This document shows, piece after piece, positions 1 to 64,000 of a stretch of 64,000 nt of DNA. A program made the position numbers and the translations under genes. The stretch is taken from contig AP026139.1 in assembly GCA_030295235.1 (NCBI GenBank), forward strand, positions 124,001 to 188,000, written 5' to 3'. Positions within the stretch are counted from its first letter, which is position 1. The number at the start of each line of letters is the position of its first letter. Source of the DNA: Fistulifera solaris (Eukaryota). The notes beneath the pieces are model-generated. The model was not told the origin of the DNA. It was given only the letters and a program-made list of their open reading frames with translations, and did not search any database.

Positions 1-2367
1 GTCCATCGGACGTTGGGATGCCTTTTGGATATTTATGCGGAGAAGGATCTAGCGGAGGGAACCGTGACGGAGCAAGAAATACAAGAAATTATTGACGATG
101 TGGTGATCAAGATGCGACTGGTCCGCCACTTGCGCCCTCCTGCATACAATGAGCTGTTCTCCGGCGATCCGACTTGGCTGACGATTGCTTTGGGCGGCTG
201 CAAAGAAGACGGCACGAGTCTCGTCACTAAGACTTCCTATCGCTTCTTGCACACTCTTACCAATTTAGGGCCTGCACCCGAGCCAAACTTGACAGTGCTT
301 TGGTCTCAAAACTTGCCCAACAACTTCAAGGAATACTGCGCTCAGCAATCCATCGACACGTCATCCATTCAGTACGAGAACGACGATATGATGCGACAAG
401 TATTCGGCTGTGATTACGGCATCGCGTGTTGCGTATCAGGTATGCGTCTTGGAGTTGACATGCAATTCTTCGGTGCAAGAACCAACATGGTGAAGCTTTT
501 GCTCATGTGCTTGAACGGCGGTAGAGACGAAATGCACGGTGATAAATTGTGTCCCGAACTCGAAGCCGAATGCGCAAAGCTGGGAATTGGAAAAGGTGAC
601 GAAGACAGACCCATCAGCTTCGAGCAGATTGAACGACTGTACTTTGATATTGCCATGCCGTGGATGGCCAAGCTGTACGCTGAGACGATGAATACAATCC
701 ACTATTCGCATGATCGCGCTTGCTATGAAAACTTGCAAATGGCACTGCATAACTCCAATGTGAACCGCTTGATGGCTTTTGGGTGCGCTGGACTCTCGGT
801 TGTCGCTGACTCCCTGGCCGCAATCAAGTATGATGATGTCTTCCCCGTTCGTAACGATGCGGATCTTACAGTCGGCTTCCGCCGTGCACACCCCAATCGA
901 GAGATTCCTCAGTTCGGCAACGATGACGACCGTGTGGATTCGTTAGCGGTCCGCGTTTGCTCTCGATTCTACGATGAATTGAACAAGCAACCGTTGTACC
1001 GCAATGCAAAAGCCACTCTTTCCATTTTGACCATTACGTCCAACTTGGTGTACGGAAAGGCAACTGGGGCGAGTCCAGATGGACGGGCGTCAGGAGAATC
1101 CTTCGCGCCTGGTTGCAATCCCATGCACGGCCGTGATAAGAACGGAGCTTTGGCGTCTCTCAGTTCGGTGACAAAAATTCCGTATGCCAAGTGTATGGAT
1201 GGAGTTTCCAATACATTCTGTCTGTTGCCGAACGCATTGGGACAGCCAAAGAACCGTAAATCCAACTTGGCTACCCTGTTAGACGGCTACTTCGCGCACA
1301 ATGGTCATCACATCAATATCAACGTTCTAAGCCGAGACATACTGAGGGACGCTCATCTTCACCCCGAGAAATACCCCAATTTGACCATTCGCGTTAGTGG
1401 TTACGCAGTTCGCTTCTGCCGTCTTACTCCCGAGCAGCGTGAGGAAGTGATGGCGCGCACGATGCACTCCTCCAGTGTCGTCACCATGGCCCATGCCGAC
1501 AAAAATCACGAATTGTACGGTTCCGATATGGAAGAAAAGAAACAAGAAGAAGTCCAAATTGAGGAGATAGAAGGTGTAGTTGAAGGCAATGCAGTATTGG
1601 GTAGCGTTTACTCGTTCGAAACGTTTTCGACAACGGATGGACCTGGAATTCGAACGAACGTGTTTTTGCAAGGTTGTCCCAAGAAGTGTACTTTCTGCTG
1701 CAACCCAGAGACACAAGCTCTGGCCAACCCCAAGGATCATCCGGAATTCGCCATGTCTTCGGCAGAAGTGGCTTCGTTGGTCAGCAAATACTCTGAATGG
1801 CTCAAACCCCGCGGTGGCGGAATCACCGTTTCGGGAGGAGAAGCTTTGGTGCAGTCTGATTTCGTAAGCGACTTATTCCAGAAGATTCACGAGGAAGGCT
1901 TGACAACTTGTTTGGACACAGCCTGCTTTGGCAACAAGGCCCGCTGGGACAAGGTTCTACCTCACACCGATAACGTCTTGTTGTGTATGAAAGGCATGAA
2001 CAACGATGTGGCTGCAAGTGTTGCTCGAGTGTCTCCGGCGGAGATGCAGAAATCGAAAGACTTCGCCCGATACATCCGAGACCACTATCCCAACATCCGC
2101 ATTACGTTACGCTGGGTGCTGTTGAAGGATATCACAGACACGGATAGTGAATTGGACGCACTCACAGCGTTTGCGAAGGAACTAGGACCCGTGTTCCATA
2201 CCATCGAACTGATTCCCTACCATGAGTTGGGTCGCGAAAAGTACGATGCGTTAAAGTGGGATTATCCTTTGCAAGATATGAGTTCCTACAAAAAAGAAGA
2301 CGCACAGCGTGTCCAAGAACGATTGTTGAACGGACACGTGGCGACTATTCTTAGCAACGTGTCTTAA
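1..2367 (+). CDS. pflB-pflA: Pyruvate formate-lyase (glycyl radical enzyme) fused to PFL-activating enzyme (radical SAM); 5' end lies outside the window
   Basis: One ORF holds the PFL Cys-Cys motif GIACCVSG (427-432), the glycyl radical motif RVSGYAV (Gly at 1399-1401), a ~45-aa acidic linker, then the activase signature [26 protein letters not shown] (CxxxCxxC 1675-1698), SGGE, LDT and ELIPYHELG. Frame 2 at 2-25 reads SIGRWDAF and joins LDIY if one T is added to the run at 23-26. Confidence 0.95.
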
Positions 2368-2511
2368 TAAGGCGACAACCAATTTGAAGTGTAGTTATTG
2401 TGGAAGTAATGCATATAAATATTGAATGAAGATTTTCTTTTACCTGATAACTCATGTTTCCATCCCATGTATGTTTTCTTTATCATTACATCTGTCGTAT
2501 TTTGATCTCAA

Positions 2512-3430
2512 TTAAGCATTCAAAAAAGCCGCATCTTCGTTCAATTCGCCTTCCATGAGCACGGCATCTTCCATATCCTTGTGCATGGAAGCATCCCGGA
2601 ACAAAGCGTGCATTAACACCAAGAAACCCGATGAAAACAATGTCCACCAGAACACATTCTGGAACACCCACATTAAGTAAAAGACAGAAACAATACCTAA
2701 AGCGACGGTGGCTGTTTTCTGAGGAATTTGAACGGCTGCAGTAAGGTGTGAGTGATGGGATTTCAAACACTTTTGACACAAAGCAATTCGCCATGGAAAA
2801 CTTCCAGGAGCACGTAATCGACAGCCCAAAATAGAGAAAACAACACCAACTTCACAATCGTTACGTACATCCCAGTGCCAACGTTCCATTCGAAGATGCT
2901 CGAATGAACCACATGCAGCCCGCGGCCCAAATTCCTACCAGAATAAGTGTCGTAGGGCTGGTAATGACCGTCAAACAAAAGAGCAGAATCGTCATGAGGA
3001 AATAATTCAAATAAAAGAACGTGATATTGTGACGCAACCGTTCCACGAGCAAGGCGGCATTCTTTTCGACATAGAAACCACGTTCTTCTCCTATACCGAA
3101 AAAGATGGCCGGACTGCGCAATTGATCACGTCGAAAGATCGTTCCTACGTATTGTTTGGTGCTATCCGGAATCGACGCCGATACGCGCCCCATGGCTTCG
3201 TTGGCTCCACTTGAGTCCCATTTTTCTTTCCTAAATACATGAAAATGATTTTGAAAGAGTAAAGAGTAAAGAGAGAAAAAGTGGTAAGTCAAAAGGCATA
3301 TTTTGTGTTCAAAAACATGGACCCATTTGGCCATAATTCCTAGTTGCACGTACGCGGAAGTCATCAAGCCCATCAAGGAACCGACAGAGCTCGCTCCTCC
3401 CGCAGCATCACCCGTATTCAAGTGTGACAT
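2512..3430 (-). CDS. PRA1 (prenylated Rab acceptor) family membrane protein, 3 exons
   Basis: Motifs RLRHNITFFYLNY and LMHALFRD plus hydrophobic hairpins; GT-AG introns at ~3231-3353 and ~2734-2867 restore one frame (…GSVQIPQKT…). Confidence 0.8.
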
Positions 3431-4141
3431 TGTGAATTGTTTGTTGTTTTTGATATACAAAGATAGTAATTATAGTTCGATTTGGTATTACAGAAGACTA
3501 AGGATTGCAGCGCTGTAATGGGCGTCTTCTTCTTGGCGACGAAGAGGTGTGAGAGACGACCGTTGCAACACGAGTCATTTCTCGCAAAGACTGTGTTTGC
3601 GTTCCGTCGTTCGGGTCTCTAGTTCATGAATATGACATCACTTCTGGGGGAGCGGCTGGCTTCCCCCAACCCTACACTACACACTGCAAGTCGACTCGGA
3701 AGAGTTGCACTTGCATTCCCCATCCGACAACCTCCGGCACGCCAGCCTCACTCCCACATAAGCAATCGGTCGCGGAGTCGCGCCCCACTGATGGCCCGAC
3801 CGTTAAAGTTGGATTATCCGTCTCGCGGGAAACGATAGCAGATGACGATGACCTTGTTGGTATTGAACCTTTGGATGTACTTGTAGGTGAGTGAACATGA
3901 TGTATGATAAGAAAACATTAAAAAGATAACAAAAAGGAGTGGTTTATCCTGTAATTAAGGTTTCTATATCTCTATTATTTTACGATGTTATGATAGTGGT
4001 TCACAATAGAACACTAAGGAGAGACGACAATGATCTCCGTTGCCGTGCTCCTGCACAAAAAATTAAACGTTGCTGTTGCTATTTATGGATGACTGGTTCA
4101 TCCAAAAACTGGATCCTCTCAGTACCCATTGCTAGATGCGT

Positions 4142-4393
4142 CTACAAAAATCCCCACTCCGAGTCGGTAGAGGTTGGTGATGTGTCATAGCTAATGGAAT
4201 CGCCAAGTACCATGATTGGTGGATCGGAATGGAGCGGTAATTTTGGCTCCACACTGATATAGGAGGAAGTCGTTGTCGTGGTTGTAGAAGAGGCATTGGA
4301 CAAGGAAGAGCTTAACCGCTTGCTCAAGACCCTGACTTTTTGTCGTTGTCTGCTATGATTCAATAGTATACTACGGTTGTAAATAGAAGGCAT
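4142..4393 (-). CDS. Small Ser/Thr-rich hypothetical protein (83 aa)
   Basis: ATG-initiated ORF in an ACAAC-rich start context; no recognisable domain. Confidence 0.3.
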   Translation of the reverse strand: MPSIYNRSILLNHSRQRQKVRVLSKRLSSSLSNASSTTTTTTSSYISVEPKLPLHSDPPIMVLGDSISYDTSPTSTDSEWGFL

Positions 4394-5330
4394 GGTGTTG
4401 TCGACGCTTGATATAAAGAATATGATTCTGTGTTTGTGTCAAATCAGAGAGTCAACGCAATGAAAGAGAGTCAAATAAAATGCAAGAAAGTTCGTTGAAT
4501 CTTCGTCGTGTGAGCGAAAATAATGGAAAATCGAGAGAGGGCGAAAAAGCAAGAACTTTCGTTGATGGGAGGGCCACGTAACCCGTACAATTTTCCACGG
4601 AGCGCAGTCTGTGATCGTCGGCTTCAAGGTGCATTTTCTTCGATCGAGCGAGCAAGTAAGTCGTAAGTCATGGAATTACACTACTACATAAAATGTGATA
4701 GTCGCGCTGTTAATCCAATACTTGAAGTACTTTTGGATTTCATTCACTACTGCAAAATACAGCCGCGTCATGTCGTATTCGTATGCGTGGCCGTATTTGC
4801 TTCAACAATCTTATTCATGGATACTTCGTCATTTCTTCGCCACGTAACTACGATATCCTTTCTGATGGACATCATACTTTCCACTCTAGAGCTTGTACTG
4901 TTAGTATGAAGCTGATATTTAGTATGAAGCTGATAAGTACTCTTGTGTGTCGAATGTATCCGGCGTCATCATATAATTTCTGAAGTCATTCTTGATCTTG
5001 AATCCCACTGTTTTCCCTAGAGCTCCGACGCGAGGAGGAAGCGGAAAGGCATACGTCATATATTCTTGGTCTTGCTCAGTCAGTTCGAGTCGTCGACCTT
5101 CCATCTTCAACGTTCATCAGCATGCACGGTTGAGGACCTTTTCGCCCTTCCGCAAGCGTTGCCGCCGCCACGCAACAGAGAAACAACCAAGAACGACGTT
5201 TCTTCGTTTGGTCTCGTCAAATTCACATGCAGTCGATCATAATTTTTTCCTTCGAAACATAAAATAGACAGATTCCGGCAATTCACAAGAACCGGTTTTA
5301 TTTCACACTACAAAGACAACCCATACACAC

Positions 5331-5822
5331 ATGGCTCTTCCACTCCCAGTGTTAAGGCTGATTGCCGAAGCAAAGAGCGTTTGTATTGTCACAGACAATG
5401 CCGTTGCGCCGGCCGCACCAGTCTCGAATGCATCGGTCAAACTTCTTCGTAGGCATCATAGTTCACCTCCTGTTGTTGCGCCAAGCTGTCGCTGGAGCAG
5501 CTCTTCTCCGGTGCCGTGCCGTTGGACGAGCTCCGATGGAAAAGTAAACACGAATGCTTTGCCTAGCAGTAGAGCCACGCCCGTGAAAGGACGGTTATCG
5601 TGTTCGTCGTCGCTTCCGCGCAAGCCCGAGCGAATCCCAGCCATTTCTGACGAAAAACTTTCACCAGTATCACCCATGTCCATTCATAGCTTGTGCAAAT
5701 CAAACCAACTAATAATTCAGAACCTCCCGTCGCCCATATCTTCGCCGCAACGGCGGAGGAGTAGTTTGAGGAATTCTACCATTATCCTATCCGAAGCTTT
5801 GGCTACAGCTCTGTCGTTTTGA
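5331..5822 (+). CDS. Ser/Pro-rich disordered protein with IVxDNA, CRWxS and PRKPxR motifs
   Basis: ATG preceded by a CA-rich leader; shares MALP…IVxDNA and a C-terminal amphipathic helix with the ORF at 8746-9117. Confidence 0.65.
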   Translation: MALPLPVLRLIAEAKSVCIVTDNAVAPAAPVSNASVKLLRRHHSSPPVVAPSCRWSSSSPVPCRWTSSDGKVNTNALPSSRATPVKGRLSCSSSLPRKPERIPAISDEKLSPVSPMSIHSLCKSNQLIIQNLPSPISSPQRRRSSLRNSTIILSEALATALSF

Positions 5823-6439
5823 TTTCAAATTAACTACCTCCCTCGCTACGCACTTCATCCATTCGAGATTGCCCTACTTCAACCTTCATAATGGCATCAC
5901 CTTCTTTTCGCGCTTCTCAACGATGATTCATACAGATTCTAATACTACAACAGTATCCATCCCTTTTAATATTTTCTACTTTGAGTATAAAAAAATGTGG
6001 AACACGGGCCTTTATTTTCTGTATCGACAAGCGCGTCGAATCATCTCCGAGTATCAACTTAACGAGATATCCCGATTGGATTTATGTCACGAATGGCGTT
6101 TCTTTATTTTCGATTTCGTCCGCTCCTGTGTCAAAGTGAACTAAAATATACGAAGTTCATTTTTTTAATTTTTGCTGACAGGAAGAAGGTTGGAGGATGG
6201 AAAAGTACAACTTTTGTTCTTTTGCGTCGAAAAACGTGATGCGTCGGTCCTCGACAGGATTTCGGTCGTGAGTAACGATTTACCAATTTCGATGATTCGC
6301 TCGCTTTTTATGTTGTCTTAAAGATCAAAATATTTAGAACGCATTGTCATTGTTTGATGCGATTAAGTCAGCAGATTCATAATGGGCGAAAACTTGCTTT
6401 TTGTGACGAAAAGCACTCTGACTCTATTTGGTCCAAATT

Positions 6440-6497
6440 TTACTATCGACCGAAAGTGTAAGCGACCTTTTGCCTCGACTGGATTTCAGTCATGAGT
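6440..6497 (-). repeat. Dispersed intergenic repeat, copy A
   Basis: Reverse complement reads TCATGACTGAAATCCAGTCGAGGCAAAAGGTCGCTTACACTTTCGGTCGATAGTAA, which aligns with 27823-27878. Confidence 0.75.
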
Positions 6498-6928
6498 CGC
6501 AAATGCTACGCTTGATGTTCAAGCAGTCTCGTATCAGCGTAGAACGCATCATCTTTAGTTACGCAAATAAATACTATAGCTTGGATTCGTATTTGCTATT
6601 CATCCTTAGATTTTTGAGTCCAATAGCTCGCCGATACTATAGCTGTAGAGTGTTATTCGTTTTTCGCCACGACTGATTTTCGAGGTGAGTGAGGAGTAAG
6701 GAGGAGTCGAGGAGTCGAGTCGAGTCAGTCGTCGAGAGTCATGACCTATTTTTCACACTGCGACACGAACGCTGCTGTCATTCGACGTTGTTTGACTTTT
6801 TCATTGCAGCCTTTGTAATGTTCATTGAAAGACGCTTGTTGCTAACATTATTCCACAATGATTCTATTATCAGAGAAGAATGGAAAAAGATAATCTTTCG
6901 TCCCGATCTTTTAAATTGAGCAATCCGT

Positions 6929-7777
6929 ATGCTTCACAGAAGAAGGAAGCACCGTCATTGCCGCCGAATTTACCCACGACGCCTCGTGATCTTTTTTCTC
7001 GCTCATTTGCCGTCTTCTGTGACTCAGTTCGATAAAGAAACAACATCCGAGAAATCTGTGAGTAAATCTGCGGCCAGAAGCAACAACGCCGACAATGACG
7101 TGCCATGGGCACAACGCTTATTAAGCAGCCAAGTGCCCATGGTTGCCGAAATACAAACCATCACGGAATATTACAATTTACAACCAAAGCACGGACAGTA
7201 CTATCGAATAACGGGAAAACTAGTTCACAAGGCAGTACACAGCCCTACATGTATCTCGCTGGTGCTCGAAGATCCGCTCAAATCGCAGTCACAACCAGAC
7301 CGCAAACGTCGCGTTAGTTTTCCCGTGTCCGGACCACGTTACAGCCGAACACTGGGGAGCAGTGTCGATCCTTCGACGCCCAAATATTTGGGCGGCAAAG
7401 CGCCGGCTTCGGTGATTCGAAGAAAATCGTCTTTACTACGGAAAACACCGGTCGCTGCGCCGCCGCCATCGGCACTCGAGAGTCTCGTGGTAGCTTTGAA
7501 AGGACGTGTGTGGGTAATTGTTCGACATATTCCAATAAACAACATCACTGTGGGTGATCTGATCATGGTATTAGGTAGTACGCACGTCCTGACGGAGACT
7601 GCATTGACGTCAGAGGAGGACGGGGAATTCTTGCGGGACGTTCAGCAACGTTGCAACGGGCAGACTTACTTTCTTCAGGCACGTATTGTACGAAGTGCGG
7701 TGGGTACGGATATGAAACTGTATGAACAAGCATTGATGGCGCGGCGTGCGTATTTGGCACAGAGAGAGAGTCGATAA
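6929..7777 (+). CDS. TEN1: TEN1-like OB-fold protein (CST telomere-capping complex); true start uncertain
   Basis: RITGKL, VGDLIMVLG and the C-terminal LQARIVRSAVGTDMKLYEQALMARRAYL match the Ten1 pattern (ARV...G.DL.LYEQA...R) as I recall it; has a long S/P/K/R-rich insertion. Confidence 0.6.
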   Translation: MLHRRRKHRHCRRIYPRRLVIFFLAHLPSSVTQFDKETTSEKSVSKSAARSNNADNDVPWAQRLLSSQVPMVAEIQTITEYYNLQPKHGQYYRITGKLVHKAVHSPTCISLVLEDPLKSQSQPDRKRRVSFPVSGPRYSRTLGSSVDPSTPKYLGGKAPASVIRRKSSLLRKTPVAAPPPSALESLVVALKGRVWVIVRHIPINNITVGDLIMVLGSTHVLTETALTSEEDGEFLRDVQQRCNGQTYFLQARIVRSAVGTDMKLYEQALMARRAYLAQRESR

Positions 7778-8745
7778 CAACAAACTTAGATCTCGAAGAG
7801 CATCGTGCCAAATAGAAGAAGTTGTCGTTCTAGGTTTTGCACAAATCGAGACTGATACAAACGTCACTCTTTCCGATCATCGTTTCACAGAATCAACAAT
7901 TTCGGCCTTAGCTGAGAGCCGTTTTGAACGACATTGCACTCCACATCTTGGGAACTTCGGACGAAATTGTCTGTTTGAATACAAGATACGTTTACAAGAC
8001 TCTCAGAAGTCCTGATAAATGCTCTGTTCACAGTTGACGTTTTGCTGCATTCGTGCTTCTTTTTGTCTTTAGATCTCGAGTTTCAGGACATTATTTGATG
8101 GCAGGTCCTGGTTTGAAGCAAGACCTCGACGTACTTCATAATATTCGGAGCATGATTCTAGAGATTCAAAAGAGATGTATTTACTGTATCCGGAGTACTA
8201 CGTACACCTTCTTTTGTTTTTCGGTTTTTCGGCTCTTGGGCCTTGAATATTTTCTAATTAGATGACAGACAGATAGGACTTAGGACTCTTTGTTTCCAGC
8301 CCTTTGTTGCTCTTAACTGAAATCAAAGCGTTCAAATAATTCAACCTTCGCCTTTGACAGAACGAGTACAATCATCAACGTCCGAGAGAATGCCTTGGGC
8401 ACAGAGCCTATAAGCCCGTCGATGGTCGTTAAACGGAAATGAGAATTCACACATGCTAAAATTCGTTCCTCGTTAATTCTGAATGCGATTCAATTAGCAA
8501 CTGGAACTTCATTGTGAACTATAGTACTCTCTTCTTCATACCCATTTCACTGGAGCTGTAAAAATGCAGATATGAAAAGTGCGCATTTCGCATTGATCAC
8601 CTGGCTTGTTTCCTATGTTTTCCAAATCGGATACAGAGCATGAGACGGCGAAAGATGGTTGTTTTGTTTTACTTCCAAAGATTTATTGAGCCCCTTTTTC
8701 GAATCATCGCATTTATATATCTTGTCGTTTCTCGTCTTCATCACC

Positions 8746-9117
8746 ATGGCTCTGCCGCATGCCCTTTGGAAACATCTTGCTGCCAATGATATCACGATTG
8801 TTGTCGATAATGCCCGCGCCCCCAAACATCCTCACTCATCTCGTAACAACAGTCCTCCGCTGATCCGTGCCTGGACCAGTGAACGTACTATATCTCCTCC
8901 TCCTCCTCCTCCTCCTCCTCCTCCTTCGTCCCAGCGCGTCGCCGAAATGAGCAAGCAAGATATTGTCGGTCAGCCAACCCTTTCGACGATCAAGTTAATT
9001 GATGTATACAAGTCGCACGGTTCCCTATCGCGTGGAGTGAGTCGACCGTGTCGAGGTCCTTCGTCCACCAGCACCGTTCGAGCAATTGCCGAAGTATTGG
9101 AGACAACCATGAATTAA
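8746..9117 (+). CDS. Pro-rich disordered protein with IVxDNA motif (paralog-like to 5331-5822)
   Basis: MALPHALWKHLAANDITIVVDNARAP…; poly-Pro encoded by (CCT)n at ~8894-8925. Confidence 0.6.
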   Translation: MALPHALWKHLAANDITIVVDNARAPKHPHSSRNNSPPLIRAWTSERTISPPPPPPPPPPSSQRVAEMSKQDIVGQPTLSTIKLIDVYKSHGSLSRGVSRPCRGPSSTSTVRAIAEVLETTMN

Positions 9118-9241
9118 GCATCGGTTGGAATGGCTGATTGGCTTTTTGACAACTAAACACTCTTGATATAAAATAGTACATGTATTCGTAATACGGAGTA
9201 TCATTTTTCTTTCTTTTAGTTAAGTAAGCGTCACAATATCC

Positions 9242-11425
9242 TTACGAGCGGATCCCCAATTGAGCTTCGAGCTGGGCAATCTTGGCTTCAAGTTCCGCCA
9301 CGGCCGGAGTTTTTGGGGCGGCCGCCACAATCGATGTGACGGACTGCGTGCCAATTTCATCCGTCACACATCCCTCACTGGCGGTAGCGACCGTTTGAAT
9401 GTAGCGGAACAACGTTCCTTGCGTCGCACGGAGGGGTGGAGGGACCCATTCACGACGTCGCTTCTCCCATTCTTCGTCAGAAATCAACAAATCAATCGTT
9501 CGTTGGGAAGGACGGGCATCAATGCGGATCGGGTCTCCCGTCTTGACGAGAGCTAAGGGACCACCCACTTGTGCTTCGGGGGTAATGTGTCTATAGAAGT
9601 ATAGAAGTACACAATAAATGAATCAGTGACTCTCATTGGTATAACCAAAAGGAGAAACACACACTTACCCGATACAAAAACCGTGACTTCCACCACTGAA
9701 ACGACCATCCGTCAACAAGGCAACTTTGTCACCCAATCCTGCTCCCATAATCGCACTCGTCGGTGTCAACATCTCGGGCAATCCAGGTCCTCCCTTGGGT
9801 CCTTCGTAGCGAATAATCACGACGTCACCGGGCACAATTTCTTTGTTTTCCAAGCCGCGCATCATGCTGGGTTCGTTGTCGTACACACGTGCCGTACCAG
9901 TGAACGTCTCTCCTTCCTTACCGGTAATTTTAGCGACACCGCCACCCGGACACAAGTTTCCGTACATCATCAACAAGTGGCCGGTGGCCTTGATGGGATC
10001 CGAAAGTGGACGGATGATGTCTTGTCCAGGTTTCAAACCGGGATGGTTAGCGAGGTTCTCGGCATGTGAATATCCCGTGACTGTCATTTGACTACCGTCC
10101 AAAAAGCCTTCGTCCAACATGAATCGGAGCAAACCGGGAGTTCCACCGATGTTTTGTACATCTTCCATGACGTATTTTCCCGAAGGTTTCAAATCGGCCA
10201 AAAAGGAGTCTGATCACTGATGCGTTGAAAGTCCTCCAAGGTAATGTACGCACTGGGATTTTGTGTCGATCGGCTCATGGCCACCAAGTGCAAGACGGCA
10301 TTCGTGGATCCACCCGTAATCATAATCATGCGAATCGCATTTTCGAACGCTTCTTTGGTCATAATGTCGCGCGGTTTCAAGTCCATCTCCAACAATTTGC
10401 GCATGGCCGCACCGGCTTGGAAGCATTCGTCGGCTTTTTTCTTTCGAATCGGCGGGTGATGACGACGAATAGGGCAAGGACATTCCGAGAGCCTCAATCG
10501 CCGTAGCCATGGTATTGGCCGTGTACATGCCTAATTAGAAATAAGAGTGTCAATGAGTGAATAAACAAATCTTTGGGACCCCCAACCCACTAACGCACCT
10601 CCACAAGCCCCTGGCCCCGGACACGAATGTTGAATGATTTCTTGTCGTTCCTCTTCGGAGATTTTGTCATACACGTACTGTCCATACGACTGAAAAGCAC
10701 TGACAATGTCCAAGGGCTGACCCGTCGAAGGCTGTTTTCCCGCACGGATGGTTCCACCGTACACCATAATACCCGGACGATTCAATCGTCCCATGGCCAT
10801 GATACATCCGGGCATATTCTTATCACAACCGGGCAAAGCAATCAATCCATCATACCACTGACCACTCATGGTTGTTTCCATGGAGTCGGCAATCAAATCA
10901 CGCGACTGCAAGGAATATCGCATACCCGATGTCCCCATACTGATACCATCCGAGACGCCCACCGTGTTGAAACGGAATCCGACACAGTTCGCTTGTTCGA
11001 CGCCCCGTTTAACTTTTTCACTCAAATCCAACAAATGCATATTGCAGGGATTGCCTTCGTACCAGACACTGGCAATGCCCACTTGCGGTTTGTTCATGTC
11101 TTGTTGTGTCAAGCCGGTGGCGTATAACATGGCTTGGGAGGCGCCTTGTACTTTGGTCTGTGTCAATGTTCTGCAAAAGAGGGCAAAGGGGGGAAACGAA
11201 CGAAGGAAACAAAGAATCGAACGATACGGTGAGAGGGTTGGTTGTGAGAAGAAAGCAAGTTATCCTAATAGAAGTAATTTTTATGTCAGACACGCACCGA
11301 CTCCATTTGTTCAAAATGGGTCCTTCTTCCGACATGAAAAGGGCCGTCGAAGAACGAGTTCCTGACTGGACAGGCGCAAAGCCATGAGCGGCTCCTGTAA
11401 GAGAAAGAAACAAGACGAACTTCAT
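9242..11425 (-). CDS. ilvD: Dihydroxyacid dehydratase, plastid-targeted, 4 exons, two apparent frame breaks
   Basis: Motifs [66 protein letters not shown]-terminus [18 protein letters not shown] (signal peptide+F). Breaks at a T run ~10435 and an A run ~10200. Confidence 0.95.
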
Positions 11426-11602
11426 CTTGGTGTTGGAAGGAATGACACGAGATCTATTAATAGCAAAAGATGAGCCAATCACTCTCCAAGGGTATGAATC
11501 GGCTCGGAAAATATCAAAAAAAAAGAAGTAGGCTCGATGTGTTGTTGTGTGATGGGAAAATGTCGTGCGCGGAGGATGGATGGACGATGGAAACAGCCGA
11601 CA

Positions 11603-11636
<34 letters not shown>
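11603..11636. repeat. (TCTG)n microsatellite
   Basis: About 8 perfect TCTG units upstream of ilvD. Confidence 0.95.
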
Positions 11637-12167
11637 CAAGCCAAAATGTCGAGCAAACAATTTTGGAATCAACATTCACTGTCGTAATTCAAAGCATACG
11701 AAATCTACCAGTTACAGCAAAGCTTTCGTCGTCATTGATTGTCGCTGTTTATCATATAGGATTGAATGGATTGCACTCGTCGCCCATCGTTCGATTTCTG
11801 TAGAAGTGTGGACTGGAGTCTTGCTTTCTTGTGACTGAACAAAATTCAGTCCCGGAAAATGTCGAATAGACCATAATTGCAATCAAGTCGCTATTTATTC
11901 TTCTACGCATCTTTATTGACCGAAAAAAGGTATACAATGCAATAATTTGTTATGTTTTGGTTACAACGATCCGCTATGCGACCGAGGAAAAGGTAAGCGG
12001 CTAAACAATCAGAAACTGGAGCTCAAATAGGAATGGAATGCCTGAAGACATATCCTCTTTCAAACTCCTTCCATCCGCAGTACAAATCTCGAGCGAGGAA
12101 TGTGTAGATCAAGTTGCTGTGACGTTTAGCCTCAGTTTCAAAGCCTTTCTCGGTGAGTTAGCTCGCA

Positions 12168-12257
12168 AATCCTGCCGGATCGTTCATTCCAATGTAGTAT
12201 AAACTCAAAGTGTACTTAAAGTTTCACCATGACTCGATTTCCTGAGTAAGTCATGAA
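12168..12257 (-). repeat. Dispersed intergenic repeat, copy B (7-bp insertion in the hairpin)
   Basis: ATCCTGCCGGATCGTT…TATAAACTCAAAGTGT…TGACTCGATTTC[CTGAGTA]AGTCATGAA aligns with the reverse complement of 32921-33004. Confidence 0.65.
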
Positions 12258-12487
12258 CGGTGTCGGTTGCGCGCCCAAATGCCAAGGAAGTTTCACTACG
12301 TTCAAAAGGTACTGATTCCTACGTGGGATAGGTTCGGGCCAGCATTTTTGCTGCCGACCTGGTCGCTTCTTTCTTGCGCTGCTGTCGCACTCACATTGCG
12401 TTGCTTTGTGCTATCTCTTCCTTTTGACGTTTGTTGGTTGGTTTGTTTGTTTTCTTTCTTGGTGCTTTCCAAACAAGAGTCATTATC

Positions 12488-13715
12488 ATGACTGCCGTTG
12501 CTCAGAATTACGAAACCGCCATGACCGAGACGGAACAGGGTGACATGATGGAGGTACGTGAAGAGCGCAGTTGCTGCGTGTCGAGCAATGCGTTTCTATT
12601 GACTAGTCCTCTCACTCCTCATTCTTGTGCATATTTCAGATTGCCGTCGCGTATCAGACACTCGACGCCTTGCAAGAACACGGCATTGCGGCCGGTGATA
12701 TTGCCAAATTGCAAGCGGCAGGGTATCATACCGTCGAAAGTATTGCGCACGCAACGGTCCGTAAACTCACCGAAGTCAAGGGGATTTCCGAGGCCAAAGT
12801 CATGAAACTCAAGGAATTGACGAAGTCGATGGTCCCCATGGACTTTAAGACGGCCGCAGATGCTTTGGAAGATCGAAAGTACGTATCAAACTGCATTGCT
12901 ATTACTTACGGAATACGACGAGCGGGATTGACAGCGAGTTTACTCATTTGGTCATGTTTTTATTCTCTTTTCTACTTTCTCACAAAAGGTCTTTAGTGAC
13001 GCTCACCACGGGATCGGTCGAACTCGATAAGCTTTTGGAAGGAGGCATCGAAACAGGTTCTATAACAGAAGTCTTTGGAGAGTTCCGTACGGGAAAGACG
13101 CAACTGTGTCACACTCTTTGTATTACTTGTCAGATGGCGATTACTGATGGCGGAGCCGAAGGCAAGGCAATCTACATTGATACCGAGGGAACCTTTCGAC
13201 CCGCGCGTTTGCAAGCTATTGCCGAACGATTCGGTTTGGATCCGGCGGTCGCTTTGGAGAATGTCGCCTACGCTCGTGCGCACAACTCGGAACATCAGAT
13301 GGAACTATTAAAGATGGCAGCGGCTATCATGTCACAGGATCGCTACGCTCTGTTGGTCGTCGACAGTGCCACAGCTCTCTATCGGACGGATTATACCGGT
13401 CGCGGTGAGCTGAGCGAGCGTCAAATGCAAATGGCGCAGTTCCTTCGTCAGCTCACTCGCTTGGCGGAAGAATTTGGTGTAGCGGTCTTTATTACCAATC
13501 AAGTTGTTGCTTCTCCCGATGCCATGTCGTTTGCCAAAGACTCCACGAAGCCGATTGGTGGAAACATTATGGCGCACGCGAGTACGACGCGTTTGCGTTT
13601 GCGCAAAGGTCGGGGTGACAACCGCATTTGCACTGTGTTTGATAGTCCCACCTTGCCCGAAGCCGACTGTCAGTTCGCTGTGGGAGCACAGGGTGTCTGC
13701 GATGCGACGGATTAG
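12488..13715 (+). CDS. RAD51: RAD51 recombinase, 3 exons
   Basis: HhH motif KGISEAK, Walker [47 protein letters not shown]; introns 12554-12639 and 12879-12988. Confidence 0.97.
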
Positions 13716-14252
13716 AGCCCGAGCATTCTAGGAGATATTGATGTTGCCGGCAGTTGGTAGTCCATTCGCTGTGGGGCACTACATGCTTGCGATGCGACAG
13801 ATATCAGCTCGATTACAAGTAACTTGGGAGATTGTATCTCGCTTTGTTTGATTTAGTAGCTTTTCATAACAATATTATTGATTGTTCATCATTTGGAAAA
13901 TTGCACGTGTCGTTGACATAGTACCTGGTATCTAGTCGTGAGTGTAAGACCCGTGTCGGTCGTCCTCCTAAATAATTCAATCGTTTGTAATTGTCGGAAA
14001 GGGAACGAATTCTACAGTGTGTAGATTCTGGATCAGAGAAATTACCTGGTACGCCCCAACCGTTTTTTTTATGACGGTCGCGACGACGACATTCTGCTGG
14101 AATGGATGGCCGCTTGGTTGCATGAATAATCAATCGACGCTAAACATTTCTGTCAAAACGTGAGAAGAAAAGCCAAACAGACTAGTTTTACGAGGCTGAA
14201 TAGTAAAAGTTCACCATAAATGATAAATGGGAGCAATTATCGACATGAAATA

Positions 14253-16936
14253 ATGAAGATTCTTTCTCTCCTTGCCGTTTTATTCTTCGCCGTGTCACCG
14301 GTCGCGCTGGGAAGCCCGCTATCGGAAGACATTCACAGCAACGTGTCGACGTACCAATTCAGTGCTTCCTATGATATGCTCACCCCACAAAGCGGGAGGA
14401 AACTTCAAACTGAACCGGACGATACGTTTGCCGGCGAAGACATGGTGGTAATGGTATCCTTCGAAGACATTTGTACGTTCTACGTTACGTTATATTGTGT
14501 TCTTTGCCTATTTCCTGCTGTAGTCGCGTCTCACCATTTATTTAACAACAGACAAAGTCATCTTATTCATGGCGGTTGCCTGGCTCTTGGGCTCATTGTC
14601 GGCATTTGCGGGCCTCCCGAGCCTGGTAGGGGAAATTGTGGCTGGTTTCTTGTTGGGACCTCCTCTCGCGGATTTCGTGCCGTATCCGGGCGCCCTTGTA
14701 TTGTTGGGAAACATTGGATTAATCGGCTTGCTTTTGGAAAGCGGAATATCGTTAGACTTGCCGCAATTGAAGATCAATGGTCATCGAGCCCTTCTAATGG
14801 CGACGGCAGGGGCCGTGATACCGTTGGCTGTTGGTTTCAGTGTGGGTCGCTGGATTGGTCAGGACGTGCCTTCGGCGATTGCGGCGGGAGCGTGCTTTGC
14901 TTCGACGTCCTTGGGAGTGGCGTCGAACGCGTTGAATACGGGAGATGTCATCAATACACCACTCGGGCAATTGATTGTCACGAGCAGTGTCCTCGATGAT
15001 GTTTATGGTTTGATAATGCTAAGTCTCTTGCAGGTGATTGGAGATCCCGACTCCCAGGCCTTTGACTATGTGCTCCCTTTCTTATCATCTTTTGGATGTC
15101 TTTTTTGTGTTGGGTGCCTTGGGTCTTACAATTTTCCCCCGCATCATCGAAGAAAAGATTCTTCCCATGGCACCCGAGGGTGTTCGTGATCAAGCTGCGA
15201 TGGTTCTGCTGCTATTGTTCGTGACGGCCTACATGCTCCTTCTGAACGAGTCGAAGGCGAGTTATTTGACGGGGGTGTTCTTGGCCGGTCTAACGTTTTG
15301 CAAGATTCGCAGCGTGCATGCTTTTTTTGTCAACTATGCTCGGCCAATTCACGTATGGCTTTTGCGAGTGTTCTTTTCTGCAACAATTGGCTTTCAAGTT
15401 CCCATTACTCAGTTTCATGAGTCTTATGTGCTCAAGTGGGGATTTGCGTTTCGTAAGTGGCATGCTTCTCTTGTGAACTGCATTACCAGTTCTTGTGGAT
15501 AAGCTTCTTCGTAACTCACTTTAGTTGATTTCCATACTTCTAGTATTTGCTACTTTCGCCAAGGTTCCCATTGGGCTCATGGTTCCTCGAAACAAGAAGC
15601 GCGAGATCCCGACCGACTTCCCGTACAATCCATATTTCAGAGATGTAATCGTAACATCGCTTTCCATGGCTTGCAGAGGAGAATTCAATGTGATTGTTGC
15701 AGCTTATGCGTTGAGCGAAGGACTGTTTGTGCCCGAGATCTATTCTGCGGTGATGTTTGCAATTATGTTCGGATGTATTATAGCACCTCTTGTGCTCACT
15801 AGGGTGCTGAAGTACTACAACAAACTATCGGCGGGATATCTGAAAGGCAAGCATCGCATCGAACGAATTGGCAACACTGATGACGGCTACCGTCCTCTCT
15901 TTTTGGCGATCCAATCTCGTACTCCCGTTCACTGGAACTTACACGAAAGCTTCCAGAATGTGTTGGAAGAAATGGGTTTGGTTATTATCGATCATCGATC
16001 GTGGCACACGTTGGATCGCACGGAGCAAAGCGCAGTTGACATTACTGAACTGTTTGTACAAGACACAAAAATGAAGGTTCGAATAAAGCATTGCTTTGGA
16101 AAGTCAACCGATAGTGATCGCCTCGAGAATGGTACATCAGTGCGGAGCGTCCAGTCAGGTGGCGTTGCGGACGAGCTTAAGACAGAAACTTCTTCTATCG
16201 AAGGTCTTGGTGAAGAAAGAGACATTGAAGTTCGCTGTGTGCAAATCAAAGACGGTAAGTATGTGATTTTGGAAGTACCTATTGTCTCATTTCTCTGTTT
16301 TTTAACATATCCGGGATGTATTGGTTATGAGCAGCTTTGTCCCAAATTTTCAAAGAATACAGTCCCGACGACTACGCAATTCAAGTCTCTCAATGGATGG
16401 CGTTTGTTGTCGACAGCACAGGTATCAACTCAGAGAGAAATGTATCAAATCGAGATCGATTTTACTCCTTCCAAGTCAATCAAGCGTTCGACGAAAACTC
16501 CGGGGAGGGAGCAGGTGATCTTACAATTGATGCGAAAAACGCTCAAGTAGGTTCCACGGCCACCTCGAAAAACCCACGTCAACCGACTCTTCGTAGAAGC
16601 TCAACCGTTGGTAGTAATGGAGCTCAACACGCTTTAGAGAACAGACCTGCTCTCACTGCGAACGATTTGTGGGAATTTGATGATGGATGTTTCAACGCCG
16701 CAATGGAAGGCGACTTTCTTGTCCCTGTTTGCGATGGAACTGGTGATCGTAAACTTGTCGAAGGTCTGCGACAGTCTATAGGAGGCGATACCCCCAGACA
16801 ACATCGACGATCTGTTACGTTTGATGCGAGTCAGCTTGTTGTGGAAGAAATCGATAGAGAAAAAGAGGTCTTCAATGAACGTCTGCACGGGTATGTCCGA
16901 CAGACTTCACTGCAATCACCTCTGCCCGGGGCTTAA
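14253..16936 (+). CDS. Cation/H+ antiporter (CPA2/KefB-like), tandem copy 1
   Basis: Signal peptide, LPSLVGEIVAGFLLGP, FASTSLG, SVLDD, CRGEF; three GT-AG introns; extra T in the run at 15101-15106 relative to copy 2. Confidence 0.88.
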
Positions 16937-17456
16937 TGTACTCTTGTAGCAAATCCAAAGCATGCTTAAGCGCAATACCGCCAACTTGTTTCACAAGTTT
17001 CTGCAGCGAATAGATAACAGGTGACCTCGTCCTTGCAGCCTGTATTAAACTAGGAAGAGATCTTTATCTCGTTGCTAAGCCTTCTTCGTTTACTTCCTTT
17101 GCTTGGCAATCAAAACCTTCTATATTCATTTCATCGAATGTTACTCCACTCCAGTTATCATACCAGGTACTGTGCTAGTAAAATCTCTAAAGTGTAACGC
17201 CAGAGGCAGAGTTAAGGTCAAGGTGAAATCTACCATCGTCGGTCCGCTGTCCCGCCTACCAGTACTCTTTACTAGGAGGGTAAGTACCGTGTGATCGCAT
17301 CCGTTATCTTCGCGGTTAACTCCGTCAATCGAGTGCGAAGTTGTCGAAATTCGAAGTCGATCCAAACATTTTACGAGGTCCCATCCATCGCAAAAGTTAT
17401 TCCTCCAAATTCTTGACCATTTAGAATGGATCCATTCTAATTGAAACACTACAATT

Positions 17457-20244
17457 ATGAAGATTCTTTCTATCTTCTCTTTATTACTGATCGTCCTTTC
17501 TTTGAGCAAATCATGGAGCGAGCCGCCGCTGGACGAGAGAACGGAAAATGAGGACGCTCACAGAATTCTTTCGTTCCACAACTTTTGGATTTCTTGGGAG
17601 AAACTAACGTTTCAGGATACATTAATCGCGCAAACGGACGGAGGAAATGAGTCTGCACAAAAGAGAGACTTGCTAACCGAGACCAATGAGAGCTTTGCTG
17701 GCGAAGACATGATTGTGATGGTTTCTTTTGACGAAATTAGTAAGTTACACGATAAACTTCTTGAGATCGTTTGCGTTTACCAGTCAATCTTTGCTCACCT
17801 GTAGCAAAATCTTATTCTTCTGTACAGACAAAGTCATCATATTTATGGCGGTTGCCTGGCTCTTGGGCTCACTCTCGGCTTTTGCGGGTCTACCGAGCTT
17901 GGTGGGGGAAATTGTGGCGGGGTTCTTGCTAGGGCCTCCTCTCGCAGATTTCGTGCCTTATCCGGGCGCCCTTGTGTTAATGGGAAACATCGGATTGATC
18001 GGCTTGCTTTTGGAAAGCGGAATATCGTTAGACTTGCCGCAATTGAAGATCAATGGTCATCGAGCCCTTCTAATGGCGACGGCAGGGGCCGTGATACCGT
18101 TGGCTGTTGGTTTCAGTGTGGGTCGCTGGATTGGTCAGGACGTGCCTTCGGCGATTGCGGCGGGAGCGTGCTTTGCTTCGACGTCCTTGGGAGTGGCGTC
18201 GAACGCGTTAAATACCGGAGATGTTATCAACACACCCCTTGGGCAGTTGATTGTCACGAGCAGTGTCCTTGATGACATGTACGGGTTGATCATGCTCAGT
18301 CTTTTGCAAGTCATTGGAGATCCCGACTCGCAGGCTTTTGACTATGTGCTGCCGTTCTTGTCCTCCTTTGTATGCCTTATTGGCCTGGGAGCGTTGGGTC
18401 TTACAATTTTCCCCCGCATCATTGAAGAAAAGATTCTACCTCTGGCACCCGAGGGTGTTCGTGATCACGTTGCGATGGTTTTGGTGCTATTGTTCGTGAC
18501 GGCCTACATGCTCCTTTTGAACGAGTCGAAGGCGAGTTATTTGACGGGAGTGTTCTTGGCCGGTCTAACGTTCTGTAAGATTCGCAGCGTGCATGCTTTC
18601 TTTGTCAACTATGCTCGGCCAATTCACGTATGGCTTTTGCGAGTGTTCTTTTCTGCAACAATTGGCTTTCAAGTTCCCATTACTCAGTTTCATAAACCAT
18701 ACGTGCTCAAGTGGGGATTTGCGTTTGGTAAGTGGCATTCTCGGCCTTCGGCTAGTTGCTGTCTCCGCTATCTTCGTTTGCAGCAAACCTCACTGTTGTT
18801 TGTTCGTTTTTTCAACGATCTCAGTGTTCGCCACCTTCGCTAAGGTTCCTATTGGTCTTATGGCACCTCGACATAAAAGCCGCGAGATTCCGAAAGACTT
18901 TCCGTACAATCCATATGTCAGAGATGTGATTGTAACGTCGCTTTCCATGGCTTGTAGAGGAGAATTCAATGTAATTGTTGCAGCTTATGCGTTGAGCGAG
19001 GGACTATTTGTGCCGGAGATCTATTCGGCAGTGATGTTCGCTATCATGTTCGGATGCATTATAGCACCTCTTGTACTCACAAGGGTGCTGAAGTACTACA
19101 ACAAACTATCGGCGGGTTTTCTGCAAGGCAAGCATCGCATCGAACGAATCGGCAACACTACTGACGGCTACCGTCCTCTCTTTTTGGCGATCCAATCTCG
19201 TACTCCTGCACACTGGAACTTACACGAAAGCTTCCAGAATGTGTTGGAAGAAATGGGTTTGGTTATTATCGATCATCGATCGTGGCACACGTTGGACCGC
19301 ACGGAACAAAGCGCCGTTGATGTCACGGAGATGTTCGTGCAAGATACAAAGATGAAGGTTCGGATAAAGCACGTCTTTGGAAAGGGGACCGACAGTGAGC
19401 GCCTCGAGAGTGGGACCGCAGTGCAGAGTATTCAACCAAGCGATGCTAACCAGAATTCCGTGCGAAGTGTCTATTCAAGTGCTGCTACACAGCCTTCATC
19501 TAGCACGGAACTTCCATCTGTTGAAGACCTTTGCGAAGAAAAGGATATCGAGGCACGTTGTCTTGAAATCAAACGAGGTAAGGAAGATGTCAGGATACTG
19601 GGTTTTTCTATTTCTCTCTCTCAACGCTCTCTTGTATTTCTTCTATAGCGTTGTCCCTCATTTTCAAAGATTACAATCCCAACGAGTATGCAATCCAAGT
19701 TTCGCAGTGGATGGCATTTGTTGTTGACAGCACTGGTCCGAACTCGGAGAGAAGTGGTTACACCGAAGGGTTGAGCAACACTTCATTCCGTGATCGATTC
19801 TATACGTTTCAATTCCATCCGGATGAAGGGCAAAAATCGGGTGTTGCGGAGGATACCATGGCCACGGCTGGTTCCTTGGATGTCCCACGTGCTACGCAGT
19901 CCACGGATAGTGCAGTAGTTCCTTCGCACTCTAGCGAGAATAGACCTGCTCTTGCTTCGAACGACTTGTGGGAAATCGATGATGGTTGCTTTAACGCCGC
20001 AATGGAAGGCGACTACCTTGTCCCTGTTTGCGATGGAACTGGTGATCGAGTGCTTGTCGAAGGTCGTAAGCCTCCTGTGGATAATAACACTGGTAGAACG
20101 GATGTCGGACGGCATCGACGTGCATCGAGTTTTGATGCCAATCAACTGGCTACTGAGGATTTGGAGAGAGAAAAGGAGGTTTTCAATGAACGCCTCCACG
20201 GTTACGTCAGGCAGTCTTCGATTCAGTCGCCTCCGCCAAATTAG
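17457..20244 (+). CDS. Cation/H+ antiporter (CPA2/KefB-like), tandem copy 2
   Basis: Same motifs and intron positions as copy 1; shared C-terminus EKEVFNERLHGYVRQ. Confidence 0.9.
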
Positions 20245-21797
20245 CTTTTAGGTTTCTCGTAACATATTTAATTAATTTCATTGTGATTGTTGTATTAGTA
20301 TGGTATTATTGCGCTATTACTCCGTATTGTTAACGCTCCTTCCCGTCTGTTTTTTTGTGGATGTTCAAGTGGACGCAATGAACGAGGAGAGGACGACATA
20401 TCATTCGTGACCGATGAAAGACTTAATCCCGGACCGAGCCCCTAGCATTGGCTCAACGCCCCTAGGTCGCACTGCTCACGACTTCCTTTATAAAAGGTGA
20501 ATCGGACATTAAAAATCACGTAATTCCATTTATTGTATTTTGTATTGCTTGCTTCACATTCTTAGCATCCTTTCTTTGAACCAAGACTGGGTTGCTATGT
20601 TAGCTTTAAGATTATAGAACTTTGTTACCCTAAAGATACATTGAATGCTCCCAAATCTTCGAGCTCCTTAGCAGATGCTGATAGCAACATCACAGCGGAA
20701 CATTCGGAAGTAGAAATGCCCGCTTCGGAATGGGGGTCAAAACGTCGCCGACTCGTGCTGGAACATTGGTCGTCACCGTTAGCAAAAGAAAGATGGATCA
20801 TTATTCACACTGAGTGCAAGATGTAGATCGCTTTGAAGCAAAGCTTGAATCATCATGATTGAAGGAACGCTTTTTTTGCTACGATTGCATTCTTGTCCTA
20901 CGTCCTACATCGAGGTATCAGTCTCTCATGAAAAGTGAATGACGTGGAAATACTCTCAAAAATCTTGCATCTTGCATACTGGTAATGTGTCTTGCTTGTC
21001 AGTCATCCTGTCTTGAGGTCGAATGTCGAATGTCGTCAAGAGTCTGACTCCGCACGAATGGGTGTCGTACTTCCCCACTTCTCCGCAAATTATCTTGGTA
21101 CAAGTAACGACAATTTCCTAGGTACCGGTACCGGTACCAAGTACCAATAACAAAGAAGATTCAGAAGTGGAGTAACGTTCGGACTCAGGACATTAAAGAA
21201 AACAGAAGGGTGTCCCTTGTCCCTTGTCCATTCTTCATTTTTCATCATTTATCATTTACATATCATATATCATGTCATGGCTTCCTCAAGTCTCAAGTCT
21301 CAAGTCTAGTAGCTACAAGTAGATGTCAGTTGAAAGTTGAAAGGGGATGACGGAATAAGGAACTTCGATGACAACGTAGTACAATGTACTTTTTTCTGTC
21401 TATACTCAATAAAAATTGATGGCTGAAATTTGAAACTGACAAAAACTTGGAGCACAATCACAACTCACGCAAAAAGTCTAGGAAGGAGGCTCCTTGCTCT
21501 CTAGTACATCATTGTACAAATCGGTACGGCGCGCCACATAATAGTTGTGACTATGCTCTACTAAAATCTATCAGATTTTGTTTTTTCACGATCAAACCCA
21601 CACCACCGAAAGCAACATAGGCCCTCTCGCCCGATGTTGCGTTTTTGTTCTTGTGTGATTATGGTGTGACTCCACGCATTAAATAATGATGAAAGACAAA
21701 ATGGCAATCAACAACAATATCATCAACAACAAGCAAGCAAGCAAGCAAGCAACAACTCACAATACCATTAGAAAACTAGAACTCATAAAATGCAATC

Positions 21798-23033
21798 ATG
21801 GGTTTCGTAGCAGTTAAACAAGCTCCTGACCCGAGTCAATTCGAGAAGCATGAACCGACGTCGAACTCGCAAACGTCCATGAGCGCCACCCTCGAGCTCA
21901 GCAAATTGGACTATCGACTCGATGGAAAGACCGCTAAACAATTGGTACGCCACATGGAAAAGACATTGGGAGTCAGTCGTAATAGCCAAGATCCTTCGGT
22001 AGCATCTTCGTCTCGAACGCTCAAACGGCCCAGTCGCACGCTTTTCTTGACGCGCCAAGAACTCAAAGTTGGAAAGCCCATTGCGCGGGGAGGCTTTGGT
22101 GTGGTCCATCATGTGGAGTCTTCCAAACTTCATCCGGCTCAACAATATGTCGTCAAGACAGTCTATCCTTGCAAATCGTCACGCAACGTTCTACAAGCCA
22201 TCTCGCAATTGTACAAGGAAGAACATTTTCTGTCCCAACTCAAACACAAACACATCATCCGTTTGGAAGGTTGTTCGCACGATGGCTTTCACAGTATCTA
22301 TCACGAAAAACAAATGGATGCCTTCTTTCTGGTGTTACCCTATCTGCCGGAAACACTGACGCAGCGTATTGCCAAGTGGAAGAAACAAAAACAAGATTCA
22401 TCGAAGCGAAGTCCTCTCCGTTTGACGTTAAAACGAAAAAGTGAGTTCGAACTTTACAGAGAAATGTATGCGGAGCGTTTGCAAGTGGCTATTGACATTG
22501 CTTCGGCTATGGAGTATTTGCACGAGAATCGAATCGTCTTTCGTGACCTAAAACGTAAGTTCCTTTGTCTGCGTCTCTTTCTCGTTCTTGTCTTGTCATC
22601 AATCTTATTTCTGTTGGTCGCAGCGGACAACATTGGTTTCGACCAAACGGGATGTATCAAACTCTACGACTTTGGATTGGCGGTGCAGTTGGCACCCGAC
22701 AGTGATTTGGACGACATGTGTGATCATTTGGTCGGCCGGGCCGGGACGCACCGCTACATGGCGGCTGAAGTCTGGTGTGGACAGCGATACAATGTCAAGG
22801 CCGATGTGTTTTCGTTTACGTTGTTGTTGTGGCAAATTTTGACATTGGAGAAACCCTTTGGTACCCTGTGCGAAGGTACGGTGTACGGCGATCGACCCAA
22901 AATTCCCAAAGAGTGGCCCACCGATTTGAAGCGTATTATCAAGCGCGGTTGGTCGACGGATTTGTCGGAACGACCCCATATGAAAGAAATGGTGTACGCA
23001 TTGGAGGATGTAAAACGACGAATGAATCTGTGA
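21798..23033 (+). CDS. Protein kinase (FRDLKPDNIGF type), one 69-bp intron
   Basis: RGGFGVV, VVK, FRDLK|PDNIGF after removing intron 22555-22623, DFGLA, GTHRYMAAE, ADVFSF. Confidence 0.92.
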   Translation: MGFVAVKQAPDPSQFEKHEPTSNSQTSMSATLELSKLDYRLDGKTAKQLVRHMEKTLGVSRNSQDPSVASSSRTLKRPSRTLFLTRQELKVGKPIARGGFGVVHHVESSKLHPAQQYVVKTVYPCKSSRNVLQAISQLYKEEHFLSQLKHKHIIRLEGCSHDGFHSIYHEKQMDAFFLVLPYLPETLTQRIAKWKKQKQDSSKRSPLRLTLKRKSEFELYREMYAERLQVAIDIASAMEYLHENRIVFRDLKRKFLCLRLFLVLVLSSILFLLVAADNIGFDQTGCIKLYDFGLAVQLAPDSDLDDMCDHLVGRAGTHRYMAAEVWCGQRYNVKADVFSFTLLLWQILTLEKPFGTLCEGTVYGDRPKIPKEWPTDLKRIIKRGWSTDLSERPHMKEMVYALEDVKRRMNL

Positions 23034-23139
23034 GTAAAATTGAATGTGGAATCACAAGAAACCAATGTATAGTCTATGCCGTTGTAAAAAAATGCACATT
23101 TGGGATCTGTTTTATGATCGGTGGTTACCTTAAATTGTG

Positions 23140-24094
23140 TTATTTTCGATTGCGACGATAGGGCAGTTCCACTTTGTACATTTCGGGCCACCATTTCCCG
23201 GTAACCCAATATTGATCTTCGGTGCCCGGAACGAGCGCAATGCCGTTCAAGGCCCCCACATTGGAATATTGTTCCGTTAATTTCGTATAAAGGGGACGAA
23301 GATTGTATTGTGCCAATACACGTCCCGTCTCGGGATCGATACGCACAATCCGTTTCGTCCCCAACACATTTGCCAGCAACGTGTCGGAGTTGGGATCGTA
23401 TTCCAATTCGTTCAACAGAGGGACCGCTTGGGGGAACGGAAAAAACTGTCCAACGCGGACGCGTTTGATTTCTCGCAAGGTGGACTTGTCCCATATGTGC
23501 AAGACTCGAGAACCATCACTGACAATGAACGTGATTCTTTCGTACCGTGATTCCCCATCCTTGATTCCTCTTGGTGGAAAAGGAAAACGTCGACACTTGT
23601 GTCAAGGTATCCCGATCATAGATAAATCCCGTTTTTTCTTTCCACGTCAATTGAATGATGCGTGAATTGTTGTTATCATCCGTATAGAATGCAATCCCTT
23701 CTCCGAAGTATTGTTCTGGCAATGTCGCCGATTGTTGTACAATTTGCCCCGTCGTGACATTGATTTTTCGAAGATTGGATTCCCCGTACAAGCCGGTGCC
23801 TTCGTACAAGGTCGTCAAACCATCGGCTGCTGTGACCAAGCCTTGCGTCCAGGCATTTGAATCATGTGGTATTGTTTGTAATACAGTAACCTGATGTCCG
23901 AGGCGTAATAGTAGTGATCGATCTTGTTGCGTTGTTCGAGGAGCCGTCGTCGTCGTTGTGTAATTGGTTGGAACGAAGAATTCGCCGATGATGATGATGT
24001 TGATGATGACGATGTAGAATATCAAGATTACGGCAGTTGTGGCCCTAAAGATGATCTGGGAAATTTTCCGTGGCTGTTGTTCATCTTGTTTCAT
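23140..24094 (-). CDS. Glutaminyl-peptide cyclotransferase (plant/bacterial type II QC), N-terminal TM segment
   Basis: PHDSNAWTQGL, YEGTGLYG, YFGEGI, QLTWK, GWGI, SDGS, LNELEY, ALNGIA, VTGKWW; one +1 break near 23546. Confidence 0.9.
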
Positions 24095-24726
24095 GATGGC
24101 TGGTCCTTCGGACTTAGTTCACTCTTATCATTTAATTTACAAGAGATGAAAGAATGACAATAAACTTCTTCTGCATTCTGCCGAGCCGATGGTTTTTAGG
24201 TTTCGCGGAAAACACGACCGTTTCCATTGTTTGAGCGATCGGACCAGTCATGTCGTTGTGGTACTGGAGGGGCGCGCGCGCTCGCTGTTCATTCCGTCTG
24301 TCCGTCTGCCTGTTTCCGCGTCACAGAGTGATTCACATCCGCCGGCAGTTTCTATGTTCGTGCGACACTCTGAATACCGTTTCGTACATTCTATGGTACA
24401 GTTTCTATTGGATTTCGTTCGGAACTTCCGGAATTTCTAAGGGCCAGCGATGACGTGGCTTGTTATACTACTGCGCGAAGTGGGCTCCTTTTGTACAGTA
24501 TACATCAAAGTAGTGTTTTGTTCGTCCTTCGTGTTTTCCTTCCAAATGCTTCGGCCATCGCGTTTCCCCCTTTTTTTTCATGAAGTGATGCTTTCTCATT
24601 ATGTCTCACAAAAAAACACACACCAGCATCAGGCCACAATTGTTCTAAAAGCGAGACCAGCTTGTTTATATTCTCTCTGTTCTATCTCATCTTTTTATCG
24701 CTTCTACTATCATTTACAAAGATAGA

Positions 24727-26592
24727 ATGATATACCGAAGATTCGCTTTATTATTATTCCCCATGACCGTGACGGCGTTCTCGGCTACCACCACGTTACT
24801 AACGAAAAAACCAACGGGCACGTCGTTTCTGCCGGAAGAGACCATCGATCGCGCCAAGGCCGGCTCTCCCATTGAAAAGATTAAATTAGAAAAAGATGGT
24901 AGTGCGGCATGGGTGGATGTGTATGAATATGCTCGTAAGATACGGGAAGGAGAAATGAGTTGGGAAGAAGTGGAGAAAGCAGATTTGGATACGGTAGGTT
25001 TCTTTCATTCGTCGTCGTCGTCGTCGATGACGACATGTCACATTATCTTGCTGCTTCTCTCGTTCGTTTCGTTTTCTCACTTACACACAATTCTCTTCAA
25101 TACTTTGTACTTACAACAGCGCCTCAAATACGTCGGCATGTTACATCGGAACAAACGAACACCCGGACAATTCATGATGCGTCTCAAGGTACCCAACGGT
25201 ATTGTCAACAGCGATCAAATGCGCTTTTATGCTTCTTGTGTGGAGAAATACGACAATGGTTGTGTTGATATCACTACTCGTCAAAACATTCAATTACGGG
25301 GCGTCCGACTCGAACATGCCGATGTCATTATTGAAGGACTACACGCCCGGAATCAAACGTCCTTTCAAAGTGCTCTAGACAGTGTCCGCAATGTCGTCGG
25401 CAGTCCCTTGGCGGGCATTGATGACCAGGAAATGGTCGATACTCGCGAATTGTGTAACGCCTTGAATGATTTGATCAGTTTGGATCCAGCGACACAAACA
25501 CGAGGCAACCCCGCGTACGCCAATTTGCCCCGCAAATTCAATATTGCCATTTCGGGGTCACGGGATGATTATGCGCATACACACATTAATGACATTGGGT
25601 TGGTCCCCACGCCACATGCGCAGACGGGAGTCATGGGATTCAATGTTGTGTTGGGTGGCTACATGTCCATTAAACGCGTTGCGGAAAGTGTGGATTCGAA
25701 TATGTGGATTCCGGCAGACCGGAACAGTGTAGTGACACTCTGTGAAGCCATACTTCGTCTCTTTCGGGATGAATCCGATCGGAAAGATCGGCAAAAAGCT
25801 CGTTTGTTGTGGTTGGTCGAAAAGTACGGAGTCGCGGCATTTAAAGAAGCCGTCATCCAAGAAGTCCAAAGCTACCAACGCGGAGTCACCATTGAAGACG
25901 CTCAACCCCTGCCTACAACACCCTTTCAACGTCGTGAATTGTTGGGTGTTCACCCCCAACCACAAGAAGGAAAAATGCGCGTTGGGATCCTTGTCCCAGT
26001 GGGGCGTTTGAGTGCCACCGAATGCCGTCAATTGGCCGATCTCGCCGATCAATATTCGGCGGGTGAAATCCGATTGACCGTGGAACAAAATGTCATTTTG
26101 CCCAACGTCGATGCCACACGAATCGATGCCTTGTTACAAGAACCGGCACTCACTTCAAAGGACTCGCGCTTTCAAGTGAATCCTGGTTTCATTGAAGGCA
26201 ACGTCGTCAGCTGTACCGGTGCGGAATTCTGTGGACTGGCTTTGATTGAAACCAAAGCCAATGCGGCCGCCATGGGTCAAGAACTCGAAAAGTTGGTAAA
26301 AGTGGATCGTCCCATCCGCATTCATTGGACGGGCTGTCCCAATTCGTGTGCTCAAGTCCAAGTCGCCGATATTGGCATCATGGGAGCACCGGCCCGGAAG
26401 GAAATCAATGGTAAGAAAGTGGCCGTACCGGGATGCAAGATTTTTGTCGGTGGACGCATCGGTGAAGATGCCCACTTGGCGATCGATCCGGTGCAAGAGG
26501 CTGTACCGCTGGAAGACTTGATTCCGGAATTGGTGAAAATCTTGAAGAGTGAATTCGGCGCCGTGGATGTTTTAGTAGACAAACAAAATTGA
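24727..26592 (+). CDS. nirA: Ferredoxin-dependent nitrite reductase, plastid-targeted, one 126-bp intron
   Basis: FMMRLKVPNG, ITTRQNIQL, NLPRKFNIA, HINDIG, RQKARL, siroheme/4Fe-4S ligands SCTGAEFC and TGCPNSC; signal …VTA-F; intron 24994-25119. Confidence 0.95.
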   Translation: MIYRRFALLLFPMTVTAFSATTTLLTKKPTGTSFLPEETIDRAKAGSPIEKIKLEKDGSAAWVDVYEYARKIREGEMSWEEVEKADLDTVGFFHSSSSSSMTTCHIILLLLSFVSFSHLHTILFNTLYLQQRLKYVGMLHRNKRTPGQFMMRLKVPNGIVNSDQMRFYASCVEKYDNGCVDITTRQNIQLRGVRLEHADVIIEGLHARNQTSFQSALDSVRNVVGSPLAGIDDQEMVDTRELCNALNDLISLDPATQTRGNPAYANLPRKFNIAISGSRDDYAHTHINDIGLVPTPHAQTGVMGFNVVLGGYMSIKRVAESVDSNMWIPADRNSVVTLCEAILRLFRDESDRKDRQKARLLWLVEKYGVAAFKEAVIQEVQSYQRGVTIEDAQPLPTTPFQRRELLGVHPQPQEGKMRVGILVPVGRLSATECRQLADLADQYSAGEIRLTVEQNVILPNVDATRIDALLQEPALTSKDSRFQVNPGFIEGNVVSCTGAEFCGLALIETKANAAAMGQELEKLVKVDRPIRIHWTGCPNSCAQVQVADIGIMGAPARKEINGKKVAVPGCKIFVGGRIGEDAHLAIDPVQEAVPLEDLIPELVKILKSEFGAVDVLVDKQN

Positions 26593-26805
26593 GTGACCAA
26601 ATTGAGTGATAAAATGTATAAGCTATAATGCAAACGATTGGAACGAAATAGGTATTCTCGTTCCATAGATTCGGCACGACCTACGTTTACACATAGCGAT
26701 TGTCTCTCTCATTTTTCCTGAATGAATGAGTCTTACTATAAATACGAAAGAGTCCAAATACTCGTAATACTAGCAGTGCCCCCTACATTCTAGAGTGATC
26801 ATCCC

Positions 26806-27387
26806 TTACGCCGCATACTTTCTCGCTTCTTCTTGAATTCGTCTCTTGTATTTCGCCCGATCCTTGACGTACATGGTATATGCCTCCGATTGTGCCGGAC
26901 TATCGGGATTTGGTTCATCGAGCAAGTCTTGAATCCCCGTCAAAATTTGTCGAATGTTAATGCCCGGACGCCAACCTTCTTCTTCGTTCAGAATCGACAA
27001 ACAAACGGTTCCGGAGGGATACACGTTGGGATGAAAGAGCGGGGTGTAAATTTGCCTATGGAAAAAAGACGCAAAAGAAAAGAAGCACGATGAAACGAAC
27101 GGTGAGTCCAACACACAAAGCGAGTCGCCTCAATCGTGATTGTTTTTTTTTCTGTGTGTCTTACATTTCGGAGGACGCGCCGGATAATCTTCCGGAAATT
27201 CCATAATCACTTTATAGACACCGCCTTCCCAGTCCGTATTTTTCTTCCCCGGAATTCCTGCCGTCCATTTGAACATATTCATCGATCCGTCCGCCAACGT
27301 GTCGGGTTTCGCCCAAAAGCCGACGGGATGATTGCGTCGCCAGTCTTTGCGTTCTTCGCGCAAGCGTCCCATGGCAATGCCTGACAT
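26806..27387 (-). CDS. UBC9: SUMO-conjugating enzyme UBC9, 2 exons
   Basis: [55 protein letters not shown]; intron 27056-27164; one base missing in the G run at 27041-27044. Confidence 0.95.
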
Positions 27388-27811
27388 GATACTAATAATT
27401 AGTAGTAAAGAGATCACACAAAGAAAGTTGAGAAAGAGAGAGAGAGAGATGAGAGACAGTCTTTCAAGAAGGAATCAAGTAGAAAGGTGAAATAAATGAT
27501 TGTAATAAGCAGCGCAATGCGAGGCTTTTGACGTATTCCGGCTTTCGTTATTTGCCGCGCCTTTTTGGTAGACTGCGCTCCTGAATGATCGTACCGGTAT
27601 CCGAAACTACAGACAACACCTGGAACTGGTTTTCAAGGGAGGTGCGTAGTGCGTGGTGCATAGCGACGTTCAGATGATGAACAGGAAAAAAAATTGAGGA
27701 TGGAAGCGTACATTACTGAATATTTGGTCTCTTGTAAAAAGACAATCATTTGGGCTTAATAAAACTAACTAGAAAACCGAATTGAAGTTACATTGTACAG
27801 TCTGGCTAGGC

Positions 27812-27903
27812 AAAATCATAATTCATGACTGAAATGCAGTCGTAGGAAAAGGTCGCCTTCACTTTGGGGCTATAGTAATTAGGGAAGACAACGGTCCGCC
27901 AGG
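27812..27903 (+). repeat. Dispersed intergenic repeat, copy C
   Basis: TTCATGACTGAAATGCAGTCGTAGGAAAAGGTCGCCTTCACTTTGGGGCTATAGTAA…GACAACGGTCCGCCAGG. Confidence 0.75.
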
Positions 27904-28179
27904 CTTTCGAGTACTAGTAAAAATGATCGACGCATGCATAACAGTGTATGTTGACTTTCTTTTGATTGCTGATTTTACATTATAGATCAGCAAACGAGCA
28001 GAATTGGTTAGGCTGCAGTCTGCCTTGAAACATGTTGACAAAAGACTTTGGGATTATAGTAAGTCGTAAATAGAGGCATGCATTGCAAGCGTTGCTGAAA
28101 CTAAAAGCATCGTGTTCAAGATCAATGGAGCGTACCAGACTTGAAACGCTACCGGAGGTTAGGTAGCAATCATGATTGT

Positions 28180-28242
28180 CAAATCCCAGTTCGTGTCTGA
28201 AAGGCAGTCGTGGTAATAAATCGAAAACACTCTTGCGGGCTA
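28180..28242 (+). repeat. Dispersed intergenic repeat, copy D (more diverged; 368 bp after copy C)
   Basis: TTCGTGTCTGAAAGGCAGTCGTGG…TCG…CACTCTTGCGGGCTA aligns with copy C. Confidence 0.5.
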
Positions 28243-28461
28243 AGATGCAAGCAACGATTTCTCTTGTCAATGGAGCCCAAGACAATTGCATGGTATATTG
28301 TAGTTGAGGAGGAGTTGGAAAGACCTTGGAGAGGTTAAAAATTATGGAAAGTAACACCTCTCTGTATTGATGCATAGACTGTCTACTACAGTAATTCTTC
28401 GCTCCATAAAAAATACTGTAACAAACCAGGTTTACAATGAAAACTAAAATGCAATCTATGA

Positions 28462-31015
28462 TCAAGCGACAACAGGATCACGAGGAGGATCAACGACTAG
28501 CGCATCCTCTCCTTTAGTCTCTTGGGTAGTGGGATCGTGGTTGCGGAGAATAACAATATCATTCATGTCATCAGAAAGAAGATTGCTACTCCGCCATCCA
28601 TACGGTGCGTGGCCTTGTTTCTGCTGTTTCTGGGCTTCGGCTCGCGTCATGACCATGACCGTATCACCTTCTTGTAATGAACCTTCCAACAGTAAATAAC
28701 TCAGCGGATTTAACAATTCCTTGTTCAAAGTGCGCTTCAGTGGACGGGCTCCGTAACGAATGTCGTATCCCATTTCGGCTAAGGCGTTCTTGGCATTCTC
28801 ACTGATGTGTAGCTGCATGTTCTGATTACCTTCGAGCCGTTCTGTGATTTGTGTCAAATTCATGTCCAAAATGGCGTTCATATTGTCACGTTGCAAACGA
28901 TTGTAGATCACCACTTCATCCATACGATTGAGTAGCTCAGGACTAAGTGTACCTCGGACCACTTGCATAATAGCTTCTTGCACGGAAGGATCCGTGCTTT
29001 GCACCGAATCGGGCAAGCCAGCGAGTGTCTGTGCCCCCATGTTACTCGTCATAATGCAAATCACATTGCGAAAATCCACTCGTCTCCCGTGAGCGTCCGT
29101 CAATCGGCCTTCATCGAAGAGTTGAAGCAGCAAGTTCCACACGTCCGGATGTGCTTTTTCAAATTCATCCAACAATAGCACTTGATAAGGTCGTCGGCGT
29201 ACGGACTCAGTGAGGAAACCCGCCTCATCGTAGCCAATGTACCCGGGAGGTGCTCCTATGAGACGACTCACGGTATGCTTCTCTCCGTATTCGCTCATGT
29301 CGATACGAGTCATGGCATTTTCGTCGTCGAATAGAAATTGCGCCAACGCTTTCGCTGTTTCTGTCTTACCGACGCCAGTAGGTCCCAAAAATAGAAAGTT
29401 GCCAAGTGTTCTATCGTGAGCTTGCAATCGGGTTCGCGCCAAGCGAACGCAGTTGGCCACGGCTGTCAATGCGTGGTCTTGTCCCACGACACGTTGACGT
29501 AATTCCTCTTCTAAATGAAGTAATTTTTGAGATTCTTCTGCACCGGTTATTTTCGAAACGGGAATTCCGGTGTGCCGTGACACAATCGCCGCAATAGCCT
29601 CAGCTGTCACGGCATCAGCGAGCATCTTAGGATGAGAGGAAATGGTTTGCTCAACACGTTCTAATTCATGTTGCAAATTAGGAATGGTGGAATGCATCAA
29701 TTCACCCGCCTTGGCAAAGTTTCCTTGTCGACGAGCTTGTTCCAAGGCCACTTGAGCATCCTGTAAATCTGATTGTAGCGTTTTGACACGTTCCAATTCC
29801 GCTTTTTCTGCTTCCCATTCTTGCGTTAATCGCGCTTGTTCGGCTTGAAGTTCTTTTACCTGTGCGGTTACTTCCTTGAGACGAAGAACTGATTTCGCGT
29901 CCTGCTCTTGTTCTAAAGCGCTCTTTTCAATTTGCTTCGTCAACAAGTTGCGTTCAACATTCCACAGCACCTCCGGTTTACTTTCTTGTTCCAATCGGAG
30001 CCGGCTAGAAGCTTCATCAATGAGATCAATGGATTTGTCAGGTTGTTGTCGATCCGTCAAATAACGATCCGACAAATGTACCGCCGCCACCAAAGCTTCG
30101 TCTTGAATCCGCAATCCGTGATGCAATTCATACGATGTCTTTATACCGCGTAGGATGCTCAACGTGTCTTCAATATTGGGTTCGTTGACGTACACCGACT
30201 GAAACCGGCGCGCCAGAGCCGCATCTTTTCCAGAATCCGATATTCATCCAAAGTGGTAGCTCCGACTAACTGCAAATCCCCACGCGCCAATGCCGGCTTC
30301 AACAAATTCCCCATATCCATACTCCCCTCACCTTTACCGGCACCCACCATAGTATGCAATTCATCTAAAAACAAAATCACATTCCCTTGAGCTTGTTCCA
30401 CATCCCGCAAAACTCCTTTCAAACGCTCTTCAAATTGTCCCCGAACTCCGGCTCCCGCCATGAGCGCCGCTAAATCCAACGACAAGACCTGTTTGTGTTT
30501 CATACTTTCCGGCACATTCCCCGATTGGATGCGCGCCGCAATGGCTTCGGCAATCGCCGTTTTGCCCGTACCGGCATTCCCAATCAAGACCGGGTTGTTT
30601 TTCGTACGACGGGCCAAAATTTGCAAACAACGTCGGATTTCCTCTTCACGGCCTATCACCGGATCTAATTTGTTTTGTGCCGCGAGTGCCGTTAAATCGA
30701 CTGTGTACTGTGAATGAGAGTGAAAAGAAGGAGGGAATGAATGAGTCCTTGAAAAAAAACACTTTTCTAATCTTACAAACTGGATTGACACAAAAATATA
30801 TGTACCTGCTCCAAATAATGACCAGCTTTGTTGCTCTCTGGGTGCATCCATGGAGGAAGCATGCCGTTGTTGGATGACAAGCATCGTGATGCGACGAACA
30901 CGGGCTGAGACGGAAGCAATAGGCGATCGCTACGAAGGGCCGTCATCGTGGGAGCGAGACGACGGGAAACCACCCGCGCTGTGCGGGGATTTCGAACCAG
31001 TCGCGACAATAGCAT
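28462..31015 (-). CDS. clpB: ClpB/Hsp78-type AAA+ disaggregase, probably mitochondrial
   Basis: [35 protein letters not shown], coiled-coil M domain, [24 protein letters not shown]; Arg-rich presequence and no Clp N-domain; intron ~30709-30805; break ~30226. Confidence 0.93.
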
Positions 31016-31290
31016 TCCTTTTGTTTGATATGATGAGTGATGAATAGGAATCTTCAAAGAATGAAAGAAACCGCAAAATAATAATGAAAGAATGGATCCA
31101 TTATCTTCAGAAGAAGAAGTCGTGGAAATAATGCGAAGCCTTTTCTGTGACAAGATCAATCACATGCGAGGAACTGCCACGTGGAAGTCAATAGTTTGAC
31201 TAAAGTACGGAGTGGCAGTAGGCAGTAGTAGTCATCAGCTTCCATGCGACGTGAGCACGGATCATCCCTTTTCGCATCAAAACCTTGCGT

Positions 31291-32584
31291 TCAAAACTCA
31301 TCATGCTGGTTGGCGTCTTCGTTCTCGGAACACAATTCACACGTCTTTCGACATTCTTCTCCCATGAAGACAGGATTCTTTCGACATTCTCCTTGACTTT
31401 TCCTATAAGAAAAGAGAAAATATAGTGAGAATGAGATGCTGTTAGCGTGACTCTGCACCACAGACACGACGCACCAAAAACCACAATGCCCCGACAAATC
31501 ATAACACGTCTTTCGTTCAATGATCATGACTTGTGGACTGGTATCGTTGGTAATCTTCCAACTCGCCAAACACGTATGGTCGGTCAACTTGTAGCGTCCG
31601 GGGGAATCACGTCGCGTATCGACCCGTGCATCGCGAATCCACCATTCGTGTGACAACATGGATCGGTGAGTCGCTTGTTCTCCCGCCTGTAAGGTCATTT
31701 TGATGTGCGCTCGATTGCCGTGAATCCAATACACTTCCACCGGATGATCGTGTTGATTGATGAATTGAATATCGACTTCGAGTTGTTCCCATACCCACTT
31801 ATCGAACGTTTGTCGATTCTGCGTTGTGAGTGTTTGGAAGGAACTGAGTTGGAGCGGCTCGCCGCGTCGGGCCAAAAAAGAAGACAGGTTCGGTGAGTGG
31901 CGCCGTGAGGCCAAAAAACTGTGCCAGGGGATGTTTGGGTGTGTGATACCGAATTTGTACCGTTTGTAACAAATCTTCCCACCAAATTCCTTGACTCGAC
32001 ATACCGGCAAAGGGATACGGAAAGACCATTTCATCATTGACCTGCGTTTCAATCGTTCCGGGTTGTACGAACGAAATCAATAAGCTACGTTCGAGTACAT
32101 CCGCATCATTCAAGATGATGATTTGCAATTGTTCCAAACTGACGACGTGCAAGACCCGTGATTGGGCCTGTTGAACATCGAAGCGATCTTTTAATCGTTG
32201 TGGACGAGCATATTTCCAAGTAAAAGTCCATTGTTGTTTCTGTTGTTGTTGATGATGATGATGTTGTTGATGGCTTTCGGACGTTCGTCCAGTTCGGTCG
32301 TAGCGTTGTCGTGAGGATGCGTCACTCAATATTTCAAATGCTCGGGCGACTTGACGAAAATTTTCCGCCGCTTCTTCCGCCGGTAAGTGAGTATTCTTGT
32401 CAGGATGAGTATCCAAGGCTTTCCGGCGATAGGCCTGCTTGATTTCTTTGGTGGTGGCGTGGCGCGTGACTCCGAGGATTTCGTACAAGTTGGTGGTTTC
32501 TTGTGGTGCGATGATGGGAAGTAGTAGTAGTAGTAAAGCGGTTGCGATGAAGCCGTTGTAGCAAAAATAGAATAACGACTTCAT
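31291..32584 (-). CDS. ER-lumen DnaJ protein with C-terminal ShKT-like domain and HDEF retention signal
   Basis: Signal peptide, J domain (LYEILGV…HPDKN…FEILSD), CYDLSGHCGFW|KSQGECRKNPVFMGEECRKTCELC, ends NQHDEF; intron 31403-31474; break in the A run at ~31874-31880. Confidence 0.82.
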
Positions 32585-32911
32585 TTTGTTACTACGGTTG
32601 GAGAAACAAGAAAGGTAATTTCCATGGTGGGGTTGTTTTGTGCTCGATTTCAGCTTTTGTGCCGATCTCAGCGCATTCTTTTTTTTTTGTTCCTTTCATC
32701 GGCGCGGGTCTTTTGGGGATTTCGTCGTCAGTTTTCTGGCTTTAAGAAAACCCGGAGGTTATCAAAATTTTGGTACGGTCAATTGCAAAATTAATTCTCA
32801 AGTATTTCATTCCATATCAAGCACTTTCTTTAAACAGTATAGACTTAACTTGTTTAATCGAAAGGAAAGGCAGATGCGTTGACGAGAATGACGAGTTTTG
32901 CGTAGACTACG

Positions 32912-33003
32912 AAATCTTGATTCATGACTGAAATCCAGTCACTGTTAAGTTGATACCACACTTTGGGTTTATAGTGAACACTGGGGACAACTATCCGCAA
33001 GGA
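32912..33003 (+). repeat. Dispersed intergenic repeat, copy E
   Basis: TTCATGACTGAAATCCAGTC…CACTTTGGGTTTATAGTGAA…GACAACTATCCGCAAGG. Confidence 0.75.
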
Positions 33004-34126
33004 TGTTTGACGTAACTGAATCCATGCGCGCATTGCAATGGTGCTAAATGAAATTTCGTTTTTATTTCAACATTTTAGGTTTAAAAATGTGGTAGAATGA
33101 GCGGAATTGAGTGATGAACGGTCTATTCTATTTGAAGATGAGTTTACAGGCCCTGATCTAGAGTGTAGAAAGTATGCATCCCTATTCGAGTGCACAAGGC
33201 TTATTGTTCGATAAGCGCTTCTTAAAGAGCGACCATCGCTCCGTCTGTCGAAACGAGCTGAAAAGAGAAAGAGAAGGTTTTTGAGATCACGTGTGTTTCA
33301 ACAAAAACAAAACATGAACAACTGCAGCCACGCGCACGAATGACAACATCAGGGTATATTAAAGTTGAATTTTGTAAAAAAAAGTCTTCAAAAATCTTCA
33401 GATGCCAGTAGTCAATGGTCACAATAAGATTTTCGTCATTTGTTGTCATTCGACGACGATATTCGTCGCGTGCAGAGAGATAATTCCATCAGACAGTACG
33501 AATAACAACAGGGTTCTTCTCATAACACGGATAATAGTGTTCTGAAGGTGTCCTAAGATTTCTATCTTCCTTTGGAATCTCTCTTGTTTTGCGAGGATCA
33601 CTCACTGTAAACGAAAAAAAAAGTAATTGTCCACATACGATGGATTCAGGCTCATTATATCAGTGTGTTTTGTTTCGATCCTTGTGATCCTTTTGGCTGT
33701 TTTTTAATATCAAGTACACAGCAATGACTATATCAAATACAGTTCAATGACTAACTTACAGCTGATTGAATAAGAATCGATAGGAATAGCAACCAAATAA
33801 CTCGATGATTCGGAAGTCGGTGATGTCTTGTTGTGATAAGACAACGAGTTGCACTCCGTAAAATGTTTGTTGTGTTTTGGATTTTGGATATTGAATGGCG
33901 GCATTACGGGCGCCGTACGATGGCCAGAACAACCAAAAATCCTTCCGTTTCCCTGACCATCTTCCGTGTTGTCGTCAGCAGATCCGTTCATTATTTTTTG
34001 CGACAGCTGCTTTTTTTCTACCGCGACATTATCGACACTCGATTCATAAAAAAACAAACGTGTCGTTTCACTAAAGGACAGTCCTATCAACAACCAGAAG
34101 TTTACAACCATATATACACAACAAAC

Positions 34127-34782
34127 ATGTTCTTCAGTACTAGTCTCGCCGTATTCCGTCGTACGATCCCGCAATTCCGTTCGTTTGCGACGAAAGAATA
34201 CGGAACAGTCAAATGGTTTGATATCAAGAAAGGATTCGGTTTCATTACACCACAAGATGGTGGAAAAGATGTATTCGTGCATCAAACTGTAATTCATGCG
34301 AATGGATTTCGATCTTTGGCGGTGCGTATTCTCGTAAATGTGGGTTTTCAAGAGAAAAATCCGCTCTCAACCTTTCACGACATTTGTCATCTATTTTATA
34401 CTTTTTTTCTTTTCTTTTCGTTCATGGCGTTTCCTTTTACAATGAACTCGGCATCTTTTGCTACATTTTCAATTTTGTACAATTTTTTTTCGCTGTATTC
34501 TACAAATCATCACAATATCTCTGTGCTCGATTTCTTCAGGAAGGCGAAACGGTCGAATATACGGTCCAACTCGACGAAACCGGCCGTCTCAAGGCTACTT
34601 TGGTGACGGGTCCGATGGGTGCCTTTGTACAAGGAATGCCCAAACCAAGTTTCCGTTCCAATGACAATACAAATTATGGTTTTGGTAATACATCGAAGAA
34701 CAGCGATTTTGACGATGAATGGACGAAGGAGAGTCCGGCGGACTACGAGGAAACAAAGTCGGACAATTCGTACAAGAATTAA
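34127..34782 (+). CDS. Cold-shock domain protein, probably mitochondrial, 2 exons
   Basis: [15 protein letters not shown]…DVFVHQT…GFRSLA|EGETVEY…VTGP; intron 34322-34539; presequence [21 protein letters not shown]. Confidence 0.92.
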
Positions 34783-35822
34783 AGAATGAAATTGTTGACA
34801 CCTCTGAATAGAAAATAATGCAATGATCCATCAGCTCTTGTTCTTTTCGTTATTGCCATTCATTTGTATTGTAGGTCGTCGAGGAATGCTTTCAACAGAA
34901 TTCTGATTGATTGCAATCAACAAAATTCGTCGAGCTATTCTCTGACCGAATTCATCCAGGGTGGCATTATCGAGGAAGCATCGTTTCGTGGGTGATTTTG
35001 ACCTATTTAACAATGATGATCCTTCACACTTGGATCGGCGGCTCCAGCACGGACCATTCTGCTGAGGGATGAGGAGGAGTACTTAGCTTCTTTTTTTTCA
35101 AGTATATAACCTAACATTTAGCTGGGCGTCCAGCCTTCGTCGGGCTAGAGAGCTCAGTTTCAGCTCGTAGCGCTACCAGTACGGAACTGATTTACGAAGA
35201 GAACACGAAACGCGAATGAATCATCATCAACAAGATCCCCTCTCTCGACTGGGACGTCTGACTACTTTTTGGGTCAGTGACGGTAGACGGTAGTGTGTCG
35301 TTCTTGGTGCGCCATTGCGCGACGCGCCACGTAGTCACGTGAAAATGACTGGTTCTCGTGGTCGAACGACACACTTCCAACGTCATTTTGCACGCGCGAA
35401 ATCTGCGCGCGTGAGCACTCTGGCGGAAACAGTGCGAACGGACCTTGGTGCCAACGACACGCCCACCATTCAACTCGTTTTTTTTTTTTCGCCCCATAGC
35501 CATCGGACCCTTTCTTTCCATTATTTTCTCGTATCACGTGATTTTCGAACGAGGTATGTCTTTGGAAAAGAGCTTGCTATGCCTGTTTTGTTTGTGTTTT
35601 TTTAGTCGGCGACGAGGCTACGAAACATAAAATGTAACATTGATAGTTTCTCTTGCCGGAAGTGTTTGTTGGCGGAGATACTTTTCTGAAGGAATGACGA
35701 ATCTTCTGTCATTTTTGCGCTTTCTGTACCCGATGGTTCTAACGTCACTTTTCTAATTTTTTATTCTACAAATTACTTTCGATTTTAGAAAAGTTCAGAT
35801 TTTGAATATTTGTAAAATCATC

Positions 35823-38800
35823 ATGTCTTTGGAAGACAAGTTTAGTGCTTTAAGTTTGTCCGATGTGCCCTCGGTCATCGAGACCGCCAAGAAGGACTTG
35901 AAGGGCGTTGCCGCTGGAATCGAAGCTTTGAAGGCCCGTTGTGAATCCAAGGAAGACAGCGAAGCCATTGCTGCCTTGAGTTTGGTGCAGAAACTTATGG
36001 AAGAAGTTCCAGAGGCTCAGGCTTTCGTCAAGGAATGCCTTGGAGCATGTACGTAGCGTTATTCGATTCTATGCTTTCCTTTGTCATCAGCGACGACAGA
36101 AAATGCTCACTGCTTTATTTCTTTCTATCGAATTCAGGCCTAATGCAAACACTTCATAAGAGTGCCGAGGTGCGAAACCAGGCTGAAGCGACCGCGTTTG
36201 CTATTTGCGAGAAAATCAATCCTTTTGGTATGAAATCCCTCTTGCCCCAGATTTTCGCTGCCATGCCTGTGGAACAGAAGTGGCAAGTGCGAGAATTGGC
36301 GCTCAAATGCTTATCCAAGTTCAACAAGACTGCGCCGAAGCAGCTCGGAGATGCTCTTCCCGAGGTCATCCCCGAAGTCACCGCTTGCATGTGGGACACC
36401 AAGAAGCAAGTCAAGACTGCGGCCAATGAAGCTATGCAATCGGCCTTGGAGGTAATTGGAAACAGAGATATTGAACACATGACTGACAAGATTTTGAAAG
36501 CCATCACCACCCCCAAGGAAGTGCCCGAAATCATGCACAAAATGGCCGGTGTCACTTTTGTTCAATCCGTCGAATCGCCTGCGTTGGCCATGGTTGTGCC
36601 GTTGTTGCTTCGTGGACTTCGAGAAAAGAACACCGCTACAAAGCGACAGTCGGCTGTCATTATCAATAACATGAGTAAGCTTGTCGACAATCCTCTGGAT
36701 GCCGCTCCTTTCTTGCCCCTCTTGTTGCCTGCGTTGGAGCAGAACGCCGCATCCATTGCCGACCCCGAGGCTCGTGAGACCACCGAATTGGCTGTCAAGC
36801 AATTGCAACGCCTCAAGGGACTCGCTGATAAGCAAATGTCTGTCCGTGGTGACATTAGCAAGCTAGAGAACGAGTTCAAGAAGGCTTTCGGTATCGAGGA
36901 TGGTGATGCTAGCACGGAGCTTGTTGTCAAGTTCGCCGCTACCATTGCCACCACCATGATGGACTTGCATTACATGGAAGACATGCAATGGAAGAAGCAT
37001 GTTTCGGCTCAATTTACTGCTTTCTTTGATAGTGCCAAGTGCGAAGCTGCTACTGAAAAGGTCCGCGAAGAGGCTGAGAAGATGCTTGTCGTTCCCGAGG
37101 AAGACGATGAGGATGACGATGCCGAAGAATTGTGCAACTGCACTTTCACTTTGGCTTACGGTACCAAAATCTTGCTTCACAACACCAAGATGAAGTTGCT
37201 CCGTGGTCGTCGTTACGGTTTATTGGGAACCAACGACTGTGGTAAGACTACGTTAATGAGAGCTATTGCTAACAACCAGGTTGAAGGTTTCCCCGACACC
37301 GAGACTGTCCGAACCGTGTTCGTTGAAGCCGATATTCAAGGTGAACAATCGCATCTTTCGTGCGTCGAGTACGTCTTTATTGATCCCAAGATTCAGGCCA
37401 TGGGCATTTCCAGGGAAGAGGTCCGAACCGTTTTGGCTTCCGTCGGTTTCACTGAAGACGGAAAGGCCAAGCCCGACCACGCTGTGTCGACACTATCTGG
37501 TGGATGGCGCATGAAGCTTGCTCTTGCCCGTGCCATGTTGCAAAAGGCTGATATTCTTCTCATGGACGAGCCGACGAATCACTTGGATGTCATTAACGTT
37601 GCCTGGGTGAAGAAGTACTTGAATTCGTTGACCGACGTTACGTGTATCATCGTCAGTCACGATAGTGGCTTGTTGAACGACTGCTGCACCAACATTTTGT
37701 CTTTTGATAACCTCAAATTGAACACATTCAAGGGTAACTTGGATGAGTATGTCAAGGTCCACCCGCATGCGCGTGCGTACTTCACTCTCCAGACGTCTTC
37801 CAAGATGAAATTCAAATTCCCGCAGCCCGGCCCTATCGAAGGTGTGAAGAGTAGAGGAAAGGCTCTTATGAAAATGACCAACTGCACGTTCACGTACCCC
37901 AAGAACGAGAAGCCAACTCTCTTTGACATTACTGTGCAAGTGTCACTCAGTTCCCGTGTTGCCTGCATCGGTGAAAATGGAGCCGGAAAGAGTACCATGA
38001 TCAAGTTGTTGGTCGGAGAGATTGTTCCCCAAGTCGGTGAAGTTTGGAAGCATCCCAATGCTCGTATCGCGTATGTTGCCCAACACGCCTTCCACCACAT
38101 TGAAAGCCATTTGGACAAGACCCCGAACGAGTACATTCGTTGGCGTTTCGCGAACAACGGTGAAGATAAGGAAAGTTTGGTTAAGGTTTCCATGCAGTAC
38201 ACCGATGAGGAGATTGAGTTGCAGAAGAAGCCATTCGAGCTGCAAATTGTCGATGAGGCCAGTGGAAAGATCACCAAGGTGAAGAAGGTTGTTGCCGAAT
38301 TGGTTGGTGGCCGTAAGCAGAACAAGTCCAAGGAGTATGAGTATGAAGTTCGTTACGCCGGATCCACCGTCGAAAACGGTGAGTACCTGCCCGCCAAGAC
38401 CCTCAAGAAGATGGGTTGGGAGAAGGCTATGAAGGCGGTCGATTTGAAGCTCGCTCAGCGTGCCGGTATGTTCGTCAAGCCTCTTTCGACCAAGAACGTC
38501 GAAGAGCACTTGGAGGGCTGCGGTTTGGCTCGAGAGTTTGGTACCCATTACCGAATGAGCGCTCTGTCGGGTGGCCAGAAGGTCAAGGTCGTTTTGGCCG
38601 CGGCCATGTGGATGCAACCGCACATTGTGATTTTGGACGAGCCCACCAACTACTTGGATCGCGAGTCACTCGGTGCTTTGGCCGGTGCCATTGAAGAGTT
38701 CGAGGGAGGTATTATCATCATTTCTCACAACAACGAGTTCGTGGGCAAATTATGCCCCGAGACGTGGTTGATGGATGCCGGACATTTGGAGACCAAGGGT

Positions 38801-39025
38801 GACGCCGACTGGATGTTGAAGCAGGACACGAAGATTCAGGATCAAGTCCAAATTACCGAGATGACGGATGCTGCCGGTAACAAGATTGAAATCCAGCAAG
38901 ACAAGAAGAAGCTTTCGAAGAAGGAAGAAAAGGCTCTTATCAAGAAAATCAAGCAGAAGGTCAAGGACGGCGAGAAGTTGGACACGGACGAGGAAGAGTT
39001 TGCTTTTGAAAAGGATCTGTTGTAA
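35823..39025 (+). CDS. eEF3: Translation elongation factor 3 (eEF3-like ABC-F ATPase)
   Basis: HEAT region (KWQV…PEVTACMWDTK…TFVQSVESPALA), LCNCTFTLAYG, two ABC cassettes (LSGGWRMK, GENGAGKST, LSGGQKVK), insertion in ABC2, Lys-rich tail; intron 36049-36137; likely 5'UTR intron 35554-35788. Confidence 0.92.
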
Positions 39026-39084
39026 ACAGACATACGAATACTAATATTAAGGTCTTATTACATGTTAATCCGTACTTTCTCTTA

Positions 39085-39933
39085 TTATGTGCTCGGTGAG
39101 TAGTAGACCGTCGTGACAAACTTGGTTTTGTATCGTTGCGTGATCCCCAACACCATCATGTTGTCTCGAATGGCGGTACAATACAAATGATTCAATGCCA
39201 CATGCTGCGGCACCGGCAAGGCGGCCGTATCTTGCAACTGAGGTGGTTTATTCAAAATAATGTGTCGCAAATGAGGCGGCAGCGGTGGCGGTTCTTTCGT
39301 ATAATCATCAACATCGGGCATGAGGTTAGAAAAGACTTCTCCATCTTGATCGGGTTGCTTTTTGAGAGATCCTGTAGTCGCATTATCATCACTGAGATCG
39401 CCATCGGAATCGGCCGACGGCACCGACACAATGGTCTTGCCGTACATGGCGGCCGTCCGTTCCGTTTCAAAGGTTTTATCGCCAGTATAAGCTTTGAAAC
39501 CGGTGACATCAATGAAATTATTAATGCGCCCTTCTATATCGGCGACAGTCGGTTGATCCGGAGCGAAGCGCCATTCATCATCAACAATGAATTTGAAAGC
39601 GTGCTTCCCTCTTTTCAAATTGTGAATGTACGTAAAGTCATTGCCGGACCGGTGCATGGGAATTTGTCGACTCCAATTGTTGAAGGTGCCCGTAATATAA
39701 ACTTGTCGTCCGCCGTGTTCCCACCGAAAGACCGTCGGGACGGCATCATCATCCAACCAGTTGTCGGCCGGCAATTCTGTGGTATCCATCATGACGGTGT
39801 CGCGGTATTCTTGGACCGGAGGCGCCGCGGGAGGTGTGTCGTAACCGGCGTAATCGTAACTACTTCCCGGAATATTTTGTCGTGTTTCGTGCGGTTGTCC
39901 TCCCGCATTGGCTTGCAGTGGTGCATTTCCCAT
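39085..39933 (-). CDS. AMPK/SNF1 kinase beta subunit
   Basis: MGN myristoylation start, CBM48 (PTVFRWEHGG…FKFIVDDEW), ASC domain (PPPLPPHL…PQHVALNHLY…RYKTKFVTTVYY). Confidence 0.95.
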   Translation of the reverse strand: MGNAPLQANAGGQPHETRQNIPGSSYDYAGYDTPPAAPPVQEYRDTVMMDTTELPADNWLDDDAVPTVFRWEHGGRQVYITGTFNNWSRQIPMHRSGNDFTYIHNLKRGKHAFKFIVDDEWRFAPDQPTVADIEGRINNFIDVTGFKAYTGDKTFETERTAAMYGKTIVSVPSADSDGDLSDDNATTGSLKKQPDQDGEVFSNLMPDVDDYTKEPPPLPPHLRHIILNKPPQLQDTAALPVPQHVALNHLYCTAIRDNMMVLGITQRYKTKFVTTVYYSPST

Positions 39934-40380
39934 GTTTTAATTCGTTTGTATACAGCAAATGAAAGAAAGAAACAGTAGCAAATGAAAGAAAGAAACAGTA
40001 GGAAAGGGAAATATAATTGATTTAAAGAATAAAGACTCTTGTATTTGTAGCGCAACCAGAGGAAAACGACGGTTTTTTTTTTTTTTTGACACCGCTGCTT
40101 GTCCATCATGACAGTCTACAGTATGCAACAGTTTGCCTGACCGGTATTCGTTAGTCTGACAGTCCATCCGTAAAGGCGAATCATCCTCATCGGTTCGTCA
40201 TTTTTTTGAAAGTTCATCGCGTGTTGACTTTTTCTTGATTATACCCATTGCACGGAGTATTATTCATTTATTTGACGATGATTCATTCTATTATTTCTCA
40301 TTCTTGAATCATCATCTCATCACTGTATTCCTTCAATCAGCTTGTATACAGTACTGTAGCAACGAAACGTCGACACAGGC

Positions 40381-40704
40381 ATGGATCGTATATTCGCCAT
40401 TCAACAAGAACGTCTGTATCAATGGGATGCAGTTTACCGTTTACTGCAAGCCTTACCCCTGACCGGCCATCTTGCAGAGGCCGTCGAGCGTCTGCAACAC
40501 CATTTGCAAGAGCTGGATGCCCACAATGATTTGTTACTAGCGCTACAGACACTACCGCAGGTCCAAACTCCTCAAGATCATTGGATGTGGCAACAAACTA
40601 TGGTATCCCTGCTACAAAAAAACTTGCAACAAGAACATGAAGCGTATTTTAACAACAACGATCGGCCCGTCAAGAGAGCGCGGTATGCCGTGATCGACCG
40701 ATAA
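40381..40704 (+). CDS. Hypothetical helical protein (107 aa)
   Basis: ATG-initiated ORF, L/Q-rich, basic C-terminal RPVKRAR; flanked by AT-rich non-coding DNA. Confidence 0.5.
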   Translation: MDRIFAIQQERLYQWDAVYRLLQALPLTGHLAEAVERLQHHLQELDAHNDLLLALQTLPQVQTPQDHWMWQQTMVSLLQKNLQQEHEAYFNNNDRPVKRARYAVIDR

Positions 40705-41004
40705 AACTGTGTTTCTTCATTATGGCCTCGCAAGAGATACTCCTCTCTTCGGTGCATTGAGACTGATTTGACTCCAAATAATATAATAACTGTATGAATA
40801 TCGCTGTCTACTACTCCGTACTTTTTTATGATTTTAGCTGAATCAATATATCTTTTTCTAAGAGGACAAAAAAACAGCATAATATCTCATGAGGCAATGC
40901 ATCAAAAATAAATATTTATTTAGAGTAGTAGTACTATGGATTTCACAACCTTTCTGCCCGCAAATACATATTCTTATCCCAAACCTAACATTAACACAAC
41001 ATAG

Positions 41005-42505
41005 TTACGAGCTCCAATCCCAGGGTTCTTTCCGAGAACTATTGTCATTGGGTGACAAGGGCGATCGCCAGGATGAATACGAGCCAGGGGCACCGAGATC
41101 CGAACGATACGTATCGGGACGCCAGAATCCGTCACCGTAGTAGCGATCGCCGTAATACCGATCATCATATCGTGGAGGAGGATAGTTGAAGTTGTTGTTG
41201 TACTGTGGTCGGCCCGGGGGATACATTCCATTGTAAGGTGGCTCCCTGTAATAATAGTTGTCTCGTGGCGGCCGGTAATCCTGTCCGTACCTTTGGTTTT
41301 GCTGACCGTACCCCCATTGTATCGCTGTGTATCGTAATTTTGACCATAACCAGATGGCTGATTTCGAGAACCGCCATATTGTTGGGAATCGTAGTCTCGA
41401 TTGTATCCCGATTGTTCCGTCCGAGAACCTTTGGATTGTTGCGAATCACCATCTCGAGAATATCCCGTTTGATCCGTTCTCGGTGGAGAAGAATTACTCT
41501 TTGCGGCAGGCCAAGAAGCATATTTATCGTCCACCATTCGACCATTATACCTTCCGGACCTTATATCATACTCGGGGGTCTTGGATTGTACCCTCGCGGA
41601 TCCATTCGAGGGTCCATGTAGGAATCTCTAGCGTAAGGACCCGGCCCATAGGGGACATCGAAACCTCTTTCGTAAGGATTGTTCGGGATTCTCGCCCCTC
41701 GTAAAGCATCCCCTCGATTGAAATTTGCCGCATTGTCCGACCAAGAGTTTGTTTCTTTGATTCTCACCCCCTTGAGCGTATCCGCTGGATTGAAGACGGC
41801 GCCTTCTTCCACATTGAGCGAAGATCGCTGACTAGGTGACCGATTGTCATAGTATCCGTTACTGTCTGGTGCATTTGCGCTGTTGTAATTGTCCGAGGGA
41901 CTTCCTAAATCCGGTCGAGGCCCATTCTCCCGGGGTCCATTCGGTCGTTCCGACTGAAAGATATCTTCCGTCACACCGCGGGCAAAATCAAACCGTTTGC
42001 GTTGCGACGGCGCTTCACCGGGAACACCGATCCGCGTAAAGCCACGATCCGTGGGCGGCCCCATATTGACGCCCGGAGGTTCGCTGTCGTCCACCATCCG
42101 CGATCGCGGATCCCAAGTCGCTCCGGGCGGTGGACGACGGGGTCCGCGACTTCCGGGTCGTGGCATAGGGGGACTCACATTGCGTGGTGTTTGTTCTTTG
42201 GATCCTTTCGGTGATTCTTTCCCCAAATTCGCGGCGAACGGGAGAGGATCGCCTTCGGGAGACGACCGTCGTCGCGGTGGATTGTCACTGTTCGCCCCGG
42301 ATGCCTTTGACGAGTTATCCTTTCTCTTCGACGATCCTCCCTTGGAAGCATTATTCTTTGAACTCGAATTGTTGTTATTGTTGTCGTCGTTATCCGCTTT
42401 TCTCGCTAAACTCGTCCGTTTCGAAAGTCGCCCTACTCCCGTTGAAGTGAAGGAAGATCCGCCGTCGAGCGATAATAATATTAGCAGAAGACGATATATC
42501 TTCAT
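41005..42505 (-). CDS. Low-complexity P/G/R/Y/N/D-rich protein with signal peptide+F (putative plastid), two frame breaks
   Basis: MKIYRLLLILLSLDGGSS-FT; ORF pieces 41561-42505, 40974-41537 and 41005-41226 share composition and join at G/C runs ~41574 and ~41313. Confidence 0.65.
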
Positions 42506-43173
42506 GTTTGTAACAAACAAACAAGTCTCTAAAGAGTGGATTGATAGGCAACAAACTAGACTAGATGATTTCTCAACCAAACCGAATGAAACCAACGAGA
42601 TGTCATGTTCGTTTTGAATAAAAAACAGAGACGCGGGCTCGCAGACTTCTATCGCCAAAGGGAGGGAGGCCGGCCCCCAGAAAGATGCTGGTTCTTATTT
42701 GGTTCGCCAATCAACGTCACTATAGAACGAAGTGGTACAAGTGCGGGTCTTATTCTCGAACGCAAAAATGCATCGATTACGTCATACGCGGATAAAAGTG
42801 ACGTACGGAAGAAATCGAGAAACGATTCTACTCTATGTGTCAGAGTAAAAGTACTACGAAGTACTCCGTACGAAAGCAGGGGCTATAACCTTATCCCGAA
42901 TGTTGGTCAGGCTTTTAAAATAGTGTCGTCTTGGCGGTCAACGTTTAATCTCTAGGTTTGCAAAAGATATTTTGGAGCACAGAATAGAGTTAAACGGTTA
43001 CAATGAACTGCTGGTGAGCTAGTGGATGCCCATGACTATCATTTCGTCTATTCTACTCCTTGTATTGCTCCCCAACGGTCATGCAAACGTCAGTTCTATG
43101 ACGATGCTTCCTGAATCCTTTTTGTAGGCTACAAGCCCTTGATTCTCGCTCATCCACTAGGATTGCGTTGTGT

Positions 43174-43517
43174 TCAAAATGATCCCCGTCGTATTGGAAG
43201 CGAAGGCTGATCAGAAACAGGTGCCACGAAAGCCCAGTCCACCTTGATAATTTGCCGCAAAATTGCGTTCCGTGCATCCGATTGATAGCATCTTGGGCAT
43301 CGGATTGCTCCTGGAACTCGATGAGAGCATATTCTTTGGCTGTTCCATTCAAATTGCGATGCAATTTTACGCTTTGTACGTATCCAAAGTCGGAAAAGGC
43401 GTCGAGTAGATCCGTTTCTCGGGTCTCGCGAGGCAATCCCCGAACAAAGAGGACCCAGCCATTGCGCGATCGTATAGGACCGGGCCTTAATCTTTCAGGC
43501 TCCTCATGGCGAGACAT
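43174..43517 (-). CDS. RBM8A: RBM8A/Y14-like RRM protein (exon junction complex)
   Basis: GPIRSRNGWVLFVRGL…YALIEF…AQDAI…; adding one base at ~43251 restores KVDWAFV. Confidence 0.75.
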
Positions 43518-43954
43518 GTTCGGGAATTGCAAGCAATGGAACGGCACCAATTGAAGTATTTGCATCGAATGGTGCCGAGGAAATCGTCTTCGGTGCGGGG
43601 GATGACGGTGTGTTTTGCGTTGACGTAGTGATCCGAGAAACAGGTCAATCGTAGCAGATGGCTAACCCCTTGTCTTCAATTCCCATTTCCGTCTGCCACG
43701 TGTAAAACTGCAAGCGGTTTTCGATGACTGGTACAGAGTGAAATGAACTTCAATGTTCACTACTGATCAAAGTCATCGTTTCTGGTTTCCCGTTCCAATT
43801 TCTACATCTTACTACGACAAGATATGTGTGAGTCGGAGTATCATCGCCAACGGTAGTGCGAGAGTGCGAGGACCACCACAACTACCTGGTACTGGTGAGG
43901 TTGCGAAAGGCTATCTACTCCCGACTCCCGAGTCCGAAGTATTATGCTTCACCT

Positions 43955-44253
43955 TGCGTTACCTACAATGAAGTTTTGCAGATAAATGAAAATTATGAGA
44001 AGAGTTACGTTTGTAAACTATTCGAATGAAAGTTTTCACAAAAGTCGATCTAATCGGAAAAGGACTCCCGCCGGTCGTGGGAGTTCAAGATTCAATTCCC
44101 ACCAGTCGTGGGAGTTGTGATGTAGACTCCCACAGAGGATTCCCACACGGGTTCAGGATCCGAAGTGGGAATGTTGTCCTTGGTCTCGGCCCGATAGGGT
44201 TAGAGGCCGTGATTCTTAACTGCATAAGGTTCAGGTTAATCCTGGGCATTGCA
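43955..44253 (-). repeat. 3' LTR
   Basis: TGCGTTACC…GGCATTGCA, identical by eye to 48959-49257. Confidence 0.97.
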
Positions 44254-44378
44254 TTCTGCCTCTCAAGGTCCGGGAACGGACGAAGGACGGAATGTGGACC
44301 TTGCAGAACAAAACAGAAACAACCTTCCGTTTTAGAAGGAAAAAAATAAAAAGATCGGCCGTCCGAGAAGGGGGGTGT

Positions 44379-47300
44379 TCAGGAAGGAAATGGAGTTTCA
44401 TCTCGAAAAGGCTTGATACGACGAATGGAGATTCGTTCAATGACAGCCTCGTTCAGTTGGATGGTGACGGTGCCATTTGTGTGAACGCTGAGTGATGGGA
44501 AAAGGACCGCTGCGCGTGGTTCGAGCTTATTCGGTCGGAAGGATATTTTGAGGATTTTGTCGCCAGGTTGGTAATCGTCGCGGCTGTCGATTCTCTGCAA
44601 TGGACCGTTTGTCAACGAGTTGTTGACGATGTTCTTGGATATATTTCCAGTCGGCCAAGAGGGGAATGTCGAGAATCATGTCAGCGTCCGAAGGCCAAGG
44701 ATCCTGGGCTGGCTTTGAGGGAGCCATGTATGGCGGCGCGAGTTGCAAAAAAGACAAGTCGATAAGGCGTAATCAACCATGCGTTCTGCGCTCTGGATGT
44801 CTGTTGGGAGACGGGTAGATTGCATTGTTCGCAGGATGTTACCAACAGTTTGGTGCATGCGTTCGCAGATGCCATTCGAGCGTGGGTTTTGCTTGTAATT
44901 GGGCGACCGGTGATGCCGTGTTCTTCGAGTAATTGGTCAAAGTCGTAGCCAACAAATTCGCCTCCTTGGTCAAAAAATGCAAAAAAAGCGGACGTGGGTA
45001 GCGGTTTAGCCAGACAATCTCCAATTGACGAGACGTGGGCGGCGGTCTTATAAGTTCGACAAGGTTCGTGACTGTGTCAATGACTGTGAGTGCAGAGAAA
45101 GAGGCTTCTGTGTGGCCGACTTTCATGTGCCAAGGACCGATGAGGTCAACTGCAATATCCCTCCAGGGATGGGAATGAGCTTCACGAGGAGCGAGATGAC
45201 CATGGCCGCGGAGGATGTTCTTGCACTTTTGGCAATCTGCACAAATCGAAACAAAATGAGTAACGCGATCTCGGAGTTCAGGGTGGAAAAGGTGGATCGA
45301 CATAGTCTCAATCAACCGTTTTTGTCCAATGTGGCCGAGTCGCGAGATGATACCAGTGGATGGTATTGTTGAGCATGGAAGTGGGGAGAAAGATTTTGGG
45401 GTTTGTTTTGCCGTCTTTTTGATAGCAAATAATGTGTGTGTCAGGTGCGAGTTCAATTAGGGTGAAATTGCGAGGTGTTTTGGTTTGGAGTTGCGAGATA
45501 AGGACGTCTCCTTTCTGCTTTTCCAAGATGACGCGATAGTCTAGCTCGAAGGGAATTCCTTTGAGCGCAGGAAGACTAACGAAGGTGCTCCGAAGGTGAG
45601 TATCATCAGCCATGGAGAAGAATGCCAGCTGGGGCGGTGGTCGAGGGGTTTGAGCGCTATCCTCCCTCGTGTGTTTGGTGGGGTTGTTCGAACAGAGTGT
45701 TTTTATGTCTTCGCCGGGCAATGACTGGATCGGCAGACGGGACAGGGCGTCGGCTAAGTTGTTGTTCTGACCCTTGATGTATTTGAGTTGGATCCCAAAT
45801 TCGTCAAGGAAAAGACGCCAGCGCAGGACTCGCTCTTGAATTCACTGTTTCAAAGGTGTTGTTTTTGTGGTCGGTGTACACATGTAATTGTTGTACTCCG
45901 TGAAAGCATCGCGAAATTCCTTGAGTGTTTCCGACGATGGAGAGAATCTCCTTCTCACCGACTGTGTAATTGCGTTGAGCAGGATTAAGTTTTCGAGAGT
46001 AAAAGCACGGGTTTGCCGTCTTGGAAGATTGCAGCGCCCATTTGGTAGTCGCTTGCGTCAGCGTAGGACGTGAAACGGTTTGTTGTGGTCTGGATATTGA
46101 AGGAATGCTTCTTGTGCGAAGAGTGCTTTCATTTTGTCAAAGGCTTGTTGACATTTGGGGTCCCATTTGAGCTTGCCTTTCATTCCGGTCATTTGTGTTA
46201 ACGGTGCGAGGGATGTGTGCGCGTTTTGGATACATGTCGCGATAGAAGTTGACGGGCGCCAAGGAAGGATCGTAGCTGCTTGACCGTTCGTGGGGCTTGG
46301 ATTCGGAGCATAGCATCGACTTTCTTCTTCCAGGGCTTAAGGCCAGTTGGGGTGAGCCAGTAGCCAAGCCAATCGGTTTCTTGAACACACCATTCGCATT
46401 TGTTTGGGTTAATGGTGAAGTTGTTGTCTTGCAGGACGGCCAGGATCTTTTCAACAGATTGAAGATGCGATTCCAGGTCGTCGCTGAAGATGGCGATGTC
46501 ATCAATGTAGACTTCGCTCGGAGAAGGGGAGGAGGAGTTCTTCCATTGTCTCTTGTGCAATATCGGGTGCAGGAGAGACTCCCATAGGAAGGCGATTGTT
46601 GATAGTTGCCGAAGGGTGTGCAGATGACGCACAGTTTTTTGCTGTCGCCGCCGAGTTCAAACGTGTAGAACTGCATACTGACGCCGAAGCTCGTCAAGTA
46701 TTTGTATCCTTTGCGCCGTTTGAGGATGTCTTGAATGCGTGGTAAGTTGTATACCTTGCGTCGTAACACTTTGTTCAGCTGGCGGAAATCGGAAATCCAT
46801 CGGACAGAACCGTCTTTCTTCGGGATAATGAAAGATGGAGCAAGCCATTCGGAGGCACCCGTTCTGGTGAGTACGGTTTCCTTCGTAAGGCGCTCGAGTT
46901 CATTTTTGAAGACTGCCTCTTGTGATCGAGGGACAGGATAGGGTCGGCAGCGATATGGTTTTGCGCCGGGTTGGACTTCAAGACGGACTTTCTTTTGGGA
47001 TATTTGCCAAGCTTGCCAGAGAATAATTTTTTGAACTTGTCGAGAATGCGGCCGGTAAGCGCGTTGCGGGCTTAATTAAGGTGTTCTTGTTCGTCGGCGA
47101 CGGTTTGGGTGTCGACTGCTTGATAGTCGGATGGGAGTATTGCTTTGGACTTGTACCCTGCCTCTCTGATTGCATCTTCGTCATCTACGAGCATGGCATC
47201 GTGTGATTCAAGCATTTCTTTGCAGAACTTGTTGCGAATGAAGTAGTCGGCGGGTTTGAAGTCGATTGTGTTTTCGTTAAAAGAAACTGTTTGTTTTTCA

Positions 47301-48914
47301 AGTCGATTTTGATCGCGAGTGCTTGCAGGAGATCTTGGCCAATGATGATGTCGTAACCTGAATGTGGGTTATCAAAGATTGTGGCGCTGATAAGGACCTG
47401 GAGCTTTTTGCGATAGCGAAAATTCTGGAAGACAGATATTGGAGAGTAGAACTTGTTCGTTGTGGACCTGAGGTCCATGGAGACCAACAAATTGTTCACC
47501 TTTGATCTTGATCGTTTCGGTCCCTTTGGGAAGGGCTTTTCGATTGAACATTGTGCTGTCGGATCCGGAATCAAAAAGGACTCGAAGAGGCGTTTGTCTT
47601 TAGAAGACGATAGCGTAGTGTATATAAGGCTAATAGAGCGCATGCGAGACGAGTTCGTATCATAGATAGAGCCTACTAATTTTAAATCACTGCCTTCTCC
47701 CTCGGAGAATATCTTGTCACATGCCGCTACGAGAGCAGGCTCGTGTGATTCCAAGTTCTTAGACGTCTTTGTCTGGTTGACGAATGGAATGGAGTCAAGA
47801 TGATGTGAGTGATTTAAAATAGTGGAGGTGACGTAACAATCTGTTAACGCATCCGACTCGTTGAGATCAAACTCATAAGCGGGGGAGCACGGCGAATATG
47901 CCGGAGAGGTTGCCGAGAAGGCAGATGAATTGTCATTGTCAGTGGAAGCCATTTTGGAGATGACATTAGATTCGTTGTTCACGTCTTTATGTTTCTCGTT
48001 GGTATTGGCATCCTTGCCCTTGCCGTTCTTGTTCTTGGCGGCGGGTTTTTTGTTGGCAGATGGACGATCCGGGTTGTTGGCGTTCGAGAAGCATTTGCTC
48101 CAAGGGTGACCAGCACCTGGGTGGATGGGACAGTCATCTTTTGCTTGAACGGTTCTCTTTGCTTTTTTGTTGTCGTTGTATTTGTTGGTGTTTTTGCGCT
48201 TGTTGTTGTTATTGTCGTTGTTGTTGTTGTTGCTTTTGTTGAGGTTCTTGCGAAGGTTTACAGCTTCATCGAGTTCCTGGAGAGCTTTGAAATACTGACG
48301 GACTGTGAGGATGTCAACATCCGGTAGAGATTGCGACCGGCAGTGATGAATGCTGCCTGCCAATCATTCGGCATTGCGTCGAAGAAGTACTGCTTGATGA
48401 ATGCCTCAGGAAAGAGACAGTTGGGACCGGGAAGCCATTCAATGTACTGGTTGTACGTGTTCATGAGGCCGTAGAAGACCTCGGTTGGCATGCCTCGCGG
48501 TTTCTTCTTCTTGTGGATCTGGTTGACCAAATCGTGTTGGGTTTTTTCGTTGGCGTAGTGGTCGGCCAACCAAGCCATGACGAGGTTCTCAAACTCGGCG
48601 ACGACGTCTTTTTGCCCGTGGGGATGAAGTTCGTGACGGTCGTGTTCCAATTTTCTTGATGGAACGGAGAGAGTGCGCTTGAACGCGATTGGTAGCGAAG
48701 CTTCGAGGTCGGTTTCCGACAGTGACGACTTGGACGATTTCGGGGATGACAATGGTCACATGCTGCATGATCTTGCGAATGCCGAAATCGCTCAACAACG
48801 GAACAACAATTTCGTACTTGTTTTTCTTGATCATCCACTTGATGGGGTGCGATCGGTGGGCGGGTCGAAGACATAAGCCCAGTCAGGAGTAGTAGTAGTA
48901 GTAGGAGAGGTCAT
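44379..48914 (-). pseudogene. gag-pol of the retrotransposon, broken into many frames (decay or assembly error)
   Basis: Domain motifs are spread over more than ten ORF fragments. Confidence 0.85.
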
Positions 48915-48958
48915 TTTCTGAAAAAAAATTTACGTAGGAATTTTTGCTCTGATCAGAA

Positions 48959-49257
48959 TGCGTTACCTACAATGAAGTTTTGCAGATAAATGAAAATTAT
49001 GAGAAGAGTTACGTTTGTAAACTATTCGAATGAAAGTTTTCACAAAAGTCGATCTAATCGGAAAAGGACTCCCGCCGGTCGTGGGAGTTCAAGATTCAAT
49101 TCCCACCAGTCGTGGGAGTTGTGATGTAGACTCCCACAGAGGATTCCCACACGGGTTCAGGATCCGAAGTGGGAATGTTGTCCTTGGTCTCGGCCCGATA
49201 GGGTTAGAGGCCGTGATTCTTAACTGCATAAGGTTCAGGTTAATCCTGGGCATTGCA
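48959..49257 (-). repeat. 5' LTR
   Basis: Direct repeat of 43955-44253. Confidence 0.97.
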
Positions 49258-49525
49258 CACCTGACCCTGCAGCTCTCTTTGTTCAGCAGCAGTGTCTTGT
49301 GTCTTTATTATTATTTTGTCTTTTGGACTGTTTCACCTTGTTTGGATGTCAATCGCATCGTCGCTCGTTGAGATAACATGATAAAGATCTCAGCAGTCAC
49401 GCACTGCAAGTCGGTGCTTTGCCTTAATCGCTACCAAGTAACTTCTCTGAATTTTAAAGTTAGTGGTTTATAATTGCATTTAGAATTCTTAATGCTTGTC
49501 TCGAAAAATGAACGCGACAAATTCC

Positions 49526-52350
49526 TTAACGCCACCGCCCGGCATCTGAGCGGCCCTCTTGGCGACTTCCACTGCTTCGTGCATCGTATCTACCGCCGCC
49601 AGGGTATCCACCGGCATCGCCTCCGCCAAATCGACGTTGTTCACCTGTTCCTCCACCGCTGCCGCCAGTATCACCAGACCGACCGCGCAGCGCGGGTGGC
49701 ACGTACTTGCCCTCCTTCTTCTTACGATCCTCGTCCATTCGTTTGAGCTCAGCCTGGCGTCCTTTTTCTTCGGCGGCTTCTTTTTCGCGTTTCAGCTTCC
49801 TCACGTTTTTGTTTTTCTTCTGCTGCTCTGCGTTGCTCTTCTTCAGCTTTTTGTCGAGCCTCTTCTTCGGCTTTGCGCTTCGCCTCGTCTTCTTTGCGCT
49901 TACGGGCCCGTCGAAACTTAGCACGTTCGGCCTCCGCGTCGGCATTTATTTCCGCTTCTGCGCACAAGACGCTGTGCTCTGCTTCGCGCCAGGTCATGAC
50001 CATGTCTTCGAATTTCTGACAATAAGAAAAGACTGTGTGCTTCTCCAGTGCCTTCTTGGCTTTAACGTCCTCTTCCCAACGCTTCTTGGCGATTTTAACT
50101 TTCTCTTCATTTTCTTTCTCATAGAGATCCCGGTCGTGGTTGACTTTCTCTTCGTACTTCTTTCTAATTAGTGGCAGTTCTTCAATCCGAATAGCCCGTA
50201 CCATATAATCCAGCTTCTTCGCTGCTTCTTTTGTTTTGCGCTCGGCTTCTTCCTTCTTTTTGTTGAGCTTTTCTTGATGCTCTCGCTGAAGCGCTTCAGT
50301 GTCGATCTGTGAAATCTGTTCATCTGTCATAGCTTCTGTGTCCTTGCCCATTGCGGTCAAAAAGCGTTTCTTTTCCTGATTGTCTAATTCCTGCTGGATT
50401 TTGCGCTGTTTTTCCAACTCACGCAATCGCTGTTCACGGGCAATGCGCTTTTCCTCTTCCGCTTTGCGCGCCGCGTCTTCCTCGGCCTTGCGCTGTGCAG
50501 CTAGTCGCGAATTTCTCCTGTACGTCACGTTCCGCCTGTTCCTTACGCTTTTCAATGAGCTCTTTACGTTTCAACAATTCGGTATGATCATCTTCAAGAG
50601 ATTCACGAATGCGCTGATATTCACTCAAACGGTCTGTCGGTGCGGGAGGGTGAATACTTTTAGCAACTTGTTCCAGCGACTTGCCCAAAACCGTCAATTC
50701 GCGATGAATCCCAATCGATGGTGGCGCCAAAGCGTAAGCAACCCGCACGGTGGTCAATACGGACGGTGATGGCCTTGGTCTGCGTAAATTGCACCAGACT
50801 CTTTTCAATCTGATGAAAAGTGATACCGGTGGTCAATCGTTGCAAGTAGTCCAAGCTTACAGTATGATACGCTTGATTGAGATTGACAATCAACCGAAGA
50901 AGCAACACGTTTTCTAATGGCTTCACGTAACGTCCCAGAGTATTGTCTGCAATACCAGTATCCTGGTCGTACGTGGAACCGACTTCTTTCTGCAGACGCT
51001 CTAGCAATGGCTGTGTCTGCTCGACCATAATGACAGGGTCCTGGGTTTGTTCCAAAAGATTGTAAAGATCGCGCAGATAGTCAGGAACCTGGTCCAACAA
51101 GTTTTGCTCTTGATTTCTTGAAGGAGGACCTCGCGAGTTGGATGGCGCGTGTGGAATCCAAGCAAAACGGCCATTCGTGACATCTTTTGCTTCATAACGT
51201 CATCCTGAAAGACACCGCCACCATTCGAGTTGTAATTCGGCGGAATACACAAGGCAGCCAACAAGACAGCACTCGCTTGACGCTGTTTCATTTCTTCGCT
51301 CATACCTCGGTGAAACTCTCGGCACAAACTGTAGTACTTGTACCAAGCAAAGGCGTGGAACAAGTAGTTTTCGGAAACCCAAAACAGGGTAGTAAGCTTC
51401 TCGTAGTAGGCAGCCATCAACTTGGCCTTAGGTGGTGTCTTGCCACGACCAATCTGTAGAATGTTGTAAATATCCTCAACTGTGCGAAAGCCTTCAGTGT
51501 AGCGATGCAACACACTAGCCGTTTCGAGCTGTGCGAAACGAGTCTGCAGATGCAATTCGACACTGTCTTGCGACCATCCTTCCCAACCTCGAACCTGAAG
51601 TAGGAGGAAAATGTCAAAAGTGAGAGCAGCGTTCACATTTGATTATACAATCATGTCAGGTCGTCTACGCACCTTATTGGATTTGATGTCATCATCTCCT
51701 CCATACTGACGCAAGTTTCCTAAATGAAGGCGAAGCATGTCACACAAATGACGAAATTCCATGCGGCGTTTGTATGTCTGACAAAACTGCAAAGCGTTTT
51801 GAGCAGCAGCATGATAAACGAACTCTAACTTGGAGTTGGATCGCAAAATATCGAGGATCGCTCGGTAGGTTTCCCAGAGGAACTTGAGAGAAGGCAGCAA
51901 CACCGTAGAATCACGTTGCGATTTTGCAGGGTCCGTGCTCATTGTGCTCAATAGGATGGCTTGTGGGCTAGCCGCGAATCCCTCCTCTTCGTCATCCTCT
52001 TCTGCGGTTCGACTTTCTAGCTCCATCGCAAACTTTTGTGCTTCATCGCATTTGCGCTCCGCTTGCTCCATCAGATAACGAATCACCTTTTCCAGAGATC
52101 CCGGTGCCTGCGACTGACTCAAGTTACGATACTGGTGTAATCCATCCTTTGCTTCGCGCGATTTGTGCAGATCCAAGCACAAATCCAGATAAGTAATCAT
52201 GATTTGCTCGTAAGCGGGGCTCCATGTACGGTTGCGACGATTGCTCAATACCTCATGCAATAACGCGAGTGCAGCGTCTTCCTGTCGAATTTCCCGCAAT
52301 TCCTGGGCCCTTCGAAGGGCTAGCTCCGGCTTGTAATGAAAGCTCGACAT
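49526..52350 (-). CDS. eIF3a: Translation initiation factor eIF3 subunit a, one intron, several frame breaks
   Basis: KPELALRRAQEL, AKDGLHQYRN, LKFLWETYRAILDILRSNSKLE, LQTRFAQL, VRIDHRAGCLRFG (PCI end), LDYMVRAIRIEELP, E/K/R coiled coil, GKYVPP tail. Confidence 0.95.
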
Positions 52351-52570
52351 TGTTGCGCTTGTGAGAAGATCGGTAAGGGAACAATTGCAACAACCGCTCT
52401 GTGAACGTAGCTCTCATAGTTGTTTCATGGCGGCAAAGCATCGCGGATTGCCTCGTCCGCTCGTCCTCCTGTTAAGCTCATATCCTATTATTCTTGAATT
52501 CTTGATCACTCAAAATTCTACAGTGAAGTGCGAGTCACGAACAAGCTTCAGTCACGTCATTTAGTTCTCT

Positions 52571-52752
52571 GATTGATTGATGCTGGAGTGTATGTTTAAC
52601 AAGTAGTCCCCAAACACCCTGGCGAAGTCATTAAGATACTTTTCACCAAAGTAAAAAGCCTAAAATATAATGATGACCGACAAACTCTCCCCCCACACCC
52701 CCAATTGTCAAAACGAACGTTCCACTTTTCGGATTGATTGATGCTGGAGTGT
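52571..52752. repeat. 21-bp direct repeat GATTGATTGATGCTGGAGTGT
   Basis: Exact copies at 52571-52591 and 52732-52752. Confidence 0.85.
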
Positions 52753-54530
52753 TGGTTAATTTTGTCTACTTTGGCTTCATGGTTAAAAATTGTTAGTTAC
52801 ACACAGTGAGTTAAATCTCAAGGTAGTGTTTGCAATATATGTTCGACCTCCGTCAATGTTTCAGTTTTCCAATGCAATGAGTGAAGCTTCTTTGGTACCT
52901 GGTACGCTAATTTCGCTACAGTGTTCACTGCTTTGAATAGCAGTACACTTGAAGCAAAGACAGTGCTTGAATCGATTCCGTACAAATCGCGGAAGAGTCA
53001 GATATTCTTTGCCAGCAAACCTATCTCCCACAACGGGACATCCAACATCCAACTATCTTCCGAAGAGAGTAGCAAAGAAAGCGGATGGAAAATAATGTTG
53101 AGATCTGTTCCGAGTCCTCAAGGCAATGGATGGTTACCGTGACCATGTCCTTCACCTGTGTACCTACTTTTGTCGCCGAAGGTCACTTTGCGCTGTACGT
53201 CGGGAAGTAGACTTGGCAACGGTAAGGTACCAAATAAGCAGACCACTGCACGGACTACGGGGAACGGCGTTAAAATTCTGCCTCTTCGTAGACGCTACGT
53301 TGAACCTTGTACTGGGAGGCAGAATTTTAACGTCCTTCCCGGAAAATGGACACCCTGGACGCGAGACGCGAGCTCGCGAGCTCTCTCTCTATCAACTCTC
53401 GAGTCTCGAGACGAGTAGAAACGTGAAGCTCGTAGCTCGGAGACTCAGACTCAGAAATGCCCTTTGCAACAAGTACCCAGTGACTCATCATCTGTCCAAA
53501 TAAATGTCGAATCATTGCACCTTGTACATTGGACGCAAAAATTCTCAGAGGGTGGGGCACAGAACCTTCCACAGTCAAGACTGGCATCCAATACGAACTA
53601 TAGAGGCTTATCGCAAAAATCTTATCATTCCCGCTGTGTTTATCATATTCATTGTAGTAAATCAGTAAATCGGAGTCCTTGCAAGAGTCGTTGTGTACTG
53701 TGTAGTCTAATCACAGAATTTTTTAAAACTGAGACTTTTCAGACTACCGATGAGCGAGACATTCTCCCACAACCGGAGCGTGGAGCGTGGACCTAACATT
53801 GCGCTTATGGCAATTTAGCGTGTCTTCCCAGTACCAGTTAAACTTGTGTCATTTCCAAAAGTATTGCATTTACTTCTGACTTCTGAATGATTCATGCGGT
53901 GCAGCAGGTGTTACGTGCTAGTTGTTTATGTTTTTTAAAGAATACATGGCTGCAAGACCCAATGGTAGGAATGATTTGCATCCATTAAGTCCAAATTCCA
54001 CCAAACTTCGCCGTTTCACCGGAGTCTGGAACGCTTGGGATCTGGGATCAAACTAAATTCGCCCTTGTTTTTTTGTGACATACCAGTACCACATTACAGT
54101 ACGGAAGACGAGACTTTGATCCTTTGACCCGACTTGTGGCGATTGGCAATTGGCAAGGGGCATTTGAATGCTGCATTGTGGAAGCCGAACGGAAAGCACT
54201 TTTCACTGTCACAGCTAAAATTTTAATACTGCATTCCTTATTAGGTATTGGTAAGAAATGGACATCACGGGCTTTATACCACCTTCATGGCGGTAGGCGG
54301 TTTGCGGTATTACGCCTCGACCAAACGTTCCTTACTGCCCTTTGTACGGCTATCGGCCATTCCTCCACGGAAAGTACTTCACGGTTCTTCACAGTTCACG
54401 GACAGAGTTTTTGTGCTGAAAAACGCAAGGCCTAAACAAGAAATTCGTTCAGCAGGTCAAATCAATCGACTTAATCGCTCGTCCTCTACCATTTACCATC
54501 CCTCGAAGACTCTTTCGAGATTTATTTTAC

Positions 54531-56440
54531 ATGACTATGGCCCCACTCTCATCATCTCCAAACGACAAATGTATCGAACTTTGTGACGAGGTGGGCCCTA
54601 ATGCATTAGTCAACAAAAGGCAGCCTTCCCAATCTTTGTCGAGGATATCAAGCAAGCGCTTCGATTGCGGTCTTACAAGCGAAGTTACCGACTCGCAGTA
54701 CATGTACCTAGAAATGGATGCAAAAGACCTCAGTCAACATCGATTCTTTGTGGACCATCTTGTTTCACCTTCTCGGGAAGGAAGCAGAAAGCAAAGTGTT
54801 TCGTCTCCTCCAATTAAGCCTGTTCGTAGAAAAAGCAACGAAAGCGGTCAAAGCCTCGATGCATTTCAAGATGGCGACGATCGTTTAGACAGTCTCAGGT
54901 ATGATAATGAAGAAAATTCGTTACTATTTCTTTTCAAGGATGAAGAAGAAAGCGTTCCGAGCATGCCGAATCTTATTCGACGCTCAACCTATCCCGAAGT
55001 ACCAACCCGGAAGCCTGGCAGTCCATCTGCATACGAAACGCTTTCTTTCTCGCCGGAACAAAAGAAAAAGACTTTCCAAATTCAAAACGCTCCACCAAGA
55101 ATCATTTACATTACACTACAAGATCAAAATCCGCTCAGTGACGATGATACGTTGTCAACAGGAAACACAGTTACTAAAGAAGGCGTTTCGAATTTGATAT
55201 CTATCGTTATAAAAACAAAATCATATTCCATGATGAGTGAAAAAGTTCAGCGCAGTCGCCGTCCAAGCCAGTACGGAAAAACTATGAAGATGAACCTACC
55301 CCACGAAATGCGTCCTTTGGATCCTTCCAAGCTTTAACATCTCCTAAAATGCTTCCCGCAATCGCAACCACCATTATCAAGCCCACTGTATCAATTGCTG
55401 AAGATGATATTGTATCTATGCACCATGTTACAGAGAAAAATAGTCTACTATCATCCGCGTTGAATTCAAAATCTACAAAAACGACTGCAACGCAGTCGCT
55501 TAAAGTTGATCTTCGAGAATCCAATAGCAACGGCGCAGATCAAGAGAACCCTCCAATACCTTACGATGACGAAGTGGATAGTCCCCTCCTCGAAAAACCC
55601 TGCTCGTCACGTAAGAACATGTTCTTTCCGAATCTGAAATGGGACGACAACAAGGTGAAGCAATCCAGCAAAACCCGGCGAAAGCGGAATACGAAAAGTC
55701 CAAAATTGCCGGACGAAGTAAAACCCGAGTGCTCAGTGATGTCTAAGTCCAAGCGATCTGGCGATCCTCTTCGTGGAGTTGTGCCAAGTAATAAACATCG
55801 GCCTGATCGGCCCGATAAAAAGAAACAGAATTCTAAGAATGGCGAAATATCCGTTGTTTCACCTGATCCACCATCACGGTCTCTGGTGCCTTCTGAAGTG
55901 ACTGGCAAGTCACCTTTAGAAATATGCTGCCGTTGGCGTTCGTCTCCCAGTGTCGGGCTGAAAAACATTGTCAAGAGAGTGTACTCTTCTGAACGCATGC
56001 CAGGTAAACCGAAAAGAAGCTTCAGTAACAGGCAGAAACAAACTCGCAAGATTCGCCGCGACCGGCCAGCTGGGTCAGTATCATGGCGACAAATTCAGCC
56101 AGTTCGCAGTTTTGATGCGGATCTAATGCGTCTTTTGAAGCGAAAAAACTGCGTAAAAGATGTGCATTCAAGAAATCCACTAGTCTTAGTACGTTCGTAT
56201 CCAAAGGAATCAGCGCATCCTTTCAACCCTCCTATTTCATCCTTACTCGACTTTAATGATGGATATCGCAAGAGCCCGGCTGTCGTGGATGGTATGCCTT
56301 TTTCGGAAGAAACGCTCGGATCGTTGAATGACACTCGAGGATGTCACCAGGCAGCTGATAGCCAACAAGGATGCTCTCCAGAGTGCACCTGCATGACAAT
56401 CACGGAATGTAAGTTAAGGGGTATGACGACTGGTCATTGA
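54531..56440 (+). CDS. Ser/Lys/Pro-rich disordered protein(s); two abutting ORFs, possibly one gene
   Basis: ORFs 54531-55337 and 55349-56440 are 11 bp apart with similar composition; PPIKPVRRKS, CRWRSS and PGKPKRS motifs. Confidence 0.55.
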
Positions 56441-56634
56441 CATTCTCTCGGCTTTAGAAATTGAGCTTTGTGAACAAGGGTAGCGAAATACTGGAGTGCT
56501 CTTTCGTTGACTAACGCGTCGACACGCACAAGCCACATTCAATCATTTGGCAGATCACGACGGCTTGTCCAATTATAATGCAATAATGCTCTAGCGAAAT
56601 CTTAAACGTGTCAGAAAAAATAGCTAAAGATTGC

Positions 56635-59600
56635 TTAAGCGAACAGAAAAGCACTTCCACCTTCATTGATTGCATAGGAAAACTTCGTTCGCATTTCATC
56701 TTCACTCTCGTAAACAGGTAGATCCAAGGAATTGAAACACGTATGCGCCGACATTAGAGCCCCTTTCGTCCCGCTCGCTTTGTGAATGCTGAATTTTTGA
56801 ATTCCGCGCATCCCTTGAAGCTCCGCAAAACCGGCAAGGGGGACCTTCGAAGATCCTGTAACGAATTGCAAGAACGCAGCTTTTTCGTTACGCGACAGCG
56901 AAAACATGATTTTCCAAAACCACTCGATTTGCTCGTCGGTTGCTTTCCAGCCAACATAGTCAGTGTTTGCTTTTAGATCATCGACGTCGATATCAGGCAT
57001 GCCCGAGATCAGAAGTTCAAGCTCGCGAGGAGTAAATATAGCAATCAGTTCTGGACTGACGAGCTCGTAAAAGCCGTCTAGGTAGGCTTTGATTTGGTTT
57101 TTGATTGCAGTTGTCATGCGGTGTTGGCACACCAGTTTGACGTACTTCTCCTTGTTCTCGTCCACTACAGGAGTTTTTCGTCCATTTGGAATAAGATCAA
57201 TGACCTGGCTTCTGCCGAAGGAATGATCCTCGATGCTGAAAGTAAGATCCAATCCAATGTCTTCGAGAGGATATTCAAGAATTGTCTTCAAATTGCGGTA
57301 GTAGTCCGGGTCGATTGCTTCCATATCCTCATGCGTCGGTTCTACGCCAAGCATATGCTTGTAAAGGCTGCGTGTAAAATGAGCGTCGAGAAGAAAGCCG
57401 TCCACAACTGCTTTGCCCACAATGCGCCCCACAAAGCGGAAGTAGCTAAGATGATCAGGATTAATGCTGCTGTTTGGATTGGGTTGAAATGTGCATCCAT
57501 CCTCTGTGGCAGTGAATAAGGCATAATTAGGATTGAAGATCTCTTTCGCAAGAATAGCAAAAATTCACGCGATAACCCTCCTGCATCAATGCCTTCTTCG
57601 TCCCTGAACGTTATGTGAAGGCGACCACGCATCTCTTCGGCATTTCGGAGTCGGAGCTGATGATAGGCGTCTTCAAAAACATACTTGCGTCTGATTCCAA
57701 GTCGTAGACTTTGGTGGCCATGTCGTCTGCTCACTTGCTGACGAAGTCGTCGCACTTGAGATCTAAACCATTGACGTTTCACGTCAAAATCAAGGAAACA
57801 CCCGACAGCGAGGAACTTGAACCAAGCATTTTAGCGCCTTATCAAGAAGCCCGGGATTGTTCCGGACGAGTGCGTTAAGGAGCACTTTGTGTCTGGAAAC
57901 AAACAACAAGACAGTTTCCCCTTCAACAAGGTCTTTCACATGGATTTCTTGTTTTTCAAAGTGCCCTTCCGCGTCCTCGATCTCAGCAGGACGGGTCACG
58001 CTTGCATTGGCAACGAAAAATGCTTCAACGCTTGGAAGAAAGCGGGTGAGCAAGCCTGCAGCACTATTTCTTAGTTGCTTAGCTTTATTTCCGTTCTCGT
58101 CGTTGTTTTCGTTGTCTTGCCTTGCGATATCAGCTAAGTCTTCAAACGATTTCACACCTTCAAGCAGTTGAATATCAGTGAGACAGCCGGAAAGTTCCGC
58201 CCACAGTCCACTAAACTCCATTTGGCGCAACAGATGGACCAGCTCATCCGTCACAAACAACGCATTTTCTCCCTTTCGACTATTTTCATCCGTTCCGTCA
58301 CTGCAAAGCGCTTGTAGAGTCTGTAGGACCCGAAGTAGCTTCAGCTCGTTGGTACTTGTCGACAGAGTAACGGAATTGAACACTCCTGTATCTTGATTCG
58401 ATTCTTCCCTTTGAAAATCCGCAGAGGTACTTTCTTGAGGCTTCTTGTGCGTCAATGTAGCTTCCATACGTATCTTTAAACTTCGTAAATCACGTAGTGC
58501 GTCAATCCCCAAACCGTGTGCAATAGAAGCAAGCTCAGATAGGATGTATCCTCTGTTACTGTCGACTCTGCACAGCCTCCTCACTATAGTATTCACTTTA
58601 CCAAATGCAGAATCTCTGCAACTTTCCATTCTTAAAATAGAACAAAGAAGCAGTAGATAAGAAGGGGGTATGTCTACCCTCGGAATATCAACGTACACTT
58701 TCCCTGAAGCCTCGGCCGCATCAAGATCGCGTTGCGGGATGTCAGTCTCTTCATCCGGTAGCCTTGCAATGTGGGAAAAAGGCGAAACAGCACATTCAAA
58801 ATAGAAAGAAGAAGTTCGAGATTAGTTGAACTTTTAAGAATCACCTGTTTTCGTAGCAATCCGATGAGCTGCTCCAGTGGAGTCTTCTCGGCAGGTTCGC
58901 CCGATGGCGAAAGGGTTTCCAGACAAAATCTTGGCGAATTTTTACAGAGCTGGGTGACCATTTCCAGCAATCTTGTCACCACGATTGGTGGCAGGGTAGT
59001 ATCATTGAATTGTAGAACTGATGGAAGATTTGCGGCCACCGAAGTTGTGTTGCCAAAACCGTATCGATGCCTAAGAAGTGACGCGGTCATGCTTGCATTG
59101 AAAGATTCAGCTTCGAGTGCATCCGGAGTCGCTCCTAATAGAGTTTCTGGAGGAAATATTGACAAGTCGCGAAACTCATCATCCATTGCCCTTCGCCATT
59201 GGTCCGAAGGCAAATATGTCAATCCGAACTTTTCCAGTGCGGCGGATATTCTTACCGAATTTTCGTTAAGTAAAGCCAGAAAAGCGTTTAGGAAAAACTC
59301 GCGTAAAGTGGGGATGCTGCAGAAGTTTTGTAGAACTTTCTGCATCAATCGTTGCGGACGAATAGGGGAAACCAGGAAAAATAGCTTGATAAAAAGCTGT
59401 ACGTCGCTTTTACAAACAGGTGAAAAAAGCGAATTGGGTAAATAGACAGTATCGTCCAAATCCTTTTCGACTTTGAATTTTCCCGTTCGTTGTCGTTTCT
59501 TCTGACCAGGCATTTCAGTAACAGTTCCTCGTCCTGTTACTGCGAGTCTTGATGAAACAGTTCCGTCGACGCCGACTGCATTCCCTTGCTGCGTCTCATC

Positions 59601-62600
59601 AACGCTCTCGGCAAAAAGCCTACCATCCCTGAGACCTGATGCTCTTTCACGTAAAACTTGTGCTTCTGCAACTACATCCGGTGGTAGACTACTAAGAACA
59701 CTGTTGTCCGCAGTAAGGAGAACTTCTTCTCTGAGTCCTGGGGCAAGTGACGCAATGAAGCTGGCAGTGTCCATTTCTTCCGCGTGCGACGGGTCCGCAG
59801 CCCCGTCTCCTTCGTTTTGCTGCCTTGCGCGTTCTCTCTCGATTCTATCTTGTTCAATGATATCTCTTCTAATGTCTTCTGGCAGCTCTGCAAGTACAGA
59901 CGGGTCAAGAGTCGACTCGCGGAGTTCCATTTCAAGCTCCTGGGTAGCATTATATTGGGAAACACAATCATGCTGCATTTCCACAGGAAGGCTATTAAAT
60001 ACTTCAGGATCAAAACCCGGTGGACAGACTAATCCATTGCTGTTTTCTGCGTGGACTGGTATTGTACGGTCGGTCTCTACAGTGTTGGTGTCTGCTGTAG
60101 CATCCGCAACAAGCAGCGAACTTTCTTCAACGGCGCGAGCGTTGATCGTATCTTCTTCTGGATCATATTCCATGGACTCTGTATGTGCATCATCATCGCC
60201 CTCTCTTCCAGCGGATTCCGAATAGATAGATGGTCTTTCGACTAAACGCGCGATTTCTTCGTCATGAGGCGAAAGTCGCAGACCAGCTTCCAAAGAGGAT
60301 GCCACACGATCTCCTTCACTGTTCACACTCTCATGATCATTGGCACCAATGTTATTCTGTAAGTCGACTTCATGGTGTGAATTAGCGGGAAGGGAGTCGG
60401 GTCCGCGAACTCGTTCGGTAGAATTTGTATCCATGCCAACTTCAAGTAAGTTTGTTGTAGCTGTCTGCTGTTGCAATCGCCTAGACTCGTCGCTCGCCTC
60501 TCTCAAAGCTCGCTCGAAGACGGAACTGAACTCATGTGCAGTTGCATCAAGTGGAAGACCATCGTCAGTCCATCCTATTGGGCGTTCTATATTTCTATCG
60601 CCCATTCCACTAAACGGATTGCCCAAATTTGTTCTACTCGACCTGACAATGTTTCCATTTGATGTTGACACTAAGTAGCCACCTGATGGGAACGAAGCAT
60701 TAAACCAGTCACCAGCACGGCGAGTAGCCATTTGACCTCGTCGTGTGGCGCGAACACCATGGGGCAACAAATCTGAAACAAGAGAATTTATTGGCGGAAG
60801 TTCAACTCCACACAGAAGCGGGTGAAGAGAGAGCTGTGTGCGCGCATTAGTTGCCGACGCAGGCCCACCAGGGAAGAGCTGCAAATCAAGCTGAGTGAGA
60901 TTAATCAGCACATTTGCATTCGCCTCATCATGAGGTTCTTGGCTTTGGACTAGATCGTAGTTTCTGCTCCCTGACGTGACAGAAGGGCCGCCATATATGT
61001 ATTCCATCGAACTGGCTTCTCCCCAGTGTCCACCTCTGCCGAACGCTGAGTAGCCCACCTCTGGCCGACTCCGCTGGTGAACGTGAGGCAGCGTACCGGT
61101 GAGGTCGTTGCGACGTTCCAGGCTACTTGATTGGGCTTCGTCTACAACACGAATCCGAGCTCCATTGGCAATTGCCGTCCTCAAGCTACGACTGCCTGTC
61201 ATTATGCGAATGCCCAAAGATCCCTCTATCTCGGCTAGCGCTTCAGCACTTATATCTGTATCCCTCAACAGAGTTCCGATCATAGCTTCAGTGGCATCGA
61301 TTGCACCGCCCTGGCGACTATCTGAAGAGCGGCGGGCGACTCTGGAGCCCATGAGCATGCCTCCAAAGCCCGTCGAATCGATACGAGTCCAGCCGTCCTC
61401 TAACTCATGTTCGATACCTTCCGCGCCTCCTCCATCTACTTCGTCATAGCCCATCTCGTGACCGTCATTTTCGTTTCCTCCATTGTAATTTTCACCGTAA
61501 TCTATAGCCCACTGCTCTTCATAGTCTATCGCATTACTCCCATCCCTACTTGATTCATCCATTTCAGAAAGTTCCTCCTCCTCATCATCTTCGTCGTCGT
61601 CTTCTTCTTCCTCCTCCTCATCTTCGTCTTCTTCCATGCCAGAATCGTCCGATTCGTCAGTAGCACTTGAATTGCTCGACTCGATGCTACTACTCTCTTC
61701 TTCAACATCGTCGTTGTCAACTGATTGTTCTCCATCTTCATCCATGTGGTCGGTCGCGTTATTCTCTACCAATTCGGAGCCATCAATCATCACGTCAAAG
61801 TGCCCGCTGTCATTGACTTCGGGTATGTAATCACGTATGGGGAGAACGTCGGCTTGCTCTTCACTATTCATATTTTCAGAAGGTGTGATTTTGCTTTCTT
61901 CACCCGACATCGACTCTCTTTTAACCAATTCATTCAAAGCGCTGGTCACAGCCGGGCGCGTCAAAATTTCAAAAGGATGCAACAACATGCTACAAGTGCT
62001 GGAAGCCATCGGATGCGACAGGTTCACCCGTTTCAGTGCATAGAGAAGAGCGTGGGCCATGCCATTATCAAGCATCACTCTGATAGTCTCCAAGCTGAGA
62101 GAAGCCGAGCCCTCTAAATTTCTTCCATTGCTTCGAGGGGCAGCGAAGCCAAGACACAACTCTCCCCACGCTTGCAACGCGGACAGTTCGCTAGTAGCAC
62201 ACGTTGTGCTTCCTAATGTTTTGGTTGGCGGCATCGGACCATGCCCTAGTCGCCCACCGCTGAGGCAAAAGACTAAATCGGCTACTACACGTTTGCGCCC
62301 TTCGCCAGGACGTGCCACAAGAGCGGCCAAAACGCGCGAAGCAGTCTGGGAAATCTTAAGCACGCGGAACGCGCGAGCTTTCTTCTCTTTAATTAAGGGT
62401 GATTCGACTTTGTCGTCTTTCTTGCGATTCCATAATTCGTGATCATTCCGAATAGCCCATCGGTCTTGAGGCAGCAACTTATGAAGAATGAAAGAGACGA
62501 AGGATTTTGATGGGACGAGACAACCATCGAGCGCATGGACGAGCTGGACGGCAATTTTTTTGGAACGGTTTAATTTGTAATTGTAAACAACTGATACGCA

Positions 62601-64000
62601 TGTAGGAATGGCCAAAATCAAGTCAGCCAGTATTTGCAAAAGATCCGCAGCCCAAAGGAAAGTAGTATTTTCATTTTTTGAAAATAGCGTCGACTCGTCG
62701 ACTGCCATTTCTATTACCGAGTCGATAACAAGGCAGACAATGCAAGAAGTAGGCGTGTCTTTTGAAACGTGAACCTGCTTGTGATCCGATTTTTCTTTTT
62801 GAGGAGTCTTTTTTGAGACTGAGTTTCGTTTCGATGACTTGGCGGGAAGCATTTTTATTTTCGAGGGCGATGACTCTTTGTTTGAATGGATATCAGTTCC
62901 AACGACAAGTTCTTCCTTGTCGGCCTTCTCCGCGGCTGCAAGTGAATCCACTCTGCTTCGTCTGGTCTTTCCCTCTATCATCCTTATTCGCACTGGTCCG
63001 CTTTCTCCTTGCTCATAATCGACCTCTACACAGAGAGCAAGCGCTTTCAAAAATAAATCGGGGTCTCTGTACAATAGCGGAGTAACGGTGTCGAGTAACG
63101 ATCTCAAAGAAAACGATTTCTGCCCTGTATTGCTTTTTCTTGCTCAGTTTCGCGATAGAGGCCCTTATTTCATTTTCCATTGTCATCTGCAAAGAAGTCT
63201 CGTCTTCCATCAATCGACGGAGAACCAACGTGACTAGTCCAGAATTTCCGGTAAAGCGGGCTTCTTGTGGCAAATTTAGGATGGCTTCAACGATTCCACA
63301 CCGAAGAAACTGAGCGGATATGTTAGAGAAATGACAGAGCCGGAGCAATAGGAGTAAGCCTGCTTGTGCTAATCCTGGAGATAGGGCGTTGTCTTGTGGG
63401 AAATCAACGAGAAGCCGTCTACAAATAGCGACGCAGGATTGTAGCAGCGAGCTAGGAAGAAGTGGGAAAAACACGGGAAGGGATGCTAGAGAAACTTTCC
63501 TCGTCGCACTACGTCCTTTATCGGCTTTCTCAGGATCGGCATCGCTCCGCTCATGATTGTTGCTGCTCGATGAATTTTGTGCGTCGCGTGAGCCTTCGTG
63601 TCCATTAATCAAAGAAAAAACAGCATCCGCAGTACATGAAAGTGCCGCGAGTCTGTCCGAATGATCCTTGTAGACACGATGGAAGTCGCTTTCTACTTCT
63701 GCACCGCCATCTTCACTTTGATCTTCAGTCAATACAGCACTTGGCTGTGCCATAATATCAAGTAGCAGCAAAGACGGGGTCATCCACGCGGGACTCGAAC
63801 GTACACTGGGGTCCCTCGATTCAAGATAAACCGATAAGCAAGCAACAAGGTCGGACACAATGTTAAATTTCAGAACTGACAGCCGTGTTCTAGGAAGTGC
63901 GCGGATGAAAAGTACTGTGGCGTGGCACAAAGACGCTACACAGCTTTCGTCATCCTTGTCGATTCTATGCGGACTCATATCAGTTCCTTCTTTCAAACTT
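56635..64000 (-). CDS. HUWE1/Tom1/UPL1-like HECT E3 ubiquitin ligase; 5' end outside the window, several frame breaks
   Basis: Acidic tract, three UBM-like repeats (DPEVFNSLP, DPSVLAELPEDIR, FIASLAPGLREEVL), EEGIDAGGLSRE, LQFVTGSSKVP, catalytic AHTCFNSLDLP. Confidence 0.95.

Follow-up and report, generated by a model that had tools for sequence, protein, structure and literature searches.

The pyruvate formate-lyase (PFL) gene at the start of the window, which is the whole 64,000-nucleotide stretch of Fistulifera solaris DNA that was analysed, is very probably a nuclear diatom gene for a single-chain, bifunctional PFL with a tethered activase, which was fused only once and is activated by means of its tether. 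The fusion itself is confirmed to be real and not an artefact by contigs that run over the linker, by poly(A) ends and by conserved relatives. The protein begins with a short N-terminal extension, which is followed by a full PFL, a flexible linker of ~39 residues and, last, a complete PFL-activating enzyme of the radical-SAM type. The features that are discussed below are the following, with residues numbered along the window frame unless they are called full-length.

1..24, forward strand: start of the window inside the PFL coding region; its T-run at 23-26 is one T short compared with the sequencing contigs
25..1476, forward strand: C-terminal two thirds of the PFL domain (window aa 9-492, equal to aa 327-810 of the 1106-aa protein; Pfam and TIGR01255)
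427..432, forward strand: adjacent catalytic cysteines C143/C144 in the motif IACCVS (aa 141-146), equal to C418/C419 of E. coli by the 1h16 alignment
1102..1419, forward strand: glycyl-radical domain (Pfam Gly_radical, aa 368-473, E 1.6e-34)
1477..1593, forward strand: acidic, poorly conserved linker, predicted to be disordered (aa 493-531, ~39 residues between the PDB-aligned domain ends)
1594..2364, forward strand: complete PFL-activating enzyme domain of the radical-SAM type (aa 532-788)
1675..1698, forward strand: CX3CX2C cluster-binding motif (C559/C563/C566), aligned to CLMRCLYC of 3c8f
1834..1842, forward strand: GGE motif of the radical-SAM core (aa 612-614), aligned to SGGEA of 3c8f
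2365..2370, forward strand: two tandem TAA stop codons, the stop of the frame at 2365-2367 and a second TAA adjoining it
2426..2447, forward strand: poly(A) addition sites, with loose ends in A-runs at 2426, 2436, 2437, 2442 and 2447 (runs X2, X3 and X4)

Positions 1..2367 of the forward strand form one open frame of 788 codons that is open at its 5' end. This frame is identical at 780 of 781 residues to GenBank GAX16364.1 (P0123), a Fistulifera solaris protein of 1106 residues, which agrees with the photosynthetic-alga host that had been proposed from the letters alone. Compared with this protein, ~318 residues are absent from the window, and the start of the gene lies 5' of it. The annotation of GAX16364.1 names only a formate C-acetyltransferase. 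The neighbouring genes are of eukaryotic nuclear types (PRA1, a kinase, EF3, ClpB and a Na/H exchanger), and a megablast search of a plasmid collection gave zero matches to the sequence. The central claim of the earlier note, PFL and activase in one in-frame polypeptide, stands: a single frame holds both domains, and the linker between them contains neither a stop nor an indel.

The PFL part is recognized by the Pfam PFL-like profile (aa 8-352, profile 285-647 of 647, E 1.9e-108) and by NCBIfam TIGR01255 (aa 7-490, profile 266-742 of 744, E 7.5e-193), and the 1106-aa protein aligns to residues 21-757 of E. coli PFL (1h16) with E 1.6e-235. The catalytic cysteines (full-length C461/C462) are invariant in 45 fused proteins, as are G785/Y786 (full-length) of the motif RVSGY. 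This motif occupies aa 464-468 and is aligned to S733-G734 of E. coli PFL, with the radical glycine G467 encoded by nt 1399-1401. Also, the pyruvate-site motifs GDPTW and FFGAR are conserved in the 1h16 alignment, and the equivalent of E. coli R176 is found in GRGRIIGDYRR of the 1106-aa protein, 5' of the window; R176, W333 and R435 are pyruvate-site residues of E. coli PFL. The TIGR01255 equivalog cut-off of 994.2, which is tuned for prokaryotes, is missed by both the 1106-aa protein (953.7) and the window fragment (642.9), the next-best family scoring 228.7, and is exceeded by the Euglena gracilis orthologue (1013.8). The motif RTMH follows at aa 486-489. In 1h16, E. coli PFL has 759 residues and stops two residues past the position aligned to full-length residue 808, and 12 of the 13 separate PFLs that were read end 3-9 residues past RTF[HY]; the earlier statement that a PFL normally ends shortly after this point is therefore right.

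The activase domain is complete and, as had been noted, contains an intact CxxxCxxC. It aligns to residues 2-235 of the 245 residues of E. coli PFL-AE (3c8f, E 6.2e-42) and covers positions 2-231 of 235 of the TIGR02493 profile (aa 536-774), and Pfam places Fer4_12 at aa 546-635 and Radical_SAM at aa 555-715. Across the 45 fused proteins, the three cysteines of the cluster motif (full-length C877/C881/C884), G930 and G931 of GGE, and D864, G865 and P866 of DGPGIR show no variation, while E932 is conserved to at least 90%. DGPGIR is also conserved compared with 3c8f, and GGE has a role in SAM binding. The TIGR02493 equivalog cut-off of 231.75 is missed by the window (195) and the 1106-aa protein (194), although TIGR02493 is still the best activase family for the window, with TIGR02494 next at ~158; free Chlamydomonas PFL-AE lies above the cut-off (275.3). 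The fused activase is thus further from the bacterial model than the free algal activases are by their TIGR02493 scores.

The PDB-aligned limits of the linker are close to the ~1465-1600 estimated earlier. The linker contains no stop codon and no intron, and measures 43 residues from motif to motif, with 11 D/E against 3 K/R. In an AF2 model of the fusion (pLDDT 83.6, pTM 0.86), both domains have high confidence and the linker and N-terminus low confidence, with pLDDT 32-51 over full-length residues 811-840. Median identity to the 1106-aa protein is 71.4% for PFL and 57.0% for the activase but 11.7% for the linker (44 homologues for the linker). The linkers of the homologues vary in length, from 12 to 139 residues, and in charge, and the best recurrent motif, [DE][IVLM][DE][DE][LIFM], is present in only 16 of 111 distinct linkers.

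RNA evidence for Fistulifera solaris consists of cDNA-like short contigs from four runs (X1-X4), the longest of which over the linker is 172 nt. A contig covering 1464-1635 bridges the linker in X3 and X4, no splice junctions are reported in the linker contigs, and no linker stop or indel occurs in any of the four runs. The mapping over 1440-1620 that the earlier note had proposed thus leaves the linker intact, with a synonymous G>C at 1461 as the sole difference. Within the open reading frame, 15 of 17 differences between window and contigs are at third codon positions. Among the loose ends listed, none ends in an A-run 5' of 2426, and runs X2-X4 have little or no cover past 2520. The depth of the contigs is unsuitable for comparing the two halves of the gene. 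In run X2, one contig departs from the window sequence at 1568, in the linker, and another at 1679; a 16-nt piece of one of these loose ends is absent from the window.

The two halves of the fusion resemble the textbook pair of PflB and PflA from E. coli (1h16; 3c8f/3cb8) in their folds, in the Cys-Cys pair, in RVSGY, FFGAR, CX3CX2C, DGPGIR and GGE, and in alignments that run end to end. The E. coli system consists of two proteins, whereas that of Fistulifera is one chain in which a linker of ~39 residues joins the parts 1:1. In E. coli, the activase is catalytic and sub-stoichiometric to PFL, unlike the 1:1 ratio of the fusion. Chlamydomonas, another eukaryotic alga, has a PFL system that shares this overall origin, and its PFL-AE groups with the eukaryotic activases, but PFL1 and PFL-AE are two genes and two proteins there, and the free activase is 39% identical to the activase domain of the window.

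The architecture is not restricted to Fistulifera. Gly_radical and Radical_SAM occur together in 92 of the 120 best database relatives listed, transcriptome ORFs included, and RVSGY is followed by CxxxCxxC in 132 of the 271 proteins fetched. Named carriers are the diatoms Epithemia, Cyclostephanos, Thalassiosira profunda, Cyclotella atomus, Conticribra, Seminavis and Pseudictyota and, in addition, Prymnesium parvum, Chromera velia, Polarella glacialis, Euglena gracilis and E. longa. Complete fused transcriptome ORFs are available for Euglena gracilis, E. longa, Conticribra weissflogii, Pseudictyota dubia and several MMETSP transcripts. The other algal fusions, which are known from database records, share with Fistulifera the order of domains, a clade in both trees and the RTMH signature (19 of 20 fused sequences, against RTF[HY] in 12 of 13 separate ones), and differ in the length and charge of the linker and in their N-terminal extensions. 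Because a name such as formate C-acetyltransferase hides the activase, surveys for a separate PFLA may wrongly score its absence in such organisms.

The candidates for separate genes that were read did not hold. Radical_SAM is missing from 28 of the listed relatives, and four of these, seemingly unfused diatom PFLs, were read (P0062, P0068, P0091 and P0097); all four run past the linker and stop within the N-terminal part of the activase, which marks them as models that are truncated or interrupted by an intron rather than as free PFLs. Ten candidate free activases among the short matches with at least 50% identity were read as fusion fragments: in six the first residue is the Met of RTMH, another starts further upstream, in the glycyl-radical domain of PFL, and three have other N-termini.

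The search for the PFL, Gly_radical and Radical_SAM architecture proposed by the earlier note thus found it to be common in diatoms, and the lead given there to such a fusion in a diatom was sound. Novelty, which the note wanted to see checked, is not supported, as this protein already has a GenBank record and most of the listed relatives share its architecture. The fusion is little studied rather than new, with public sequences for many algae. A diatom PFL-activase fusion is said to have been noted in the earlier PFL literature. In the literature searched, which was covered in part, neither a statement of an algal PFL-activase fusion nor biochemical work on it was found.

Separate trees of the two domains, as had been recommended, both have a branch with strong support that keeps the eukaryotic fusions to a single side. 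In the activase tree (43 sequences, five left out), all 18 of 18 eukaryotic fused sequences fall to the same side of a branch supported at 100/99, as they do in 100% of 200 bootstrap trees. In the PFL tree, the corresponding branch (99 SH-aLRT) has 19 fused eukaryotic sequences and one doubtful sequence to one side. A single old fusion fits both trees. In the activase tree, Chara is sister to the fused clade (93/97), the chlorophytes are outside, and the fused clade is nested among free eukaryotic activases, so that a fusion inside the eukaryotes fits better than the direct inheritance of an operon. The two parts were probably joined a single time, in the gene ancestral to the PFL genes of diatoms, haptophytes, chromerids, dinoflagellates and euglenids, and the joined gene has since been handed down or transferred whole. 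The fused clade sits on a long stem (0.63), and its activase may have drifted in its mode of action.

By analogy with the two separate enzymes, anoxia would lead to reduction of the [4Fe-4S] cluster of the activase domain. The activase would then cleave S-adenosylmethionine, and the resulting 5'-deoxyadenosyl radical would take a hydrogen from G467 of a PFL domain, for which the glycyl-radical domain would have to be swung out of the PFL barrel. The active PFL, an oxygen-sensitive fermentation enzyme, would convert pyruvate and CoA to acetyl-CoA and formate by means of the C143/C144 pair. The tether would set the 1:1 ratio and hold the activase beside its substrate. With a linker of 39 residues that is predicted to be disordered, the activase would be able to reach PFL either in its own chain or in the other chain of the homodimer; installation of the glycyl radical by the tethered activase, in cis or within the dimer, is the most likely course. 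Points against this reading are the equivalog cut-offs that both halves miss, the long stem of the fused activases, a 1:1 ratio unlike that of E. coli, the shortness of the RNA contigs, the two X2 contigs that depart from the window and the one-base difference at nt 22.

The same fusion could be a frozen accident, in which adjacent pflB and pflA genes were joined by the loss of a stop codon, no kinetic benefit resulted and the activase acts in trans on any PFL; this reading is less probable, although it has to be taken seriously. In bacteria, pflB is followed directly by pflA in 66 of the 80 loci nearest to a 993-aa bacterial-type fused protein (P0106), and seven of these 66 have pflB and pflA in frame with each other, separated by nothing but the stop codon. 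Among these 80 loci, none is fused, 66 are separate and 14 are incomplete; P0106 itself could be either a fusion that is real but rare or the product of an indel error. In Lundin et al. 2010 (PMC3019208), the eukaryotic NrdDG, a glycyl radical enzyme that likewise shares a single ORF with its radical-SAM activase and has unfused bacterial relatives, is explained as a fusion for the expression of a transferred operon. NrdDG is, however, a class III ribonucleotide reductase of another enzyme family, with fungi and oomycetes as its hosts (PMC3019208), and the PFL-activase trees favour a fusion within the eukaryotes. The nesting of the fused activases among free eukaryotic ones argues against a frozen accident, as does the retention of the fusion across very distant algae, with no reversion to separate genes confirmed among the sequences read.

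It is unlikely that the fusion is a means of expression or delivery, that is, a polyprotein whose linker is cut by a protease after translation or import to give free enzymes that work as in bacteria or green algae. A hypervariable linker that is predicted to be disordered would be open to proteases. The Thalassiosirales copies have signal-peptide-like N-termini that are followed by an AFV motif, and a single presequence of this kind could deliver both enzymes. Euglenids and dinoflagellates, which are among the carriers of the fusion, are known for polyprotein precursors. However, no shared cleavage motif was found across the 111 distinct linkers, and the copies of Chromera, Prymnesium and Euglena are without any N-terminal extension, so co-delivery is not a general reason for the fusion.

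Two further readings give oxygen a role beyond inactivation. It is quite unlikely that the protein is a self-activating PFL that also serves as a device for its oxygen history, in which each hit by O2 would cut the chain at G467 and the freed activase of ~321 residues would re-arm intact or newly made PFL in trans on anoxia; if true, fermentation in benthic diatoms would resume quickly after each oxic-anoxic swing. The oxygen switch of the earlier note, in which the freed fragment with its short PFL tail would have a putative regulatory or re-activating role, is very unlikely. Cleavage by O2 at the glycyl radical is established for glycyl radical enzymes (PMC3019208) and PFL is inactivated by O2 (PMC8003979). 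Given the geometry of the fusion, release of the fragment would be unavoidable if the radical form meets O2. On the other hand, the linker and the tail after the glycine lack conservation beyond the PFL fold, and the fusion is present in the non-photosynthetic Euglena longa. The [4Fe-4S] cluster of the activase is itself labile to O2, which also counts against a switch. The aftermath of O2 cleavage is where the spare-part proteins GrcA/YfiD come in; the GrcA models match the C-terminal PFL segment of the window. GrcA is a free small protein that replaces the cleaved tail of PFL, whereas the PFL tail of Fistulifera has an activase after it.

Searches of PDB sequences gave PFL alone and activase alone and no structure of a full complex of a glycyl radical enzyme and its activase, and a naturally tethered pair is an obvious candidate for trapping this complex and for probing intramolecular activation. 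Those diatoms, haptophytes, chromerids, dinoflagellates and euglenids that have the fusion carry PFL and activase as one unit, and with NrdDG as the first, the gene is a second example in eukaryotes of a radical enzyme that has merged with its activase into a single gene.

Finally, an artefact or pseudogene, in which two genes are read through by an assembly error or the gene is broken at nt 22, is extremely improbable: the window is one T short at nt 22 compared with all covering contigs and its frame is, as given, shifted upstream of this point, but the indel lies in the window and not in the reads, the deposited protein is continuous, the linker is free of indels and stops in four runs, and the fusion is found in dozens of species. 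A one-base difference at nt 22 would, if real, break the gene. Every contig that covers the site has one extra T behind nt 22 (three of the three runs that reach it, X1, X2 and X3, with X4 giving no cover), and since the T-run at 23-26 is one T short in the window, nt 1-22 are out of frame with the true gene. An X1 contig matches nt 8-194 with zero mismatches and a single gap, the missing T, and with this T added the frame reads SIGRWDAF, as in GAX16364.1. The one-base indel thus belongs to the window sequence, and the reads are without it.

The first 2367 nucleotides of the window's forward strand form a single open frame of 788 codons, which reaches the window's left edge still open on its 5' side and stops at a TAA codon (2365-2367) with a second TAA directly after it. 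In the earlier note, this frame was described as a pyruvate formate-lyase (PFL) joined in one polypeptide, by a linker at about 1465-1600, to its own radical-SAM activase (PFL-AE). The domain matches, motifs and structure-aligned ends show that both the description and the coordinates are correct. The features, numbered in residues of the window frame, are the following:

aa 8-352, + strand: PFL-like domain (Pfam; last 363 positions of the 647-position profile)
aa 7-490, + strand: PFL model (NCBIfam; profile positions 266-742 of 744)
aa 368-473, + strand: Gly_radical domain (Pfam)
aa 464-468, + strand: RVSGY glycyl-radical motif (from sequence), G467 at nt 1399-1401
aa 486-489, + strand: RTMH (from sequence), after RVSGY
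aa 493-531 (nt 1477-1593), + strand: linker of 39 residues, between the ends aligned to 1h16 and 3c8f
aa 536-774, + strand: PFL-activase model (NCBIfam; profile positions 2-231 of 235)
aa 546-715, + strand: Fer4_12 with Radical_SAM (Pfam)
C559, C563 and C566, + strand: activase cluster motif (from sequence and alignment)

Measured from motif to motif, the linker is 43 residues long, with 11 acidic versus 3 basic residues. The frame is identical in 780 of 781 residues to GAX16364.1 ('formate C-acetyltransferase [Fistulifera solaris]', 1106 aa), and therefore about 318 residues of the gene are located upstream of the window. By this match, the source of the window is this pennate diatom or a strain almost identical to it. 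This full-length protein aligns with E. coli PFL (1h16) over residues 21-757 of 759 and with E. coli PFL-AE (3c8f) over residues 2-235 of 245. A second Fistulifera solaris copy is present as GAX28273.1 (1107 aa).

Contigs from four sequencing runs (X1-X4) of one study were compared with nt 1-2700. The linker is bridged in X3 and X4 by contigs spanning 1464-1635, and the frame is unbroken there, the sole difference from the window in this region being a synonymous G>C at 1461 (ACG to ACC, Thr487 kept). No intron joint was reported by the contigs anywhere in nt 1-2700 in the four runs, and none of the loose ends listed is an A-run end upstream of 2426. In X2, X3 and X4, an A-run ends the contigs at 2426-2447, with little or no cover beyond 2520, which is cDNA-like; X1 continues beyond this zone and is DNA-like. 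By our count, third codon positions take 15 of the 17 differences listed within the frame. The contigs are short and each covers less than both halves, so the transcript support is piecewise. In X2, one contig departs from the window sequence at 1568, within the linker, and another at 1679, running on for 173 and 255 unmatched letters, respectively; a 16-nt piece of the loose end at 1568 is absent from the window. These departures could stem from contig chimerism, from a copy that carries an indel, or from an alternative transcript.

At the start of the window, the T-run at 23-26 has four T, and all covering contigs have five (3/3 runs reaching the site); an X1 contig matches nt 8-194 with zero mismatches, a one-T gap being the sole difference. 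With the added T, the frame gives SIGRWDAF..., matching the deposited protein. Since the contigs and this protein agree on the extra T, the window sequence is the odd one out. In the window as given, the PFL gene is frameshifted relative to its upstream part, and the missing T is probably a homopolymer error in the underlying assembly. Judged by sequence, the window is nuclear DNA and a bacterial contaminant is excluded, because the other long frames match ordinary eukaryotic proteins (PRA1, protein kinase, nitrite/sulfite reductase, ClpB, EF3 and a Na/H exchanger). These neighbours are ordinary nuclear genes; the frames at 24727-26592 (+), 36035-39025 (+) and 28462-30195 (-) match a ferredoxin-type nitrite/sulfite reductase, elongation factor 3 and a ClpB-type chaperone, respectively.

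The combined architecture is found well beyond Fistulifera, with Gly_radical and Radical_SAM both present in 92 of the 120 best relatives listed. Carriers include the diatoms Fistulifera, Epithemia, Cyclostephanos, Thalassiosira profunda, Cyclotella atomus, Conticribra, Seminavis and Pseudictyota, the haptophyte Prymnesium parvum, the dinoflagellate Polarella glacialis, Chromera velia, and Euglena gracilis and E. longa. Complete fused ORFs occur in transcriptomes of E. gracilis, E. longa, Conticribra weissflogii, Pseudictyota dubia and further MMETSP organisms, providing independent support that the fusion is real. Separate PFLs terminate 3-9 residues past RTF[HY] in 12/13 cases. Four diatom models that appeared to be PFL-only were rejected as free PFLs, as all four read through the linker into the activase N-terminus and then break off. 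Among ten short 'activase' matches examined, no free activase was established: the Met of RTMH is the first residue of six, another starts further upstream within the glycyl-radical domain of PFL, and the N-termini of the last three are different again. At the ends of the related proteins P0062 and P0068, and in P0183, the frame breaks just past GCPKKC, inside the cluster motif, and what is left of the activase is annotated as a small protein of its own, which points to a spliceosomal intron within the activase domain of these species. P0068 and P0183 are listed on contigs of equal size. The window copy has no such intron.

Separate trees were built for the two domains, and the eukaryotic fusions group together in both. 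The activase tree, made with the careful method, holds 38 rows; five were excluded, two with long branches and three from another fused group. A branch with support 100/99 has all 18 eukaryotic fused rows on the same side; they are grouped in 100% of 200 bootstrap trees and have the free Chara activase as sister (93/97); chlorophyte and bacterial-type activases fall outside this group. The quick PFL tree places 19 fused eukaryotic rows, together with one doubtful MMETSP row, on the same side of a branch with an SH-aLRT of 99, and the sub-groups of fused rows are the same. With both trees unrooted and the direction of change inferred, the simplest reading is that the fusion arose once, long ago, and has been passed on whole, by inheritance or transfer.

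Identity to the Fistulifera protein, as the median of 44 fused homologues, stands at 71.4% in PFL, 57.0% in the activase, 11.7% in the linker and 26.2% in the N-terminal extension. All catalytic residues are invariant in 45 sequences, namely the Cys-Cys pair, FFGAR, RVSGY, DGPG, the three cluster cysteines and the GG of GGE. Among 111 distinct linkers, lengths run from 12 to 139 residues (median 39) and the net charge is negative in 80; 16 of the 111 contain a short acidic-hydrophobic motif, versus about one expected from shuffled linkers, and the window linker carries the related EEIEG. AlphaFold2, run on the 45-sequence alignment, gave a mean pLDDT of 83.6 and a pTM of 0.86, with low confidence only at residues 1-53, patches of 664-687 and the linker. 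Both halves score just below the prokaryote-tuned NCBIfam cut-offs, while the free Chlamydomonas activase is above the one for activases, and the fused activases are on a long stem in their tree. For these reasons, the activase may have relaxed or adapted after tethering.

[quoted passage not shown] The tether would set a 1:1 ratio and hold both enzymes near each other, and the linker, with about 39 residues and predicted disorder, could reach within its own chain or across to the dimer partner. Less likely, conjectural alternatives are that the product is a processed polyprotein, that the fusion is a selectively neutral relic of gene adjacency, or that it acts as the oxygen switch proposed in the earlier note. 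A PFL-activase fusion has reportedly been noted for a diatom before. Novelty was not borne out: since the identical protein and many orthologues are public, the fusion is already known at the sequence level. A literature search, with the likeliest papers outside its reach, found no explicit description of it. The closest published analogue found is the eukaryotic NrdD-NrdG fusion (PMC3019208).

The N-termini differ between two diatom groups. The copies of Thalassiosira, Cyclotella and Conticribra (P0063, P0069, P0135) have a hydrophobic, signal-peptide-like start and then an AFV motif, an arrangement resembling plastid targeting, versus a basic, non-hydrophobic start in Fistulifera, Epithemia and Cyclostephanos (P0123, P0009, P0024); the Fistulifera extension is without a hydrophobic core. 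Co-delivery of both enzymes by a single presequence may matter in the Thalassiosirales; it cannot be the general reason for the fusion, because the copies of Chromera, Prymnesium and Euglena lack any extension.

A fused protein of bacterial type, P0106 (993 aa, from a Logan contig, 20-residue linker), is placed among bacterial sequences in both trees. Its nearest genome relative (L001, Candidatus Limiplasma sp., 87% identity) has two overlapping ORFs in different frames. P0106 itself is a rare fusion in bacteria or else the product of an indel error. None of the 80 bacterial loci nearest to it is fused; pflB is followed by pflA in 66, and in seven of these (L015, L032, L033, L038, L041, L042 and L076; at about 3705-3712 in each) the genes share a frame with a stop codon alone between them. 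A single point mutation would fuse them, showing the ease with which such a fusion could arise.

Other fusions found by the search were an activase N-terminal to a glycyl radical enzyme, flavodoxin-activase and activase-Crp/FNR. The first, reverse order is seen in P0333 (1095 aa), where an N-terminal activase with an extra ferredoxin-like insert precedes a full PFL-like glycyl radical enzyme. P0405 and P0320 combine a PFL-type activase with a cNMP-binding domain and a Crp/FNR-type helix-turn-helix, that is, a radical-SAM activase joined to a transcription-factor module. In P0340 (Eukaryota sp. GEM-RC1, KAL0228655.1) and P0372, the N-terminal partner of a PFL-type activase is a flavodoxin, so that the chain would also carry the likely electron donor of the activase.
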